Of a stretch of 46,907 bases of DNA, positions 1 to 46,907 are shown one piece after another (position 1 is the stretch's first letter; each line of letters starts with the position of its first letter). Origin of the DNA: a virus. Its lineage: Duplodnaviria > Heunggongvirae > Uroviricota > Caudoviricetes. The position numbers and the translations under genes are program-made. The notes under the pieces were generated by a model. The model saw only the letters and a program-made list of their open reading frames with translations, was not told where the DNA came from and did no database searches. The stretch is taken from the IMG/VR virus record IMGVR_UViG_2651869724_000014. One strand, 5' to 3'.

Positions 1-507
1 CAGCAGGATCCCCGCGTTATTCGGGATATACGGAAGCAGTTTTTTGGCAATATGTAAGCCCTGGCCGACACAGCCGTACTGCCCTTTGCTCAGGTCTGCC
101 TTCGGATGATTCAGCGTACTCATATCCTGCACATCATGCAGGCAGTGGTCGGCCGGAATAATATCGTTATATCTGCAGGCAGCCCCACCCGGCGTCACTG
201 TACTGCGGCGCGCCAGCTGTTTAATGCGCGGATCCGGAGCATCGTATGAATCCGGCAGCGGAAGCCCTTCACCGTAAGCCATGGCATTGGACTGCCCGGC
301 CAGTACGATGACGTAGTACCAATCCGGCTCAGTTGCACCACTGACCACCACATCACCTTCTGCTGTAATCGCCTGCATCAGGGTATAAGGGGTTATGGCC
401 ACCGGACTACCAAACGGCTGCCAGCCCTCTTTCAGTTTGTGTGTCAGCTTTTCCGCAAGGTCTGACGGCGACGCCGCCCTGACAACATCATAATGTTTAA
501 ATGTCAT
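1..507 (-). CDS. Prophage NanS-like sialate O-acetylesterase (DUF1737 N-terminus), C-terminally cut by the window edge
   Basis: ATG at 507-505 preceded by GGAGGA. My translation is MTFKHYDVVRAASPSDLAEKLTHKLKEGWQPFGSP...VIVLAGQSNAMAYGEG, i.e. a DUF1737 domain plus the SGNH-type GQSN block seen in lambdoid/Stx-phage nanS-p genes. Confidence 0.8.
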   Translation of the reverse strand, partial: MTFKHYDVVRAASPSDLAEKLTHKLKEGWQPFGSPVAITPYTLMQAITAEGDVVVSGATEPDWYYVIVLAGQSNAMAYGEGLPLPDSYDAPDPRIKQLARRSTVTPGGAACRYNDIIPADHCLHDVQDMSTLNHPKADLSKGQYGCVGQGLHIAKKLLPYIPNNAGILL

Positions 508-690
508 TATTCCTCCCGGCCGGGATAGTGTATTAAATCAGATATGGAGTGGGCTGTAGTCCGGAAGCCTGAATGACACACGGGGACTACAGCCCAAGAA
601 ATGAAGAAGGCCACGCAGTTGCGCAGCCTGATAAACCCTGGTTAAAATCCACACGATAACAACACAACAATATCAGTATCTCATGCTATT

Positions 691-716
691 GCCCGAACCC
701 ATTCGGGCATTTTTTA
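691..716 (+). terminator. Hairpin plus T-run (gcccgaa-ccca-ttcgggc-attttttt)
   Basis: 7-bp stem, 4-nt loop and a T-run read directly from the sequence. It is oriented against the late-operon direction. Confidence 0.4.
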
Positions 717-721
717 CCCAT

Positions 722-752
722 AAAAAATGCCCCTCCGGAGAGGGGCATTTTT
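722..752. terminator. Bidirectional rho-independent terminator (aaaaaa-atgcccctc-cgga-gaggggcat-tttt)
   Basis: 9-bp GC-rich stem flanked by an A-run and a T-run. Confidence 0.5.
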
Positions 753-1077
753 GCATGCACATTCTTTTTCTTGCATGGTGCCGGGTGCCTCCCGGTGAAT
801 TCAGTATCAGCACCTGAATCCGCGATTATCACATATACCTACTTGCTGATTGCCCCTCCGCACAGGGGGATTCACCATGCAGTAGTATTTTTAATAAACA
901 GCAAATAAAAAAATCAAGCATTATGCAGGCTGTTTCTTTTTATCACCGGCTACAGCAATACCACAATGCCGCAGACCAGCACCCCATCCGCCAGCACCGA
1001 CATGATTCTGCTGGTGAAATCCACCATCACCACCAGAAACAGCAGGAGTGCAGCCACAGCCAGGCGCAGTTTTACCG

Positions 1078-1573
1078 TCACAGGTGATTCTCCAGACGAA
1101 GACCCAGAACACCGGCAATCTCTTCCAGCACCTTGCGCTCTTCCGGCTCAATTTCGCCGTCTGCCTCCGCAATGGCCACCGCCACATCCAGCACATCTTC
1201 CGCTTCACGCGTATCGTGTTTCACATCCTCGATCTCACGTAACGCCGCACGACGACCAGTTTTAAAGTTCGTATCCAGCTGACCGATAATGGTTGCGCTA
1301 ATCGCATTAATTTCTGACGTAAACGCGGACAGCGCAGGCTGATTACGCAGTACCTGTTCGATCTTCGCTTTCTAGGAAGCCTCACATTCACCATCTGCAC
1401 AGGCCACCAGGTAGGCAGCATTAATAACCGCCTGTGCCAGATCGCGTTTCTCAAACTTTCCTTTTTCCGGTTAACGTGACACACCAATAACTCTTGTCGA
1501 AAAAGCCAGCAAGCTGAAAGACCGGTATTCACAACCACCAGCGCGTTTACTGTACTGGCGTGATTTCAGTCAT
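1078..1573 (-). pseudogene. Decayed TerB-like (tellurite-resistance-domain) prophage gene
   Basis: Minus-strand translation gives ...AVINAAYLVACADGECEAS*KAKIEQVLRNQPALSAFTSEINAISATIIGQLDTNFKTGRRAALREIEDVKHDTREAEDVLDVAVAIAEADGEIEPEERKVLEEIAGVLGLRLENHL. It is broken by an in-frame TAG near 1374 and frame changes near the 5' end. The track ORFs 921-1538 are fragments or wrong frames. Confidence 0.45.
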
Positions 1574-1598
1574 AAAAAAACCCGCCTGGCGACGGGTG
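1574..1598 (-). terminator. tR'-like terminator about 80 nt downstream of Q
   Basis: On the minus strand: acccgtcgccaggcgggt hairpin followed by TTTTTTT. The position matches the short pR' leader transcript of lambdoid phages. Confidence 0.45.
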
Positions 1599-1677
1599 TA
1601 AAAAATCTTCTAACGTCAGGCATAAAACGCCCATCGTTAGGGCAAATTTACCACAGATTCGGGAAAAATCAACAAAG

Positions 1678-2499
1678 CTATCTGGTCACCTTTTTCAGTT
1701 GTTGTTCTGCCCATGCTTCTTCAATATCAAACTGCACCACCAGCGTATCGTAAAAACGTTTAACTGTTTTTTTCCATGTATCAAGAGATATGGCATCGGT
1801 TACATTACATATGGCATTAAATGCCTCCGTTGAAGGTAATCTTTCATAGCCACGACCACCACAACGCTGGCAGTCTCTGATAACAGGCATACCACGTTTT
1901 ACCGACTCTTCACGATGAATGGCAACACCGCGCCCACGACAATCTTTACAGGCAGTGGATACCTCTCCCTTCCCTCCACACTCCGGACAGGCAACTTTTA
2001 CCACCTCCCTGACTTTTTTCCATTCCTCCCAGTAAGACGGATACACGCCTTTTGTGCACTTTGCCCACACTGGCGGCTTACCATCCGGATACTGGATCTT
2101 GTTTGTAAAAACCTCGCTTTCAATAAATTTTTTTCCGTGACAACAGGGGCACTGTTTTTTGCTCGCCGCGCTACGGGCATAATCTTCAAACGCATACGAA
2201 GCCATAATACGCATCACTGCCGGTTTTATTTCTGCCGGGAGTTTTCTTAACGCCGCCACGCGATCACACCGACTGAGTGCATATTCTGTCAGCAATTCTG
2301 TTGCCCGCTCTCTGTCATTCATACTAATGCCCATTTTCCCAAGGAACGCAGAAAACCCCATCTCAGCCCAATTCTGTGTCATGCCCTGCGCGGCCATCAC
2401 ATCAGTGATACTCAGCGTATCTTTCGACGTTGAGGCCGATGCATCAGTCAGGCCGAGGGATTTTGGGGAGTAGTATTTCGGTAAATCTTCCAGTTTCAT
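1678..2499 (-). CDS. Putative late-gene antiterminator Q (QuuQ/YdfT-like) with four DnaJ-type CxxCxGxG zinc knuckles
   Basis: Sits directly after rusA and before the late region. Motifs: CPCCHGKK, CPECGGKG, CKDCRGRG, CQRCGGRG. Its start overlaps the rusA stop. Confidence 0.6.
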   Translation of the reverse strand: MKLEDLPKYYSPKSLGLTDASASTSKDTLSITDVMAAQGMTQNWAEMGFSAFLGKMGISMNDRERATELLTEYALSRCDRVAALRKLPAEIKPAVMRIMASYAFEDYARSAASKKQCPCCHGKKFIESEVFTNKIQYPDGKPPVWAKCTKGVYPSYWEEWKKVREVVKVACPECGGKGEVSTACKDCRGRGVAIHREESVKRGMPVIRDCQRCGGRGYERLPSTEAFNAICNVTDAISLDTWKKTVKRFYDTLVVQFDIEEAWAEQQLKKVTR

Positions 2500-2870
2500 T
2501 TTTTGACCTGCCCTTCAAGCATTATGGGGTAAATCTTCACCCCCAGACGTCCACCAGATACTGGCTGACCACGAACGATATTGATTTCATCAAACTGCTC
2601 ATCGTCCATTAACACTCCCGCATGCGTCAGCGCATCCAGCGGTGCTTTCAGGATATTGTCCAGGTCGCGACGACGCTTATCCGGTGGCTCTGCAATCACC
2701 TTTATCGCCAGCCTTCCGGACAGGATTAATTTCAGCCGCTGCTGGCGAACAATAAGCGCCACAGCCCGGCGATAACGCTTTCCCTCCTCCGAGATAAAAT
2801 ATGTGCTGCCACGACGTCGCCAGTAGGTGTTCACCGTTGGCGGGTAAGGTAAAACCAAATCTATGAGCAT
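2496..2870 (-). CDS. rusA: Holliday-junction resolvase RusA
   Basis: LPYPPTVNTYWRRRG...RRDLDNILKAPLDALTHAGVLMDDEQ is a canonical RusA sequence, about 120 aa. Confidence 0.9.
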   Translation of the reverse strand: MLIDLVLPYPPTVNTYWRRRGSTYFISEEGKRYRRAVALIVRQQRLKLILSGRLAIKVIAEPPDKRRRDLDNILKAPLDALTHAGVLMDDEQFDEINIVRGQPVSGGRLGVKIYPIMLEGQVKK

Positions 2871-2882
2871 CAGTCACCTCTT

Positions 2883-3932
2883 TTACCCAAGCACGCCAGT
2901 TGCAAAGGCGTGATCAAGAAAACGAAAAATTAAATCAACCTGAGAGCCATGCTTTTCTTCGAACGCCAGCGGATCCGCATGAAGCTCGTTGTGATGCTCC
3001 CGACACAGCGGTAGCGTGAAAATATCGTGAGATTTTGTCCCCATTCCGCCCTGACCATGACCAATCAGGTGATGGGGATCGTCGGCTGGCTTACCACAAC
3101 ACGCACACGGCTGAGTCTTCACCCAGCGTGTGTATTTCTCGTTAACCCAGCGGCGACGTTTAGGTCGTTTCATGAAAGATTCCGGAGGCTCAGGATCAAC
3201 GGCAATGCTGACCACCGTCTTTTCCTGTGGTGGGTTCTGTTGCTGGTGGGCGTGAGGCAGCGGCGCAAGATTTTTTGTGCGCTGCTTCAGTATGCTGGTG
3301 GCGGTCTGCTCTCCCGGTACGATGTCGCTTTCACGGTACATTGAGCGGATTTTTTCCGCACGCAACCCCAGCGAACGACGTAATACCGCTTCCGGTAGCG
3401 CGTCCGCCACCTGATTGCGGACCGCCCACCAGGATAATTCAGCCAGAGATAATTCACGCTCCTGCGTACCGCTTATTGCGTGACCGATGACGTCAATCAT
3501 CCATGCTGACAGGTTTTGATGAGCAAGTTGCTCGAGTGATTCGGATGTCTGGTCACGCAGCTGGTTGTCGCAGTGCCAGCACAACACCATTGCGCCGGTA
3601 CCATAACGGTGAATGACGGTTTCGCTGTGATGATAATCGCCGTGTGGCCACTGGCAGGATTTAATATGGCGCAACAGCCAGTCAGACAATGCACCAGCAC
3701 CACCAGCAGCACGAATCACCCGTGCGTTACTGAAAAACGGCAGCAATGTTTTGTCTTCCACCAGCGGCTGGCGAACGGCAGGAACGACCCCGGACGGCAG
3801 ATTACGCATGCTTTTCGGTTCCGGCTCCACCAATACCCGGGTATTGTGGAATACCGGCATGGATTCACGGCCCGGCTTAACGATCACCAGCCCGAGTTCC
3901 GGTACCAGAACAGGTCGAAGTAATACCCGCAC
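2883..3932 (-). CDS. DUF968 (YdfU-like) prophage protein
   Basis: C-terminal CACCGKPADDPHHLIGHGQGGMGTKSHDIFTLPLCREHHNELH block typical of YdfU/DUF968, in a nin-region position. Confidence 0.8.
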   Translation of the reverse strand: MRVLLRPVLVPELGLVIVKPGRESMPVFHNTRVLVEPEPKSMRNLPSGVVPAVRQPLVEDKTLLPFFSNARVIRAAGGAGALSDWLLRHIKSCQWPHGDYHHSETVIHRYGTGAMVLCWHCDNQLRDQTSESLEQLAHQNLSAWMIDVIGHAISGTQERELSLAELSWWAVRNQVADALPEAVLRRSLGLRAEKIRSMYRESDIVPGEQTATSILKQRTKNLAPLPHAHQQQNPPQEKTVVSIAVDPEPPESFMKRPKRRRWVNEKYTRWVKTQPCACCGKPADDPHHLIGHGQGGMGTKSHDIFTLPLCREHHNELHADPLAFEEKHGSQVDLIFRFLDHAFATGVLG

Positions 3933-3933
3933 G

Positions 3934-4212
3934 TTACCTCCAGATGCGTTGCTGGAATGTGCGGGACGGACGCGGTGGGCGTTCAGAGTAAGGAAGCCTG
4001 ACGGAGATTATCCAGTGACGATAATCGAGGCTGAGGGCTTTCTTAATCTCGTATCCGTGTCTGCGGTAGCACTGAATTAGCCACTCGGCCTGTTCTTCAG
4101 TGCATGGGTCATGCTGGAACCAGTCAGATTTGAAAGTGCGGGAACGCCGCCCGTGCCTGCTGGCAAAGACGGCAAAATCATCAGAATTGTGTAATTTGGT
4201 ATCGTGCGCCAT
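3934..4212 (-). CDS. Hypothetical nin-region protein (92 aa from MAHDTKLH; an alternative ATG at 4293 gives 119 aa)
   Basis: The ORF abuts the DUF968 start. The longer start would sit directly beside the terminator hairpin at 4295-4310, so the internal ATG is preferred. Confidence 0.45.
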   Translation of the reverse strand: MAHDTKLHNSDDFAVFASRHGRRSRTFKSDWFQHDPCTEEQAEWLIQCYRRHGYEIKKALSLDYRHWIISVRLPYSERPPRPSRTFQQRIWR

Positions 4213-4283
4213 CGGTTGTCTCTGCTGGCGCAGCAGGTGCCAGTTGTTCAGGCTGGCGTGCGAATTGTAAACCAGAATGCCAG

Positions 4284-4310
4284 GAAAAAACAAAACCCGC
4301 CGAAGCGGGT
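4284..4310 (-). terminator. Rho-independent terminator downstream of the lipoprotein moron
   Basis: Minus strand: acccgc-ttcg-gcgggt followed by TTTGTTTTTT. Confidence 0.55.
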
Positions 4311-4508
4311 ATGCTAAAACAAACTGAAAGTAATATACCGGACTTGTAAAGGAACGATAGAAGAATTATTGGATTAAACCCTGACTCAATCCAGATTTCA
4401 TAGGCAACAACTACGGACTAATCATCACAGTCATGTTTGATAGGCTTAGTCCACATTGGGTGAGGGTTTACGGCGTTTTCACTAATAATTTATCGTCCAA
4501 GCTATACA

Positions 4509-4901
4509 CTACTGCCCTGTTTTAACGAAGTTTTTAAAGGAAACAACTGCCTGATAGGGGTTTGGTTGACAGCCAAACATATTATCGCAAAAAGGCTTGA
4601 TGAAAATTCTTGAGGATCCATCTTCATTTGGCATTTTACTCACTTGATAAGCGAGGAATGGACTATTTGGAGAGGGATTATAAGTGGAAATTAGCGTGTC
4701 TGTCGCCGTTTGAATTTTCCATGAGGAATTATTAGCCAACCAGAATTGCGCTCGTTTCCAATAAAAGTCACATTGCTTTTCATCATTACATGTTAGTGGC
4801 TTCATTGCTTCTGCTTTCAACGCTGGATCGACCTTTGCTGCACACCCTCCCAACATTACTGTTGCAATCATTACACCTGCGACTAAAACAAGTTTCTTCA
4901 T
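4509..4901 (-). CDS. Moron-encoded lipoprotein of unknown function
   Basis: Signal peptide plus lipobox MKKLVLVAGVMIATVMLGG|C. An AT-rich insert between GC-richer phage genes. Confidence 0.8.
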   Translation of the reverse strand: MKKLVLVAGVMIATVMLGGCAAKVDPALKAEAMKPLTCNDEKQCDFYWKRAQFWLANNSSWKIQTATDTLISTYNPSPNSPFLAYQVSKMPNEDGSSRIFIKPFCDNMFGCQPNPYQAVVSFKNFVKTGQ

Positions 4902-5044
4902 CTCCCTGCCCCATCAATAAAAGTTCGGTTCTCTAATAACTAGAGTTAATCAACGGAAAAAACGCCGAAGCGGGTTAAGTGCGGGTGCGTTGAGGATGCC
5001 TGACACATCAGAGGTGGCGAGGGATTTCTCCCCCGCCAGGTCTC

Positions 5045-5200
5045 TTACTCCTCAGGTTCGTAAGCTGTGAAGACAGCGACCTCCGTCTGGCCGGTTCGGA
5101 TTCGTACCTCGCAGAGGTCTTTCCTCGTTACCAGTGCCGTCACAATGACGGTTAAACAGATGACGATCAGGGCGATTAACATCGCCTTTTGCTGCTTCAT
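5045..5200 (-). CDS. hok: Hok/Gef-family type I toxin (51 aa)
   Basis: MKQQKAMLIALIVICLTVIVTALVTRKDLCEVRIRTGQTEVAVFTAYEPEE is a Hok-family sequence. The track ORF 5045-5257 is the same frame extended upstream. Confidence 0.9.
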   Translation of the reverse strand: MKQQKAMLIALIVICLTVIVTALVTRKDLCEVRIRTGQTEVAVFTAYEPEE

Positions 5201-5411
5201 AGCCTGCTTCTCCTTGCCTTTCGGCACGTAAGAGGCTAACCTAGATTTGCCGTTCATAGATTGAGCCTCAGATTAATGTTAAGCGTCTTGCAGGACGCGT
5301 AATGTTAACTGGGGCTTTTCTCTATCTGCCTTTGGTGTTCATGCCTGAGACAGATAGCCTCAAGCACCCGCAGCCATTCTACTTAACTCCCGTTACCTCG
5401 CCAATATGAAA

Positions 5412-5501
5412 TCAGTCAGAAAGGCGATCCATAAGAACAACAGCAAGGCAATAAATTGCCATTAAGGCAGCAATAGCCAGCGCACATTTGAGAACCAGCA
5501 C
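5412..5501 (-). CDS. Speculative 29-aa hydrophobic peptide (GTG start)
   Basis: AGGAGG at 5513-5508, then GTG. Peptide: VLVLKCALAIAALMAIYCLAVVLMDRLSD. Below the ORF-track size cut-off and found by hand. Confidence 0.2.
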   Translation of the reverse strand: MLVLKCALAIAALMAIYCLAVVLMDRLSD

Positions 5502-5994
5502 CACAACCTCCTGTATTGGACGTACATCAGTCCTGATAAATATGAGGCTGTCTCGTCAGTGATTCAATACAACTATTGGGTATAGTTTCTGTGATTTTGT
5601 TCTGTAGAAATGGAACACAATAACCAGTCACCACCAGCACTTCTTTAAATACGCCAAGTCCGACGCAAGCTAACCTTCTAGCCCACTTTGAGCGAGAAGC
5701 AGACATTTACTTAACTGGATAGCAAGAGACTTCATATATCATGGTTGATCCCGGAGTTTTCAATAATGGAAAGACATTGCCCGTATGATCGGGCCGTAAC
5801 CACATTAGAAGCAGGTGCCCTTTGTGAATTTTGATTGTGTCAACCTATCTGTTTTGAATTTTTTATAAAAAATATTCGCAAATTTGTGAATTATGAGAGA
5901 CAAACGAGCATGGACAACCAATGTTACTTTCATACACAATGAAGCAACATGATAAAAGTACACTGACTTTAGCAAGTAAATTTAGGAGATTGCG

Positions 5995-7329
5995 ATGTTT
6001 AGCTTAATCATGGCCGGAGAACCGGACGTTTTTGACCGCTGGCCGTGTATGGACCCAGGGCTTACAGAAGGCGAGGAAAGATTCTCGATGTCCCGCATGC
6101 TGGAAGGCACCCCAAGCGATATTTACAGTAAATTAACACCAATAAGACCCGATACCTTAAGAGAACTCGCCAAGCTACCAGTATTGTTCATGACCGAAAC
6201 TTATACAAAAGATGATGAATATGATACAAACAAGTACATCAGGATCAGACTTGGGGAAATAAGAAATTTACGTAAAGATGGTGGCGATATTTTATTTTCT
6301 TTCAAGATTAATCATAATTTTGGAGAAATAACGAATCCCCAAACGACATTATATAAAGAAACCCTAGGGCTAGGATCTTTCGGGTTAAGCCGTACACATT
6401 GGGCAGTAAAAAATAAGGATTTAAATATTGTTCTGGAATCACTTGGTTTAAACAAACAAAATAGTCACCTCAAAGGTACAATCAAATTAAAAAAACAAAC
6501 ATACCCAGTAGTCGAGAATATTATAGATTATCTTAATTTCATAAAGAAAAACTTTCGTGATGGTCTCATTACCTTTTATCGTGGACACTCTAAAAGCTCA
6601 TATGAGCTTGTCCCCTCTCTTTACAGAAAAAATCAAAACGGGACGTACAGGCATCTTGCTTCAGAATCTGATTTAGTACGTGAAATACTCAGCGCAAGAC
6701 CAAATGAATTTAAGGAGGATAAATTTACGATTGATAAACTTGTCCGCATGCAGCATTATGGCTTGCCTACAAGACTCTTAGACATTACATCTAACCCACT
6801 GATAGCATTATATTTTGCTTGCTGTTCGAACCCCAATGAAAACGGACAGGTGATTTCGTTTTCAACAAATAGAAAGAAAATTAAATATTTCGACTCAGAT
6901 ACAGTGAGCTGTATAGCAAACTTATCACTTTTATCTTACGAAGAGTTGGAAAAATTGTCCTCCTCTGATTCCAGAAAAGGTAATATGGAGTTATCTGAAC
7001 TCACTGATAAACTTGCAGACCTTATACAGAATGAAAAATCATATTTTAGAAACAGAATAATTCCTGATGACTTAAGGAAAGTTGTTTTCCTTAAGGCTAA
7101 AATAAATAATGAACGCATACAATCTCAGGCAGGAGCTTTTCTTCTGTTCGGACTTGATCCCATTTTACCGGAAACAGATGCTGAGTTTCCTCTTAACAGA
7201 GTGGAGATAGCGAACAAAAATAAAATTCTGGAAGAGCTGGCGCAGCTTAATATATCCGAAAGCACTGTATATCCCAGCATGGAGAAAACGGCAGCAGAAA
7301 TTAAAAAAAAGTTTTTATCGGTATCATAA
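5995..7329 (+). CDS. FRG-domain protein (moron)
   Basis: Central ITFYRGHSKSSYELVPSLYR ... MQHYGLPTRLLDITSNPLIALYFA are the FRG-domain signature blocks. AT-rich, and on the opposite strand to the surrounding phage genes. Confidence 0.8.
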   Translation: MFSLIMAGEPDVFDRWPCMDPGLTEGEERFSMSRMLEGTPSDIYSKLTPIRPDTLRELAKLPVLFMTETYTKDDEYDTNKYIRIRLGEIRNLRKDGGDILFSFKINHNFGEITNPQTTLYKETLGLGSFGLSRTHWAVKNKDLNIVLESLGLNKQNSHLKGTIKLKKQTYPVVENIIDYLNFIKKNFRDGLITFYRGHSKSSYELVPSLYRKNQNGTYRHLASESDLVREILSARPNEFKEDKFTIDKLVRMQHYGLPTRLLDITSNPLIALYFACCSNPNENGQVISFSTNRKKIKYFDSDTVSCIANLSLLSYEELEKLSSSDSRKGNMELSELTDKLADLIQNEKSYFRNRIIPDDLRKVVFLKAKINNERIQSQAGAFLLFGLDPILPETDAEFPLNRVEIANKNKILEELAQLNISESTVYPSMEKTAAEIKKKFLSVS

Positions 7330-7567
7330 AGGGATAAACTAAAGGCAACGAAAACTAAGACTGCGCAGTCTTCAGATGGAAGTGCTCATTGGGAACGGTT
7401 TCAGGGGCAAAAACTGGAAGTTCCAGTGGGCCTTGAGCTGCTCCCTATAAATTAACATATCTCAATGTTATCAATGTCTGCTTTTGGCACAAAGCGGACA
7501 ACCACGCTAGCTCTACCCTGTGCCACAAAATGTCAATTTACATCTGAACTAATGCACTTTAATCTCG

Positions 7568-7990
7568 TCACTTCAAAAAATACCGAACATCCCCCTGATA
7601 AAACGACAATATCCGCTGCATAACTTCGCTTTTACGACACTCAGTACAAATTATATTATGACGCCTGTCGTAACGACGTATTTCTCCATCAGGTAATGAC
7701 CAGATAAGGTCCGGATCAACCGCAGATGGTTTCTTCAGCTTTGCCCTTGAGAGCTTTTTACGGGCATTTTGCCAGTCCTTACGCGCCTGTTCAGACGGGA
7801 ATAACCCGTAACCAGAGTTGTATACATCGCCGCTGGCAACCAGCTCTCTTGCGAGAACGCTCATCAGATATCTTGTCGCACCTGTCTTGACTTCCAGTTG
7901 CCGTAACGTCTCACGCCCACTCTGGCGTACGAGTTCAACAACCTGCCCTTTAATTTTTTCTCGCTCTTCTTGTGTAAAAACTTTTGCCAC
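7568..7990 (-). CDS. DUF977 (YdaW-like) prophage protein
   Basis: Follows the replication gene as in Rac. Family assignment is from memory of YdaW-like proteins. Confidence 0.6.
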   Translation of the reverse strand: MAKVFTQEEREKIKGQVVELVRQSGRETLRQLEVKTGATRYLMSVLARELVASGDVYNSGYGLFPSEQARKDWQNARKKLSRAKLKKPSAVDPDLIWSLPDGEIRRYDRRHNIICTECRKSEVMQRILSFYQGDVRYFLK

Positions 7991-8030
7991 AAGTCCTCCT
8001 GAAAATTACCTCATGACCAGAAATCAACAC

Positions 8031-9107
8031 TTACCCCCTGAAGCCCGGTGGAATTTCGGTATCTGGTTCAGAAATGTGATTCACGCAACGCTGGTTATTC
8101 GTACCGCTTACCGGGAGCAACCAGGGGTTTTCAAAATTCCGGTCCGGTCCAAAAAACGTCGTCGCTCGCTGAACAAATTCCGTTCCCGCTTTCCCGGTAG
8201 CCGCCAGATATCTTGCGTAACGCCTCACGCCATCCAGCATGGCCTCTGGTGGCACCCCCTCGCGTAATCTGGCCTTCCAGGCACTGAAAGCGGATTTCTT
8301 CGGGTTTGCCCCAGCACGCAACGGGTACTCCCGCCAGACCTGTTCGAACACATCCGGATAATCCACTCGTCCCACAGACTGCCCGGTGTTTTCCGGAACT
8401 ACCCGATCGGCTTCCCGCTGAATGGCGGAATCGGCTTCAGGCTGCTGCAGTTGGTGTGATTGCTCCGGCCTTGCGGTCATCACCTGCTGCACAGCGCCCG
8501 AATCGGCTTTCAGCGCATACGCTGAATCGGCTTCCGGTGTCGTGCCTGCTGGCTGACCAGGATTGACGGCCTGAACATCCCCTGCCTGGTTCGTGGCGTT
8601 TTTTACGCCATGGACCATAGTATTTTGATCTTCTTGATCTGTATCTTTATCTGTATCTTTATCTGTCGTGACTCGTCGTGACATGTGCGTGACATTTCGT
8701 GACGCGCCGTGACAATCGCCATTTTGTTCCCGCTTTCTTTCCCTCTCTCGCTGCGCCCTCTTGCGCTCTGCAGGAGATTTTGCGGTTTGCGATATATTGC
8801 CGTTGTCCTCTTTAAGCACTTGGCGTTTTTCCCATCCAGTGATTAAATCACCATCAAGTACCCGCCCCTGCATCGTCTGCAAAATTGAATCAATTACCTC
8901 TTCTGTTACGTCGAGCGCACTTGCCAAATCTTCTGTCGTGACATCAATGTGACCTCGCGTGACATTTCGTGACGCGCTCACCAGGAGGTGGATATACACT
9001 GCCATCACTGTTGCAATTGGCTGCCCTGACACCCTGGCAATTGTTCGCCACTTAGGGTCATTTGGCATGTCATGCCATAATCTGAGCCAGGCGTTAGCCA
9101 TACTCAC
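8031..9107 (-). CDS. Replication-initiation / replisome-organiser protein (lambda O analogue)
   Basis: Sits after cro/ydaT. N-terminal MANAWLRLWHDMPNDPKWRTIARVSG. Phased iteron-like repeats lie inside the gene. Confidence 0.65.
   Translation of the reverse strand: MSMANAWLRLWHDMPNDPKWRTIARVSGQPIATVMAVYIHLLVSASRNVTRGHIDVTTEDLASALDVTEEVIDSILQTMQGRVLDGDLITGWEKRQVLKEDNGNISQTAKSPAERKRAQRERERKREQNGDCHGASRNVTHMSRRVTTDKDTDKDTDQEDQNTMVHGVKNATNQAGDVQAVNPGQPAGTTPEADSAYALKADSGAVQQVMTARPEQSHQLQQPEADSAIQREADRVVPENTGQSVGRVDYPDVFEQVWREYPLRAGANPKKSAFSAWKARLREGVPPEAMLDGVRRYARYLAATGKAGTEFVQRATTFFGPDRNFENPWLLPVSGTNNQRCVNHISEPDTEIPPGFRG
8620..8713. repeat. Candidate phage origin: AT-rich tandem repeats plus five TCGTGAC iterons at 10-11 bp phasing
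   Basis: cgtgac at 8667, 8677, 8688, 8698 and 8708, preceded by atctgtatcttt tandem copies and two GATC sites. Confidence 0.5.
8949..8977. repeat. Second iteron cluster (three GTGAC repeats)
   Basis: gcgtgacatttcgtgacgcgc at 8957-8977 is an exact 21-bp copy of 8687-8707. Confidence 0.5.
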
Positions 9108-9172
9108 CTCTTCTGATACCGAATCTTTTTACTCACGAGTTGCCGGAAGCGATTCGATATGGCTATTGTCAG

Positions 9173-9598
9173 TCAATGTACTGCCACAGCATTTCCTGCC
9201 GGGCCACCACGGTTCATCTGATTGAAACCGGCGATTGCCACTGCGACAAAATCATCAGCGTCTCTCACCAATCGCTCCCGCGTCTCCACCAGCTCCCGAA
9301 AATAAGCTGAACTGTGGCTGCGCATTCTGGCCACCAGCAAAGGTGGCATTGCCTTTTCGATCGCTGGTAACAACGCCTGAATTTTTTCAACTGCATCAGG
9401 GGTGTCTTTCTCTACCCAGCGGAAAATTTTCTGGGTATTGCGAGCCAAGGCTTCCGGATGGCTGTCGTCATACAGTTCAGGAAACGTCATACCCAACTCA
9501 AAATAAGCCTGGGTTATTCCAGCTGCTGGAACTTTTTCGCCATCAGGACGCGCCCAGGCATTCATCGCCATGCGGATGTGTTCATGCTTGATTTTCAT
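9173..9598 (-). CDS. YdaT-like protein (CII-position regulator)
   Basis: MKIKHEHI... N-terminus, about 140 aa, directly after the cro-like gene as in Rac ydaS-ydaT. Confidence 0.7.
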   Translation of the reverse strand: MKIKHEHIRMAMNAWARPDGEKVPAAGITQAYFELGMTFPELYDDSHPEALARNTQKIFRWVEKDTPDAVEKIQALLPAIEKAMPPLLVARMRSHSSAYFRELVETRERLVRDADDFVAVAIAGFNQMNRGGPAGNAVAVH

Positions 9599-9825
9599 GA
9601 ATCCTCCCCTTGGTTAGAAGGCGGATTATGATCAGAACCGGGAATGACAACCGTCGGTATGTGTAACTCATATTTGAGCGCCCCGGCAGTGACTGCCTGA
9701 ATTAGCAACGCCCATTTCCACGGAACCTCTTCCCCCCACATGCTGACTGTGGTTTTTGACGTTCCTAGAGCTGCGGCTGTTTTAACAACTCCGCCAAAAT
9801 AGCCTAATACTTCTGATTTTTTCAT
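9595..9825 (-). CDS. Cro-like HTH regulator (YdaS family)
   Basis: MKKSEVLGYFGGVVKTAAALGTSKTTVSMWGEEVP, divergent from the cI-type repressor. The ATG at 9825 is preferred over the longer track ORF. Confidence 0.7.
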   Translation of the reverse strand: MKKSEVLGYFGGVVKTAAALGTSKTTVSMWGEEVPWKWALLIQAVTAGALKYELHIPTVVIPGSDHNPPSNQGEDS

Positions 9826-9854
9826 GAGTCGCTCCATAAAACTGAACGCCAAAA

Positions 9855-9916
9855 GTTTAATAATCAAAACCAAAGAAAGTCAAGAAACAAAACCATCTGT
9901 GTTTTAAAATCAAAAC
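9855..9916. promoter_or_regulatory. OR-like operator triplet between cro and cI
   Basis: GTTTAATAATCAAAAC (9855-9870), GTCAAGAAACAAAAC (9879-9893) and GTTTTAAAATCAAAAC (9901-9916), spaced 22-24 bp apart. Confidence 0.5.
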
Positions 9917-10555
9917 ATGAGCAAGCAAACAATATCTGAACGCATAACCCAACGTATGCATGCGCTAAACCTGAAAGGCAAAGACCTTGTCAATGCCACT
10001 GGCGCATCAAAAGGCTCCGTAAGTCAATGGATGAACGGTGGAGGAGCGCCGTCCTCGCGTTACATAAGTTCACTGGCAAAGATATTGAAAGTAAACGAAA
10101 ATTGGCTTCTTAATGGAGGAGAGTTAAATACAGGTGATTCGCTTGATCTATCTTTACCGCCGATAAAAACGGTTCCGCTACTATCACTTCAGCAGGCAGC
10201 AAGCTGGAGTGATTATATGAAAAATTCCTCAATAACCTCTTGTGTGCAGCTTGTCGGAGAAATCCCGGCCAATACCTTTGCAGTTGTTCTAGAGAGTGAC
10301 AGTATGTCAACATCTGGTGGGGGAGTTTCCATCCCAAATGGTTCAACAGTTTTTGTTGATCCCGATCGAACCGTACAACCAGGAAATATTGTCCTTGCCT
10401 TACCCAAAGGGACCACAACACCTGTCATTCGTAAACTGGAGATAGAAGGGCCGGATATTCTTTTAGTCCCCACGAATCCTCGCTACCCTTCAATTATGCT
10501 GGATGATCTATCTTGCATATTGGGCGTATGCTTTAAAATTCAACAAGATATTTAA
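9917..10555 (+). CDS. CI-type repressor (XRE HTH + S24 LexA-like peptidase)
   Basis: N-terminal HTH LKGKDLVNATGASKGSVSQWMNG. C-terminal S24 motifs ESDSM and VIRKL. Confidence 0.9.
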   Translation: MSKQTISERITQRMHALNLKGKDLVNATGASKGSVSQWMNGGGAPSSRYISSLAKILKVNENWLLNGGELNTGDSLDLSLPPIKTVPLLSLQQAASWSDYMKNSSITSCVQLVGEIPANTFAVVLESDSMSTSGGGVSIPNGSTVFVDPDRTVQPGNIVLALPKGTTTPVIRKLEIEGPDILLVPTNPRYPSIMLDDLSCILGVCFKIQQDI

Positions 10556-10622
10556 CCAACCTCATCTATTTGATTAACTGTATGCCATCGTGGCGATGGC
10601 TTAACAGCTGCCTGCTTAAAAT

Positions 10623-10668
10623 GTTTTGATAAAAAAACATTGACCTAAAAAGTTCATTTTTCTAAACT
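10623..10668 (+). promoter_or_regulatory. PL-like promoter with an overlapping operator
   Basis: GTTTTGATAAAAAAAC (10623-10638) has the same half-sites as the OR sites. TTGACC (10640-10645), a 17-nt spacer, then TAAACT (10663-10668). Confidence 0.45.
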
Positions 10669-10852
10669 TCATTCATTCCCTCACCCCACCCCACCCCACA
10701 GAATGCAGGGCAATACTTCGAGTTACCAGGCAGTGGTCAGGGGTTAAGTAGCCAGCCCGAGGCGTAAGAACATGACGGCAGGGTTCAACTTTAATAACTA
10801 TGCAGCAGGTTTTTGTTCCGCTACCCCGGCGTTAAGGGGAAATGAGGTCAAC

Positions 10853-11008
10853 ATGGATACTATCGATCTTGGCAACAACGAATCTCTGGTGTACGGCGTG
10901 TTTCCCAACCAGGACGGCACATTCACCGCGATGACGTATACCAAAAGCAAAACGTTTAAAACCGAAAATGGTGCCCGTCGCTGGCTGGAAAGAAACTCAG
11001 GTGAGTGA
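10853..11008 (+). CDS. ydfA: YdfA-like DUF1391 protein
   Basis: MDTIDLGNNESLVYGVFPNQDGTFTAMTYTKSKTFKTENGARRWLE matches my memory of Qin YdfA. Confidence 0.75.
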   Translation: MDTIDLGNNESLVYGVFPNQDGTFTAMTYTKSKTFKTENGARRWLERNSGE

Positions 11009-11009
11009 T

Positions 11010-11138
11010 ATGGATTTCGACACAATCATGGAAAAGACTTACGAAGAATACTTCGAAGGCCTTGCCGAAGGCGAAGAAGCTCTCAGCTTCAGTGAGTTTA
11101 AACAGGCGCTTTCCAGCTCGGCAAAATCTAACGGCTGA
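11010..11138 (+). CDS. ydfB: YdfB-like small protein (42 aa)
   Basis: Hand-translated MDFDTIMEKTYEEYFEGLAEGEEALSFSEFKQALSSSAKSNG. Below the track size cut-off. Confidence 0.7.
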   Translation: MDFDTIMEKTYEEYFEGLAEGEEALSFSEFKQALSSSAKSNG

Positions 11139-11167
11139 TAAGCGAAGCAGCACCGCGAGGAATCAGT

Positions 11168-11386
11168 ATGCAGAAACGAGAACCCGTCATCATCGCGCCA
11201 GACTATACCGATGATGAACTTTATGAGTGGATGCGCCAGAAAATTAATGCAGCGCAGGATCTGAAATGGGCCAATGAAGCCAGGGCTAAGCAGGCTGAAA
11301 ATCTGTCCGCTCTGGAGCAGGATATCACCAATCTGGAAAAAGCAGCGGCATTAAGCATTGCCAGAATGATTACATACCCGCGTTAA
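11168..11386 (+). CDS. ydfC: YdfC-like protein
   Basis: 72 aa at the Qin ydfC position. Confidence 0.75.
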   Translation: MQKREPVIIAPDYTDDELYEWMRQKINAAQDLKWANEARAKQAENLSALEQDITNLEKAAALSIARMITYPR

Positions 11387-11726
11387 TAGCTAACCAACGA
11401 AGCTAAGGTTGGTAATTAAGGAGTTCTCCACGGGTGAGGTGGAGTGCGTGCGCCGGACACGGGTGAGCATCCGGCACTGACAGTTTACTGAAAGGATATT
11501 TCCATGAAAAGTCAGACCATAACGCGAAAGCGCACGGCGAGGTAGCTGGTTCATAGATAGCCTGTCGTTAAATTTTCGTCGACCGTGCGCTTCCGGTTGT
11601 GGCACTCCGCGAAATGGCGCGGCGGTAAGTATGGCGGGGTTATTCCTTCCCCGTTGAGGACACCGGGTTGTCAGGTTGACCATACGCTTAAGTGACAACT
11701 CCGCTGCAACGCCCTCTGTTATCAAT

Positions 11727-11784
11727 TTTCTGGTGACGTTTGGCGGTATCAGTTTTACTCCGTGACTGCTCTGCCGCCCTTTTT
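11727..11784 (+). ncRNA. dicF: DicF small RNA (ftsZ-targeting)
   Basis: TTTCTGGTGACGTTTGGCGGTATCAGTTTTACTCCGTGACTGCTCTGCCGCCCTTTTT is the DicF sequence with its terminator, upstream of dicB as in Qin. Confidence 0.85.
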
Positions 11785-11953
11785 AAAGTGAATTTTGTGA
11801 TGCGGTGAATGCGGCTAAGCGCACGCGGAACAGTTAAAACCAAAAACAGTGTTATGGGTGGATTCTCTGTATCCGGCGTTAATTGTTAACTGGTTAACGT
11901 CACCTGGAGGCACCAGGCACCGCATCACAAAACTCATTGTTGAGGGCGCGAAA

Positions 11954-12142
11954 ATGAAAACGTTATTACCAAACGTTAATACGTCTGAAGGTTGTTTTGA
12001 AATTGGTGTCACTATCAGTAATCCTGTATTTACTGAAGATGCCATTAACAAAAGAAAACACGAACGGGAGTTATTAAATAAAGTATGCATTGTTTCAATG
12101 CTGGCCCGTTTACGTCTGATGCCAAAAGGATGTGCACAATGA
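11954..12142 (+). CDS. dicB: Cell-division inhibitor DicB
   Basis: MKTLLPNVNTSEGCFEIGVTISNPVFTEDAINKRKHERELLNKVCIVSMLARLRLMPKGCAQ (62 aa). Confidence 0.9.
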   Translation: MKTLLPNVNTSEGCFEIGVTISNPVFTEDAINKRKHERELLNKVCIVSMLARLRLMPKGCAQ

Positions 12143-12330
12143 ATCCAGTATTTGCACTTATTCTGACGGTTTTTCTTGTTTCCGGAGAGCCAGTTGATAT
12201 TGCAGTCAGTGTTCACAGAACAATGCAGGAATGTATGGCAGCAGCAACCGAACAGAAAATTCCAGGCAACTGTTATCCGGTCGATAAAGTTATTCACCAG
12301 GATAATAACGAAATCCCGGCAGGATTTTAA
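12139..12330 (+). CDS. ydfD: YdfD-like small membrane/lysis protein
   Basis: MNPVFALILTVFLVSGEPVDIAVSVHRTMQECMAAATEQKIPGNCYPVDKVIHQDNNEIPAGF. ATGA overlap with dicB. Confidence 0.8.
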   Translation: MNPVFALILTVFLVSGEPVDIAVSVHRTMQECMAAATEQKIPGNCYPVDKVIHQDNNEIPAGF

Positions 12331-12423
12331 AACAGCACCGTAATAAATATCCAGTTTCATTCTTATATGTCAGCAATGGCAGAGATTTGTTCACACTTAA
12401 ATCTGTGATGAGGTTTACCAATA

Positions 12424-14865
12424 ATGAGCACTGATAAAGAAGAATTTGCACTATATTGCGAAGCAAAAAATGACAAAGTAAGAAAACGCCTAGGAATTAA
12501 AGGTGGTTTTTACTGGACTACAGCAAAAAAATTATCTGTTGCAATCTCCCGCTGCATTACCGCAATGGATGACAACGATTATGATGAAGACGACTTTAAA
12601 AAACCCGTCCGCGTCAATTTGCCCGTTGTTGACGACCTTCCGCCAGAAGGCGTGTTTGATACTGAATTCTGCAACCGCTATGAAAAAGGCGGGAAAGATG
12701 GCATCACAATGACATTTATCGGCCCTTCCCCCTCTGTTCAGGACAAACCAGCCAGCACTGACAATACCAACATCAACGGCGAAGACATGACTGAGATTGA
12801 GGAGAGCATGCTTCTGCCTGTCTCCGGTCAGGAACTGCCCATTCGTTGGCTTGCTCAACACGGCAGCGAAAAACCAGTAACGCACGTTTCACGCGACGAA
12901 CTCCAGGCATTACACATTGCACGGGCTGAAGAACTACCGGCTGTTACTGCCCTGGCTATTTCGCATAAAACCAGTCTGCTCGACTCGCTGGAGATTCGCG
13001 ACCTCCACAAACTGGTTCGTGACACTGACAAAGTTTTCCCTAATCCTGGTAATTCAGACCTGGGACTAATAACTGCTTTTTTCGAAGCATACCTGGACGC
13101 TGACTACACTGATCGGGGTCTGCTGACAAAAGAGTGGATGAAAGGAAATCGTGTTTCACGCATCACCCGCACGGCTTCCGGTGCTAATGCTGGCGGTGGG
13201 AACAAAACCGATCGCAATCCGAATTTAGTACACACCCTCGACACACTGGATGTGGAGATTGCAGCAGCCACACTTCCGATGGATTTTAATATTTATGAAA
13301 TTCCGGGCAGCGTTTATCGTCGCGCAAAAGAAGTAGTCCTGAACAAAGAAAGTCCGTTCAAAGAATGGTCCGCAGCACTTCGTGCAACCCCGGGTATTCT
13401 GGACTATTCCCGCGCCGCTATTTTTGCACTTATCCGAAGCGCACACCCTGAATTTTATCACTACCCGGGACGCCTTCAGGGGTATATCAACGCCTATTTG
13501 ACGGAAACTGATCACGAGAACCCCAGCAAGGAAACTCTCACAGCTGCCCGGCATACGCCGGAAAAAGATATCCTGGAAAAAATTAACCGCGAGGTGGTTA
13601 CTGAGCGTGAAACAGAAGAAGAAAAACCACAACCATCTGACGCAATGGCAGGTGAACAGGCAACAACTGAAACAATGGAACCGGATACAACTGAACATGG
13701 CCAGAACGCGCAGTCGCTGGATGCTCAGTCGCAGGTGAGTTCCGCTAACCAAGTAAAAGTCACCGCTGACGAAGTAAACAAAATTATGCAGGCAGCCAAT
13801 ATCAGCCAGCCTGACGCCGATAAGTTACTTGCTGTATCGCGTGGTGAATTTGTTGAGGGGATTAGCGACCCTAATGATCCGAAATGGGTCAAGGGGATCC
13901 AGACTCGCGATTCTGTGAACCAGAACCAGCATGAATCGGAACGGAACGACCAAAAAGCGGAACAAAACAGCCCAAATGCGTTACAAAACGAGCCAGAAAC
14001 GAAACAATCCGAACCAGTAGCGCAACAGGAACCGGAAAAAGTCTGCACCGCCTGCGGTCAGAGCGGTGGCGGCAACTGCCCTGATTGTGGCGCGGTGATG
14101 GGCGACGCAACATACCAGGAAACATTCGATGAAGAGAATCAGGTTGAAGTTCAGGAAAATGATCCGGAGGAAATGGAAGGCGCTGAACATCCACACAAGG
14201 AGAACCCTGGCGGCAATCAGCATCACGCCAGCGATAATAAAACTGGCGAGGCGACAGATCCCTTAATTAAGGTGAATGGTCATCATAAGCTCACATCCAC
14301 CAGCAGAGCGGGGATTCATCTGATGATCGACCTTGAAACCATGGGAAAAAATCCCGATGCCCCGATTATCTCAATAGGCGCAATATTTTTCGATCCACAA
14401 ACCGGAGATATGGGACCGGAATTTAGCAAGACCATCGATCTGGATACTGCTGGCGGAGTCATTGATCGTGACGTCATTAAATGGTGGCTGAAGCAATCAC
14501 GTGAAGCGCAGTCTGCCATTATGACCGATGAAATCCCGTTAGATGATGCACTACTGCAATTGCGGGAATTTATCGACGAAAACTCCGGTGAATTTTTTGT
14601 TCAGGTCTGGGGTAATGGGGCCAACTTCGACAACGTGATTTTACGCCGTTCATACGAACGACAGGGTATCCCCTGCCCATGGCGCTACTGCAACGATCGC
14701 GATGTACGCACAATCGTTGAGCTGGGGAAAGCCATAGACTTCGATGCCAGAACTGCTATCCCATTCGAAGGTGAGCGCCATAATGCACTTGATGACGCTC
14801 GTTACCAGGCAAAATACGTTTCAGCTATCTGGCAAAAACTGATCCCGAGTCAGGCTGATTTTTAA
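12424..14865 (+). CDS. Large early-region protein with a C-terminal DEDDh 3'-5' exonuclease domain (YdfE-like N-terminus)
   Basis: C-terminus IHLMIDLETMG...VWGNGANFDNVIL...ERHNALDDARYQAKY carries the DnaQ-like ExoI/II/III motifs. A zinc ribbon CTACGQSGGGNCPDCG lies mid-protein. Confidence 0.8.
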   Translation: MSTDKEEFALYCEAKNDKVRKRLGIKGGFYWTTAKKLSVAISRCITAMDDNDYDEDDFKKPVRVNLPVVDDLPPEGVFDTEFCNRYEKGGKDGITMTFIGPSPSVQDKPASTDNTNINGEDMTEIEESMLLPVSGQELPIRWLAQHGSEKPVTHVSRDELQALHIARAEELPAVTALAISHKTSLLDSLEIRDLHKLVRDTDKVFPNPGNSDLGLITAFFEAYLDADYTDRGLLTKEWMKGNRVSRITRTASGANAGGGNKTDRNPNLVHTLDTLDVEIAAATLPMDFNIYEIPGSVYRRAKEVVLNKESPFKEWSAALRATPGILDYSRAAIFALIRSAHPEFYHYPGRLQGYINAYLTETDHENPSKETLTAARHTPEKDILEKINREVVTERETEEEKPQPSDAMAGEQATTETMEPDTTEHGQNAQSLDAQSQVSSANQVKVTADEVNKIMQAANISQPDADKLLAVSRGEFVEGISDPNDPKWVKGIQTRDSVNQNQHESERNDQKAEQNSPNALQNEPETKQSEPVAQQEPEKVCTACGQSGGGNCPDCGAVMGDATYQETFDEENQVEVQENDPEEMEGAEHPHKENPGGNQHHASDNKTGEATDPLIKVNGHHKLTSTSRAGIHLMIDLETMGKNPDAPIISIGAIFFDPQTGDMGPEFSKTIDLDTAGGVIDRDVIKWWLKQSREAQSAIMTDEIPLDDALLQLREFIDENSGEFFVQVWGNGANFDNVILRRSYERQGIPCPWRYCNDRDVRTIVELGKAIDFDARTAIPFEGERHNALDDARYQAKYVSAIWQKLIPSQADF

Positions 14866-14923
14866 TGTTCAACCCTAATTGCCGCTAACCGTATATAGTT
14901 AGCGGCGGTTATGAGATATAGCT

Positions 14924-15127
14924 ATGAGCAGCTTATTTTTAACCGAAGATGAATTGCTAATATTAACGGGCTGCAAATATGCAAGCCACCAGCGAAAATG
15001 GTTAATGGAAAACGGGCTTCCGTTCTATACCAATCGTAGTGGCAAACCGATTGTCAGCCGGGATCTATTTACCTGCAATAAAACTTTACCACCACGCGAG
15101 GTAGAGCCGAATTTTGGTGCGATCTGA
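14924..15127 (+). CDS. Excisionase-like protein (DUF4224 type)
   Basis: Small ORF whose stop overlaps the integrase start (TGATG), in the xis position. Confidence 0.65.
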   Translation: MSSLFLTEDELLILTGCKYASHQRKWLMENGLPFYTNRSGKPIVSRDLFTCNKTLPPREVEPNFGAI

Positions 15128-16209
15128 TGGGAAGACGAAGGAAAAATCCTGAACACGAAAAATTACCTCCAAATGTATACCCAAATAAATATAGTTATGT
15201 ATGGAAACCAACATCCAGAGAATCTGTCACACTAACCGCCATCAAGGATGGTTTAGCTGCTTTATGGAAAAAGTATGAGGAAACTGTAAATAATCGCGAT
15301 CGTGCAATGACATTCGGTCGCTTGTGGGAAAAATTCCTCGCCAGCGCCTATTACAGTGACCTTAGTCCAAGAACACAAAAAGATTATCTGCAACATCAAA
15401 AAAAGTTGCTTGCCGTATTCGGTAAGGTACCAGCGGATTCCATAAAACCAGAACACATCCGTCGATACATGGACAAAAGAGGGGAGCAGAGTAAAACGCA
15501 AGCCAACCATGAAAAAAGCAGTATGTCCCGTGTTTACAGTTGGGGGTATGAGCGAGGGTACGTCAAGGCTAACCCATGTGCAGGTGTAAGTAAATTCAAG
15601 GCCAAAAACCGCGAACGATATGTAACCGACAAAGAATACCAGGCAGTATTAAGCGTTGCACCTCTTCCTGTTTTTATCGCAATGGAAATTGCCTATCTGT
15701 GTGCAGCGAGGGTTTCCGATGTGTTATCGCTGAAATGGGAACAGATTGGAAACGACGGGATATTCATCCAGCAAGGGAAAACCGGAAAAAAACAGATAAA
15801 AGCATGGAGTCCACGATTACAGGCAGCGATCGAAAAAGCAAAACAGTTACCAAAATCTGCCTATGTGATCAGCAATCAATACGGCAACCGATATATGTAC
15901 AAAGGCTTTAACGAAATGTGGGTAGAAGCAAGAAATCGTGCTGGAAAAATTTCAGGTATTTTAACCGACTTCACCTTTCATGATCTGAAGGCGAAAGGAA
16001 TTTCAGACTATGAAGGAAGCAGCCGGGATAAGCAACTTTTCTCTGGTCACAAAACCGAAGGGCAAGTGCTAATCTATGACAGGAAGGTTAAAGTTTCACC
16101 AACACTTGATGTCCCGTTACCTGAAAATATTCCAAGAAAATATTCCAAGAAAATATTCCAAGTAATTCCAAGTGTGATTTTTGTCACTGACTTAATGATG
16201 TGTAAGTGA
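15127..16209 (+). CDS. Lambda-family tyrosine integrase
   Basis: MGRRRKNPEHEKLPPNVY... arm-binding N-terminus and a catalytic region with ARVSDVLSLKW and HDLKAKG. Abuts the tRNA-Ser 3' end. Confidence 0.9.
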   Translation: MGRRRKNPEHEKLPPNVYPNKYSYVWKPTSRESVTLTAIKDGLAALWKKYEETVNNRDRAMTFGRLWEKFLASAYYSDLSPRTQKDYLQHQKKLLAVFGKVPADSIKPEHIRRYMDKRGEQSKTQANHEKSSMSRVYSWGYERGYVKANPCAGVSKFKAKNRERYVTDKEYQAVLSVAPLPVFIAMEIAYLCAARVSDVLSLKWEQIGNDGIFIQQGKTGKKQIKAWSPRLQAAIEKAKQLPKSAYVISNQYGNRYMYKGFNEMWVEARNRAGKISGILTDFTFHDLKAKGISDYEGSSRDKQLFSGHKTEGQVLIYDRKVKVSPTLDVPLPENIPRKYSKKIFQVIPSVIFVTDLMMCK

Positions 16210-16217
16210 TTGAATTT

Positions 16218-16307
16218 TGGCGGAGAGAGGGGGATTTGAACCCCCGGTGGAGTTGCCCCCACTCCGGTTTTCGAGACCGGTCCGTTCAGCCGCTCCGGCA
16301 TCTCTCC
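16218..16307 (-). tRNA. serU: tRNA-Ser (anticodon CGA)
   Basis: Reverse complement GGAGAGATGCCGGAGCGGCTGAACGGACCGGTCTCGAAAACCGGAGT...GGTTCAAATCCCCCTCTCTCCGCCA. 90 nt with a long variable arm. Confidence 0.95.
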
Positions 16308-16400
16308 GTTCAGATGGTTGCCATGATGCCAGGAAATTTGGCATTTTAACAGTCCCTGTCCGTGCAATTTTGTTCAAGTGACGAGTTTGCGAGCAAAACG

Positions 16401-17198
16401 ATGATTAAGTGGCCCTGGAAAGTACAAGAATCAGCACATCAAACTGCCCTTCCCTGGCAGGAAGCACTATCGATCCCCCTTTTAACGTGTCTGACAGAAC
16501 AGGAACAAAGCAAATTAGTCGCTCTTGCCGAACGTTTTTTACAACAAAAACGGCTTGTTCCTTTACAGGGCTTTGAGCTGAATTCATTAAGAAGCTGCCG
16601 GATAGCACTTCTATTTTGCCTGCCCGTTCTGGAGTTAGGACTGGAATGGCTGGATGGTTTTCATGAAGTCTTAATTTATCCTGCGCCATTTGTGGTCGAT
16701 GATGAATGGGAAGACGATGTCGGTCTGGTGCATAACCAACGTATTGTTCAGTCAGGTCAGAGCTGGCAGCAAGGGCCTATCGTTTTGAACTGGTTGGATA
16801 TACAAGATTCTTTTGATGCTTCTGGTTTTAACCTGATTATTCATGAAGTCGCTCATAAGCTGGACACCCGTAACGGCGATCGCGCCAGCGGAGTTCCCTT
16901 TATTCCGTTGCGTGAGGTTGCTGGCTGGGAACACGATCTTCATGCTGCAATGAACAACATTCAGGAAGAAATCGAATTGGTTGGCGAGAATGCGGCGAGC
17001 ATTGATGCTTATGCTGCCAGTGATCCTGCTGAATGTTTTGCCGTACTTTCTGAATATTTCTTTAGCGCCCCAGAACTTTTTGCTCCTCGTTTCCCTTCAT
17101 TGTGGCAACGTTTCTGCCAATTTTATCAACAAGATCCTTTGCAGAGACTGCATCGCACTAATAATACAGACTCGTTTTCGGCGACGAATGTTCATTAA
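16401..17198 (+). CDS. mtfA: Mlc titration factor A (zinc aminopeptidase-like)
   Basis: [23 protein letters not shown]... with the HEVAHKLD metalloprotease motif. Sits between serU and asnT as in K-12. Confidence 0.9.
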
Positions 17199-17298
17199 TT
17201 AACAACTTTGCAGATTAATTAACCAATTGAAATGGCTTATGAAATTTAGTGTTGACAGACAAGGTACCGCTAAGTAATATGCGCCCCGTTCACACGAT

Positions 17299-17374
17299 TC
17301 CTCTGTAGTTCAGTCGGTAGAACGGCGGACTGTTAATCCGTATGTCACTGGTTCGAGTCCAGTCAGAGGAGCCA
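17299..17374 (+). tRNA. asnT: tRNA-Asn (anticodon GTT)
   Basis: TCCTCTGTAGTTCAGTCGGTAGAACGGCGGACTGTTAATCCGTATGTCACTGGTTCGAGTCCAGTCAGAGGAGCCA, 76 nt. Confidence 0.95.
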
Positions 17375-17375
17375 A
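17351..17375. repeat. attL core (3' end of asnT)
   Basis: gttcgagtccagtcagaggagccaa, identical to 45796-45820. Confidence 0.85.
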
Positions 17376-17386
17376 TTTAAAGAAAG

Positions 17387-17410
17387 CAGACGTTCACTGA
17401 CGTCTGTTTT
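17387..17410 (+). terminator. Island-borne terminator for asnT
   Basis: cagacgt-tcactg-acgtctg followed by tttt. Confidence 0.5.
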
Positions 17411-17489
17411 CTGCATTTATATCAACTGGTTATCCCCTTCTTCAGGTTCACCCTCGTTCGTTAAAAACCGCTCGAATCCACACTACTTT

Positions 17490-17536
17490 GCTGGTAAAAA
17501 TGCTGGTAAAGCTGGTTCGATTTGCGTTTTACCAGC
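17490..17536. promoter_or_regulatory. GCTGGTAAA repeats (candidate integrase arm-type sites)
   Basis: gctggtaaa at 17490 and 17502, gctggttcg at 17511, and inverted ttttaccagc at 17527. Related copies lie at 45726-45748 near attR. Confidence 0.3.
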
Positions 17537-17553
17537 ACGCGGAGGGAACCGTC

Positions 17554-18822
17554 ATGTCACTTACTGATACTAAAGTAAAAAATGCCAGACCAGCGGAAAA
17601 AGCCGTCAAGCTCACTGATGGATTTGGTCTCTACCTTCTTTTGCATCCCAATGGTTCAAAATACTGGCAGTTAGGCTATCGCTTCGATGGTAAACAGAAA
17701 GTGTTTTCCATTGGTGTTTACCCTGCGGTTTCTCTTGCTGATGCCAGACAACGACGTGATGAAGCAAAAAAGCTGCTTGCTCAGGGAATCGATCCTAACG
17801 CTAAAAAACAGGCTGATGAAAAAACTCTGCAGGAAAAGCGGGATAAAACCCGTTCGTTCCGTGTCGTCGCCAGAAGCTGGTTTGCCACCAAAACAAAATG
17901 GTCTGAAGATTACGCCGATACGGTATGGAAGCGCCTTGAGACCTATGTATTCCCGGATATTGGTGACAGCAACGTTTCAGATCTGGATACGGGTGATCTG
18001 CTTGTTCCGGTAAAAAAAGCAGAAACGCTTGGCTATCTTGAAATTGCCATGCGGATCAAGCAATACATCACTGCCATCCTGCGTCACGCCGTCCAGCAAA
18101 AACTTATGCGCCATAATCCTGCTTACGATATGGAAGGTGCTGTGCAGAAACCAGAGACTGAGCACCGTCCCGCACTGGAGCTGGAAGAGATCCCCCTGCT
18201 ACTTGAACGTATTGATGCCTACAAAGGCCGTGGACTTACCACACTGGCGATTAAACTCAATCTGTTGATTTTCATTCGTTCCAGTGAACTCCGCTATGCA
18301 CGATGGTCAGAAATCGACTTCAACAGTAAGTTATGGGTGATACCAGAAAAGCGTGAAGTGATTGAGCGCGTCAAATATTCCACGCGTGGCGCAAAAATGA
18401 AACGCCAGCACTTTGTTCCCCTTTGCAGGCAGGCTCTTAAGATACTGAAAGAGATCCGTCAGCTTACCTATGAAGAAGGTAATGACGCCGGATTAATTTT
18501 TACTGGATGTTATGACTCATTCAAACCCATGAGTGAAAACACCATCAACAAGGCGCTGCGTAAGATGGGCTATGACACCACGCAGGACATCTGCGGTCAT
18601 GGTTTCCGAACACTGGCATGTAGTGCTCTGATTGAATCAGGGCTATGGTCTAAAGATGCGGTAGAACTTCAGATGAGCCACAAGGAAAGCAACAGTGTGC
18701 GTGCTGCCTATACCCATAAGGCCAAACATCTTGAACAGAGAAGATTGATGTTACAGTGGTGGGCAGATTATCTTGATGCAAATCGGGATGGGATGGTCAG
18801 GCCGTTTGAGTTTGCTCAATAA
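17554..18822 (+). CDS. P4-family tyrosine integrase
   Basis: MSLTDTKVKNARPAEKAVKLTDGFGLYLLLHPNGSKYWQLGYRFDGKQKVFSIGVYPAVSLADAR is a typical DUF4102 arm domain. C-terminal HGFR...Y catalytic motifs. Confidence 0.9.
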   Translation: MSLTDTKVKNARPAEKAVKLTDGFGLYLLLHPNGSKYWQLGYRFDGKQKVFSIGVYPAVSLADARQRRDEAKKLLAQGIDPNAKKQADEKTLQEKRDKTRSFRVVARSWFATKTKWSEDYADTVWKRLETYVFPDIGDSNVSDLDTGDLLVPVKKAETLGYLEIAMRIKQYITAILRHAVQQKLMRHNPAYDMEGAVQKPETEHRPALELEEIPLLLERIDAYKGRGLTTLAIKLNLLIFIRSSELRYARWSEIDFNSKLWVIPEKREVIERVKYSTRGAKMKRQHFVPLCRQALKILKEIRQLTYEEGNDAGLIFTGCYDSFKPMSENTINKALRKMGYDTTQDICGHGFRTLACSALIESGLWSKDAVELQMSHKESNSVRAAYTHKAKHLEQRRLMLQWWADYLDANRDGMVRPFEFAQ

Positions 18823-18857
18823 AAGTAAACATGGTGGTCAAAGGTTGCTTCAACTTC

Positions 18858-18884
18858 AATGCGGCTAAAGATATTAGCCGCATT
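18858..18884. terminator. 10-bp-stem hairpin between the convergent integrase and HEPN genes
   Basis: aatgcggcta-aagatat-tagccgcatt. No clear U-run. Confidence 0.35.
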
Positions 18885-18888
18885 AATA

Positions 18889-19605
18889 CTAAATCGCTAA
18901 CAGTTCTGTTTTCCAGTATTCACTACCACTTTTATCACAGACATGTGAATATAATATCCTATCCATAATCCTAACAATTTCTTTAACATTATTTAGCTTA
19001 TCAATAACAGTATCTTTTGAAAGATTAATTGAAGAATATGAATGGGCTAACTCCGTGCGGCTATCAGAGAAAGACTGGAGCATGAACTCATAATCTTTTT
19101 TACCTTTCGCAGTCATTGCTTTTAATATATCTTTGATACCAAATCTATTAAAAAGAAGTTTGATATTTTTTTTGGAAGGATATTTTTTATCCATTATCAG
19201 CTGTTTTGGGACAATAACAGGCTTTACAGGAGAATTAGGTGACGATAACGCCTGAAGTTTATCCTTACACTTATTTAAGTCACTCATCATTATTGACTCA
19301 GAACCATGAGAAACGTAATTTATAAAATTTTTCTCTTGGTTTTTGAATAAAGAAAACAAGATAATTTCATCAGGTAGATGCGAAAGGCATCCGTTATTTT
19401 GGTTCAGCATGTCAATCCAATCTTCCAAAACATCTTTAATATAATCTTCGAATGCAGCAGAAACTCGAAATATCGCGTTATTATAAACACTATGTATAAT
19501 ATCTGTTCTTAATTCTTTTATTTTTGAAACATAACGAACCTGTTCAAGCAAATTGGAATGAATCTGCTCGAATTGTTTTCTAGATGCGCTTTTAATATAT
19601 GCCAT
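18889..19605 (-). CDS. HEPN-type (RiboL-PSP / MAE_28990-like) putative RNase
   Basis: Predicted helical 238-aa protein with an R-x4-H motif (RTELAH) near the C-terminus. Start overlaps the DUF262 stop (TGATG). Confidence 0.7.
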   Translation of the reverse strand: MAYIKSASRKQFEQIHSNLLEQVRYVSKIKELRTDIIHSVYNNAIFRVSAAFEDYIKDVLEDWIDMLNQNNGCLSHLPDEIILFSLFKNQEKNFINYVSHGSESIMMSDLNKCKDKLQALSSPNSPVKPVIVPKQLIMDKKYPSKKNIKLLFNRFGIKDILKAMTAKGKKDYEFMLQSFSDSRTELAHSYSSINLSKDTVIDKLNNVKEIVRIMDRILYSHVCDKSGSEYWKTELLAI

Positions 19606-20720
19606 CAGTTGAAATACCGTTCAATGAAATTTTTCATTGTGCTAATACGATAATGAACCGATTGCGTCGCCGAAGTGCCAGAAGTAATCGACTCATTAAA
19701 ACGCTCCTCTGATGTTATTCTTTGAAACTCTATTAAGAAATCCTTAAGTTTTGTTGCATCAAGTTCGTTTATCATATCCTGATTAAATTTTGATACCATA
19801 AACCCGACAATTAGAGCATCAAATAAAGCAGAATTGAAATTTCTTACTTGAGGCTCTAAGTTTTCATTTAGAATTCTAAATGCTTTTTTACCAAACAATT
19901 TATTAATACAGTTTAATGCACCAAGAAATCTACTACGCCACTCCAAGGCAACATCAGGTTCAATATTTTGTTTTTCAGAACTAAAATCATTAAGGAATTT
20001 CTTTAATGGTTTTTTATATGGTGTCACAGAATATGAAAGTGCGAATGCTCTCAATATGAGTTCATTATTCTTCATTCGTGTGTCATTTTTAATTCCTGTT
20101 AAGTCTCTCCATACTTTCTCCTCACTTATTTCGTCAATCATAGTAAATAATGGACCATGATAAACTCCATGACGTACCTCCTGAGGATTTAATTGTACTG
20201 CACCTGTATTTATTCTTTCAAAAACATCAATTTTAATTTGAGGGTGAGTTTCTTTTAATATGGTTATGCATCTCAATGTGCGATTTAAAATATGCCTACG
20301 GAATCTCGCGTCCAGTGATGAAAACGAATTCCCCTCCAATTCTGGATATGCTGTCAATCCCTGTAATTCAAAACCATCCTCAATAAATAGTTTAATTGAA
20401 GTCAACCGTTGATTACCATCAATAACAGATAAACTCTCATCTTTCTCTTGGTTTAAATAAATAACAGGGATAGGACACTGGATTATTAAAGACTCAATTA
20501 ATCTTGATGCCTGCCCTCTACTCCAAACATATTTCCTTTGAAAATCAGGAATAAACACAGTACCATTTTTCAAATAGTCGACGAGTGTTGATATTGAAAA
20601 ATCGTAAGTCTCGGTATGCAATCGACGCTGCTCAGGGGGAATATCAACGATAGAAATATCATCATCATCAAATATTGGGAAAAGTTTATCCGCAAGTTTT
20701 TTGGCATCATTAACAGACAT
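19605..20720 (-). CDS. DUF262 (GmrSD N-terminal / ParB-like) protein
   Basis: IPDFQRKYVWSRGQASRLIESLIIQCPIPVIYL...VIDGNQRLTSI are the DUF262 signature blocks. No recognisable DUF1524/HNH half. Confidence 0.85.
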   Translation of the reverse strand: MSVNDAKKLADKLFPIFDDDDISIVDIPPEQRRLHTETYDFSISTLVDYLKNGTVFIPDFQRKYVWSRGQASRLIESLIIQCPIPVIYLNQEKDESLSVIDGNQRLTSIKLFIEDGFELQGLTAYPELEGNSFSSLDARFRRHILNRTLRCITILKETHPQIKIDVFERINTGAVQLNPQEVRHGVYHGPLFTMIDEISEEKVWRDLTGIKNDTRMKNNELILRAFALSYSVTPYKKPLKKFLNDFSSEKQNIEPDVALEWRSRFLGALNCINKLFGKKAFRILNENLEPQVRNFNSALFDALIVGFMVSKFNQDMINELDATKLKDFLIEFQRITSEERFNESITSGTSATQSVHYRISTMKNFIERYFN

Positions 20721-20921
20721 AATAGAACCTCATAAAAATAATTTTAATATATATTACATTAATGATCATTAATAATAAACACCATCAGTAAAAGATAAAA
20801 ATTACCCGCAAACTATAAATGCGCTTATCATTGCATATGTTATATATATCACAATAACAATAAGTATTTCAATACCTTAGATTACCTTCTACATGCGAAA
20901 TTCTGATGTTGATAAAAAGTA

Positions 20922-22199
20922 ATGTTAAAGAATACCAAGGAATGTGCCAACTCTGTATCAAGTGTGACGAATGCCATTGAAAGGGCCAAGGAACTATCAG
21001 GACTCGTCGTATCACGATTAAAATCCGAAGGCATGTATGCGGTTGGTAATGTGGATGGTTTATACCTTCGCATCCGAAATCAGTCCCGTGCATGGGTTCT
21101 TTGCGTGGCTATGGGAACCCGAATCAACAATCTCGGTAGAACAGTTCCAAGACGTTTGAATATGGGGCTTGGCCCTTACCCGGAAGTCTCCTTAGCCGAA
21201 GCGCGTGACAAAGCGCGTGAGCTACGTAAACAAATCCGTAATGGTATTAATCCCCTTCAAGAAAAACACGAACAAAAAGCCCGGCAGGAAATACTGGCCC
21301 GGAAGAAAAAGACCTTTGCCGAATGTTGTGAAGAAGTGCTGGAGGTCAAAGACAGTGAGATGAAGAACAAAAAACATCTCGCGCAATGGCGTTCCACACT
21401 GGAAACCTATGCCTACCCTTTCATTGGCAAAAAGGCCGTTAGTGAAATCACCAAAGTCGATCTTCTGGCAATACTGGAACCTATCTGGTTAACCAAGAAT
21501 GAAACTGCCAGTCGTCTACGTGGACGTATTGAAACAGTGATCGATTACGCCAAGGCCAAAGAATACTTTGAAGGTGATAATCCTGCCGCATGGAAAGGTA
21601 TGCTGAAACCTCTGTTGCCTCAGCCAAGTAAAGTTCAGATCACCAAACACCATGCGGCCCTTCCCTATAACCAGATCGGCTCTTTTATGAAAGAACTACG
21701 TGAACGAAGCGGCGTTTCTCCTCGTGCGCTTGAGTTTGCCATACTGACCGCAGCACGCTCAGGTGAAATTCGTGGTGCCGAGTGGTCAGAGATCGATCTT
21801 GAAGGTAAAACGTGGACCATACCTGCAAGCCGAATGAAAGCAGCGAAGGAGCATCGAGTTCCTCTGTCTGATGCTGCTGTTGCCTTGTTAAAAGCTTTAC
21901 CACGCTTTAAGGGTATCAGTTTTGTATTCCCTGCCACTCGGAAGGGACAACTCTCGGATACGGCTTTACTGGCAGTCCTAAAGCGAATGGGATATACCGA
22001 TTTAACACAGCATGGGTTTAGATCGACATTCCGTGATTGGGCTGGTGAAACGACCAACTATCCGCGTGAGGTAATTGAACATGCGTTAGCTCACCAGTTG
22101 GCAGATAAGGCAGAGGCTGCGTATCAACGTGGGACGTTATGGCCTAAGCGGGTGGCGTTGATGGATGAGTGGTCGGGGTTTTGTCTTGCCAATGTTTAG
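20922..22199 (+). CDS. Second tyrosine integrase (P4/CP4-57-like)
   Basis: GLGPYPEVSLAEARDKARELRKQIRNGINP arm/SAM-like region. HGFRSTFRDW...AYQRG catalytic end. Confidence 0.85.
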   Translation: MLKNTKECANSVSSVTNAIERAKELSGLVVSRLKSEGMYAVGNVDGLYLRIRNQSRAWVLCVAMGTRINNLGRTVPRRLNMGLGPYPEVSLAEARDKARELRKQIRNGINPLQEKHEQKARQEILARKKKTFAECCEEVLEVKDSEMKNKKHLAQWRSTLETYAYPFIGKKAVSEITKVDLLAILEPIWLTKNETASRLRGRIETVIDYAKAKEYFEGDNPAAWKGMLKPLLPQPSKVQITKHHAALPYNQIGSFMKELRERSGVSPRALEFAILTAARSGEIRGAEWSEIDLEGKTWTIPASRMKAAKEHRVPLSDAAVALLKALPRFKGISFVFPATRKGQLSDTALLAVLKRMGYTDLTQHGFRSTFRDWAGETTNYPREVIEHALAHQLADKAEAAYQRGTLWPKRVALMDEWSGFCLANV

Positions 22200-22209
22200 C
22201 GGTCTGATT

Positions 22210-22503
22210 GAAAACATGATCAACAAGGCGCTGCGTAAGATGGGCTATGACACCACGCAGGATATTTGCGGTCATGGTTTCCGCACACTGGCATGTAGTG
22301 CTCTGATTGAATCAGGGCTATGGTCTGAAGATGCGGTGGAACTCCAGATGAACCACAAGGAAAGCAACAGTGTTCGTGCTGCCTATACACATAAGGCCAA
22401 ACATCTTGAGCAGCGAAGGTTGATGCTACAATGGTAGGCAGATTTTCTTGATGCTAACTGGGATGGGATGGTCAGGCCGTTTGAGTTTGCTCAGAAACAA
22501 TAA
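22210..22503 (+). pseudogene. Displaced 3' fragment of a P4-type integrase gene (paralogous to 18535-18822)
   Basis: Aligns base-for-base with the 3' end of the first integrase: about 20-odd substitutions and one 6-nt indel by hand count. TGG to TAG at 22435-22437. Confidence 0.85.
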
Positions 22504-22535
22504 TCGCCTTCCAGCAAGCAGACAATCGCAGTAAA

Positions 22536-22566
22536 TAAAAAACGCAGGGAGGTTTTACTCTCCCTG
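22536..22566 (-). terminator. Rho-independent terminator of the 83-aa gene
   Basis: Minus strand: cagggag-agtaaaac-ctccctg followed by a T-run. Confidence 0.6.
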
Positions 22567-22573
22567 TTACTTA

Positions 22574-22825
22574 TCACTTACGCCCTTTGTTTGATTGTGC
22601 CAAAACAGAGGCTGCAAGTTGCTTCGTTAACTTGCTGGAACGTGGATTATCAAGAGCTGATGATGCCTTATGCTCCATTTGCCCACTTGTCTGGTTTGAT
22701 GTCCCACGTTGCGAAAGCGCAGAACCAGCGAGGCTTTTCTGGATGGCAGAAGCATTAGGATTAGCCAGCGTTTTTGCAGCAGTAGAAGCCACATTTTCAG
22801 AAGTCTGTTTTACGTTTTTACTCAT
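22574..22825 (-). CDS. Hypothetical 83-aa Ala/Ser/Gln-rich protein
   Basis: ORF from MSKNVKQTSENV... followed by a terminator. No family recognised. Confidence 0.55.
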   Translation of the reverse strand: MSKNVKQTSENVASTAAKTLANPNASAIQKSLAGSALSQRGTSNQTSGQMEHKASSALDNPRSSKLTKQLAASVLAQSNKGRK

Positions 22826-23191
22826 GAAACGAATCCCCAAGAAGTTATGAATATCCCTTATGTAGTACTTACATTCCTAAAGAAACACCACATACAGTGG
22901 CATCAACAGATTTTATAATCCTTTGTTTTCCTAAAAACAAGTCTAAAACTGTATAAAAACACAGTTATGATATAGTCTATTGTTTTTAATGAATAAAAAT
23001 AACTAATCGCGTTTAACGAAGAGAAACTAAAAGTTAGCCACTGCTATGAAAAAGAGCTCCTGACAGCAAATAACTTTCAGAAATCTATAGCGATCTTCAT
23101 CTTGAGAGAGGCTTGTACTTAACCCGCAAAAGGTATAGGTATATAATTATTATCAGCTTATACCAAATGGCTATCAATGATAGGAATAAAA

Positions 23192-24097
23192 ATGATTTTA
23201 GTTATAACATCTAGCTTTGATAAAACAATTGATTACATAGTAAAAAAACATAGCATTAACAATTTTTACAGGTTAGATGTTGATAATTTCTCTGAATATA
23301 AATTTTCTTACACTAAAAAAGGATTCAGTATTGTTAATAAAAATAATAATGAATTGCTCGAGAGTGAATGCAGATCCATCTATTATAGAAAACCAACTCC
23401 TGAGAATATTATCAATAAAATTGATTCAAAATATCATAATCATTGCTTTCGAGAAGTATTCGCTTTTGTTGAAGGGATTGCTGAGTCGTTTACTGGAAAA
23501 TGCTTATCCAAGCCATCAATTATAAAAAGAGCAGATAACAAAGTATTGCAAGCAAAAACTGCAATTGATATTGGATTCACAATTCCTGATTTTATATTGA
23601 CAAATAATTTCGATTGTTTCAAAAACACTTTGACAATCAATAGCATTGTCAAACCGTTATCAAGTGGATTGATAGAAAATCAGAAAGAAAAGGAATTTGT
23701 TCAAACAAATATGGTTGACATGAATAAAAACACAGAAACATTAAAATATTGTCCAGCTTATTTTCAATCGTATACAAAAAAAGAATTCGAGGTGAGATCA
23801 ACATTCATAAATGGTAAAGATTATTCGGTAAAAATAATATCTAAAAATAAAATTGACTGGAGAAAAGACAATAACGAAATATTCTATTCAACAATAAAAA
23901 TGCCTGATACTATAAAAGAAAAATGTCTGAGGTATATGTCAGTCATGAATATTTCTTTTGGATGTTTTGATTTTATAGTTTTTGATGGTGAATGGTTCTT
24001 CTTAGAGATGAATGCAAATGGTCAATGGGCATGGCTAGAAAATGAAACGAATATTAATGTGTCAAGTGAGTTAGTGAGGTTTTTAAATGAAGTATAA
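23192..24097 (+). CDS. MvdC/MvdD-type ATP-grasp ligase (RiPP macrocyclase-like)
   Basis: Blocks MILVITSSFDKT, SIYYRK, RADNKVLQAKTAIDIGFTIPDF, IDWRKD and FGCFDFIVFDGEWFFLEMNANGQWAWLE parallel the microviridin-type ATP-grasp enzymes. AGGA RBS before the ATG at 23192 (the track ORF starts at 23177). Confidence 0.8.
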   Translation: MILVITSSFDKTIDYIVKKHSINNFYRLDVDNFSEYKFSYTKKGFSIVNKNNNELLESECRSIYYRKPTPENIINKIDSKYHNHCFREVFAFVEGIAESFTGKCLSKPSIIKRADNKVLQAKTAIDIGFTIPDFILTNNFDCFKNTLTINSIVKPLSSGLIENQKEKEFVQTNMVDMNKNTETLKYCPAYFQSYTKKEFEVRSTFINGKDYSVKIISKNKIDWRKDNNEIFYSTIKMPDTIKEKCLRYMSVMNISFGCFDFIVFDGEWFFLEMNANGQWAWLENETNINVSSELVRFLNEV

Positions 24098-24941
24098 TTT
24101 CATTTACTTTATTATAAAATTATTAAACTTTTCATTATTATTCCACACATCATTAGATGAGAATTTTGATACTATTGAAAAAAGAAATGTTATTAATTCC
24201 ACGTCATTAAGAGTATCTTTATTATGTTTTCCTGTGGGGAGTAAAATAATATATTTATTAACTTTCAATAAAAAATCAAACCGTATTTTGGATAAATCTA
24301 ACTTCCAGTTTTTTACGAGCATACACTATGATACACTTTGCCCAAGAATATCGGGCACAAAAATTGAAGAATATGTCATGGCGTATAGTCAATATATTAA
24401 ATCAATTCTACCTAAAAGAAGGAAGGAACAAGAAGATTTTTTAAAGCAGCGCCTTTCCGAAAATAACGATAGTTTATCTAATCTTCAAAGTAAGATAACA
24501 CATTATACTACTATCACTATTGCCCTCACAGGGGCAGTGGTTTATCTACAAACCATTCTACCATCCGCAAATACAAATTTTGCAATAAGATTTATTTCCT
24601 ATTATTTATTTTTTATATTGCTTGTTGATATAATTAATTTATTTCTTTTTCTAAGAAAAGGAATGATGGTAAGTAGTTTTTCTCAATCAAGTTTTAAATC
24701 ATTAAAATTTGATAACAGTAATTATGCCTTAACGAAGGCTATATATCGTGACTGGATAGCAAGAAAAGATGACGTCAGATATTTTGCAGGTATAGTTAGA
24801 AATGCCGAAAAATATCTATACAGATCGATTTTAGTTGGAATCACGCTATACATGTTTTCCATTTCACTGCAATATTATAGCGATAATCCAGTGAATGAAA
24901 TCATATTCACGCCGTCAGGCATGTTTTTAGCTGTAAATTAA
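24087..24941 (+). CDS. Multi-pass membrane protein of unknown function
   Basis: GAGG RBS and an 11-nt overlap with the ligase gene. Hydrophobic segments: TTITIALTGAVVYLQTIL, FISYYLFFILLVDIINLFLFL, SILVGITLYMFSISL. Confidence 0.6.
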   Translation: MKYNFIYFIIKLLNFSLLFHTSLDENFDTIEKRNVINSTSLRVSLLCFPVGSKIIYLLTFNKKSNRILDKSNFQFFTSIHYDTLCPRISGTKIEEYVMAYSQYIKSILPKRRKEQEDFLKQRLSENNDSLSNLQSKITHYTTITIALTGAVVYLQTILPSANTNFAIRFISYYLFFILLVDIINLFLFLRKGMMVSSFSQSSFKSLKFDNSNYALTKAIYRDWIARKDDVRYFAGIVRNAEKYLYRSILVGITLYMFSISLQYYSDNPVNEIIFTPSGMFLAVN

Positions 24942-24952
24942 AAGGATATAAT

Positions 24953-25297
24953 ATGAAACCGTATACTATGCTCTATAGTGAATCTTTCGAAATAAACGCA
25001 TCAACAATTTCAAGTAAAACAAACTCTACCGTAAAAACATTTACCACAGAACCTAATGATGAAGATTATCTCAACACTTGGACAACGCATACAAGAGTCA
25101 TAGAGAACCAAGATGAGGATTACAGTTTAGCCCCCAGCAACTGTGAAAGAAAATACGAAATATCTAATGAAAAGCAGTCTGCTATGGATACATTTTTTAC
25201 AGAATCTATTGAAAATAATGATGATGATTTTATAGTATGTAGAACATTTGTAACAAATGTCGTTGAATCAGGTGATGATGATTTCTATTTTAACTAA
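24953..25297 (+). CDS. 114-aa acidic protein with four T-[FW]-x-T...D-[DE]-D-[FY] repeats (candidate multi-core precursor)
   Basis: AAGGA RBS. Repeats: TFTTEPNDEDY, TWTTHTRVIENQDEDY, TFFTESIENNDDDF, TFVTNVVESGDDDF. Confidence 0.65.
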   Translation: MKPYTMLYSESFEINASTISSKTNSTVKTFTTEPNDEDYLNTWTTHTRVIENQDEDYSLAPSNCERKYEISNEKQSAMDTFFTESIENNDDDFIVCRTFVTNVVESGDDDFYFN

Positions 25298-25327
25298 ATA
25301 GATTCTGGTGAAACAAACGCCTTAATT

Positions 25328-25352
25328 ATAAAGGGCCTTCTTGGCCCTTTTA
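25328..25352. terminator. Bidirectional terminator between convergent genes
   Basis: aagggcc-ttctt-ggccctt flanked by A/T runs. Confidence 0.6.
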
Positions 25353-25411
25353 ATTTACCATGACATATGATAATGGCAATTATCACCATTTAAATAAAAT
25401 GGACAGAAACA

Positions 25412-26875
25412 TTATCTACACGCATATAACCTTCTTATATTACTATAACAGTGCTCGTTCTTACTACCACTACAACGTCGTTCATCGTATTCAGCGATTA
25501 AAGTTCCAGATATATAACCAAACTGAGGACTATACGTTGATCCCGGGCAGGCACATGTCCCAGTGTCACTATTCGGTATAACGCATTTATAACCAGAGAT
25601 TTGATCTGTTATTGTGATAAAAATACCTTTCAGACCATCACCACTTGCTGTCTGCCATTTACCACTGACACACGATAACATCCTACCCGCACTGTCTCGC
25701 CCCACCAGACCATTAGGCGTATATTTCGCATTTAACGTTGCCTGACCATTCAAATGAAGATATTCACCTGCTTTGATTCTGCCTGTTGATTCAATTGTTC
25801 CGTTGGATTTTATCGTTCCGGCAGTAAGATTACCTGAAGCATAAATATTACCCGCATTATTCATGTAAGCTTTAACTGTTTTCCCGGTTCCTACACCAAC
25901 AGTCCCTGACGCATATAAATCATAGGTGCGAACACCGCCAGCCCAGCCAGCAGGCAGATCGTTTGGATTAAGTCCATTCGTCGCGATACGACTACCAAAC
26001 TTCGCCAGACCTGTTGTTGAAAGCGTGTTCAGATAGGTATCGGATTTTACCCTCAGATTGTTGTTGATATTTACAGGACCATTAAGGGTCGAGGTTCCAC
26101 CCACACTCAGATCTGATGCAACAGACGCATTACCCGTTGTCTTAAGTGCTCCCGTTGTTGTTGTTCCTGATGCCGTCATATCTTTGATGTTTTTGATGCT
26201 CTTACCACCAAGATTCAGATCACCCGTCATCGGCAACGTCCCATCACGGCGCAGGTAAACAGAATACATTGAAGAGTTATACCCCACGCGGTAAGCCAGC
26301 AATCCACCACCCGTGATGTTATTGTAGCTGTTAGAGTTCTCACTCCACTGACCACCATAACCAGAAGCGATCTTGGTGCTTCTGCTCATACCACCATCAA
26401 CACCTGCCGCCTGAACCGCTTTACCTAACAGGTCATAACGAATACGACCACCTTCTTCCCACGGGCTGGCGGTTGTTATAAGGCCATTAATCACGTAATT
26501 AGGCGCGGTTCCTGAACGCTTTAACACAATTTTGTAAGATGCTTTTTGCGCGTTAGTTCCTGTATAGCCTACAGGCAACAAACCTTCATTAATTAACGTC
26601 TGGTAAGTGATTTCACAGCCATTAGACGTACAGGTTCTTGGCCCCGGATCGCTGCTTTGATTATTGGATGATGACAGTGTGGATATCTTGTCATAGCGAA
26701 TACTGATATAGCGGTTAACCGCTTCTCCAAGCTGTTTAATCTGTGTTCCGACATTATCAGCCAATACCGCTTCCTGATTGTTTCTCATATCCTGAAATTT
26801 CATAAAAGCGATAAGCGTTCCAATACCTAAAACAATACTGACTTCCAGTAAGGTAAATCCTTTATTCTTTATCAT
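25412..26875 (-). CDS. pilV: PilV-like type IVb minor pilin / tip adhesin
   Basis: Prepilin leader MIKNKG|FTLLEVSIVLGIG and a long Gly/Thr/Asn-rich body, as in R64-type thin-pilus PilV. Confidence 0.8.
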   Translation of the reverse strand: MIKNKGFTLLEVSIVLGIGTLIAFMKFQDMRNNQEAVLADNVGTQIKQLGEAVNRYISIRYDKISTLSSSNNQSSDPGPRTCTSNGCEITYQTLINEGLLPVGYTGTNAQKASYKIVLKRSGTAPNYVINGLITTASPWEEGGRIRYDLLGKAVQAAGVDGGMSRSTKIASGYGGQWSENSNSYNNITGGGLLAYRVGYNSSMYSVYLRRDGTLPMTGDLNLGGKSIKNIKDMTASGTTTTGALKTTGNASVASDLSVGGTSTLNGPVNINNNLRVKSDTYLNTLSTTGLAKFGSRIATNGLNPNDLPAGWAGGVRTYDLYASGTVGVGTGKTVKAYMNNAGNIYASGNLTAGTIKSNGTIESTGRIKAGEYLHLNGQATLNAKYTPNGLVGRDSAGRMLSCVSGKWQTASGDGLKGIFITITDQISGYKCVIPNSDTGTCACPGSTYSPQFGYISGTLIAEYDERRCSGSKNEHCYSNIRRLYACR

Positions 26876-26927
26876 AATTATCTCCCTGTTTTAGCAATAA
26901 GAAAGAAAAGGGCTTACGCCCTCTTCA

Positions 26928-27485
26928 TTAAATAGACGTGAAAACTAATGTATTACTTGTGGCATTCGTACATGCTGCTGCCGTAGCTGCCACATCGAGT
27001 GTTCCTCCTGCGGCTTTAACAACCTTGGTTCCAACCGTGGTAATGTAGAAATTACCTGCTGCCGCTGTTGCAATCTTCACACATTCCGCTGCTGGCACAT
27101 TATCGTAGGTGATAGTGAAAGAAGAGCCAGTCGCTGATGACGGACCAGTCGCTGCCGCAGCCAGCGTCACATTACCTTTAAAGGCATTGATGGGTTTAGC
27201 TGCCGTTCCTGACCCACTTAACATATTGTCAGGGAATATTTTTGCCTGAACAGCCACAGTATTTGTCAGGCCAGTAAAGCTTGATGCCGACGTGTATAAC
27301 GCTTTAACACCTGCCTGTATGGTGGCAATGTTATTGGATTCTGCCTGTGCTCTTTGTGAAGCCTGAACCTTGGGATACACAATAAAAGCCGCTACCACTA
27401 ATGCAGCAATGATGCCCAAAACAAGTAGTAGTTCGAGTAGTGAGAAACCTTTCTTGCTTTTTCTTTTGTTATTTAATAAAACCAT
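26928..27485 (-). CDS. pilS: PilS-like type IVb major pilin
   Basis: Leader ...KRKSKKG|FSLLELLLVLGIIAALVVAAF. About 185 aa, Ala/Thr-rich. Confidence 0.8.
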   Translation of the reverse strand: MVLLNNKRKSKKGFSLLELLLVLGIIAALVVAAFIVYPKVQASQRAQAESNNIATIQAGVKALYTSASSFTGLTNTVAVQAKIFPDNMLSGSGTAAKPINAFKGNVTLAAAATGPSSATGSSFTITYDNVPAAECVKIATAAAGNFYITTVGTKVVKAAGGTLDVAATAAACTNATSNTLVFTSI

Positions 27486-27594
27486 TATTATCTCCTTTTT
27501 TGTTTTAATGATAACTTCTGTTATAACGCTTCTCTCATATCTGGCAATAGAAATAACAAGATATATTTAACTCTGTCTGACAGACGGATGAATT

Positions 27595-27620
27595 AAAAAA
27601 GGCAAAGATTTCTCTTTGCC
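27595..27620 (-). terminator. Terminator after the 104-aa gene
   Basis: Minus strand: ggcaaag-agaaat-ctttgcc followed by TTTTTT. Confidence 0.5.
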
Positions 27621-27882
27621 TTCCGGGAGATTTAAAAACAACATTTGTTATCACTACTACTGTCATTATTACTTCCTCATGGGATATTTATCATATCTGA
27701 TAAAAAAGAAATAATAACGTTCACTACATAAAGATAAAAATTAACAGATTACTGGTCGAACAGAACGCATGATTGAAAAGGAAAAAATATTAATAAAGGA
27801 TTATCCTGCGTTCTGTTCTTTTATATAGATAACAGATAATAATCAGATATCAATACCTGACTCAAAATAAATTTAAAGATTT

Positions 27883-28197
27883 TTATTTTTGTCTTCCCTC
27901 CATTTGCGCGAGAAACTTCCTGCCTGCTTTTATATATGTTATTTTTTCAATATCATTCAGGTCAGATGCTGAAAGCAAAATCCCCATAACGAGTTCTTTA
28001 TCCACCTGTTCGATATCGCAATGCATAGCTTTAGCTACTTCCGCACCAAGTATAATCTTTAGCCTTGTTTCAACTTTCTTTCGCTCTGATTTCTCCAGAG
28101 ACTTAAGGCGATTAAGTTCAAGCTGAGCAAAAGCAACCTTTTGCTTTAATGTTTTTTCTGTTCTTGGTCTTTTTATATTATCATCCATAGTTATCAC
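27883..28197 (-). CDS. Putative relaxosome accessory protein (TraD/MobC-like)
   Basis: Divergent from the relaxase. The ERKKVETRLKIILGAEVAKA block resembles small TraD-type accessory proteins (from memory). Confidence 0.45.
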   Translation of the reverse strand: MITMDDNIKRPRTEKTLKQKVAFAQLELNRLKSLEKSERKKVETRLKIILGAEVAKAMHCDIEQVDKELVMGILLSASDLNDIEKITYIKAGRKFLAQMEGRQK

Positions 28198-28834
28198 CTC
28201 TTGTTGTTTACACGTATTTAATTATCACAAAGAGAAATAACGTCAAATTTACACCATTTTGTTAGAGAGAATGATTCTGATACATTTCTTTATAAATATG
28301 TGCAACGCATATGATAGTATTCACTAACCAAAAACATCTGGCACTCTCCGCGTTACTTATTTTTACGCATTTGTGCTTTTATTTTCACCTGTCAATTTTA
28401 AACTCTATTTTCCAATCTCAACCTGTAAATTGTGCAACACATAACACTCTCTGTTTTATTAGTTTTTTTTCATCAAATTTAGCTATCCCGCCTTACGGCG
28501 GGAATAATTAATACTTCTATTGCCCTTACGGGCCTTTTCTTTACTCTTTTTGTCCTGTGGACGTGAAACCTACACCTTTAATCCAGTTTGCGCCGCTTAA
28601 CCCGGCGTATTATTTTACAACCATACATATATTTCGTATTAATTAATAAGAGGGGCATTTTACATTGGCTTATTTTCTTAAAGACAATGCCCACCTATAC
28701 ACTGCTACGCAGTGTGTGGGGTCTACCGACGGTTGCCTGCCGCAGGCTAAAAGCAAAACCAAGGTCAACGTCAACCCCGAAGTTTTTCTGGCGAAAAACT
28801 AACAGCAGCATTTTTATTTGAGGTTATATTTTTA
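28198..28834. other. Candidate oriT region between the divergent accessory and relaxase genes
   Basis: Direct repeat tgtgcaac(g/a)cata (about 28298 and 28431). Hairpins: cccgcc-ttac-ggcggg (28486-28501), gccc-ttac-gggc (28522-28533), acactgc-ta-cgcagtgt (about 28699-28717). Confidence 0.3.
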
Positions 28835-30304
28835 ATGGCGATTTTCCATCTGGATTTTAAAATTGTGAAACGAAGCGAGGGCATGACTTCCGTTGCGAAA
28901 GCTGCCTACCATGCCCGTACACGTATTACAGATGATCGCATTGGCGAAACATTTGATTTCAGCCACAGAACAGATCTTCATGGTCATATTATATTAGCGC
29001 CCGTTTCCGCACCTGCTCATATTATTGAAAGCTCCTCAGCACTCTGGAATGAAGTTGAAAGAGTGGAACGCCAGAACAACGGTCAAACAGCCCGTTATTT
29101 TGATGTCGCTATTCCCGTAGAACTCAACAATGATGACAAGAAAAAATTGGTTGCCGAATACTGCCAGAAGAACTTTGTTGATAAAGGAATGATTGCTGAT
29201 ATCGCATTCCATGACTTAGACAGTAAGAACCCACACGCTCACGTCATGTTAACCCTGAAAACCATCGGGCCCGAAGGCTTCGGTAAAAAAGACAGAACTT
29301 GGAATGATAAGAAGATGGTTGTTCAGTGGCGTGAGTCGTGGGCCACGATGTCAAACAGCTACCTTGAAGCCGCAGGCAGTGAAGAACGTATCGATCACCG
29401 TTCTCTCAGAACTCAATGTGCTGATGCCCTTGCTCAGGCAGAAGAAGCATTCAGTGCTGAAGAGAAAGCATTCTGGCTTGCCAAAGCAACGGAAACAAAC
29501 CGCCCGGCAATGCAGCGTGTTCATCGTGCTAAATGGAATGATACCGAGTCTCAGGAACAACGAGCTGCTGAACAAGCTCAACGCGATCATCAAATTGAGG
29601 AAGCAAAGAAGGTCTACGCCACATTCAGTGAGCTACCACTGGAAATCGTTGTTGATGTTCGCTCTTACTCTGTTTACCAGCTTCCTGAACCGGAAGAGAT
29701 CGTTCTCCCTGACTACCCGGCAACAACAAAGCAGCAACCGATTCATGCAGAGTCAGAACCATACAGAAGACCAGCCGTAAAATCTTACCATGCCCCCAAT
29801 AAGGTCAGTAAAGTTGGTGCTGCAGCTAAGAAATCCCCTGTTCTGGTTGCACCTGAACCAAATAAATCCACTAAACTGAAAAACCCTTCTTCTCAAAACA
29901 CCAGAGCGATGAAGCGTGCTCCTGTGAGGAGTAGGAAACAGACCAAGCCCCGCCAGAATGGTTTGTTTAAACGTTTCACGCTACTGATAGTAGGATATAT
30001 AAGAGAGAAATTTATATGGGCCAGAATGAAACCCGATACCACTGATGCTGACCATGATAAGCGTATCGCAGAGAACTATGTCTATGATGAAGTGCTGGGT
30101 GTCAATGTTCCACGCTCAGAGTTTGAAAAACGTACCAAATTTAACGATAGTAACTATAAATTAACACCTAATGAGATCAAGCGTTTCCCAAGCCGTCCTA
30201 AGCGAGTTCAATTAGAGTCAGAGAGCGGTATGGATGTCCTCCCTAAAAATAATCAATTTAACTCGTCAAAAATAAACTTCGTCAAACCAAATTTTAGATC
30301 ATAA
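28835..30304 (+). CDS. MobA/MobL-family (MOBQ-type) relaxase
   Basis: MAIFHLDFKIVKRSEGMTSVAKAAYHARTRI (catalytic Tyr region) and FHDLDSKNPHAHVMLT (HxDx..PHxH metal site). Confidence 0.9.
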   Translation: MAIFHLDFKIVKRSEGMTSVAKAAYHARTRITDDRIGETFDFSHRTDLHGHIILAPVSAPAHIIESSSALWNEVERVERQNNGQTARYFDVAIPVELNNDDKKKLVAEYCQKNFVDKGMIADIAFHDLDSKNPHAHVMLTLKTIGPEGFGKKDRTWNDKKMVVQWRESWATMSNSYLEAAGSEERIDHRSLRTQCADALAQAEEAFSAEEKAFWLAKATETNRPAMQRVHRAKWNDTESQEQRAAEQAQRDHQIEEAKKVYATFSELPLEIVVDVRSYSVYQLPEPEEIVLPDYPATTKQQPIHAESEPYRRPAVKSYHAPNKVSKVGAAAKKSPVLVAPEPNKSTKLKNPSSQNTRAMKRAPVRSRKQTKPRQNGLFKRFTLLIVGYIREKFIWARMKPDTTDADHDKRIAENYVYDEVLGVNVPRSEFEKRTKFNDSNYKLTPNEIKRFPSRPKRVQLESESGMDVLPKNNQFNSSKINFVKPNFRS

Positions 30305-30412
30305 AATTACAGATGATTATCAATTGCAATATGAACAAGATTTTGTTATGTTTTATTTCACATGGATCTTGAATGCCCCCATCTTATTCAAAGATAGTAT
30401 CAAAGGAAAATT

Positions 30413-31933
30413 ATGATTAGTGAAATCACAACAAATGGCACTAAAATTAAACTAAGAAATAATAGTGCTAATGATATTAATATTTATGATATGGATTCTT
30501 TATCTTTACTTATTGGTATAAATGGTTCAGGGAAGACAAAATCCTTATGTAGCATAATTAACTATTTCTTTCCTAAAAATAACATGCAATTAACAGGCGA
30601 TTGTACAATATTAAACTCTAGCGGTGAAAGAATAGATCATACTGAAATTAGAAACTGGGGAGTTATATATTTCACCCCATTACCATTTAGACCAAAGTTG
30701 AATATTAGAGATAGTAGGTTTATTAACGCATCTCCAAGCTTGAATGGAAAAAATACTGTATTTGACCTTATCGAATACAAGGATTTAATATCTGACTTTG
30801 ATATTTATCCAAAAGTTGTTGCCATGAAGATGACAAACATTAGCAAAGTTGCAAGATTAATACTTAATATCGCTTTAAATAATAAAGATCTTAATCAGAA
30901 CAGCATACTACTGAATCACGGTCTCCTTGATATTTTGTCATTACGTGCAAAAATTGATGATAATATAGATAATGACGATTCAGACACTATAAAATATAGT
31001 ACCAATAAAAATATTCAAGCAGAAATTGATTCTATTATGCAGCGTTGCTCCGCGCATCTGATTGATGAAATACTTCATCGCGCAGGTGAAGAAAAACTCT
31101 TTTCCATATTTAGCATAATAGATTGGGCAAGTACAAAAAAACAGTTCAGTGATAACGTAGTAATTCCATTATTAAACAAACACTTAAATTTAAACATCCG
31201 TTCAAATAGAAAACTCAGAGAGACTAAATTATATTTAGAATGTGAAAGCAAAATAGATAGTTTACTTAATATTATAAAATATGAGGTAAAAAACCATGAA
31301 ATCATAAAGGATTCAAGACTTAATGAATCAACTTTAAGGTTAGAATTCGAAATAGACCCTTACGAAGGACAAAGGTTATTAACAAGATACAATTTGAATG
31401 ATATTTTTAAAATTGATTTTTCTGATATGAGTTCTGGGCAAATTGCTATTCTAGCTCAAATTGGCGCCATCTCTGACTCTATTACTAAACTGTCAGATAG
31501 AGGTATCAGATCAATACTACTATTAATAGATGAAGGGGACGCTTTTTTACATATCGATTGGCAAAGGAAATATATTTCTAATTTAAATAAAATGCTAGGC
31601 TCATTAAAAACATCTCTGGGCATAGATAATTTACAACTTATTCTAGCCTCGCACTCTCCATTGTTAGCCACAGACGTTCCCAAAGACTTTATAACTAGAC
31701 TACCAATTGAAAATGCTACGTTAAGTGGTTTTGCATCTCCTCTTTATATTTTACTAAATGAATCTTTTGGAACTAAAACCATTGGAGAATTTGCAACAAA
31801 TAAAATTGAAACCATCATCGACAAAATACCTAATAGAATACTGACTGAAAAAGATTATTACCTTATAAATAATATAGACAACCCTCTAATAAAAAGCGAA
31901 ATCGAACGCTTAATTATGCAGCATAAGGATTGA
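30413..31933 (+). CDS. Septu PtuA-like ABC/AAA_15-type ATPase
   Basis: Walker A GINGSGKT, signature MSSGQ, Walker B LLLIDEGDAFLH and an H-loop ASHSP. Confidence 0.8.
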   Translation: MISEITTNGTKIKLRNNSANDINIYDMDSLSLLIGINGSGKTKSLCSIINYFFPKNNMQLTGDCTILNSSGERIDHTEIRNWGVIYFTPLPFRPKLNIRDSRFINASPSLNGKNTVFDLIEYKDLISDFDIYPKVVAMKMTNISKVARLILNIALNNKDLNQNSILLNHGLLDILSLRAKIDDNIDNDDSDTIKYSTNKNIQAEIDSIMQRCSAHLIDEILHRAGEEKLFSIFSIIDWASTKKQFSDNVVIPLLNKHLNLNIRSNRKLRETKLYLECESKIDSLLNIIKYEVKNHEIIKDSRLNESTLRLEFEIDPYEGQRLLTRYNLNDIFKIDFSDMSSGQIAILAQIGAISDSITKLSDRGIRSILLLIDEGDAFLHIDWQRKYISNLNKMLGSLKTSLGIDNLQLILASHSPLLATDVPKDFITRLPIENATLSGFASPLYILLNESFGTKTIGEFATNKIETIIDKIPNRILTEKDYYLINNIDNPLIKSEIERLIMQHKD

Positions 31934-31945
31934 AGGTCTTCATAT

Positions 31946-32878
31946 ATGATTATTTCAATTAAAAACAACTGGGAAAAAGCAATAAAATTACATACACATT
32001 ATTTAAATAATTTGATATGCAACTTTTTAAATAAATCCATTCCTAGTTCTGAAGGACGAGACGAAGCTAAAAAATTTATTCTAGATGTGCATCACCTATT
32101 AATACTTGCCGGTAAACAAGATATATTGGAGAGTATTGATATATATAGAGAGTACAAACACAGATTGTCAATAACGCCGGATATATCGAAGCAATTCGAC
32201 AAAGAAATAAGATCTATTTTTAATTACAATAAGTTTGTTAGGAAAACAGGATCATGGAATGCATATACTCTATGTAAAAAATCAATAAGCAGAACATGTC
32301 CGTATTGCAATCAAGCATATGCTTTTTCGATACAAAAAAAGAATCGCGGTTTTCGTCCTACATTAGATCATTTTTATAGTAAGGATGACTTTCCTCACCT
32401 TGCATTGGTAATTAACAATTTAATCCCAAGTTGTAGTTCATGTAACTCAAGCCTTAAAGGCACAATTGATTTCTTCGCAAATGAACATTTAAACCCACTG
32501 TGGGATGATGAAGTTATAAATTTCGTTTTAACTCATGAGGATGGTGTTTTAACATTAATAGACGGAATGATTTCATCACCAGAAAAAATAAAAATAAACA
32601 TATCTTACGATACTACAAATATTTCAATTAAAAACACAGTAAATACTTTTTTGATAAACGAAAGATATCAAGAAATGACAATAGAAGCAATAGAATTTGC
32701 AACTGCCAAATTAAATCTTGAATATGCCGTATCTACTGGAATATCATATTTCAAAAATAACTCAGAAAGTAGTATATTAAGATTTGACAAAAGAGAATAT
32801 AAAAAATATTTGCTCGGTAAATTATATTTAGATATATATAATAAAATGCCAAATGCAAATATAGTTAACACTCGTTAA
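31946..32878 (+). CDS. Septu PtuB-like HNH nuclease
   Basis: CPYCNQAY...LDHFYSKDDFPHLALVINNLIPSCSSCNSSLKG. 13 nt after the ATPase gene. Confidence 0.75.
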   Translation: MIISIKNNWEKAIKLHTHYLNNLICNFLNKSIPSSEGRDEAKKFILDVHHLLILAGKQDILESIDIYREYKHRLSITPDISKQFDKEIRSIFNYNKFVRKTGSWNAYTLCKKSISRTCPYCNQAYAFSIQKKNRGFRPTLDHFYSKDDFPHLALVINNLIPSCSSCNSSLKGTIDFFANEHLNPLWDDEVINFVLTHEDGVLTLIDGMISSPEKIKINISYDTTNISIKNTVNTFLINERYQEMTIEAIEFATAKLNLEYAVSTGISYFKNNSESSILRFDKREYKKYLLGKLYLDIYNKMPNANIVNTR

Positions 32879-32977
32879 CTTCACGAATGAATAAGAAAAA
32901 ATTAAATTCATATGAGGGCAGCAACTCGCCCTCATAAGCCCCTAGCCATGCTCGTCACAGATCTTTAGAGGGAACTG

Positions 32978-33508
32978 TTAATTGGCTCTCCAGCCATTGC
33001 TGGTTTTAACAAGATTCATGGCACCATCAGCAGAATCATTCATTCCTTTAACGCTGGCGAAGGCTTTTTTGTCAATCCAGCCCGGAACGTCAACCAACTT
33101 CCATGTATAAGTCACGCGAACTACTTTCTGATTACCGTTTCCCGGCTCCGTCCATTCCTTAATCTCATCAACAGCACGACGACCAACACAGGCACCGTCT
33201 GCTGTGCTCCAGACTTTGGCTTTTTTGCCTTCCTCTGTTATCCCTAATACGTTCGAGTCATAGCCCTGTTCAAAAACCATCAGGCCCTGCTCAATAAAAC
33301 CGTCGAGGATCACTGAATTGGTCCCTGTGCCAGTCGAATCACGTAGTGGCTTGGCAAGACGGATGGGGAAGCTGGTGTTATTGTTATCCAGCGAGAAGCA
33401 GTATTTGCCCTGCCCAATCTTGGCATTAATCGCTTTCTCAAACTCACCTTTCTCACCACATCCCGCCAGTGCCAGAGCTGCGCCAGCAACGAGTAAAATC
33501 TTCTTCAT
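32978..33508 (-). CDS. Lipoprotein of unknown function
   Basis: MKKILLVAGAALALAG|C lipobox. The ATG at 33508 is preferred. Confidence 0.75.
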   Translation of the reverse strand: MKKILLVAGAALALAGCGEKGEFEKAINAKIGQGKYCFSLDNNNTSFPIRLAKPLRDSTGTGTNSVILDGFIEQGLMVFEQGYDSNVLGITEEGKKAKVWSTADGACVGRRAVDEIKEWTEPGNGNQKVVRVTYTWKLVDVPGWIDKKAFASVKGMNDSADGAMNLVKTSNGWRAN

Positions 33509-33667
33509 CTGCTTATCCATCCTGATAATCAAAGTGCCTAAATTTTTGACCTAATCCGGTCAGGGCTAGAGTTGTTGCGGGGTCCGGCTGATATCACATG
33601 GCAAAATCACCGCTTAACCAATTGATAGGATTCAATTCTTTTAGCGTCTCGTCATATCGTTTAAAAC

Positions 33668-33806
33668 GATCAAAAACAACCTTATAATAGCTTCCATCTA
33701 TCATAAATAAATATTCGATCGATTATAACAATTAATCACCGATCGATATCGCACATTCAATCGCTATAATCTATCAATAACTCATTATCGATCTTTTATA
33801 TCGATC
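33668..33806. promoter_or_regulatory. Cluster of five GATC sites embedded in (T)CGATCG(AT) motifs in a divergent promoter region
   Basis: GATC at 33668, 33717, 33741, 33790 and 33803, within about 140 bp of AT-rich DNA. Confidence 0.3.
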
Positions 33807-33925
33807 GTAATTTCAAGTTCTGATAGCCTTGCAACGCCGAGACCGATGCCATGAGTTTGGTGCTGTAGGACGTATAAAACGTAGCAAAGCTCTGTGAGCG
33901 GGTTCAGTCTCTTTAACTCATTAAC

Positions 33926-34414
33926 ATGGAGGAAGTAAGAGTGGAAGCAACAGGTATCGTATTTTTAGTAGTGCTCTTCGTCATTATCATGACCGCAGCG
34001 GATATACAAAAGAAAAAACACTACAACAGCTTCACGGAAGTTCTGGACGGCGACATTCTTTCGTATGAATGCCAGCAGACAGGTATTGTAATTGATACTC
34101 AAAAACATACTGTCCGTATTTTCAATAAAGATAAAGACAGCACATATACTTTTGATCAAATTCGAGAAATAAATTATACGCTTTCAGAGGGGGGTAAGTT
34201 TTATGGCAATGGAACATTACGAGGTATGAATAATGCGGCTATTGCTAACTGGAGAGAACAACTTTCAGCTAATAAACGGTCTGGCCTAAATATTTTAACC
34301 GATGATATTAAAAATCCCATGTGGAAAGTTAATGTCCCCTTGAAAAATAAAAGCACTTCAAATCACGAACTTTGCGAGCGATGGATGCTGGTATTTAAAA
34401 AGTATGTTTTCTGA
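33926..34414 (+). CDS. Hypothetical N-terminally membrane-anchored protein
   Basis: TM segment GIVFLVVLFVIIMTAA. No family recognised. Confidence 0.5.
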   Translation: MEEVRVEATGIVFLVVLFVIIMTAADIQKKKHYNSFTEVLDGDILSYECQQTGIVIDTQKHTVRIFNKDKDSTYTFDQIREINYTLSEGGKFYGNGTLRGMNNAAIANWREQLSANKRSGLNILTDDIKNPMWKVNVPLKNKSTSNHELCERWMLVFKKYVF

Positions 34415-34445
34415 GTCTCACCTTTCATCTATTTATGGAACAAAA

Positions 34446-34823
34446 ATGAAAAAATTATTACTTGCTATTTTTATCATATTACCACTTGGTGGCTGTACCG
34501 TTCATGGTAATAAATCCCTAACTGATGAAAATCATCAGACGGTTAAAGTTAAAATCGTCAATGGAAAAACAACCCAACAAGAAATTCTTGCTGCCTTGGG
34601 AGAGCCTCAGACACGCGCTACGAATGATGGACAGGAGATGTGGAACTACTCAAGTATGACGGGAGAAAGCCAACTATCTAACTACATACCGGGCCTTGCT
34701 CTGTTGACCAATAGCAGCACGGCACACATTAAATCACTGGATATCTGGTTTAAGGGTGATGTTGTGGAACGTTATGATTTTCGTCAGACCGCAAGTAAGA
34801 CTTCTCGCGGTTTGATGGATTAA
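34446..34823 (+). CDS. SmpA/OmlA (BamE-like) lipoprotein
   Basis: MKKLLLAIFIILPLGG|C, followed by the GKTTQQEILAALGEPQ block typical of the BamE fold. Confidence 0.65.
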   Translation: MKKLLLAIFIILPLGGCTVHGNKSLTDENHQTVKVKIVNGKTTQQEILAALGEPQTRATNDGQEMWNYSSMTGESQLSNYIPGLALLTNSSTAHIKSLDIWFKGDVVERYDFRQTASKTSRGLMD

Positions 34824-34907
34824 AAATACTATTACCATCATAACGTATTATGCGTTAATTATATATTCAGGAGTTAGACACTAACTCCTGCATTAAGTAA
34901 TCCTATT

Positions 34908-35930
34908 TTAATTCCCTGTTATTATTTTGCTTAGAATTTCGTCAATATATTCGGTTGTAACTATAAACGCATTTTTACCAATCTCACTTCGAAATATTTG
35001 GCATTCATCACTATGAAATTTACTAATGAAAAAATCAAATGAACACTGTGCTATAGCCTTATTAATACCATCCACGTTTGGTTTATCTTCTGGATTTGGC
35101 GTTGCATAAAGTAGCGAATATGAATCTAATGGAATATATATACATTTTAAATCATCATTACTTTCATAGAATGGCTTAAACTTTCGTTCCCCAGACACTT
35201 CAAAGATTACAATACTATCTCCTAAAATCAAAGATTGATTTGTTTTCAATACTTTGTAATGCATATTCTTATAAATATTACTTTTCTTATCCTCAGATGA
35301 AACCAAAACATCTAACTGAACCTTTTTTACTATTTCAGGTATTTTTGATATTATTTCTTGCTCAAACTTCGGAACTAATGTTGATAGCATCTTTTCTGCA
35401 GCATTTGGTAGCCATAATTGAACGTTATCAAAAAACATGGAGTTATATTGCTCATGTAGACTTGCTGGTATTGGTAGTTTATTTAACTCATTTTGAAGTA
35501 ATTCTTTGATTGTTTTTGGATTTCTTTGGAAATAATCAATAAGAGTTTCCTTGTCTAGCAATCTGTTTTTTAATTGCTCACCAAAATATGCCCATGAATC
35601 TATCATGTTTTCTCTTAAGTTTTTTGTTCTAATCTCCATATGATAAATAAACTCGGCTAAATCTTTCCTGTTGTCTAGGTTGTAAGTCCCATCGACTAAA
35701 CTATTAAGTATGCGTGAATAACTGTATGTTTCGTTTTCTGTTATTTTTTTATCAACGCTTGAATCGCCATAGTGAGAATAAAACTTGTTTTCCAAACCAA
35801 TATTCTCTACTATCATGTTTTCCTTGAAACAATCTTTTCTATACCAGTTAGTAAAATACTTCCCATTTTTTTCGTTAGAAAAACCTCTTTGTAAAAAACG
35901 TGGAATAAAATGTTGCCTATTCCCTGCCAT
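34908..35930 (-). CDS. DUF4238-family protein
   Basis: N-terminal MAGNRQHFIPRFLQRGFS (DUF4238 signature H-[FY]-[IV]-P-x-F-x-L-x-x-F). GAGGAG RBS before the ATG at 35930. Confidence 0.75.
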   Translation of the reverse strand: MAGNRQHFIPRFLQRGFSNEKNGKYFTNWYRKDCFKENMIVENIGLENKFYSHYGDSSVDKKITENETYSYSRILNSLVDGTYNLDNRKDLAEFIYHMEIRTKNLRENMIDSWAYFGEQLKNRLLDKETLIDYFQRNPKTIKELLQNELNKLPIPASLHEQYNSMFFDNVQLWLPNAAEKMLSTLVPKFEQEIISKIPEIVKKVQLDVLVSSEDKKSNIYKNMHYKVLKTNQSLILGDSIVIFEVSGERKFKPFYESNDDLKCIYIPLDSYSLLYATPNPEDKPNVDGINKAIAQCSFDFFISKFHSDECQIFRSEIGKNAFIVTTEYIDEILSKIITGN

Positions 35931-35978
35931 TATCTTCTCCTCATAGCAAATAAATATGGACAATATATTACCAACATT

Positions 35979-36119
35979 CTAACTATCATCAATGATTAAA
36001 ACAGAGGAACAAAAGGATTCTCTCTCAGCGAATGGGAACAATGGAACAGCAGCGGTTTCTTCGTAATCGGACTGAAACCGTAGTATTGCATCGGAACAAA
36101 AAATTAACTTACCTTCCAT
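35979..36119 (-). CDS. Small 46-aa ORF between the 128-aa gene and the DUF4238 gene
   Basis: AGGAGGAGG about 8 nt upstream of the ATG. Peptide: MEGKLIFCSDAILRFQSDYEETAAVPLFPFAERESFCSSVLIIDDS. Hand-found, below the track cut-off. Confidence 0.35.
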   Translation of the reverse strand: MEGKLIFCSDAILRFQSDYEETAAVPLFPFAERESFCSSVLIIDDS

Positions 36120-36174
36120 CGCTCATCCTCCTCCTGTAGTTATCAGACTAAATATTTTACCAGAACATAGGTTG

Positions 36175-36561
36175 TTATCGCATTTTGATTTTTACTGATT
36201 CATATTCGTTGATGTGATCCTTAAAAGTGCTTATTGCTTTTAGCAATGACCTGTTAAGTAAACCATTAATCTCCTGTGATGTTTTCCCGTTTCTGACGAC
36301 CACTATATATCCAAGAGTCAGATCTTGTCTTATCATTGGATTCAATGGCTCTATACCTATGCTAATCCCCGTGTTTTTGTATTTAGCAACCGGATACCCA
36401 ACTGAACTATGGATAACAATATTGCCGCTATCTGCAAGCCTTGATAACATTCTGTCGCTGTATATCGTTTTTCTTAAATCCTGTAAAACAGGGATATAGT
36501 GTTTATCCATGTTTCCTGTCAAAGCTGTAGGCAAGTAGATTTTTGTTTTTATTTTTCGCAT
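36175..36561 (-). CDS. Hypothetical protein, first gene of the DUF4238 operon (128 aa; an alternative ATG at 36597 gives 140 aa)
   Basis: AGGA RBS before the ATG at 36561. No family recognised. Confidence 0.55.
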   Translation of the reverse strand: MRKIKTKIYLPTALTGNMDKHYIPVLQDLRKTIYSDRMLSRLADSGNIVIHSSVGYPVAKYKNTGISIGIEPLNPMIRQDLTLGYIVVVRNGKTSQEINGLLNRSLLKAISTFKDHINEYESVKIKMR

Positions 36562-36644
36562 GATATTTTTCCTGTTATTGTTTTTATTTAATACCATGCA
36601 ACTAATAATAATATCAAAAATATTTATTATATTTTATAGGTGTT

Positions 36645-36913
36645 TTATAACATCTGTGATTTTATAGTTTCTTCACTCATCTGTGTGAGTTCTGAAACCA
36701 GACGAATATAAATATTTTTCAACCTGTCTTTATCACAACGACGTACAGACTCTGATAACAGATAATGACTATAATTATTGACACAAATGTTGTTGCCGTT
36801 TTCAATAGTTAATTTCAATCCAAGTTCTGTATCTTCTACTTTTTTATAATACAGATCATAAATGGTGTTTTATCATGTGGATGGAAGAGTGTGATCATTT
36901 TGATATTGTTCAT
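36645..36913 (-). pseudogene. Possible frameshifted small gene (about 88 codons)
   Basis: MNNIKMITLFHPHDKTPFMICIIKK* continues in another frame as YKKVEDTELGLKLTIENGNNICVNNYSHYLLSESVRRCDKDRLKNIYIRLVSELTQMSEETIKSQML. The frame switches at an A/T homopolymer near 36838-36846. Confidence 0.3.
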
Positions 36914-37020
36914 TATATTTTTCTTTTATTATTTTATTACTACTTAATACTCTATCGTAAGTGTAAAAATCAAATATATCTGTGTTTTCCTCATGCTTTT
37001 ACTTATTATTTTTAAACTAC

Positions 37021-37318
37021 TTTTTGAAAAAATCTTTATCTCTGTGCTGACGCACGGCTACGCCCTGACACTGATATTTTTATTTTATTCATCTCCTGTC
37101 TTTTAAATAAAAAGAAAAGTACTCGATCATTGTTTGATCTCTTTTCCTCATGATGCTGAATTTAGATCCTATGTTTAAACATAGTTTTTCCCTTTAGACA
37201 TATAGCATTTGCTCTTAAACGTATAGGAAAACTATATCTTTGATAGCAGCACTTCGTGATTGTTGCGAACAATCACTCTGCTGAACAGGGCTTGTTCCTG
37301 TTAATGATGGATTTTTCA
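37021..37318. repeat. Non-coding repeat unit, copy 1
   Basis: Shares with 37497-37808 a GC-rich box (37042-37076), a palindrome (37169-37184), a promoter-like block and two hairpins (37247-37283, 37285-37301). Confidence 0.8.
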
Positions 37319-37496
37319 ATTAATGATTTTTTCCATATAAATTACTGCCTGTAATCAATTACAAGCGTTTTAAGTATGAAGATAGTTATATGTGTCACCT
37401 TCATGCTTCCAACGTCTTAGCAAGCTTCCTGTGCGGTTTATTAACAGCTTATAGAAAACTATTACTTATATTTATTCTTACCTGATACATTCAATT

Positions 37497-37808
37497 ATTT
37501 TTTTGAAAATACATACATTGTGCTGGCGCACGGCTACGCCCCTGATACTGGTATAAAAATATTTTCCTTGTTCATCTATAATGCATTAATGTTTTATCAG
37601 TGAAAAATAAATAGATCAGTATAAAGATTATTCCCTCCACCGAGTTAGAACTCAGATCTTATGCTTGAATATAACATCTTCCCTCTGACATATAGCATTT
37701 GCTCTTAAACACATAGGAAAACTATATCCTTAGTAGCAGCACTTCGTGATTGTTGCCAACAATCACTTTGCTGGACAGGGCTTGCCCCTGTTAATGATGG
37801 ATTTATCC
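37497..37808. repeat. Non-coding repeat unit, copy 2
   Basis: GC-rich box at 37518-37554. The block from 37681 onward is near-identical to copy 1. Hairpins at 37737-37773 and 37775-37791. Confidence 0.8.
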
Positions 37809-37875
37809 AAAAAAAGATCGCGTCGAAGACGCATATAAATTAAAAGGAATATTAATTAAGCTCTCACACTTAAAG

Positions 37876-37912
37876 CAGCGGTTCGTGATTGTTCGAAACA
37901 ATCACTTCGCTG
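37876..37912. repeat. Third copy of the 37-nt interrupted hairpin
   Basis: cagcg-gttc-gtgattgtt-cga-aacaatcac-tt-cgctg. The inner 9-bp stem is identical to copies 1 and 2, and the outer stem carries a compensatory A-T to G-C change. Confidence 0.75.
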
Positions 37913-38060
37913 ATAGCAGTTATTAAGGAATACAATGCCCCCTGTAAAACCACTAAAACATAACGCAAAAGTAAAGCTGGACTCTCTTAACTTCTTACTA
38001 ATTATTTAATTATAAGCATAGTCCCGGACCAGTAAAATCGCGGCTTCACAACTTTTTTTC

Positions 38061-38144
38061 CTATGTTCGAACATAGCAAACTCCTATGTTCAAACATAGA
38101 TCCGTCCTATGTTCGAACATAGCAAGATCTATGTTCGAACATAG
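38061..38144. promoter_or_regulatory. Array of four 16-bp palindromes CTATGTT(C/T)(G/A)AACATAG upstream of the winged-helix gene
   Basis: Sites at 38061-38076, 38084-38099, 38107-38122 and 38129-38144 (spacing 23, 23 and 22 bp). A fifth site lies at 37169-37184. Confidence 0.7.
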
Positions 38145-38268
38145 TTTTTTTAACATATAACATTGTCATAAGAATATACTTTCTATTTTATTTATAGTTC
38201 TACTATTGACTTTCACTTTTTTGCATAGTATTAAAATAGATATAACAAAAATAATAAGAGGGAATAAT

Positions 38269-39003
38269 ATGAATACACCAGATGCTGATCTATTACACTT
38301 ATTTGAATCATTAACTACCGAGCAAAAGATTGATATCGCAAGACGCTTACTACAAAACAAAGAAATAAAATCAACGACAGTTATTTCTTCTGAGGAAGAT
38401 AAAGCTATTTCGTTTTCACAACCTTATGTATTTGCTTTTACTTCCAACTTTCGTGTGTTCTCTGATCTTGACATATCCAAGAATGAATTCCGTGTATTAA
38501 CCTATATTTTGGAGTATATGGAGTTTGGAAATCTGATCAATCTTTCACAATCATCGCTGTGTAAAGCACTGAATATCGCCTCCGGTAATATGTCTAACAT
38601 TTTTAAAAAACTCAGACAGAAAGGAATACTTGTAGAGCATCATGGTCATCTCTATATCAACTCTAACATTTTCGCAAAAGGGATGAGTCATCAACTGGAT
38701 CAGAAACGTAAAGAACAGTTGAGCAACGCTCGCAATCTTTGCGCAGAAATAGAACAGTATCCAGAAAGTTATTCAGCTATGTCAAAAAGTGAAAGAAGAA
38801 CCCTATCCTTAGAAACTGAGACCAAAGAAATCTATACTGACGCATTTGTTTTCAGTAAGAAGAAAAAGAATAACGCTGTTCCTAATCCCAATAACAGCAT
38901 ACATATTGATAAACCACGAAAAGTATATAAAAGAACAAAGGAAAACGAGGAAGCAAGGAGGAACTCTGTTGACGCAGACTCTCATATGCAGAAAGTATCC
39001 TGA
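38269..39003 (+). CDS. Winged-helix DNA-binding protein (RepL/MarR-like; candidate replication/maintenance regulator)
   Basis: KNEFRVLTYILEYMEFGNLINLSQSSLCKALNIASGNMSNIFKKLRQKGILVEH. The ATG at 38269 has an upstream GAGGG. Confidence 0.65.
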   Translation: MNTPDADLLHLFESLTTEQKIDIARRLLQNKEIKSTTVISSEEDKAISFSQPYVFAFTSNFRVFSDLDISKNEFRVLTYILEYMEFGNLINLSQSSLCKALNIASGNMSNIFKKLRQKGILVEHHGHLYINSNIFAKGMSHQLDQKRKEQLSNARNLCAEIEQYPESYSAMSKSERRTLSLETETKEIYTDAFVFSKKKKNNAVPNPNNSIHIDKPRKVYKRTKENEEARRNSVDADSHMQKVS

Positions 39004-39030
39004 TAAAATAACAACAACAAGGAAATAACA

Positions 39031-39822
39031 ATGAAAAAACTACCCGGTTCGCTTGAGATTAAGCTCCACGAAAAACTATCCAAGAGTGATATACTAAATA
39101 TATTGGCTGAGCAGATGACCATGCTTGAGGAAACATTTGGCATTCAGGAGTTTAAGATTTTCTCTTATCTTGAATGCTATATTGGAGATAAGAAACAAGC
39201 ATTATATTACAGAAGTCGCAACAGTGCCGTAGCCACATTCAAATTAAAGGGTCTGGAATCCCCGGTAAACACGGCTAAGCTCATATCAAAAGAAAACGGA
39301 CAGCGTATTGTTTCCTTCGATAAAGAACTGGATATAGACAGAATATCTGCTACAGTCCGAAATATACAAAACAATAATCCTTATCAGGGGTGGTCTGAAG
39401 GTATCAGTGTTGTTCCTGCCTCAATCATTAGTAAAATAATTGAAGTGGATATAATACGCACGCAGGAAGAACAAGGCAGACTTTACCGTATTGAAGAACA
39501 GCGCAAGAAAGAAGAACAAATACGCAAAGCGAAAGAAAGAGAGGAGTATGAACGACCTTTAAAGGCTTTTATTTCTTCAAAAATAAAAGAAAGTGTTTTA
39601 TCTGAGAAGGATTTCAAAAAGCAGGTTTGTTCAAGCTGTGACTATCTGAAAGATCGCTCCACAAAATCAAGATACTTTACTGAACGACCTGACTTGTTAG
39701 AGAAACATTATAATGAAAGATTAATTCGTTTCTCGATAAAAGGCACTGATGGCAAAGTAGGAAAAATAGAGATTTATACAGATACAGGCGAGCTTATTTT
39801 TCAACGGTATAAAACCAAGTAA
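39031..39822 (+). CDS. Hypothetical protein with a charged coiled-coil segment
   Basis: Co-directional with and 27 nt after the wHTH gene. EEQGRLYRIEEQRKKEEQIRKAKEREEYE. Confidence 0.65.
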   Translation: MKKLPGSLEIKLHEKLSKSDILNILAEQMTMLEETFGIQEFKIFSYLECYIGDKKQALYYRSRNSAVATFKLKGLESPVNTAKLISKENGQRIVSFDKELDIDRISATVRNIQNNNPYQGWSEGISVVPASIISKIIEVDIIRTQEEQGRLYRIEEQRKKEEQIRKAKEREEYERPLKAFISSKIKESVLSEKDFKKQVCSSCDYLKDRSTKSRYFTERPDLLEKHYNERLIRFSIKGTDGKVGKIEIYTDTGELIFQRYKTK

Positions 39823-39907
39823 TGTTTTTATACCTATGCCAATTTGACACCTGAACTATATCTCGTAATGTAAATATATCCACTATTTTATCTACGAGGT
39901 ATTTCTT

Positions 39908-40387
39908 ATGAGAAAAGTAAAAACAGACAACAGTGATTTAATCGAATACATAAATACAATCAAAGAACTAAAAAACCATATTTCGATAGAAGAATACAGA
40001 AATGAATATCGCAAACTGCGTTCTGATGATATTCCATTGGTTAAGGCTCAGAAATTTAAATCTGCACATACCGAACTTCGCAGACTTGAAAAGAAGAGGG
40101 AATCTCTTATTGAATACTTTATTGATGAGTTAAATCCCATCAGCAGTTCAAAAGCTAACACATCAGCGAGATCAACTGGTAATCTCGATTTATTTAACGA
40201 ACGCGTGTTATACCGTAAGGCCATTTCAGAAAAGAGTGATGAAGAAATAGTAGCCTTAGTCATAAAACAACGCACAGAAGCCGCTGTTGAGTTCCAGCGT
40301 TCAATTGAACAGAGTCTTGAGCAACTATCTCGTATCTCGTCAAAGTTCGAACCAGCAAGCCAAAAGCGCAGGAAAATGTCTCTTTAA
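39908..40387 (+). CDS. Hypothetical helical protein
   Basis: ORF with a GAGG RBS. No family recognised. Confidence 0.65.
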   Translation: MRKVKTDNSDLIEYINTIKELKNHISIEEYRNEYRKLRSDDIPLVKAQKFKSAHTELRRLEKKRESLIEYFIDELNPISSSKANTSARSTGNLDLFNERVLYRKAISEKSDEEIVALVIKQRTEAAVEFQRSIEQSLEQLSRISSKFEPASQKRRKMSL

Positions 40388-40544
40388 ACGAGTCAATGTT
40401 ATTTTATGTGAAATGGGATGTATTAGATTGCTTATGCAATAATGTTTACTATATTATTTACTGACTGTTTTTTTTGATTTTTCCAACAGCACCGTAAGCA
40501 TTATTTTTATTAATCGCCCCTTTTAAAACACCGGATGGCATACT

Positions 40545-40949
40545 ATGAGTGAAGCTCTTAAGGCACTGAACAATATTCGTATACTTCGCGCACAGGCTCG
40601 TGAAACAGATCTGGCAACTCTGGAAGATATGCTGGAAAAACTCACCACAATCGTTGAAGATCGCCGTGAGGAAGAAAATTCAGCCCGTAAAGAACAAGAA
40701 GAACGTCAGGCTAAACTGGAAGCCTTCCGCCAGAAACTGCTAGAAGACGGTATCGATCCTACAGAACTACTCGCTTCAGTTGGTTCATCTCAACCTAAAG
40801 CAAAATCAACTCGTGCTCCTCGTCCAGCCAAATACAAATATACAAATGAAAACGGCAATGAGCAGACTTGGACGGGTCAGGGCCGTACTCCTAAAGCGAT
40901 CGCTGCTGCTATCGAAGCTGGTAAAACACTGGAAGACTTCGCGCTCTGA
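40545..40949 (+). CDS. H-NS family nucleoid protein (island-borne paralogue)
   Basis: [33 protein letters not shown] oligomerisation domain and the C-terminal [15 protein letters not shown]-binding motif. Confidence 0.9.
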
Positions 40950-41291
40950 TCGCAATAAAGCCGTCAATCTAATTTGGCGGTTTCAAATTAAAGAACCTTT
41001 GAGCCTGTCAGTAATTCTGTGTAACTGCCATCGTATTAAAGGTAATCGCTCAGTTCACCGAACTCATTTGAGCCCCAAAAAATCATCCTCCAACCTAACA
41101 TGACTGGCTACTTTCTCTCATTAGTTCTTGACCTAATAAACCTAATAGCAGATCATAAGCTTAGGTGACTACTTAGGATTACGCGGATTTTGTAGTCCTG
41201 TTATAATAATGTGTAATAAGCGCAACTTCTGTATTTTCTTAAAAATTATAAAGATAGCAACTGCTTAAAAGATGCTGTTATGCCTTAGGAG

Positions 41292-41930
41292 ATGAAAATG
41301 CAAACATTTAAAGATGTATTTATAGAACTTGGTGATAAGTCAATAATAGATTTTATTTCTAAGGTTACTGATAACGTTAAATCCTATTGGAGTCGATCAT
41401 ATGAAAGTGAGGAAAACTCAAAATATTTAGGCGAAATTGCTTTTAGCTTTAAAAGGTCAGGTGATAACAGATTACCTGATGCTGGTCTAAGTATTTTCCA
41501 GAAAGAAAATAATATTTGGTATATTCCTAATGTTGTACCTTTAGAAAAAGGACAGCTAAACTACGATGAATATAATACAATAATCACGGATTTTTATAAC
41601 TCGTGCTTAAAACCAGTTGCACTTGAGTTAAAAATTGATATTAAAATAACCTCGGATTCCTTAACTGCAGAAGATGTTGTAGGGGTTTACGCAGGAAAAC
41701 TATTAAAACAATTTTCATCTTTAGCGAATAAATCAACAGGAAGTTCACATCCAAATGATCAAGAAAGATGGTTTGCATTTATTGTAGAAACATGTAAAAA
41801 AGATAAATATGTGAATACTTCTGATCTTGTCCGAGTATTATGTGAACAAGGCTGGAGTGAAGATTCAGCACATAAGCTAGTTATAGAGTATGAGTTTGCA
41901 AGGGACTTAATCACGTACATGGAGCAATGA
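41292..41930 (+). CDS. Hypothetical protein, first gene of the PIN-like pair
   Basis: 212-aa ORF whose stop lies 3 nt before the next start. No family recognised. Confidence 0.65.
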   Translation: MKMQTFKDVFIELGDKSIIDFISKVTDNVKSYWSRSYESEENSKYLGEIAFSFKRSGDNRLPDAGLSIFQKENNIWYIPNVVPLEKGQLNYDEYNTIITDFYNSCLKPVALELKIDIKITSDSLTAEDVVGVYAGKLLKQFSSLANKSTGSSHPNDQERWFAFIVETCKKDKYVNTSDLVRVLCEQGWSEDSAHKLVIEYEFARDLITYMEQ

Positions 41931-41933
41931 ATC

Positions 41934-42644
41934 ATGTATTTATCAATAAGCAAAGTTAAAGATGAATTGTTGAAAGATGAACAACCAGTATTCTTCTTTG
42001 ATACGTGTTCAATATTAGATATATTAAATTCTATCCATTTACATGGATTGTCAGACTCTTATGCAAACAACATGCTTGAACTTATCAAAATTAACGGTAC
42101 GTCTTGTTGGTTAGTTTCCTGCCAAAACGTTAACGAGGAGTGGATTGATAATATTGATGCTGTTCTTTCCACTATGGATAAAGAAATAAAAAAACTAGAT
42201 CGTAGTATAAGTTCGACAATTAACGTGACCAACTTAGTCTTAAATACAAATTATTCTATGCCACCGAAATTTTCAGGCCTCAATATATCTAGTAAAATAA
42301 AGTCCTTATCAGAACATTTTCTAAAATCTTGTCAGTGTATTGAAAGGACTAATGATCATACGCTGAAAGCAATGCAAAGAGTTCGAAAACTTGAAGCACC
42401 AGCAAGGAAAGGAAAACTTGAGCCAAAAGATTGTGAAATTGTTGAATGCTTTTTAGAATTCTGTCAAGAACTAAGGAAGGCAGGTTTTAATGAAAAAATA
42501 ATATTCGTTACTGCAAATAAAGAAGATTTTGGCTCATACAATGCTCTAAAACCACCACTTGATATTCAATTTGCATCTCATCAAGCACTATTAATCAATA
42601 GTGTAGAACATGTACTTGCACTAGCGAAAAGACAGATAAAATAA
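41934..42644 (+). CDS. PIN-like (DUF4935-type) putative nuclease
   Basis: Acidic quartet in the PIN order: FFFDTCSILD, NVNEEW, PKDCEIVECF, FVTANKEDF. Confidence 0.55.
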   Translation: MYLSISKVKDELLKDEQPVFFFDTCSILDILNSIHLHGLSDSYANNMLELIKINGTSCWLVSCQNVNEEWIDNIDAVLSTMDKEIKKLDRSISSTINVTNLVLNTNYSMPPKFSGLNISSKIKSLSEHFLKSCQCIERTNDHTLKAMQRVRKLEAPARKGKLEPKDCEIVECFLEFCQELRKAGFNEKIIFVTANKEDFGSYNALKPPLDIQFASHQALLINSVEHVLALAKRQIK

Positions 42645-42874
42645 ATATCTAAGGCTTTAGCTTATTTTTCCTAATTTGGCAGAAATTTTTAGATCTATTA
42701 TTCTAAGCAGTTTCTGTCCAGAGATGAGTTATGTCGTTTATATGTATATTTTAGGATCAGGTCATGCTAGATAATAACCACGGTCAGATTTAGTCATTAG
42801 AAAGGCTTTAATACTCAAATCTGAGCTAATCAAACACAGAAAAATAGAAGATCAATTCTATGAGGCTAAGCTTC

Positions 42875-43129
42875 TTAAAATTTTTTTACTTTTGAAATCA
42901 ACCTTACCCACAAAGATTGTTTTTTATCCGTCGATGATGAACAAGGTTCATCGAGTTCACTTTGACCACTCCATAGAGCAAAAAAATCACCATTCTTGTT
43001 ATCTATGGAGAGTTCTTTATCATCATTAACAAGCTGGAGCCATTCTTCACTACTGATTGGAACACTTGCGCTATCGAACCAATGTTCCGTTCTTACTATG
43101 TGAAGCTCCCAGCCCATAACCACCTCCAT
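42875..43129 (-). CDS. Hypothetical protein
   Basis: ORF only. Confidence 0.45.
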   Translation of the reverse strand: MEVVMGWELHIVRTEHWFDSASVPISSEEWLQLVNDDKELSIDNKNGDFFALWSGQSELDEPCSSSTDKKQSLWVRLISKVKKF

Positions 43130-43166
43130 GTTTTTGATATAGATACGTTATTATACAGAACACTTA

Positions 43167-43409
43167 TCAGTCAATGAGATCTTCTGGCGAAACCCGGTCA
43201 CATGCCATTTTCTCAAGTAATCTTTGTGCTCTTTTCATTTTCAACTTACGCGCTTTTTTATCACCAATCTCCTGATAGTATTCTTCCCGACGTTCGTTAA
43301 CCACGCTCCTGAACTTTTTTAAAAGCTGTTCAAGTGTTTTGAGGTCAGTGGTTGCGGCTTCTGCTTGGATTTTTTTATACATATACATCACATGAAATTC
43401 ATCAATCAT
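43167..43409 (-). CDS. Truncated H-NS (H-NST-like: oligomerisation domain only)
   Basis: MIDEFHVMYMYKKIQAEAATTDLKTLEQLLKKFRSVVNERREEY aligns without gaps to the H-NS N-terminus. No DNA-binding domain. Confidence 0.7.
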   Translation of the reverse strand: MIDEFHVMYMYKKIQAEAATTDLKTLEQLLKKFRSVVNERREEYYQEIGDKKARKLKMKRAQRLLEKMACDRVSPEDLID

Positions 43410-43482
43410 TTTTTTGCTCCTTGGATAGACTAATAAGATTTGTTTTCAGCCCCAAGAAGGGGCCGATAGACACCAGAACATA

Positions 43483-43779
43483 TCAACATATTGATTCCGC
43501 CAGAACCGTATAATGCATTTTAGCTAATGCCTGCTTAACCCCTTTAAAATCCACCTCAGACAGTTTTTCAGCAGCGTTCTTTTTCCATGCTTTTTTCAGA
43601 AGATGCTTCTCAGCATTTCTCATCGCCAAATCGATTAGCTTACAGACAAACTCATGATCCATTACATGCGTTATAATCATATTACTTGTTGTTTTATCCT
43701 TTGAGTTAAAAAGCTCCGCGTAGATATGCAAGGACACAATATAAAAGATTTCAGTGTTTTTATTTTTAAATGTATTCAT
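43483..43779 (-). CDS. Hypothetical protein (98 aa from MNTFKNKN)
   Basis: AGGA RBS before the ATG at 43779. Confidence 0.5.
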   Translation of the reverse strand: MNTFKNKNTEIFYIVSLHIYAELFNSKDKTTSNMIITHVMDHEFVCKLIDLAMRNAEKHLLKKAWKKNAAEKLSEVDFKGVKQALAKMHYTVLAESIC

Positions 43780-43823
43780 TGGCTTTTCCTTTTGGTTAAT
43801 ATTAAAAATGAAATGCTGTAGTA

Positions 43824-44114
43824 TTAGCGGTATACACACTTATAGATAATCCAAAGCTGACGAAGGTGTTGCTTTACCTTACTGTGGCTTACTTCTCCAT
43901 AAATCCGATTCCTTTTACCTTCTTCTGAGTCATCGTAAAAATGATATCTCGTTTTTTTAATGATACTTTCCATGATGTCATTCATATTGTATTTATTGTT
44001 GATAAAATAATAAAAATCATCTGGTGCATTCCTTCGCAATCCGTCCATATAGCTCCTGAAATAATATTCGGCTTGTTCAATAAACTGTTTTGTCGTAATA
44101 AGTTCTATCTTCAT
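43824..44114 (-). CDS. Hypothetical protein (start MKIELITT; alternative ATG at 44126)
   Basis: GGAGAG RBS before 44114. Confidence 0.5.
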   Translation of the reverse strand: MKIELITTKQFIEQAEYYFRSYMDGLRRNAPDDFYYFINNKYNMNDIMESIIKKTRYHFYDDSEEGKRNRIYGEVSHSKVKQHLRQLWIIYKCVYR

Positions 44115-44195
44115 ATTTCTCTCCATTATTGTTTAGGGTAATAAGATGCCCTGTGCGAATAGTTATCTGTTCGACACGAGATCTTGTTTCTTTTT

Positions 44196-44414
44196 TTATG
44201 CAGCGTTCTGGCGTGAGTTTCGAATAGTCGCGTCAATCCATTCATCAATCTCACTTTCAATGAATGCCACCGCTCTTATCCCTGTTTTCACCTGCGATGG
44301 AAACCGTCCGGCTTTAATCAGTTCGTAAATCCACGTTTTTCCAAATCCGGTGCGTTTTATTACTTCTGGTAAACGGATAAACGTTGTCTTTGCTTTTATT
44401 TCTCTTTTAACCAT
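44196..44414 (-). CDS. alpA: AlpA-family transcriptional regulator / excision-control protein
   Basis: FIRLPEVIKRTGFGKTWIYELIKAGRFPSQVKTGIRAVAFIESEIDEWI. Confidence 0.85.
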   Translation of the reverse strand: MVKREIKAKTTFIRLPEVIKRTGFGKTWIYELIKAGRFPSQVKTGIRAVAFIESEIDEWIDATIRNSRQNAA

Positions 44415-44564
44415 ATTTATCTCCTGTGTTATTCGATGGAGATAATTGTAGGGAGATCGCTTGTGAAAAACTAGGTTGGTTCACCAGCCCTGAACCGGAG
44501 GGATGTTCAGGACCAGTGAATTCAGGGGATGTTTATAAGAAATGAATACAGGGGAAGTTCAGTG

Positions 44565-45440
44565 TTAGTGGATGTCCCTTGTTTTCTTTTTTGTTTCTGG
44601 TTTGTCATTCATTGCGATGACATCAAGAATAGGCGAGTTTTTCACCAGATTGTTTTTTATGAAAAAATCATTCAGTGACTTGAAATAATTGTCATTGCTT
44701 AAAAAACCGTGGGCAAGCGGATAATCAGTGTCTTTGATTTGCTCGCTACCTCTGGCATAACGCATATCGGGGTGTAGGATACCAGCCAATACAGGGTATT
44801 TGATTTTCTGGTTGTTGAGCTGTTCCCAAGCGATGAGGTCCATCAGAGGGATAATCTTGTAATCGAGTATCTTCTGGAATGTTTTATGACCAAACCGGAA
44901 ATCTTTTTCCGGTGGTTTAGGCACTTTCAGGTGCTTTTGCCACTGACTGATAAGCACTTTCAGGTGTTCAGCCAGATCGTCACTGCTGGCTTCCTCCAAG
45001 TCAATTTCAATCAGCATCTTGTTCGCAGGATTCAGCCCTCCCTGTTTCAGGTATTCAGATATGTAATCCGAACTCACTGAAACATTTTCTTCTGGAGGCG
45101 TATTCTCCAGCCGATACATTGCCCGTCCATAGTTAAACAGTGAATTCCTTGTCATTGGCCTGACAGCATAGCTATGAGCCAGCATGTGGCTCTCAGAGAT
45201 CCATTTATCCTCCAGCAAGACCCTGCCAGAGTGGATCATCGCATCATGGTGAATAACGGCATTACGATGCTTATCGTCCAGTGTTTCCCATTGCTGTCTG
45301 GCTTTATAGACAAACATGCGCCTTTCCAGTTCTGAATAAATTTGTTCCAGAGTGAGGTCTTTCAACGCATCATAGCGACTAACATCAAACCATTTGCTTA
45401 GTGCTTCCACTATCTCTGCGACATGCATTCTTTTTGTCAT
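44565..45440 (-). CDS. Hypothetical island protein (291 aa)
   Basis: ORF next to alpA near attR. No family recognised with confidence. Confidence 0.6.
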   Translation of the reverse strand: MTKRMHVAEIVEALSKWFDVSRYDALKDLTLEQIYSELERRMFVYKARQQWETLDDKHRNAVIHHDAMIHSGRVLLEDKWISESHMLAHSYAVRPMTRNSLFNYGRAMYRLENTPPEENVSVSSDYISEYLKQGGLNPANKMLIEIDLEEASSDDLAEHLKVLISQWQKHLKVPKPPEKDFRFGHKTFQKILDYKIIPLMDLIAWEQLNNQKIKYPVLAGILHPDMRYARGSEQIKDTDYPLAHGFLSNDNYFKSLNDFFIKNNLVKNSPILDVIAMNDKPETKKKTRDIH

Positions 45441-45795
45441 TCTTTTCCCTAAAAATGTTGATATTCATTACATTGACGTTAACGCATCCGGCAGCATAGA
45501 GAAAGAGAATAATGATAACTGGCGGTCTCAGCATTGGTCATAGAGTGTTCTTCTGTCTTTCGTTATCTTTCCGGAGGTAAACATATCGGGTAATAGCGTT
45601 AATCTGTTGAATCAGCGATTGAAGATTTGTAGCAGAACAGGGAGATCGTTCAGTGAGATTTAGTGAAGCGTGTTGTCATAACTAATTGATAGTAATTGAC
45701 TTTATGGTGATATAGCATTAAAAATGCTGGTAAATATGATGGTAAAAACAGACGCCATTTTTTGAAAGCCCCTAACAGCAGGAGATACAGATGAA

Positions 45796-45820
45796 GTTCG
45801 AGTCCAGTCAGAGGAGCCAA
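45796..45820. repeat. attR core (copy of the asnT 3' end)
   Basis: gttcgagtccagtcagaggagccaa, identical to 17351-17375. Confidence 0.85.
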
Positions 45821-45908
45821 ATTCTAAAGATTCGCTTTTTTAGCGCAATGTCACTGCTCTTAGTTGAGCATTGCTTTTTAACGGATAGCGGGTTTTTGAC
45901 ATCTTAAG

Positions 45909-45939
45909 CGCCCTCAATCTTCATGGTTGAGGGCGTTTT
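45909..45939 (+). terminator. Probable native asnT terminator displaced beyond attR
   Basis: cgccctcaa-tcttcatgg-ttgagggcg followed by tttt. Confidence 0.5.
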
Positions 45940-46125
45940 GCTATGAACGCCATCACCATTTTCCCCTCGATTATAAAACTTGAGTAATTCAGTAGTCTCC
46001 CCTCTTGCAACTCACACCCAAAACTGCTTAACGAAAAGTTATTAATTTTCAATCATATTGCTATCAGGATCTACTTTTTTTCGCTGTGCTAGAAAGGGCG
46101 CATTTATGTTAGCTCGTTCAGGGAA

Positions 46126-46815
46126 GGTAACCGTGAAGGTTACTGGCAACTCAAGCACCGCCCATGTTGCTAGCTTTATCGCTGATCCATCGACTATCGC
46201 CGCCACCAACAGTGATTTAAGTACCTTAAAGGCAACGGTTGAGGATGGCAGTGGTAACCTGATCGAAGGTCTCACTGTGTACTTCGCCTTAAAAAGCGGC
46301 TCCACCACATTAACGTCATTAACAGCAGTGACCGATCAAAACGGAATCGCGACAACAAGCGTGAAAGGAGCGATAACGGGGAGCGTCACTGTAAGCACAG
46401 TCACAAGCAAACAGTAGATATATCGCTAGTGGCAGGCCCAGCAGACGCCTCGCAGTCCATCCTTAAGAACAACCAGTCATCACTGAAAGGGGACTTTACC
46501 GATAGTGCTGAGCTACATCTTGTTCTGCACGATATATCAGGCAATCCGATCAAAGTTTCTTAAGGGATGGAATTTGTGCAATCAGGTACAAACGTGCCCT
46601 ATATGAAAATTAGCGCAATTGATTACAGTCAAAATATCAACGGTGATTACAAAGCTACTGTTACAGGAGGCGGAGAGGGTATCGCAACGCTGATCCCCGT
46701 ATTGAATGGTGTTCATCAGACGGGCCTGAGTACCACGATAGAATTCATTAGCGCGGAAACCAGACCAATGACCGATACAGTGTCAGTGAATGGTGCAAAC
46801 CTACCGACAGCTTGA
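46126..46815 (+). pseudogene. yeeJ: Remnant of the inverse-autotransporter adhesin gene yeeJ (Big_1 Ig-like repeats)
   Basis: VKVTGNSSTAHVASFIADPSTIAATNSDLSTLKATVEDGSGNLIEGLTVYFALKSG... The frame is broken at about 46417 and 46562. The large 5' part is absent and the 3' end is cut by an IS. Confidence 0.7.
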
Positions 46816-46907
46816 ACCGCCCCGGGTTTCCTGGAGAGTGTTTTATCTGTGAACTCAGGCTGCCAGATCATCGTTTCCGATGGAAGCATAATAAGCTTTT
46901 TCTGCTT
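46813..46907 (-). mobile_element. End of an IS629/IS1203-type IS3-family element (runs out of the window)
   Basis: Terminal repeat TGAACCGCCCCGGGTTTCCTGGAGAG. The minus strand encodes the transposase C-terminus ...AEKAYYASIGNDDLAA*. Confidence 0.8.

Follow-up and report, generated by a model that had tools for sequence, protein, structure and literature searches.

What is the function of the four phased palindromes that stand in front of a winged-helix gene in this DNA? The window (the whole stretch analysed, 46,907 nucleotides) had been read in the initial annotation as holding either a replication or partition module or an autoregulated switch. We consider it likely, judging from sequence comparison, that the array supplies the iterons of a pHW126-family origin carried by an integrative mobilizable island at a tRNA-Asn gene. 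The island is probably able to copy itself once excised, and the iterons probably double as operators. The features discussed are listed below.

17351-45820, no strand: host island, with attL at 17351-17375 (3' end of tRNA-Asn) and attR at 45796-45820
37169-37184, no strand: fifth palindrome CTATGTTTAAACATAG, about 24 bp upstream of the TTGCTC hexamer of unit 1
37201-37302, + strand: unit 1, block TATAGCATTTGCTCTTAAACGTATAGGAAAACTATAT (TTGCTC-18-TATATC) and two hairpins (37247-37283, 37284-37302)
37659-37792, + strand: unit 2, degenerate palindrome (37659-37674), promoter-like block (37691-37727) and two hairpins (37737-37792)
37871-37913, + strand: proximal long hairpin CAGCG...GTGATTGTT-CGA-AACAATCAC...CGCTG, at the position of the plasmids' ssi-like palindrome
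37981-38018, no strand: CR-like block ACTCTCTTAACTTCTTACTAATTATTTAATTATAAGCA with TCTTA repeats, 43 bp upstream of the array
38053-38059, + strand: T7 tract in the sequence directly before the first palindrome
38061-38144, no strand: array of four 16-bp palindromes, equivalents of IT1-4 and proposed Rep-binding iterons
38061-38076, 38084-38099, 38107-38122 and 38129-38144, no strand: the individual palindromes, period 23/23/22 bp
38145-38151, + strand: second T7 tract in the sequence, after the fourth palindrome
38152-38164, + strand: AACATATAACATT block after the array, with half-site-like AACATA repeats and a counterpart after the 37169 site
38183-38197, no strand: inverted repeat CTATTTTATTTATAG (CTAT-N7-ATAG) between array and promoter, candidate operator
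38206-38234, + strand: predicted rep promoter TTGACT-17-TATTAA, with a CATAG half-site within the spacer
38269-39003, + strand: rep, 244-aa winged-helix initiator homologue, annotated RepL in RefSeq
39031-39822, + strand: orf263, no family match
39908-40387, + strand: gene matching Pfam DUF4756

The palindrome array and the Rep protein

The initial annotation proved accurate on the array itself: all positions and sequences of the four palindromes were reproduced, with start-to-start distances of 23, 23 and 22 bp and spacers of 6-7 bp, and the array end at 38144 lies 125 bp before the rep ATG at 38269. Three of the palindromes (38061, 38107 and 38129) read CTATGTTCGAACATAG and the one at 38084 reads CTATGTTCAAACATAG. 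Together with the site at 37169 the window contains five copies of CTATGTTYRAACATAG, against 0.05 expected from dinucleotide shuffles, none of 100 shuffles reaching five, and allowing up to two mismatches still gave just these five matches across the 46.9 kb. The T-run and promoter-like block that had been described behind the sites were seen after the 37169 site and likewise after the fourth array site (AGACATATAGCATT / TAACATATAACATT).

The four sites were kept in all 19 island-type loci, 17 close and two distant, from about ten genera. In the close loci (17/17 fetched) they lie at -208, -185, -162 and -140 from the ATG, with the block shifted by at most 10 bp in a few, and in the two distant loci (Rep 56-61% identical) four sites with 22-23 bp spacing lie 7-30 bp farther from the ATG. 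Variation among island-type loci was 0.6% in the palindrome arms, 13.5% in the spacers and 30% in the centres, and the region from -300 to -1 is 83-86% identical to that of loci in which the synonymous sites of rep are saturated (dS >1.4). The repeats of more diverged Reps are found at the same place and period with another sequence: GTTATG-N6-CATAAC in locus L017, AAGTTGAC-N6-GTCAACTT in locus L022, GTTGTC-N6-GTCAAC at the equivalent place and period in pHW126/pIGRK and GTTATAG-N4-CTATAAC in pIGMS31. A copy of the island family in K. pneumoniae pINF177.2, with a rep 34% identical, has GTTTCC-N5-GGAAAC four times, and a Yersinia copy has direct 20-21-bp repeats with a TCTTA CR. Going by these alignments, the repeat sequence co-varies with Rep divergence, and the winged-helix protein encoded downstream very probably has the array as its cognate site.

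BLASTP matched this protein to RepM (45% identity, E 5e-37), to a RepR-like protein (40%, 2e-23) and to the Rep of pHW126 (34%, 2e-19), and the homology shared with the pHW126, pIGRK and pIGMS31 proteins spans residues about 15-155. Rep homologues occur in 55 plasmids, which apart from pINF177.2 measure 2.3-3.7 kb and encode little else. Besides Pfam HTH_36, Rep matches Pfam RepL (PF05732; pSN2-type staphylococcal plasmids) marginally above the gathering score (21.5 vs 20.3 bits, E 1.8e-4, residues 32-164), a very weak similarity, whereas NCBIfam and PHROGs gave no match. The pHW126-type Reps have been described as distant relatives of pSN2 RepL (PMC2831885). A tblastn search of the phage collection with Rep found no homologue in any phage record, and with it no link to any phage-encoded RepL. 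No Rep_3 or WH1-WH2 domain (Pfam, E<=0.01) and no HUH or Rep family motif (Rep_trans; Pfam) was detected in Rep, and the PDB sequence search returned nothing meaningful; we know of no nicking catalytic motif for the pHW126-type family. The wHTH core is MarR-like by fold, with MepR, MarR, OhrR and RovA as the best matches, but these are weak (E about 1e-3, TM 0.25-0.45, AlphaFold model pLDDT 57) and Rep stays below the MarR threshold of Pfam (17 vs 25-27 bits). MarR-family dimers bind pseudo-palindromes of 16-20 bp.

Likeness to the origins of small plasmids

The plasmids pHW126, pIGRK and pIGMS31 are enterobacterial and 2.3-2.9 kb in size, and their published REP module consists of an ssi-like palindrome, CR, four repeats of ~20 bp (22-bp period), an operator, a strong promoter and rep, in this order, CR and IT1-4 being the minimal origin when Rep is provided in trans (PMC6854812; bioRxiv 10.1101/2022.12.05.519187). 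In the same literature IT1-4 is an incompatibility determinant, and the replication mode is debated (rolling circle, theta or both). The island has in common with this family four repeats of ~20 bp that recur every 22 bp and lie about 130-220 bp before rep (four each, at 22 bp, in pHW126 and the pIGRK-like plasmid), a conserved region rich in TCTTA and an A/T tract in front of them, a long hairpin farther upstream, the TATTGACT -35 element, low G+C and an origin region without a DnaA box, the closest match being >6 kb from the array. Rep homology with a central wHTH, four repeats at ~22 bp and an upstream CR are all present, whereas the setting is a 28-kb chromosomal island and not an autonomous plasmid of about 2.3-3 kb that consists of just REP and MOB modules. 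The island repeats are perfect 16-bp palindromes, while the papers call the plasmid repeats direct. On alignment, these "direct" repeats are visibly palindromic internally. In addition, the island rep has GTA (Val54) and no GTG at the position of the internal RepR' start of pIGRK, island-type loci have two to five hairpin copies (here 37871-37913 plus two more) instead of one ssi, and the island has an additional predicted Rep palindrome far upstream.

The elements around the array can be followed through the same comparison. The CR-like block has one substitution among nine close island loci, with a variable 5' flank of its own, and is more diverged in the two distant ones. It is identical to pIGMS31 ACTCTCTTACTTTCTTA at 15/17 positions (equalled in 1/500 shuffles) and to an Aquabacterium-type locus at 28/39 (3/500), while similarity to pHW126/pIGRK is weaker and not significant by shuffles; the plasmid CR bases were deduced from the authors' text, not from their figure. 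Homopolymer A/T tracts are found at the place of the T7 tracts in pIGMS31, pHW126, the pIGRK-like plasmid, L017 and L022, and may contribute to bending or unwinding. The block after the array is conserved among island loci as AACATATA[AG]CA. Further downstream, the CTAT-N7-ATAG repeat is identical in 10/12 aligned loci and a single base off in 2/12, and includes the outer four bases of each half-site. In the plasmids the main operator lies between repeats and promoter, outside the repeats, and the strongest Rep binding is to promoter-proximal IR/DR operators, and by analogy with those of pIGRK, pIGMS31 and pHW126 this repeat may be the operator here. Both rep promoter hexamers, assigned through conservation and homology, are identical in 12/12 aligned loci, and the TATTGACT context of the -35 element is common to the island, pHW126, the pIGRK-like plasmid, pIGMS31 and L017; the TTGACT promoter of pIGMS31 has been mapped by 5'RACE (bioRxiv 10.1101/2022.12.05.519187). 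A sigma-70 scan gave fewer sites than shuffled sequence did, and it passed over the rep promoter on account of the final A of the -10 element. Every close island locus has the proximal hairpin, at about -398, and one compensatory pair (A-T/G-C), with an otherwise invariant inner stem, weakly supports the structure by covariation; the sequence may instead act as a double-stranded protein site. Since nhmmer at E<=10 did not link the island hairpins to the plasmid ssi, the analogy between them is only positional.

The host island is 28.4 kb long, bounded by 25-bp direct repeats at an E. coli tRNA-Asn gene in the chromosome, and encodes an integrase, PilV, a pilin, a TraD-like protein, a MobQ relaxase, H-NS, an AlpA-type HTH protein and DUF6387. 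Integrase, att repeats and relaxase together make a circular intermediate expected. We infer Rep binding, origin firing, repression and their timing relative to excision as follows. Dimers of the 244-aa Rep would bind the four palindromes, which the 22-23-bp phasing would place on one helix face, and the loaded array, the CR-like TCTTA block and the T-tracts on either side would together form an initiation complex. Rep on the array and on the half-site sequences around TTGACT-17-TATTAA would also repress rep; autoregulation is likely, as a property of the plasmid homologues. The module would presumably be kept quiet while the island is integrated, and after excision the circular island would replicate by rolling-circle and/or theta mode, with a gain in stability and in the chance of mobilisation via the MobQ relaxase. 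The earlier proposal that the protein controls its own three-gene operon is supported as regards this likely autoregulation but not as regards a fixed operon: orf263 and the DUF4756 gene are frequent neighbours of rep, yet are missing from several loci that have rep and the array.

The plasmid authors draw a comparison with the iteron theta replicons R6K pi, pSC101 RepA and RK2 TrfA (PMC6854812). There too, phased initiator-binding repeats adjoin an autoregulated rep gene and are incompatibility determinants, and dimers on inverted repeats repress. In contrast, the island Rep has no Rep_3/WH1-WH2 homology and no DnaA box is near, and the palindromic form of the island repeats implies binding by dimers rather than monomers. 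Replication after excision is known for SGI1 (RepA/oriV) and for PIMEs (repA and four iterons) (PMC7433901, PMC7826253; bioRxiv 10.64898/2026.01.12.698999). They follow the same principle, a Rep-iteron module carried by the island along with an integrase and a relaxase or oriT, but the Rep family is unrelated, and the origin is upstream of rep here and downstream there. The island was also considered as a PIME itself and rejected, as it has no trbJ/trbL. Mobilizable islands that replicate once excised would with it gain a third Rep family, unrelated to the others.

While the pHW126-type module is known, we did not find its integrated setting described: the literature on the island (RepL/IME/pilV, E2348/69 integrative elements, pilV/IncI1/relaxase) held nothing about its replication, papers on the pHW126 family do not mention islands or chromosomal copies, and no published experiment on this island element was found. 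The assignment as an origin would turn an unannotated gap of 1.6 kb into a testable replicon, and the island copies offer an extensive natural collection of Rep/repeat specificity variants on which recognition could be studied. Chromosomal iteron arrays could also be incompatibility determinants against plasmids of matching Rep specificity; the island palindrome is shared by none of the plasmids examined.

Alternative readings of the array

It is possible, if rather unlikely, that Rep is a domesticated regulator that does not initiate replication, the array then being an operator or enhancer for the operon and for a distal small-RNA-like unit in a switch of the island. The close module is indeed found integrated exclusively. 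Matches to the 3.8-kb module occur in 666/5426 complete E. coli genomes, including EPEC E2348/69 (over at least 80% of its length in 152 of the 666), and in many other Enterobacterales; in E. coli all 788 places are chromosomal, with plasmids at zero, and in PLSDB the close module is on no true plasmid. Against an origin also speak the EMSA results on IT fragments of the plasmids, in which binding was weak or non-specific complexes confounded it, and the C-terminal 90 residues of the island Rep, an extension not shared with plasmid Reps. Furthermore, the plasmid Reps autorepress and also activate other promoters, the predicted Rep fold is MarR-like, and the fifth site lies upstream of a separate promoter-like block. 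However, there is no overlap between the array and the conserved -35 element, which lies 62 bp farther downstream; the CR-like block, T-tracts and hairpin, which are elements of plasmid origins and not operators, are as strongly conserved as the palindromes, and every specificity variant retains exactly four repeats at the iteron period.

We regard it as very unlikely that the palindromes act as RNA or DNA structures, either hairpins of an intrinsic terminator that insulates rep or cruciforms, and not as protein sites. A terminator scan flags 38107-38144 with its TTTTTTT (a 16-bp stem of IT3-IT4), and site 2 frequently has a symmetric double change, CTATGTGCGCACATAG, that preserves pairing, but the arm sequence is invariant beyond what pairing demands, the centres vary non-symmetrically among loci (CA, TG) and the repeats change along with the protein. 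Rfam (36000-38600, E<=1) yielded only miRNA models over the palindromes, rejected as spurious as they were sub-threshold. The palindrome stem with its T7 may also insulate rep as a secondary effect.

Similarly improbable, and already disfavoured, is a decaying relic of a captured plasmid without present function. E2348/69 has lost the genes just downstream, and some RefSeq records mark the second integrase and MobQ as pseudogenes, but rep is intact in all loci and, from its dN/dS of 0.02-0.16 and almost invariant wHTH core, is under purifying selection, conservation of the non-coding origin exceeds that of synonymous sites, and the arms are invariant over about ten genera.

Least probable of all is a parS-like centromere bound by the wHTH protein with the downstream genes as its motor: an operon that opens with a gene for a DNA-binding protein and has phased repeats in front recalls type Ib/II/III par loci, and the model of orf263 has a long coiled-coil-like helix, but no Walker, actin-like or tubulin-like NTPase (ParA/ParM/TubZ) was detected in orf263 or DUF4756 by Pfam, NCBIfam and PHROGs, orf263 has no match at all in these and its AlphaFold model none by fold, both genes are dispensed with in several loci, and in 2.3-2.9-kb plasmids, which have no par genes, the homologous repeats function in origin and incompatibility. 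Of the replication or partition module suggested earlier, the replication part has the backing of homology to experimentally dissected plasmid origins, and the partition part is not supported, for want of an NTPase partner and because the homologous arrays are origin elements.

The upstream units and the fifth palindrome

If the array is an origin, the two units upstream of it might be accessory to it. The fifth site at 37169 is present as had been noted, as is the degenerate copy at the equivalent position of unit 2 (TTATGCTTGAATATAA, 37659-37674). The further claim that the protein controls both units is not supported for the pair: the intact site is in the most distal unit only, and likewise in most loci an equivalent of the distal palindrome is found in the outermost unit only, additional units elsewhere being without it. 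Such accessory units with a promoter-like block have not been described for pHW126-family plasmids. We suggest, tentatively, that the tandem blocks drive a two-hairpin RNA of ~60-80 nt or a single-strand priming signal, the outermost under the Rep palindrome, so that Rep might both fire the origin and switch on a structured RNA with a part in priming, dosing or timing island replication, or in interference with a helper plasmid. The promoter-like block of unit 1 is near-invariant across genera, and its transcription would start at the hairpin base. Loci carry 1-4 tandem units, each a promoter-like block and structured hairpin, and in the window the two form a direct repeat at 490-bp spacing (37158-37317 / 37648-37807) that is 84% identical.

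Palindromic array and its conservation

The four 16-bp palindromes upstream of rep are best explained as the iterons of an origin of the pHW126 family. A degenerate search of the 46.9-kb window (at most two mismatches) returned five matches to CTATGTTYRAACATAG, at 37169, 38061, 38084, 38107 and 38129, where 0.05 were expected by chance according to dinucleotide-preserving shuffles. The last four have start spacings of 23, 23 and 22 bp, and their array stops 125 bp short of the ATG at 38269. The fifth, at 37169, belongs to a direct repeat with 490-bp spacing (37158-37317 and 37648-37807, 84% identical): it lies in the first copy, and the second carries a degenerate version. The initial annotation had described these sites, the spacing, the fifth site and the degenerate copy, and direct reading together with the search found it accurate in every detail.

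For comparison, 16 loci from a degenerate scan (one genome per species) were supplemented with E. coli M8, the window and two metagenomic loci, giving 19 island-type loci from Escherichia, Citrobacter, Enterobacter, Buttiauxella, Mangrovibacter, Phytobacter, Pectobacterium, Dickeya, Brenneria and Symbiopectobacterium. All 19 have four sites at 22-23-bp spacing. In the 17 close loci these stand at -208/-185/-162/-140 from the ATG, a few being shifted as a block by at most 10 bp, and in the two distant loci they are 7-30 bp further away. Among the 17 close arrays, the cells differing from the majority amounted to 0.6% in the arms, 13.5% in the spacers and 30% at the two centre bases. Site 2 is often CTATGTGCGCACATAG, a symmetric change, and the centre bases also vary asymmetrically (CA, TG), a pattern that fits recognition by a dimer contacting two equal half-sites better than it fits a hairpin. 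In comparisons with the Pectobacterium-type loci, rep has reached saturation at synonymous sites (dS >1.4), but the 300 bp upstream are still 83-86% identical, and thus the non-coding DNA is more constrained than silent coding positions.

Comparison with pHW126-family plasmids

This origin type has already been published for small plasmids, in which the REP module consists of an ssi-like palindrome, a conserved region (CR) of about 20 bp, four 20-bp iteron-like repeats (IT1-4) with 2-nt spacers, IR/DR operators, a very strong promoter and rep (PMC6854812; bioRxiv 10.1101/2022.12.05.519187; PMC2831885). With Rep in trans, the minimal origin of pIGRK is CR plus IT1-4 and the minimal fragment of pIGMS31 is 258 bp, including IR1 as well; IT1-4 are an incompatibility determinant in both. 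The plasmid Rep forms dimers and is an autorepressor, supercoiled DNA is relaxed in vitro by the pHW126 and pIGMS31 proteins, and the replication mode is debated (rolling circle, theta or both). In EMSA, binding to IT fragments was weak or obscured by non-specific complexes, and the strongest binding was to the promoter-proximal IR/DR (PMC6854812; bioRxiv 10.1101/2022.12.05.519187; PMC2831885).

When the 520 bp upstream of rep were compared side by side, the order of elements was identical in the island and all compared plasmids. The features of the window are:

37201-37302 (+), hairpin unit
37691-37792 (+), hairpin unit
37871-37913 (+), proximal hairpin
37981-38018, TCTTA-repeat CR-like block ACTCTCTTAACTTCTTACTAATTATTTAATTATAAGCA, nearly invariant in the close island loci shown (one substitution), with a varying 5' flank
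38183-38197, near-invariant CTAT-N7-ATAG repeat preceding the rep promoter
38206-38234, conserved rep promoter TTGACT-17-TATTAA, 62 bp downstream of the array, with a CATAG half-site in its spacer

The CR-like block is identical at 15/17 positions to pIGMS31 (1/500 shuffles as good) and at 28/39 to an Aquabacterium-type locus (3/500), and the shuffle comparison gave no significant similarity to pHW126 or pIGRK. Downstream of it, island and plasmids share a homopolymer A/T tract, four repeats at a 22-23-bp period and, about 60 bp past these, a -35 element in the common context TATTGACT; that of pIGMS31 was mapped by 5'RACE (bioRxiv 10.1101/2022.12.05.519187). A long hairpin about 70 bp upstream of the block occupies the position of the plasmids' ssi-like palindrome, and nhmmer detected no sequence similarity between the two. 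Each direct repeat of the plasmids also contains an internal palindrome (GTTATAG-N4-CTATAAC in pIGMS31, GTTGTC-N6-GTCAAC in pHW126/pIGRK), and therefore the perfect palindromes of the island differ in degree, not in kind.

The 244-aa Rep scored just above the threshold of Pfam RepL, also matched generic wHTH models and is already named replication/maintenance protein RepL in RefSeq. By tblastn, homologues (26-48% identity over about residues 15-155) occur in 55 PLSDB plasmids, nearly all of 2.3-3.1 kb, the sole close match being a 4.8-Mb record, clearly chromosomal. The matches include pIGMS31 (NC_011406.1; BLASTP 45%, E 5e-37), pHW126 (NC_019295.1; 34%, 2e-19) and a pIGRK-type plasmid (40%, 2e-23). 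A profile search with Rep gave 726 clusters at E<=1e-3, mostly of 160-200 residues. The AlphaFold model has low overall confidence (pLDDT 57) but a confident winged-helix core; its best structural matches, weak ones, are MarR-family dimers, and HUH nuclease likeness was absent among them. The dN/dS of rep is 0.02-0.16, the wHTH core being almost invariant.

Reps 56-61% identical to that of the island have the same recognition-helix sequence, SGNMSN[IL]FKKL, and the same palindrome. At the same period and place, comparison locus L017 has GTTATG-N6-CATAAC and a 2.75-kb Rep + Mob_Pre contig (L022) has AAGTTGAC-N6-GTCAACTT, and the repeats of pIGMS31 and pHW126/pIGRK likewise differ. Different Reps thus go with different repeats at one place, and therefore Rep and repeats are exchanged as a unit, as is expected for an initiator and its cognate origin. 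Two island-family copies lie within very large plasmids with their Rep/repeat cassettes swapped, and provide a natural set of specificity variants. That of K. pneumoniae pINF177.2 (L027, 124000-140000) has a Rep 34% identical and four GTTTCC-N5-GGAAAC palindromes upstream at a 21-22-bp period; that of Y. pseudotuberculosis pYPSE1-1 (L028) has yet another RepL, together with a CR of TCTTA repeats and about 4.5 copies of a direct repeat of 20-21 bp.

Array function and the upstream hairpin units

The close module was never found on an autonomous plasmid: the 3.8-kb rep region was matched in 666/5426 complete E. coli genomes, chromosomal in every case. We therefore consider an active origin in the island probable rather than certain, and most of the remaining probability goes to a purely regulatory remnant. 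A partition role, offered in the initial annotation, is unlikely: family searches found no NTPase, and the homologous plasmid repeats are origin elements in plasmids without par genes (PMC6854812; bioRxiv 10.1101/2022.12.05.519187; PMC2831885). Of the downstream genes, orf263 has no family or fold match, and both it and DUF4756 are dispensable neighbours, missing from several loci that keep rep and the array. A terminator scan flagged the IT3-IT4 stem plus T7, which may add an insulating effect to the main role of the array but as its explanation fails to account for the sequence-specific conservation.

As an iteron set, the array likely has a secondary part in rep regulation, by analogy with that reported for pIGRK; the CATAG half-site and the CTAT-N7-ATAG repeat are better candidate operators than the array itself. 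A leftward promoter, TTTACT-16-TATAAT (10/12; 38009-38036, -), has its -10 inside the near-invariant CR-like block, and a minus-strand intrinsic terminator (37819-37833) follows about 170 nt downstream. The promoter could be the counterpart of the Rep-activated origin-internal promoter reported near the pIGMS31 CR, or could produce antisense RNA against the proximal hairpin.

Hairpin units also occur in loci L001-L016, L021, L027 and L028. In an nhmmer search with the three window copies, every close locus had one proximal hairpin at about -398 and 1-4 distal copies, all on the + strand, the total of 2-5 varying between genera. A second hairpin follows each distal copy, and in front of each copy stands a near-invariant block, TATAGCATTTGCTCTTAAACGYATAGGAAAACTATAT, that reads as promoter-like (TTGCTC-18-TATAT[CT]), with a predicted transcription start at the hairpin base. 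The inner stem GTGATTGT-N5-ACAATCAC is invariant and covariation is thin, one pair alternating A-T/G-C. The Rep palindrome is kept in the outermost unit only, where some 20-25 bp separate it from the TTGCTC hexamer downstream, so the proposed control of both upstream units by Rep would extend to the first at most and not to the second. The units had no Rfam match and may be small RNA genes, signals for single-strand (ssi-type) priming or binding sites of a further protein. A conserved motif within them, TGTGCTG[AG]CGCACGGCTACGCCC (37043-37065 and 37519-37541), is also present in the Yersinia copy, as GTGCTGTCGCACGGCTACGCCCC, at about -650 from rep.

The host island

E. coli O127:H6 E2348/69 carries an island with 99.8% identity to the window. 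The 3' end of a tRNA-Asn gene, at 17374, is found again at 45796 as a 25-bp direct repeat, and the integrated element therefore covers about 17375-45820. It carries integrase(s), defence-like genes, a PilV adhesin, a type IV pilin, a TraD-like protein, a MobQ relaxase, the rep region, an H-NS paralogue, an AlpA-type regulator and DUF6387, which is the gene content of an integrative mobilizable element. Replicating islands are already known in SGI1 and PIMEs, with Rep families unrelated to the one here. In the pHW126-family papers and wider literature searches we found no description of a pHW126-type replicon within an integrated mobilizable island, nor of variable tandem hairpin units.

Compared with the window, E2348/69 has a deletion of 39316-41940 that begins within the 263-aa gene and extends to the PIN gene. 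Lost with it are two-thirds of orf263 (the 3' part), DUF4756, the H-NS paralogue and the 212-aa ORF; rep and the whole origin region are 100% intact despite it. The defence-like cargo, typical of hitchhiking islands, is:

18889-20720, DUF262 + HEPN
30413-32878, AAA ATPase + partner
34908-35963, DUF4238
41934-42644, PIN_12

There are two integrase genes (17488-18822 and 20922-22199, the second called a pseudogene in E2348/69), which suggests that the island is two fused elements. The PilV adhesin and type IV pilin genes adjoin that of the MobQ relaxase, a hint that the island may exploit a helper of IncI type. In many loci the rep operon is immediately followed by a gene for a full-length H-NS paralogue (40545-40949 in the window; 84-94% identity), which could silence the AT-rich origin and the rep promoter in the integrated state.
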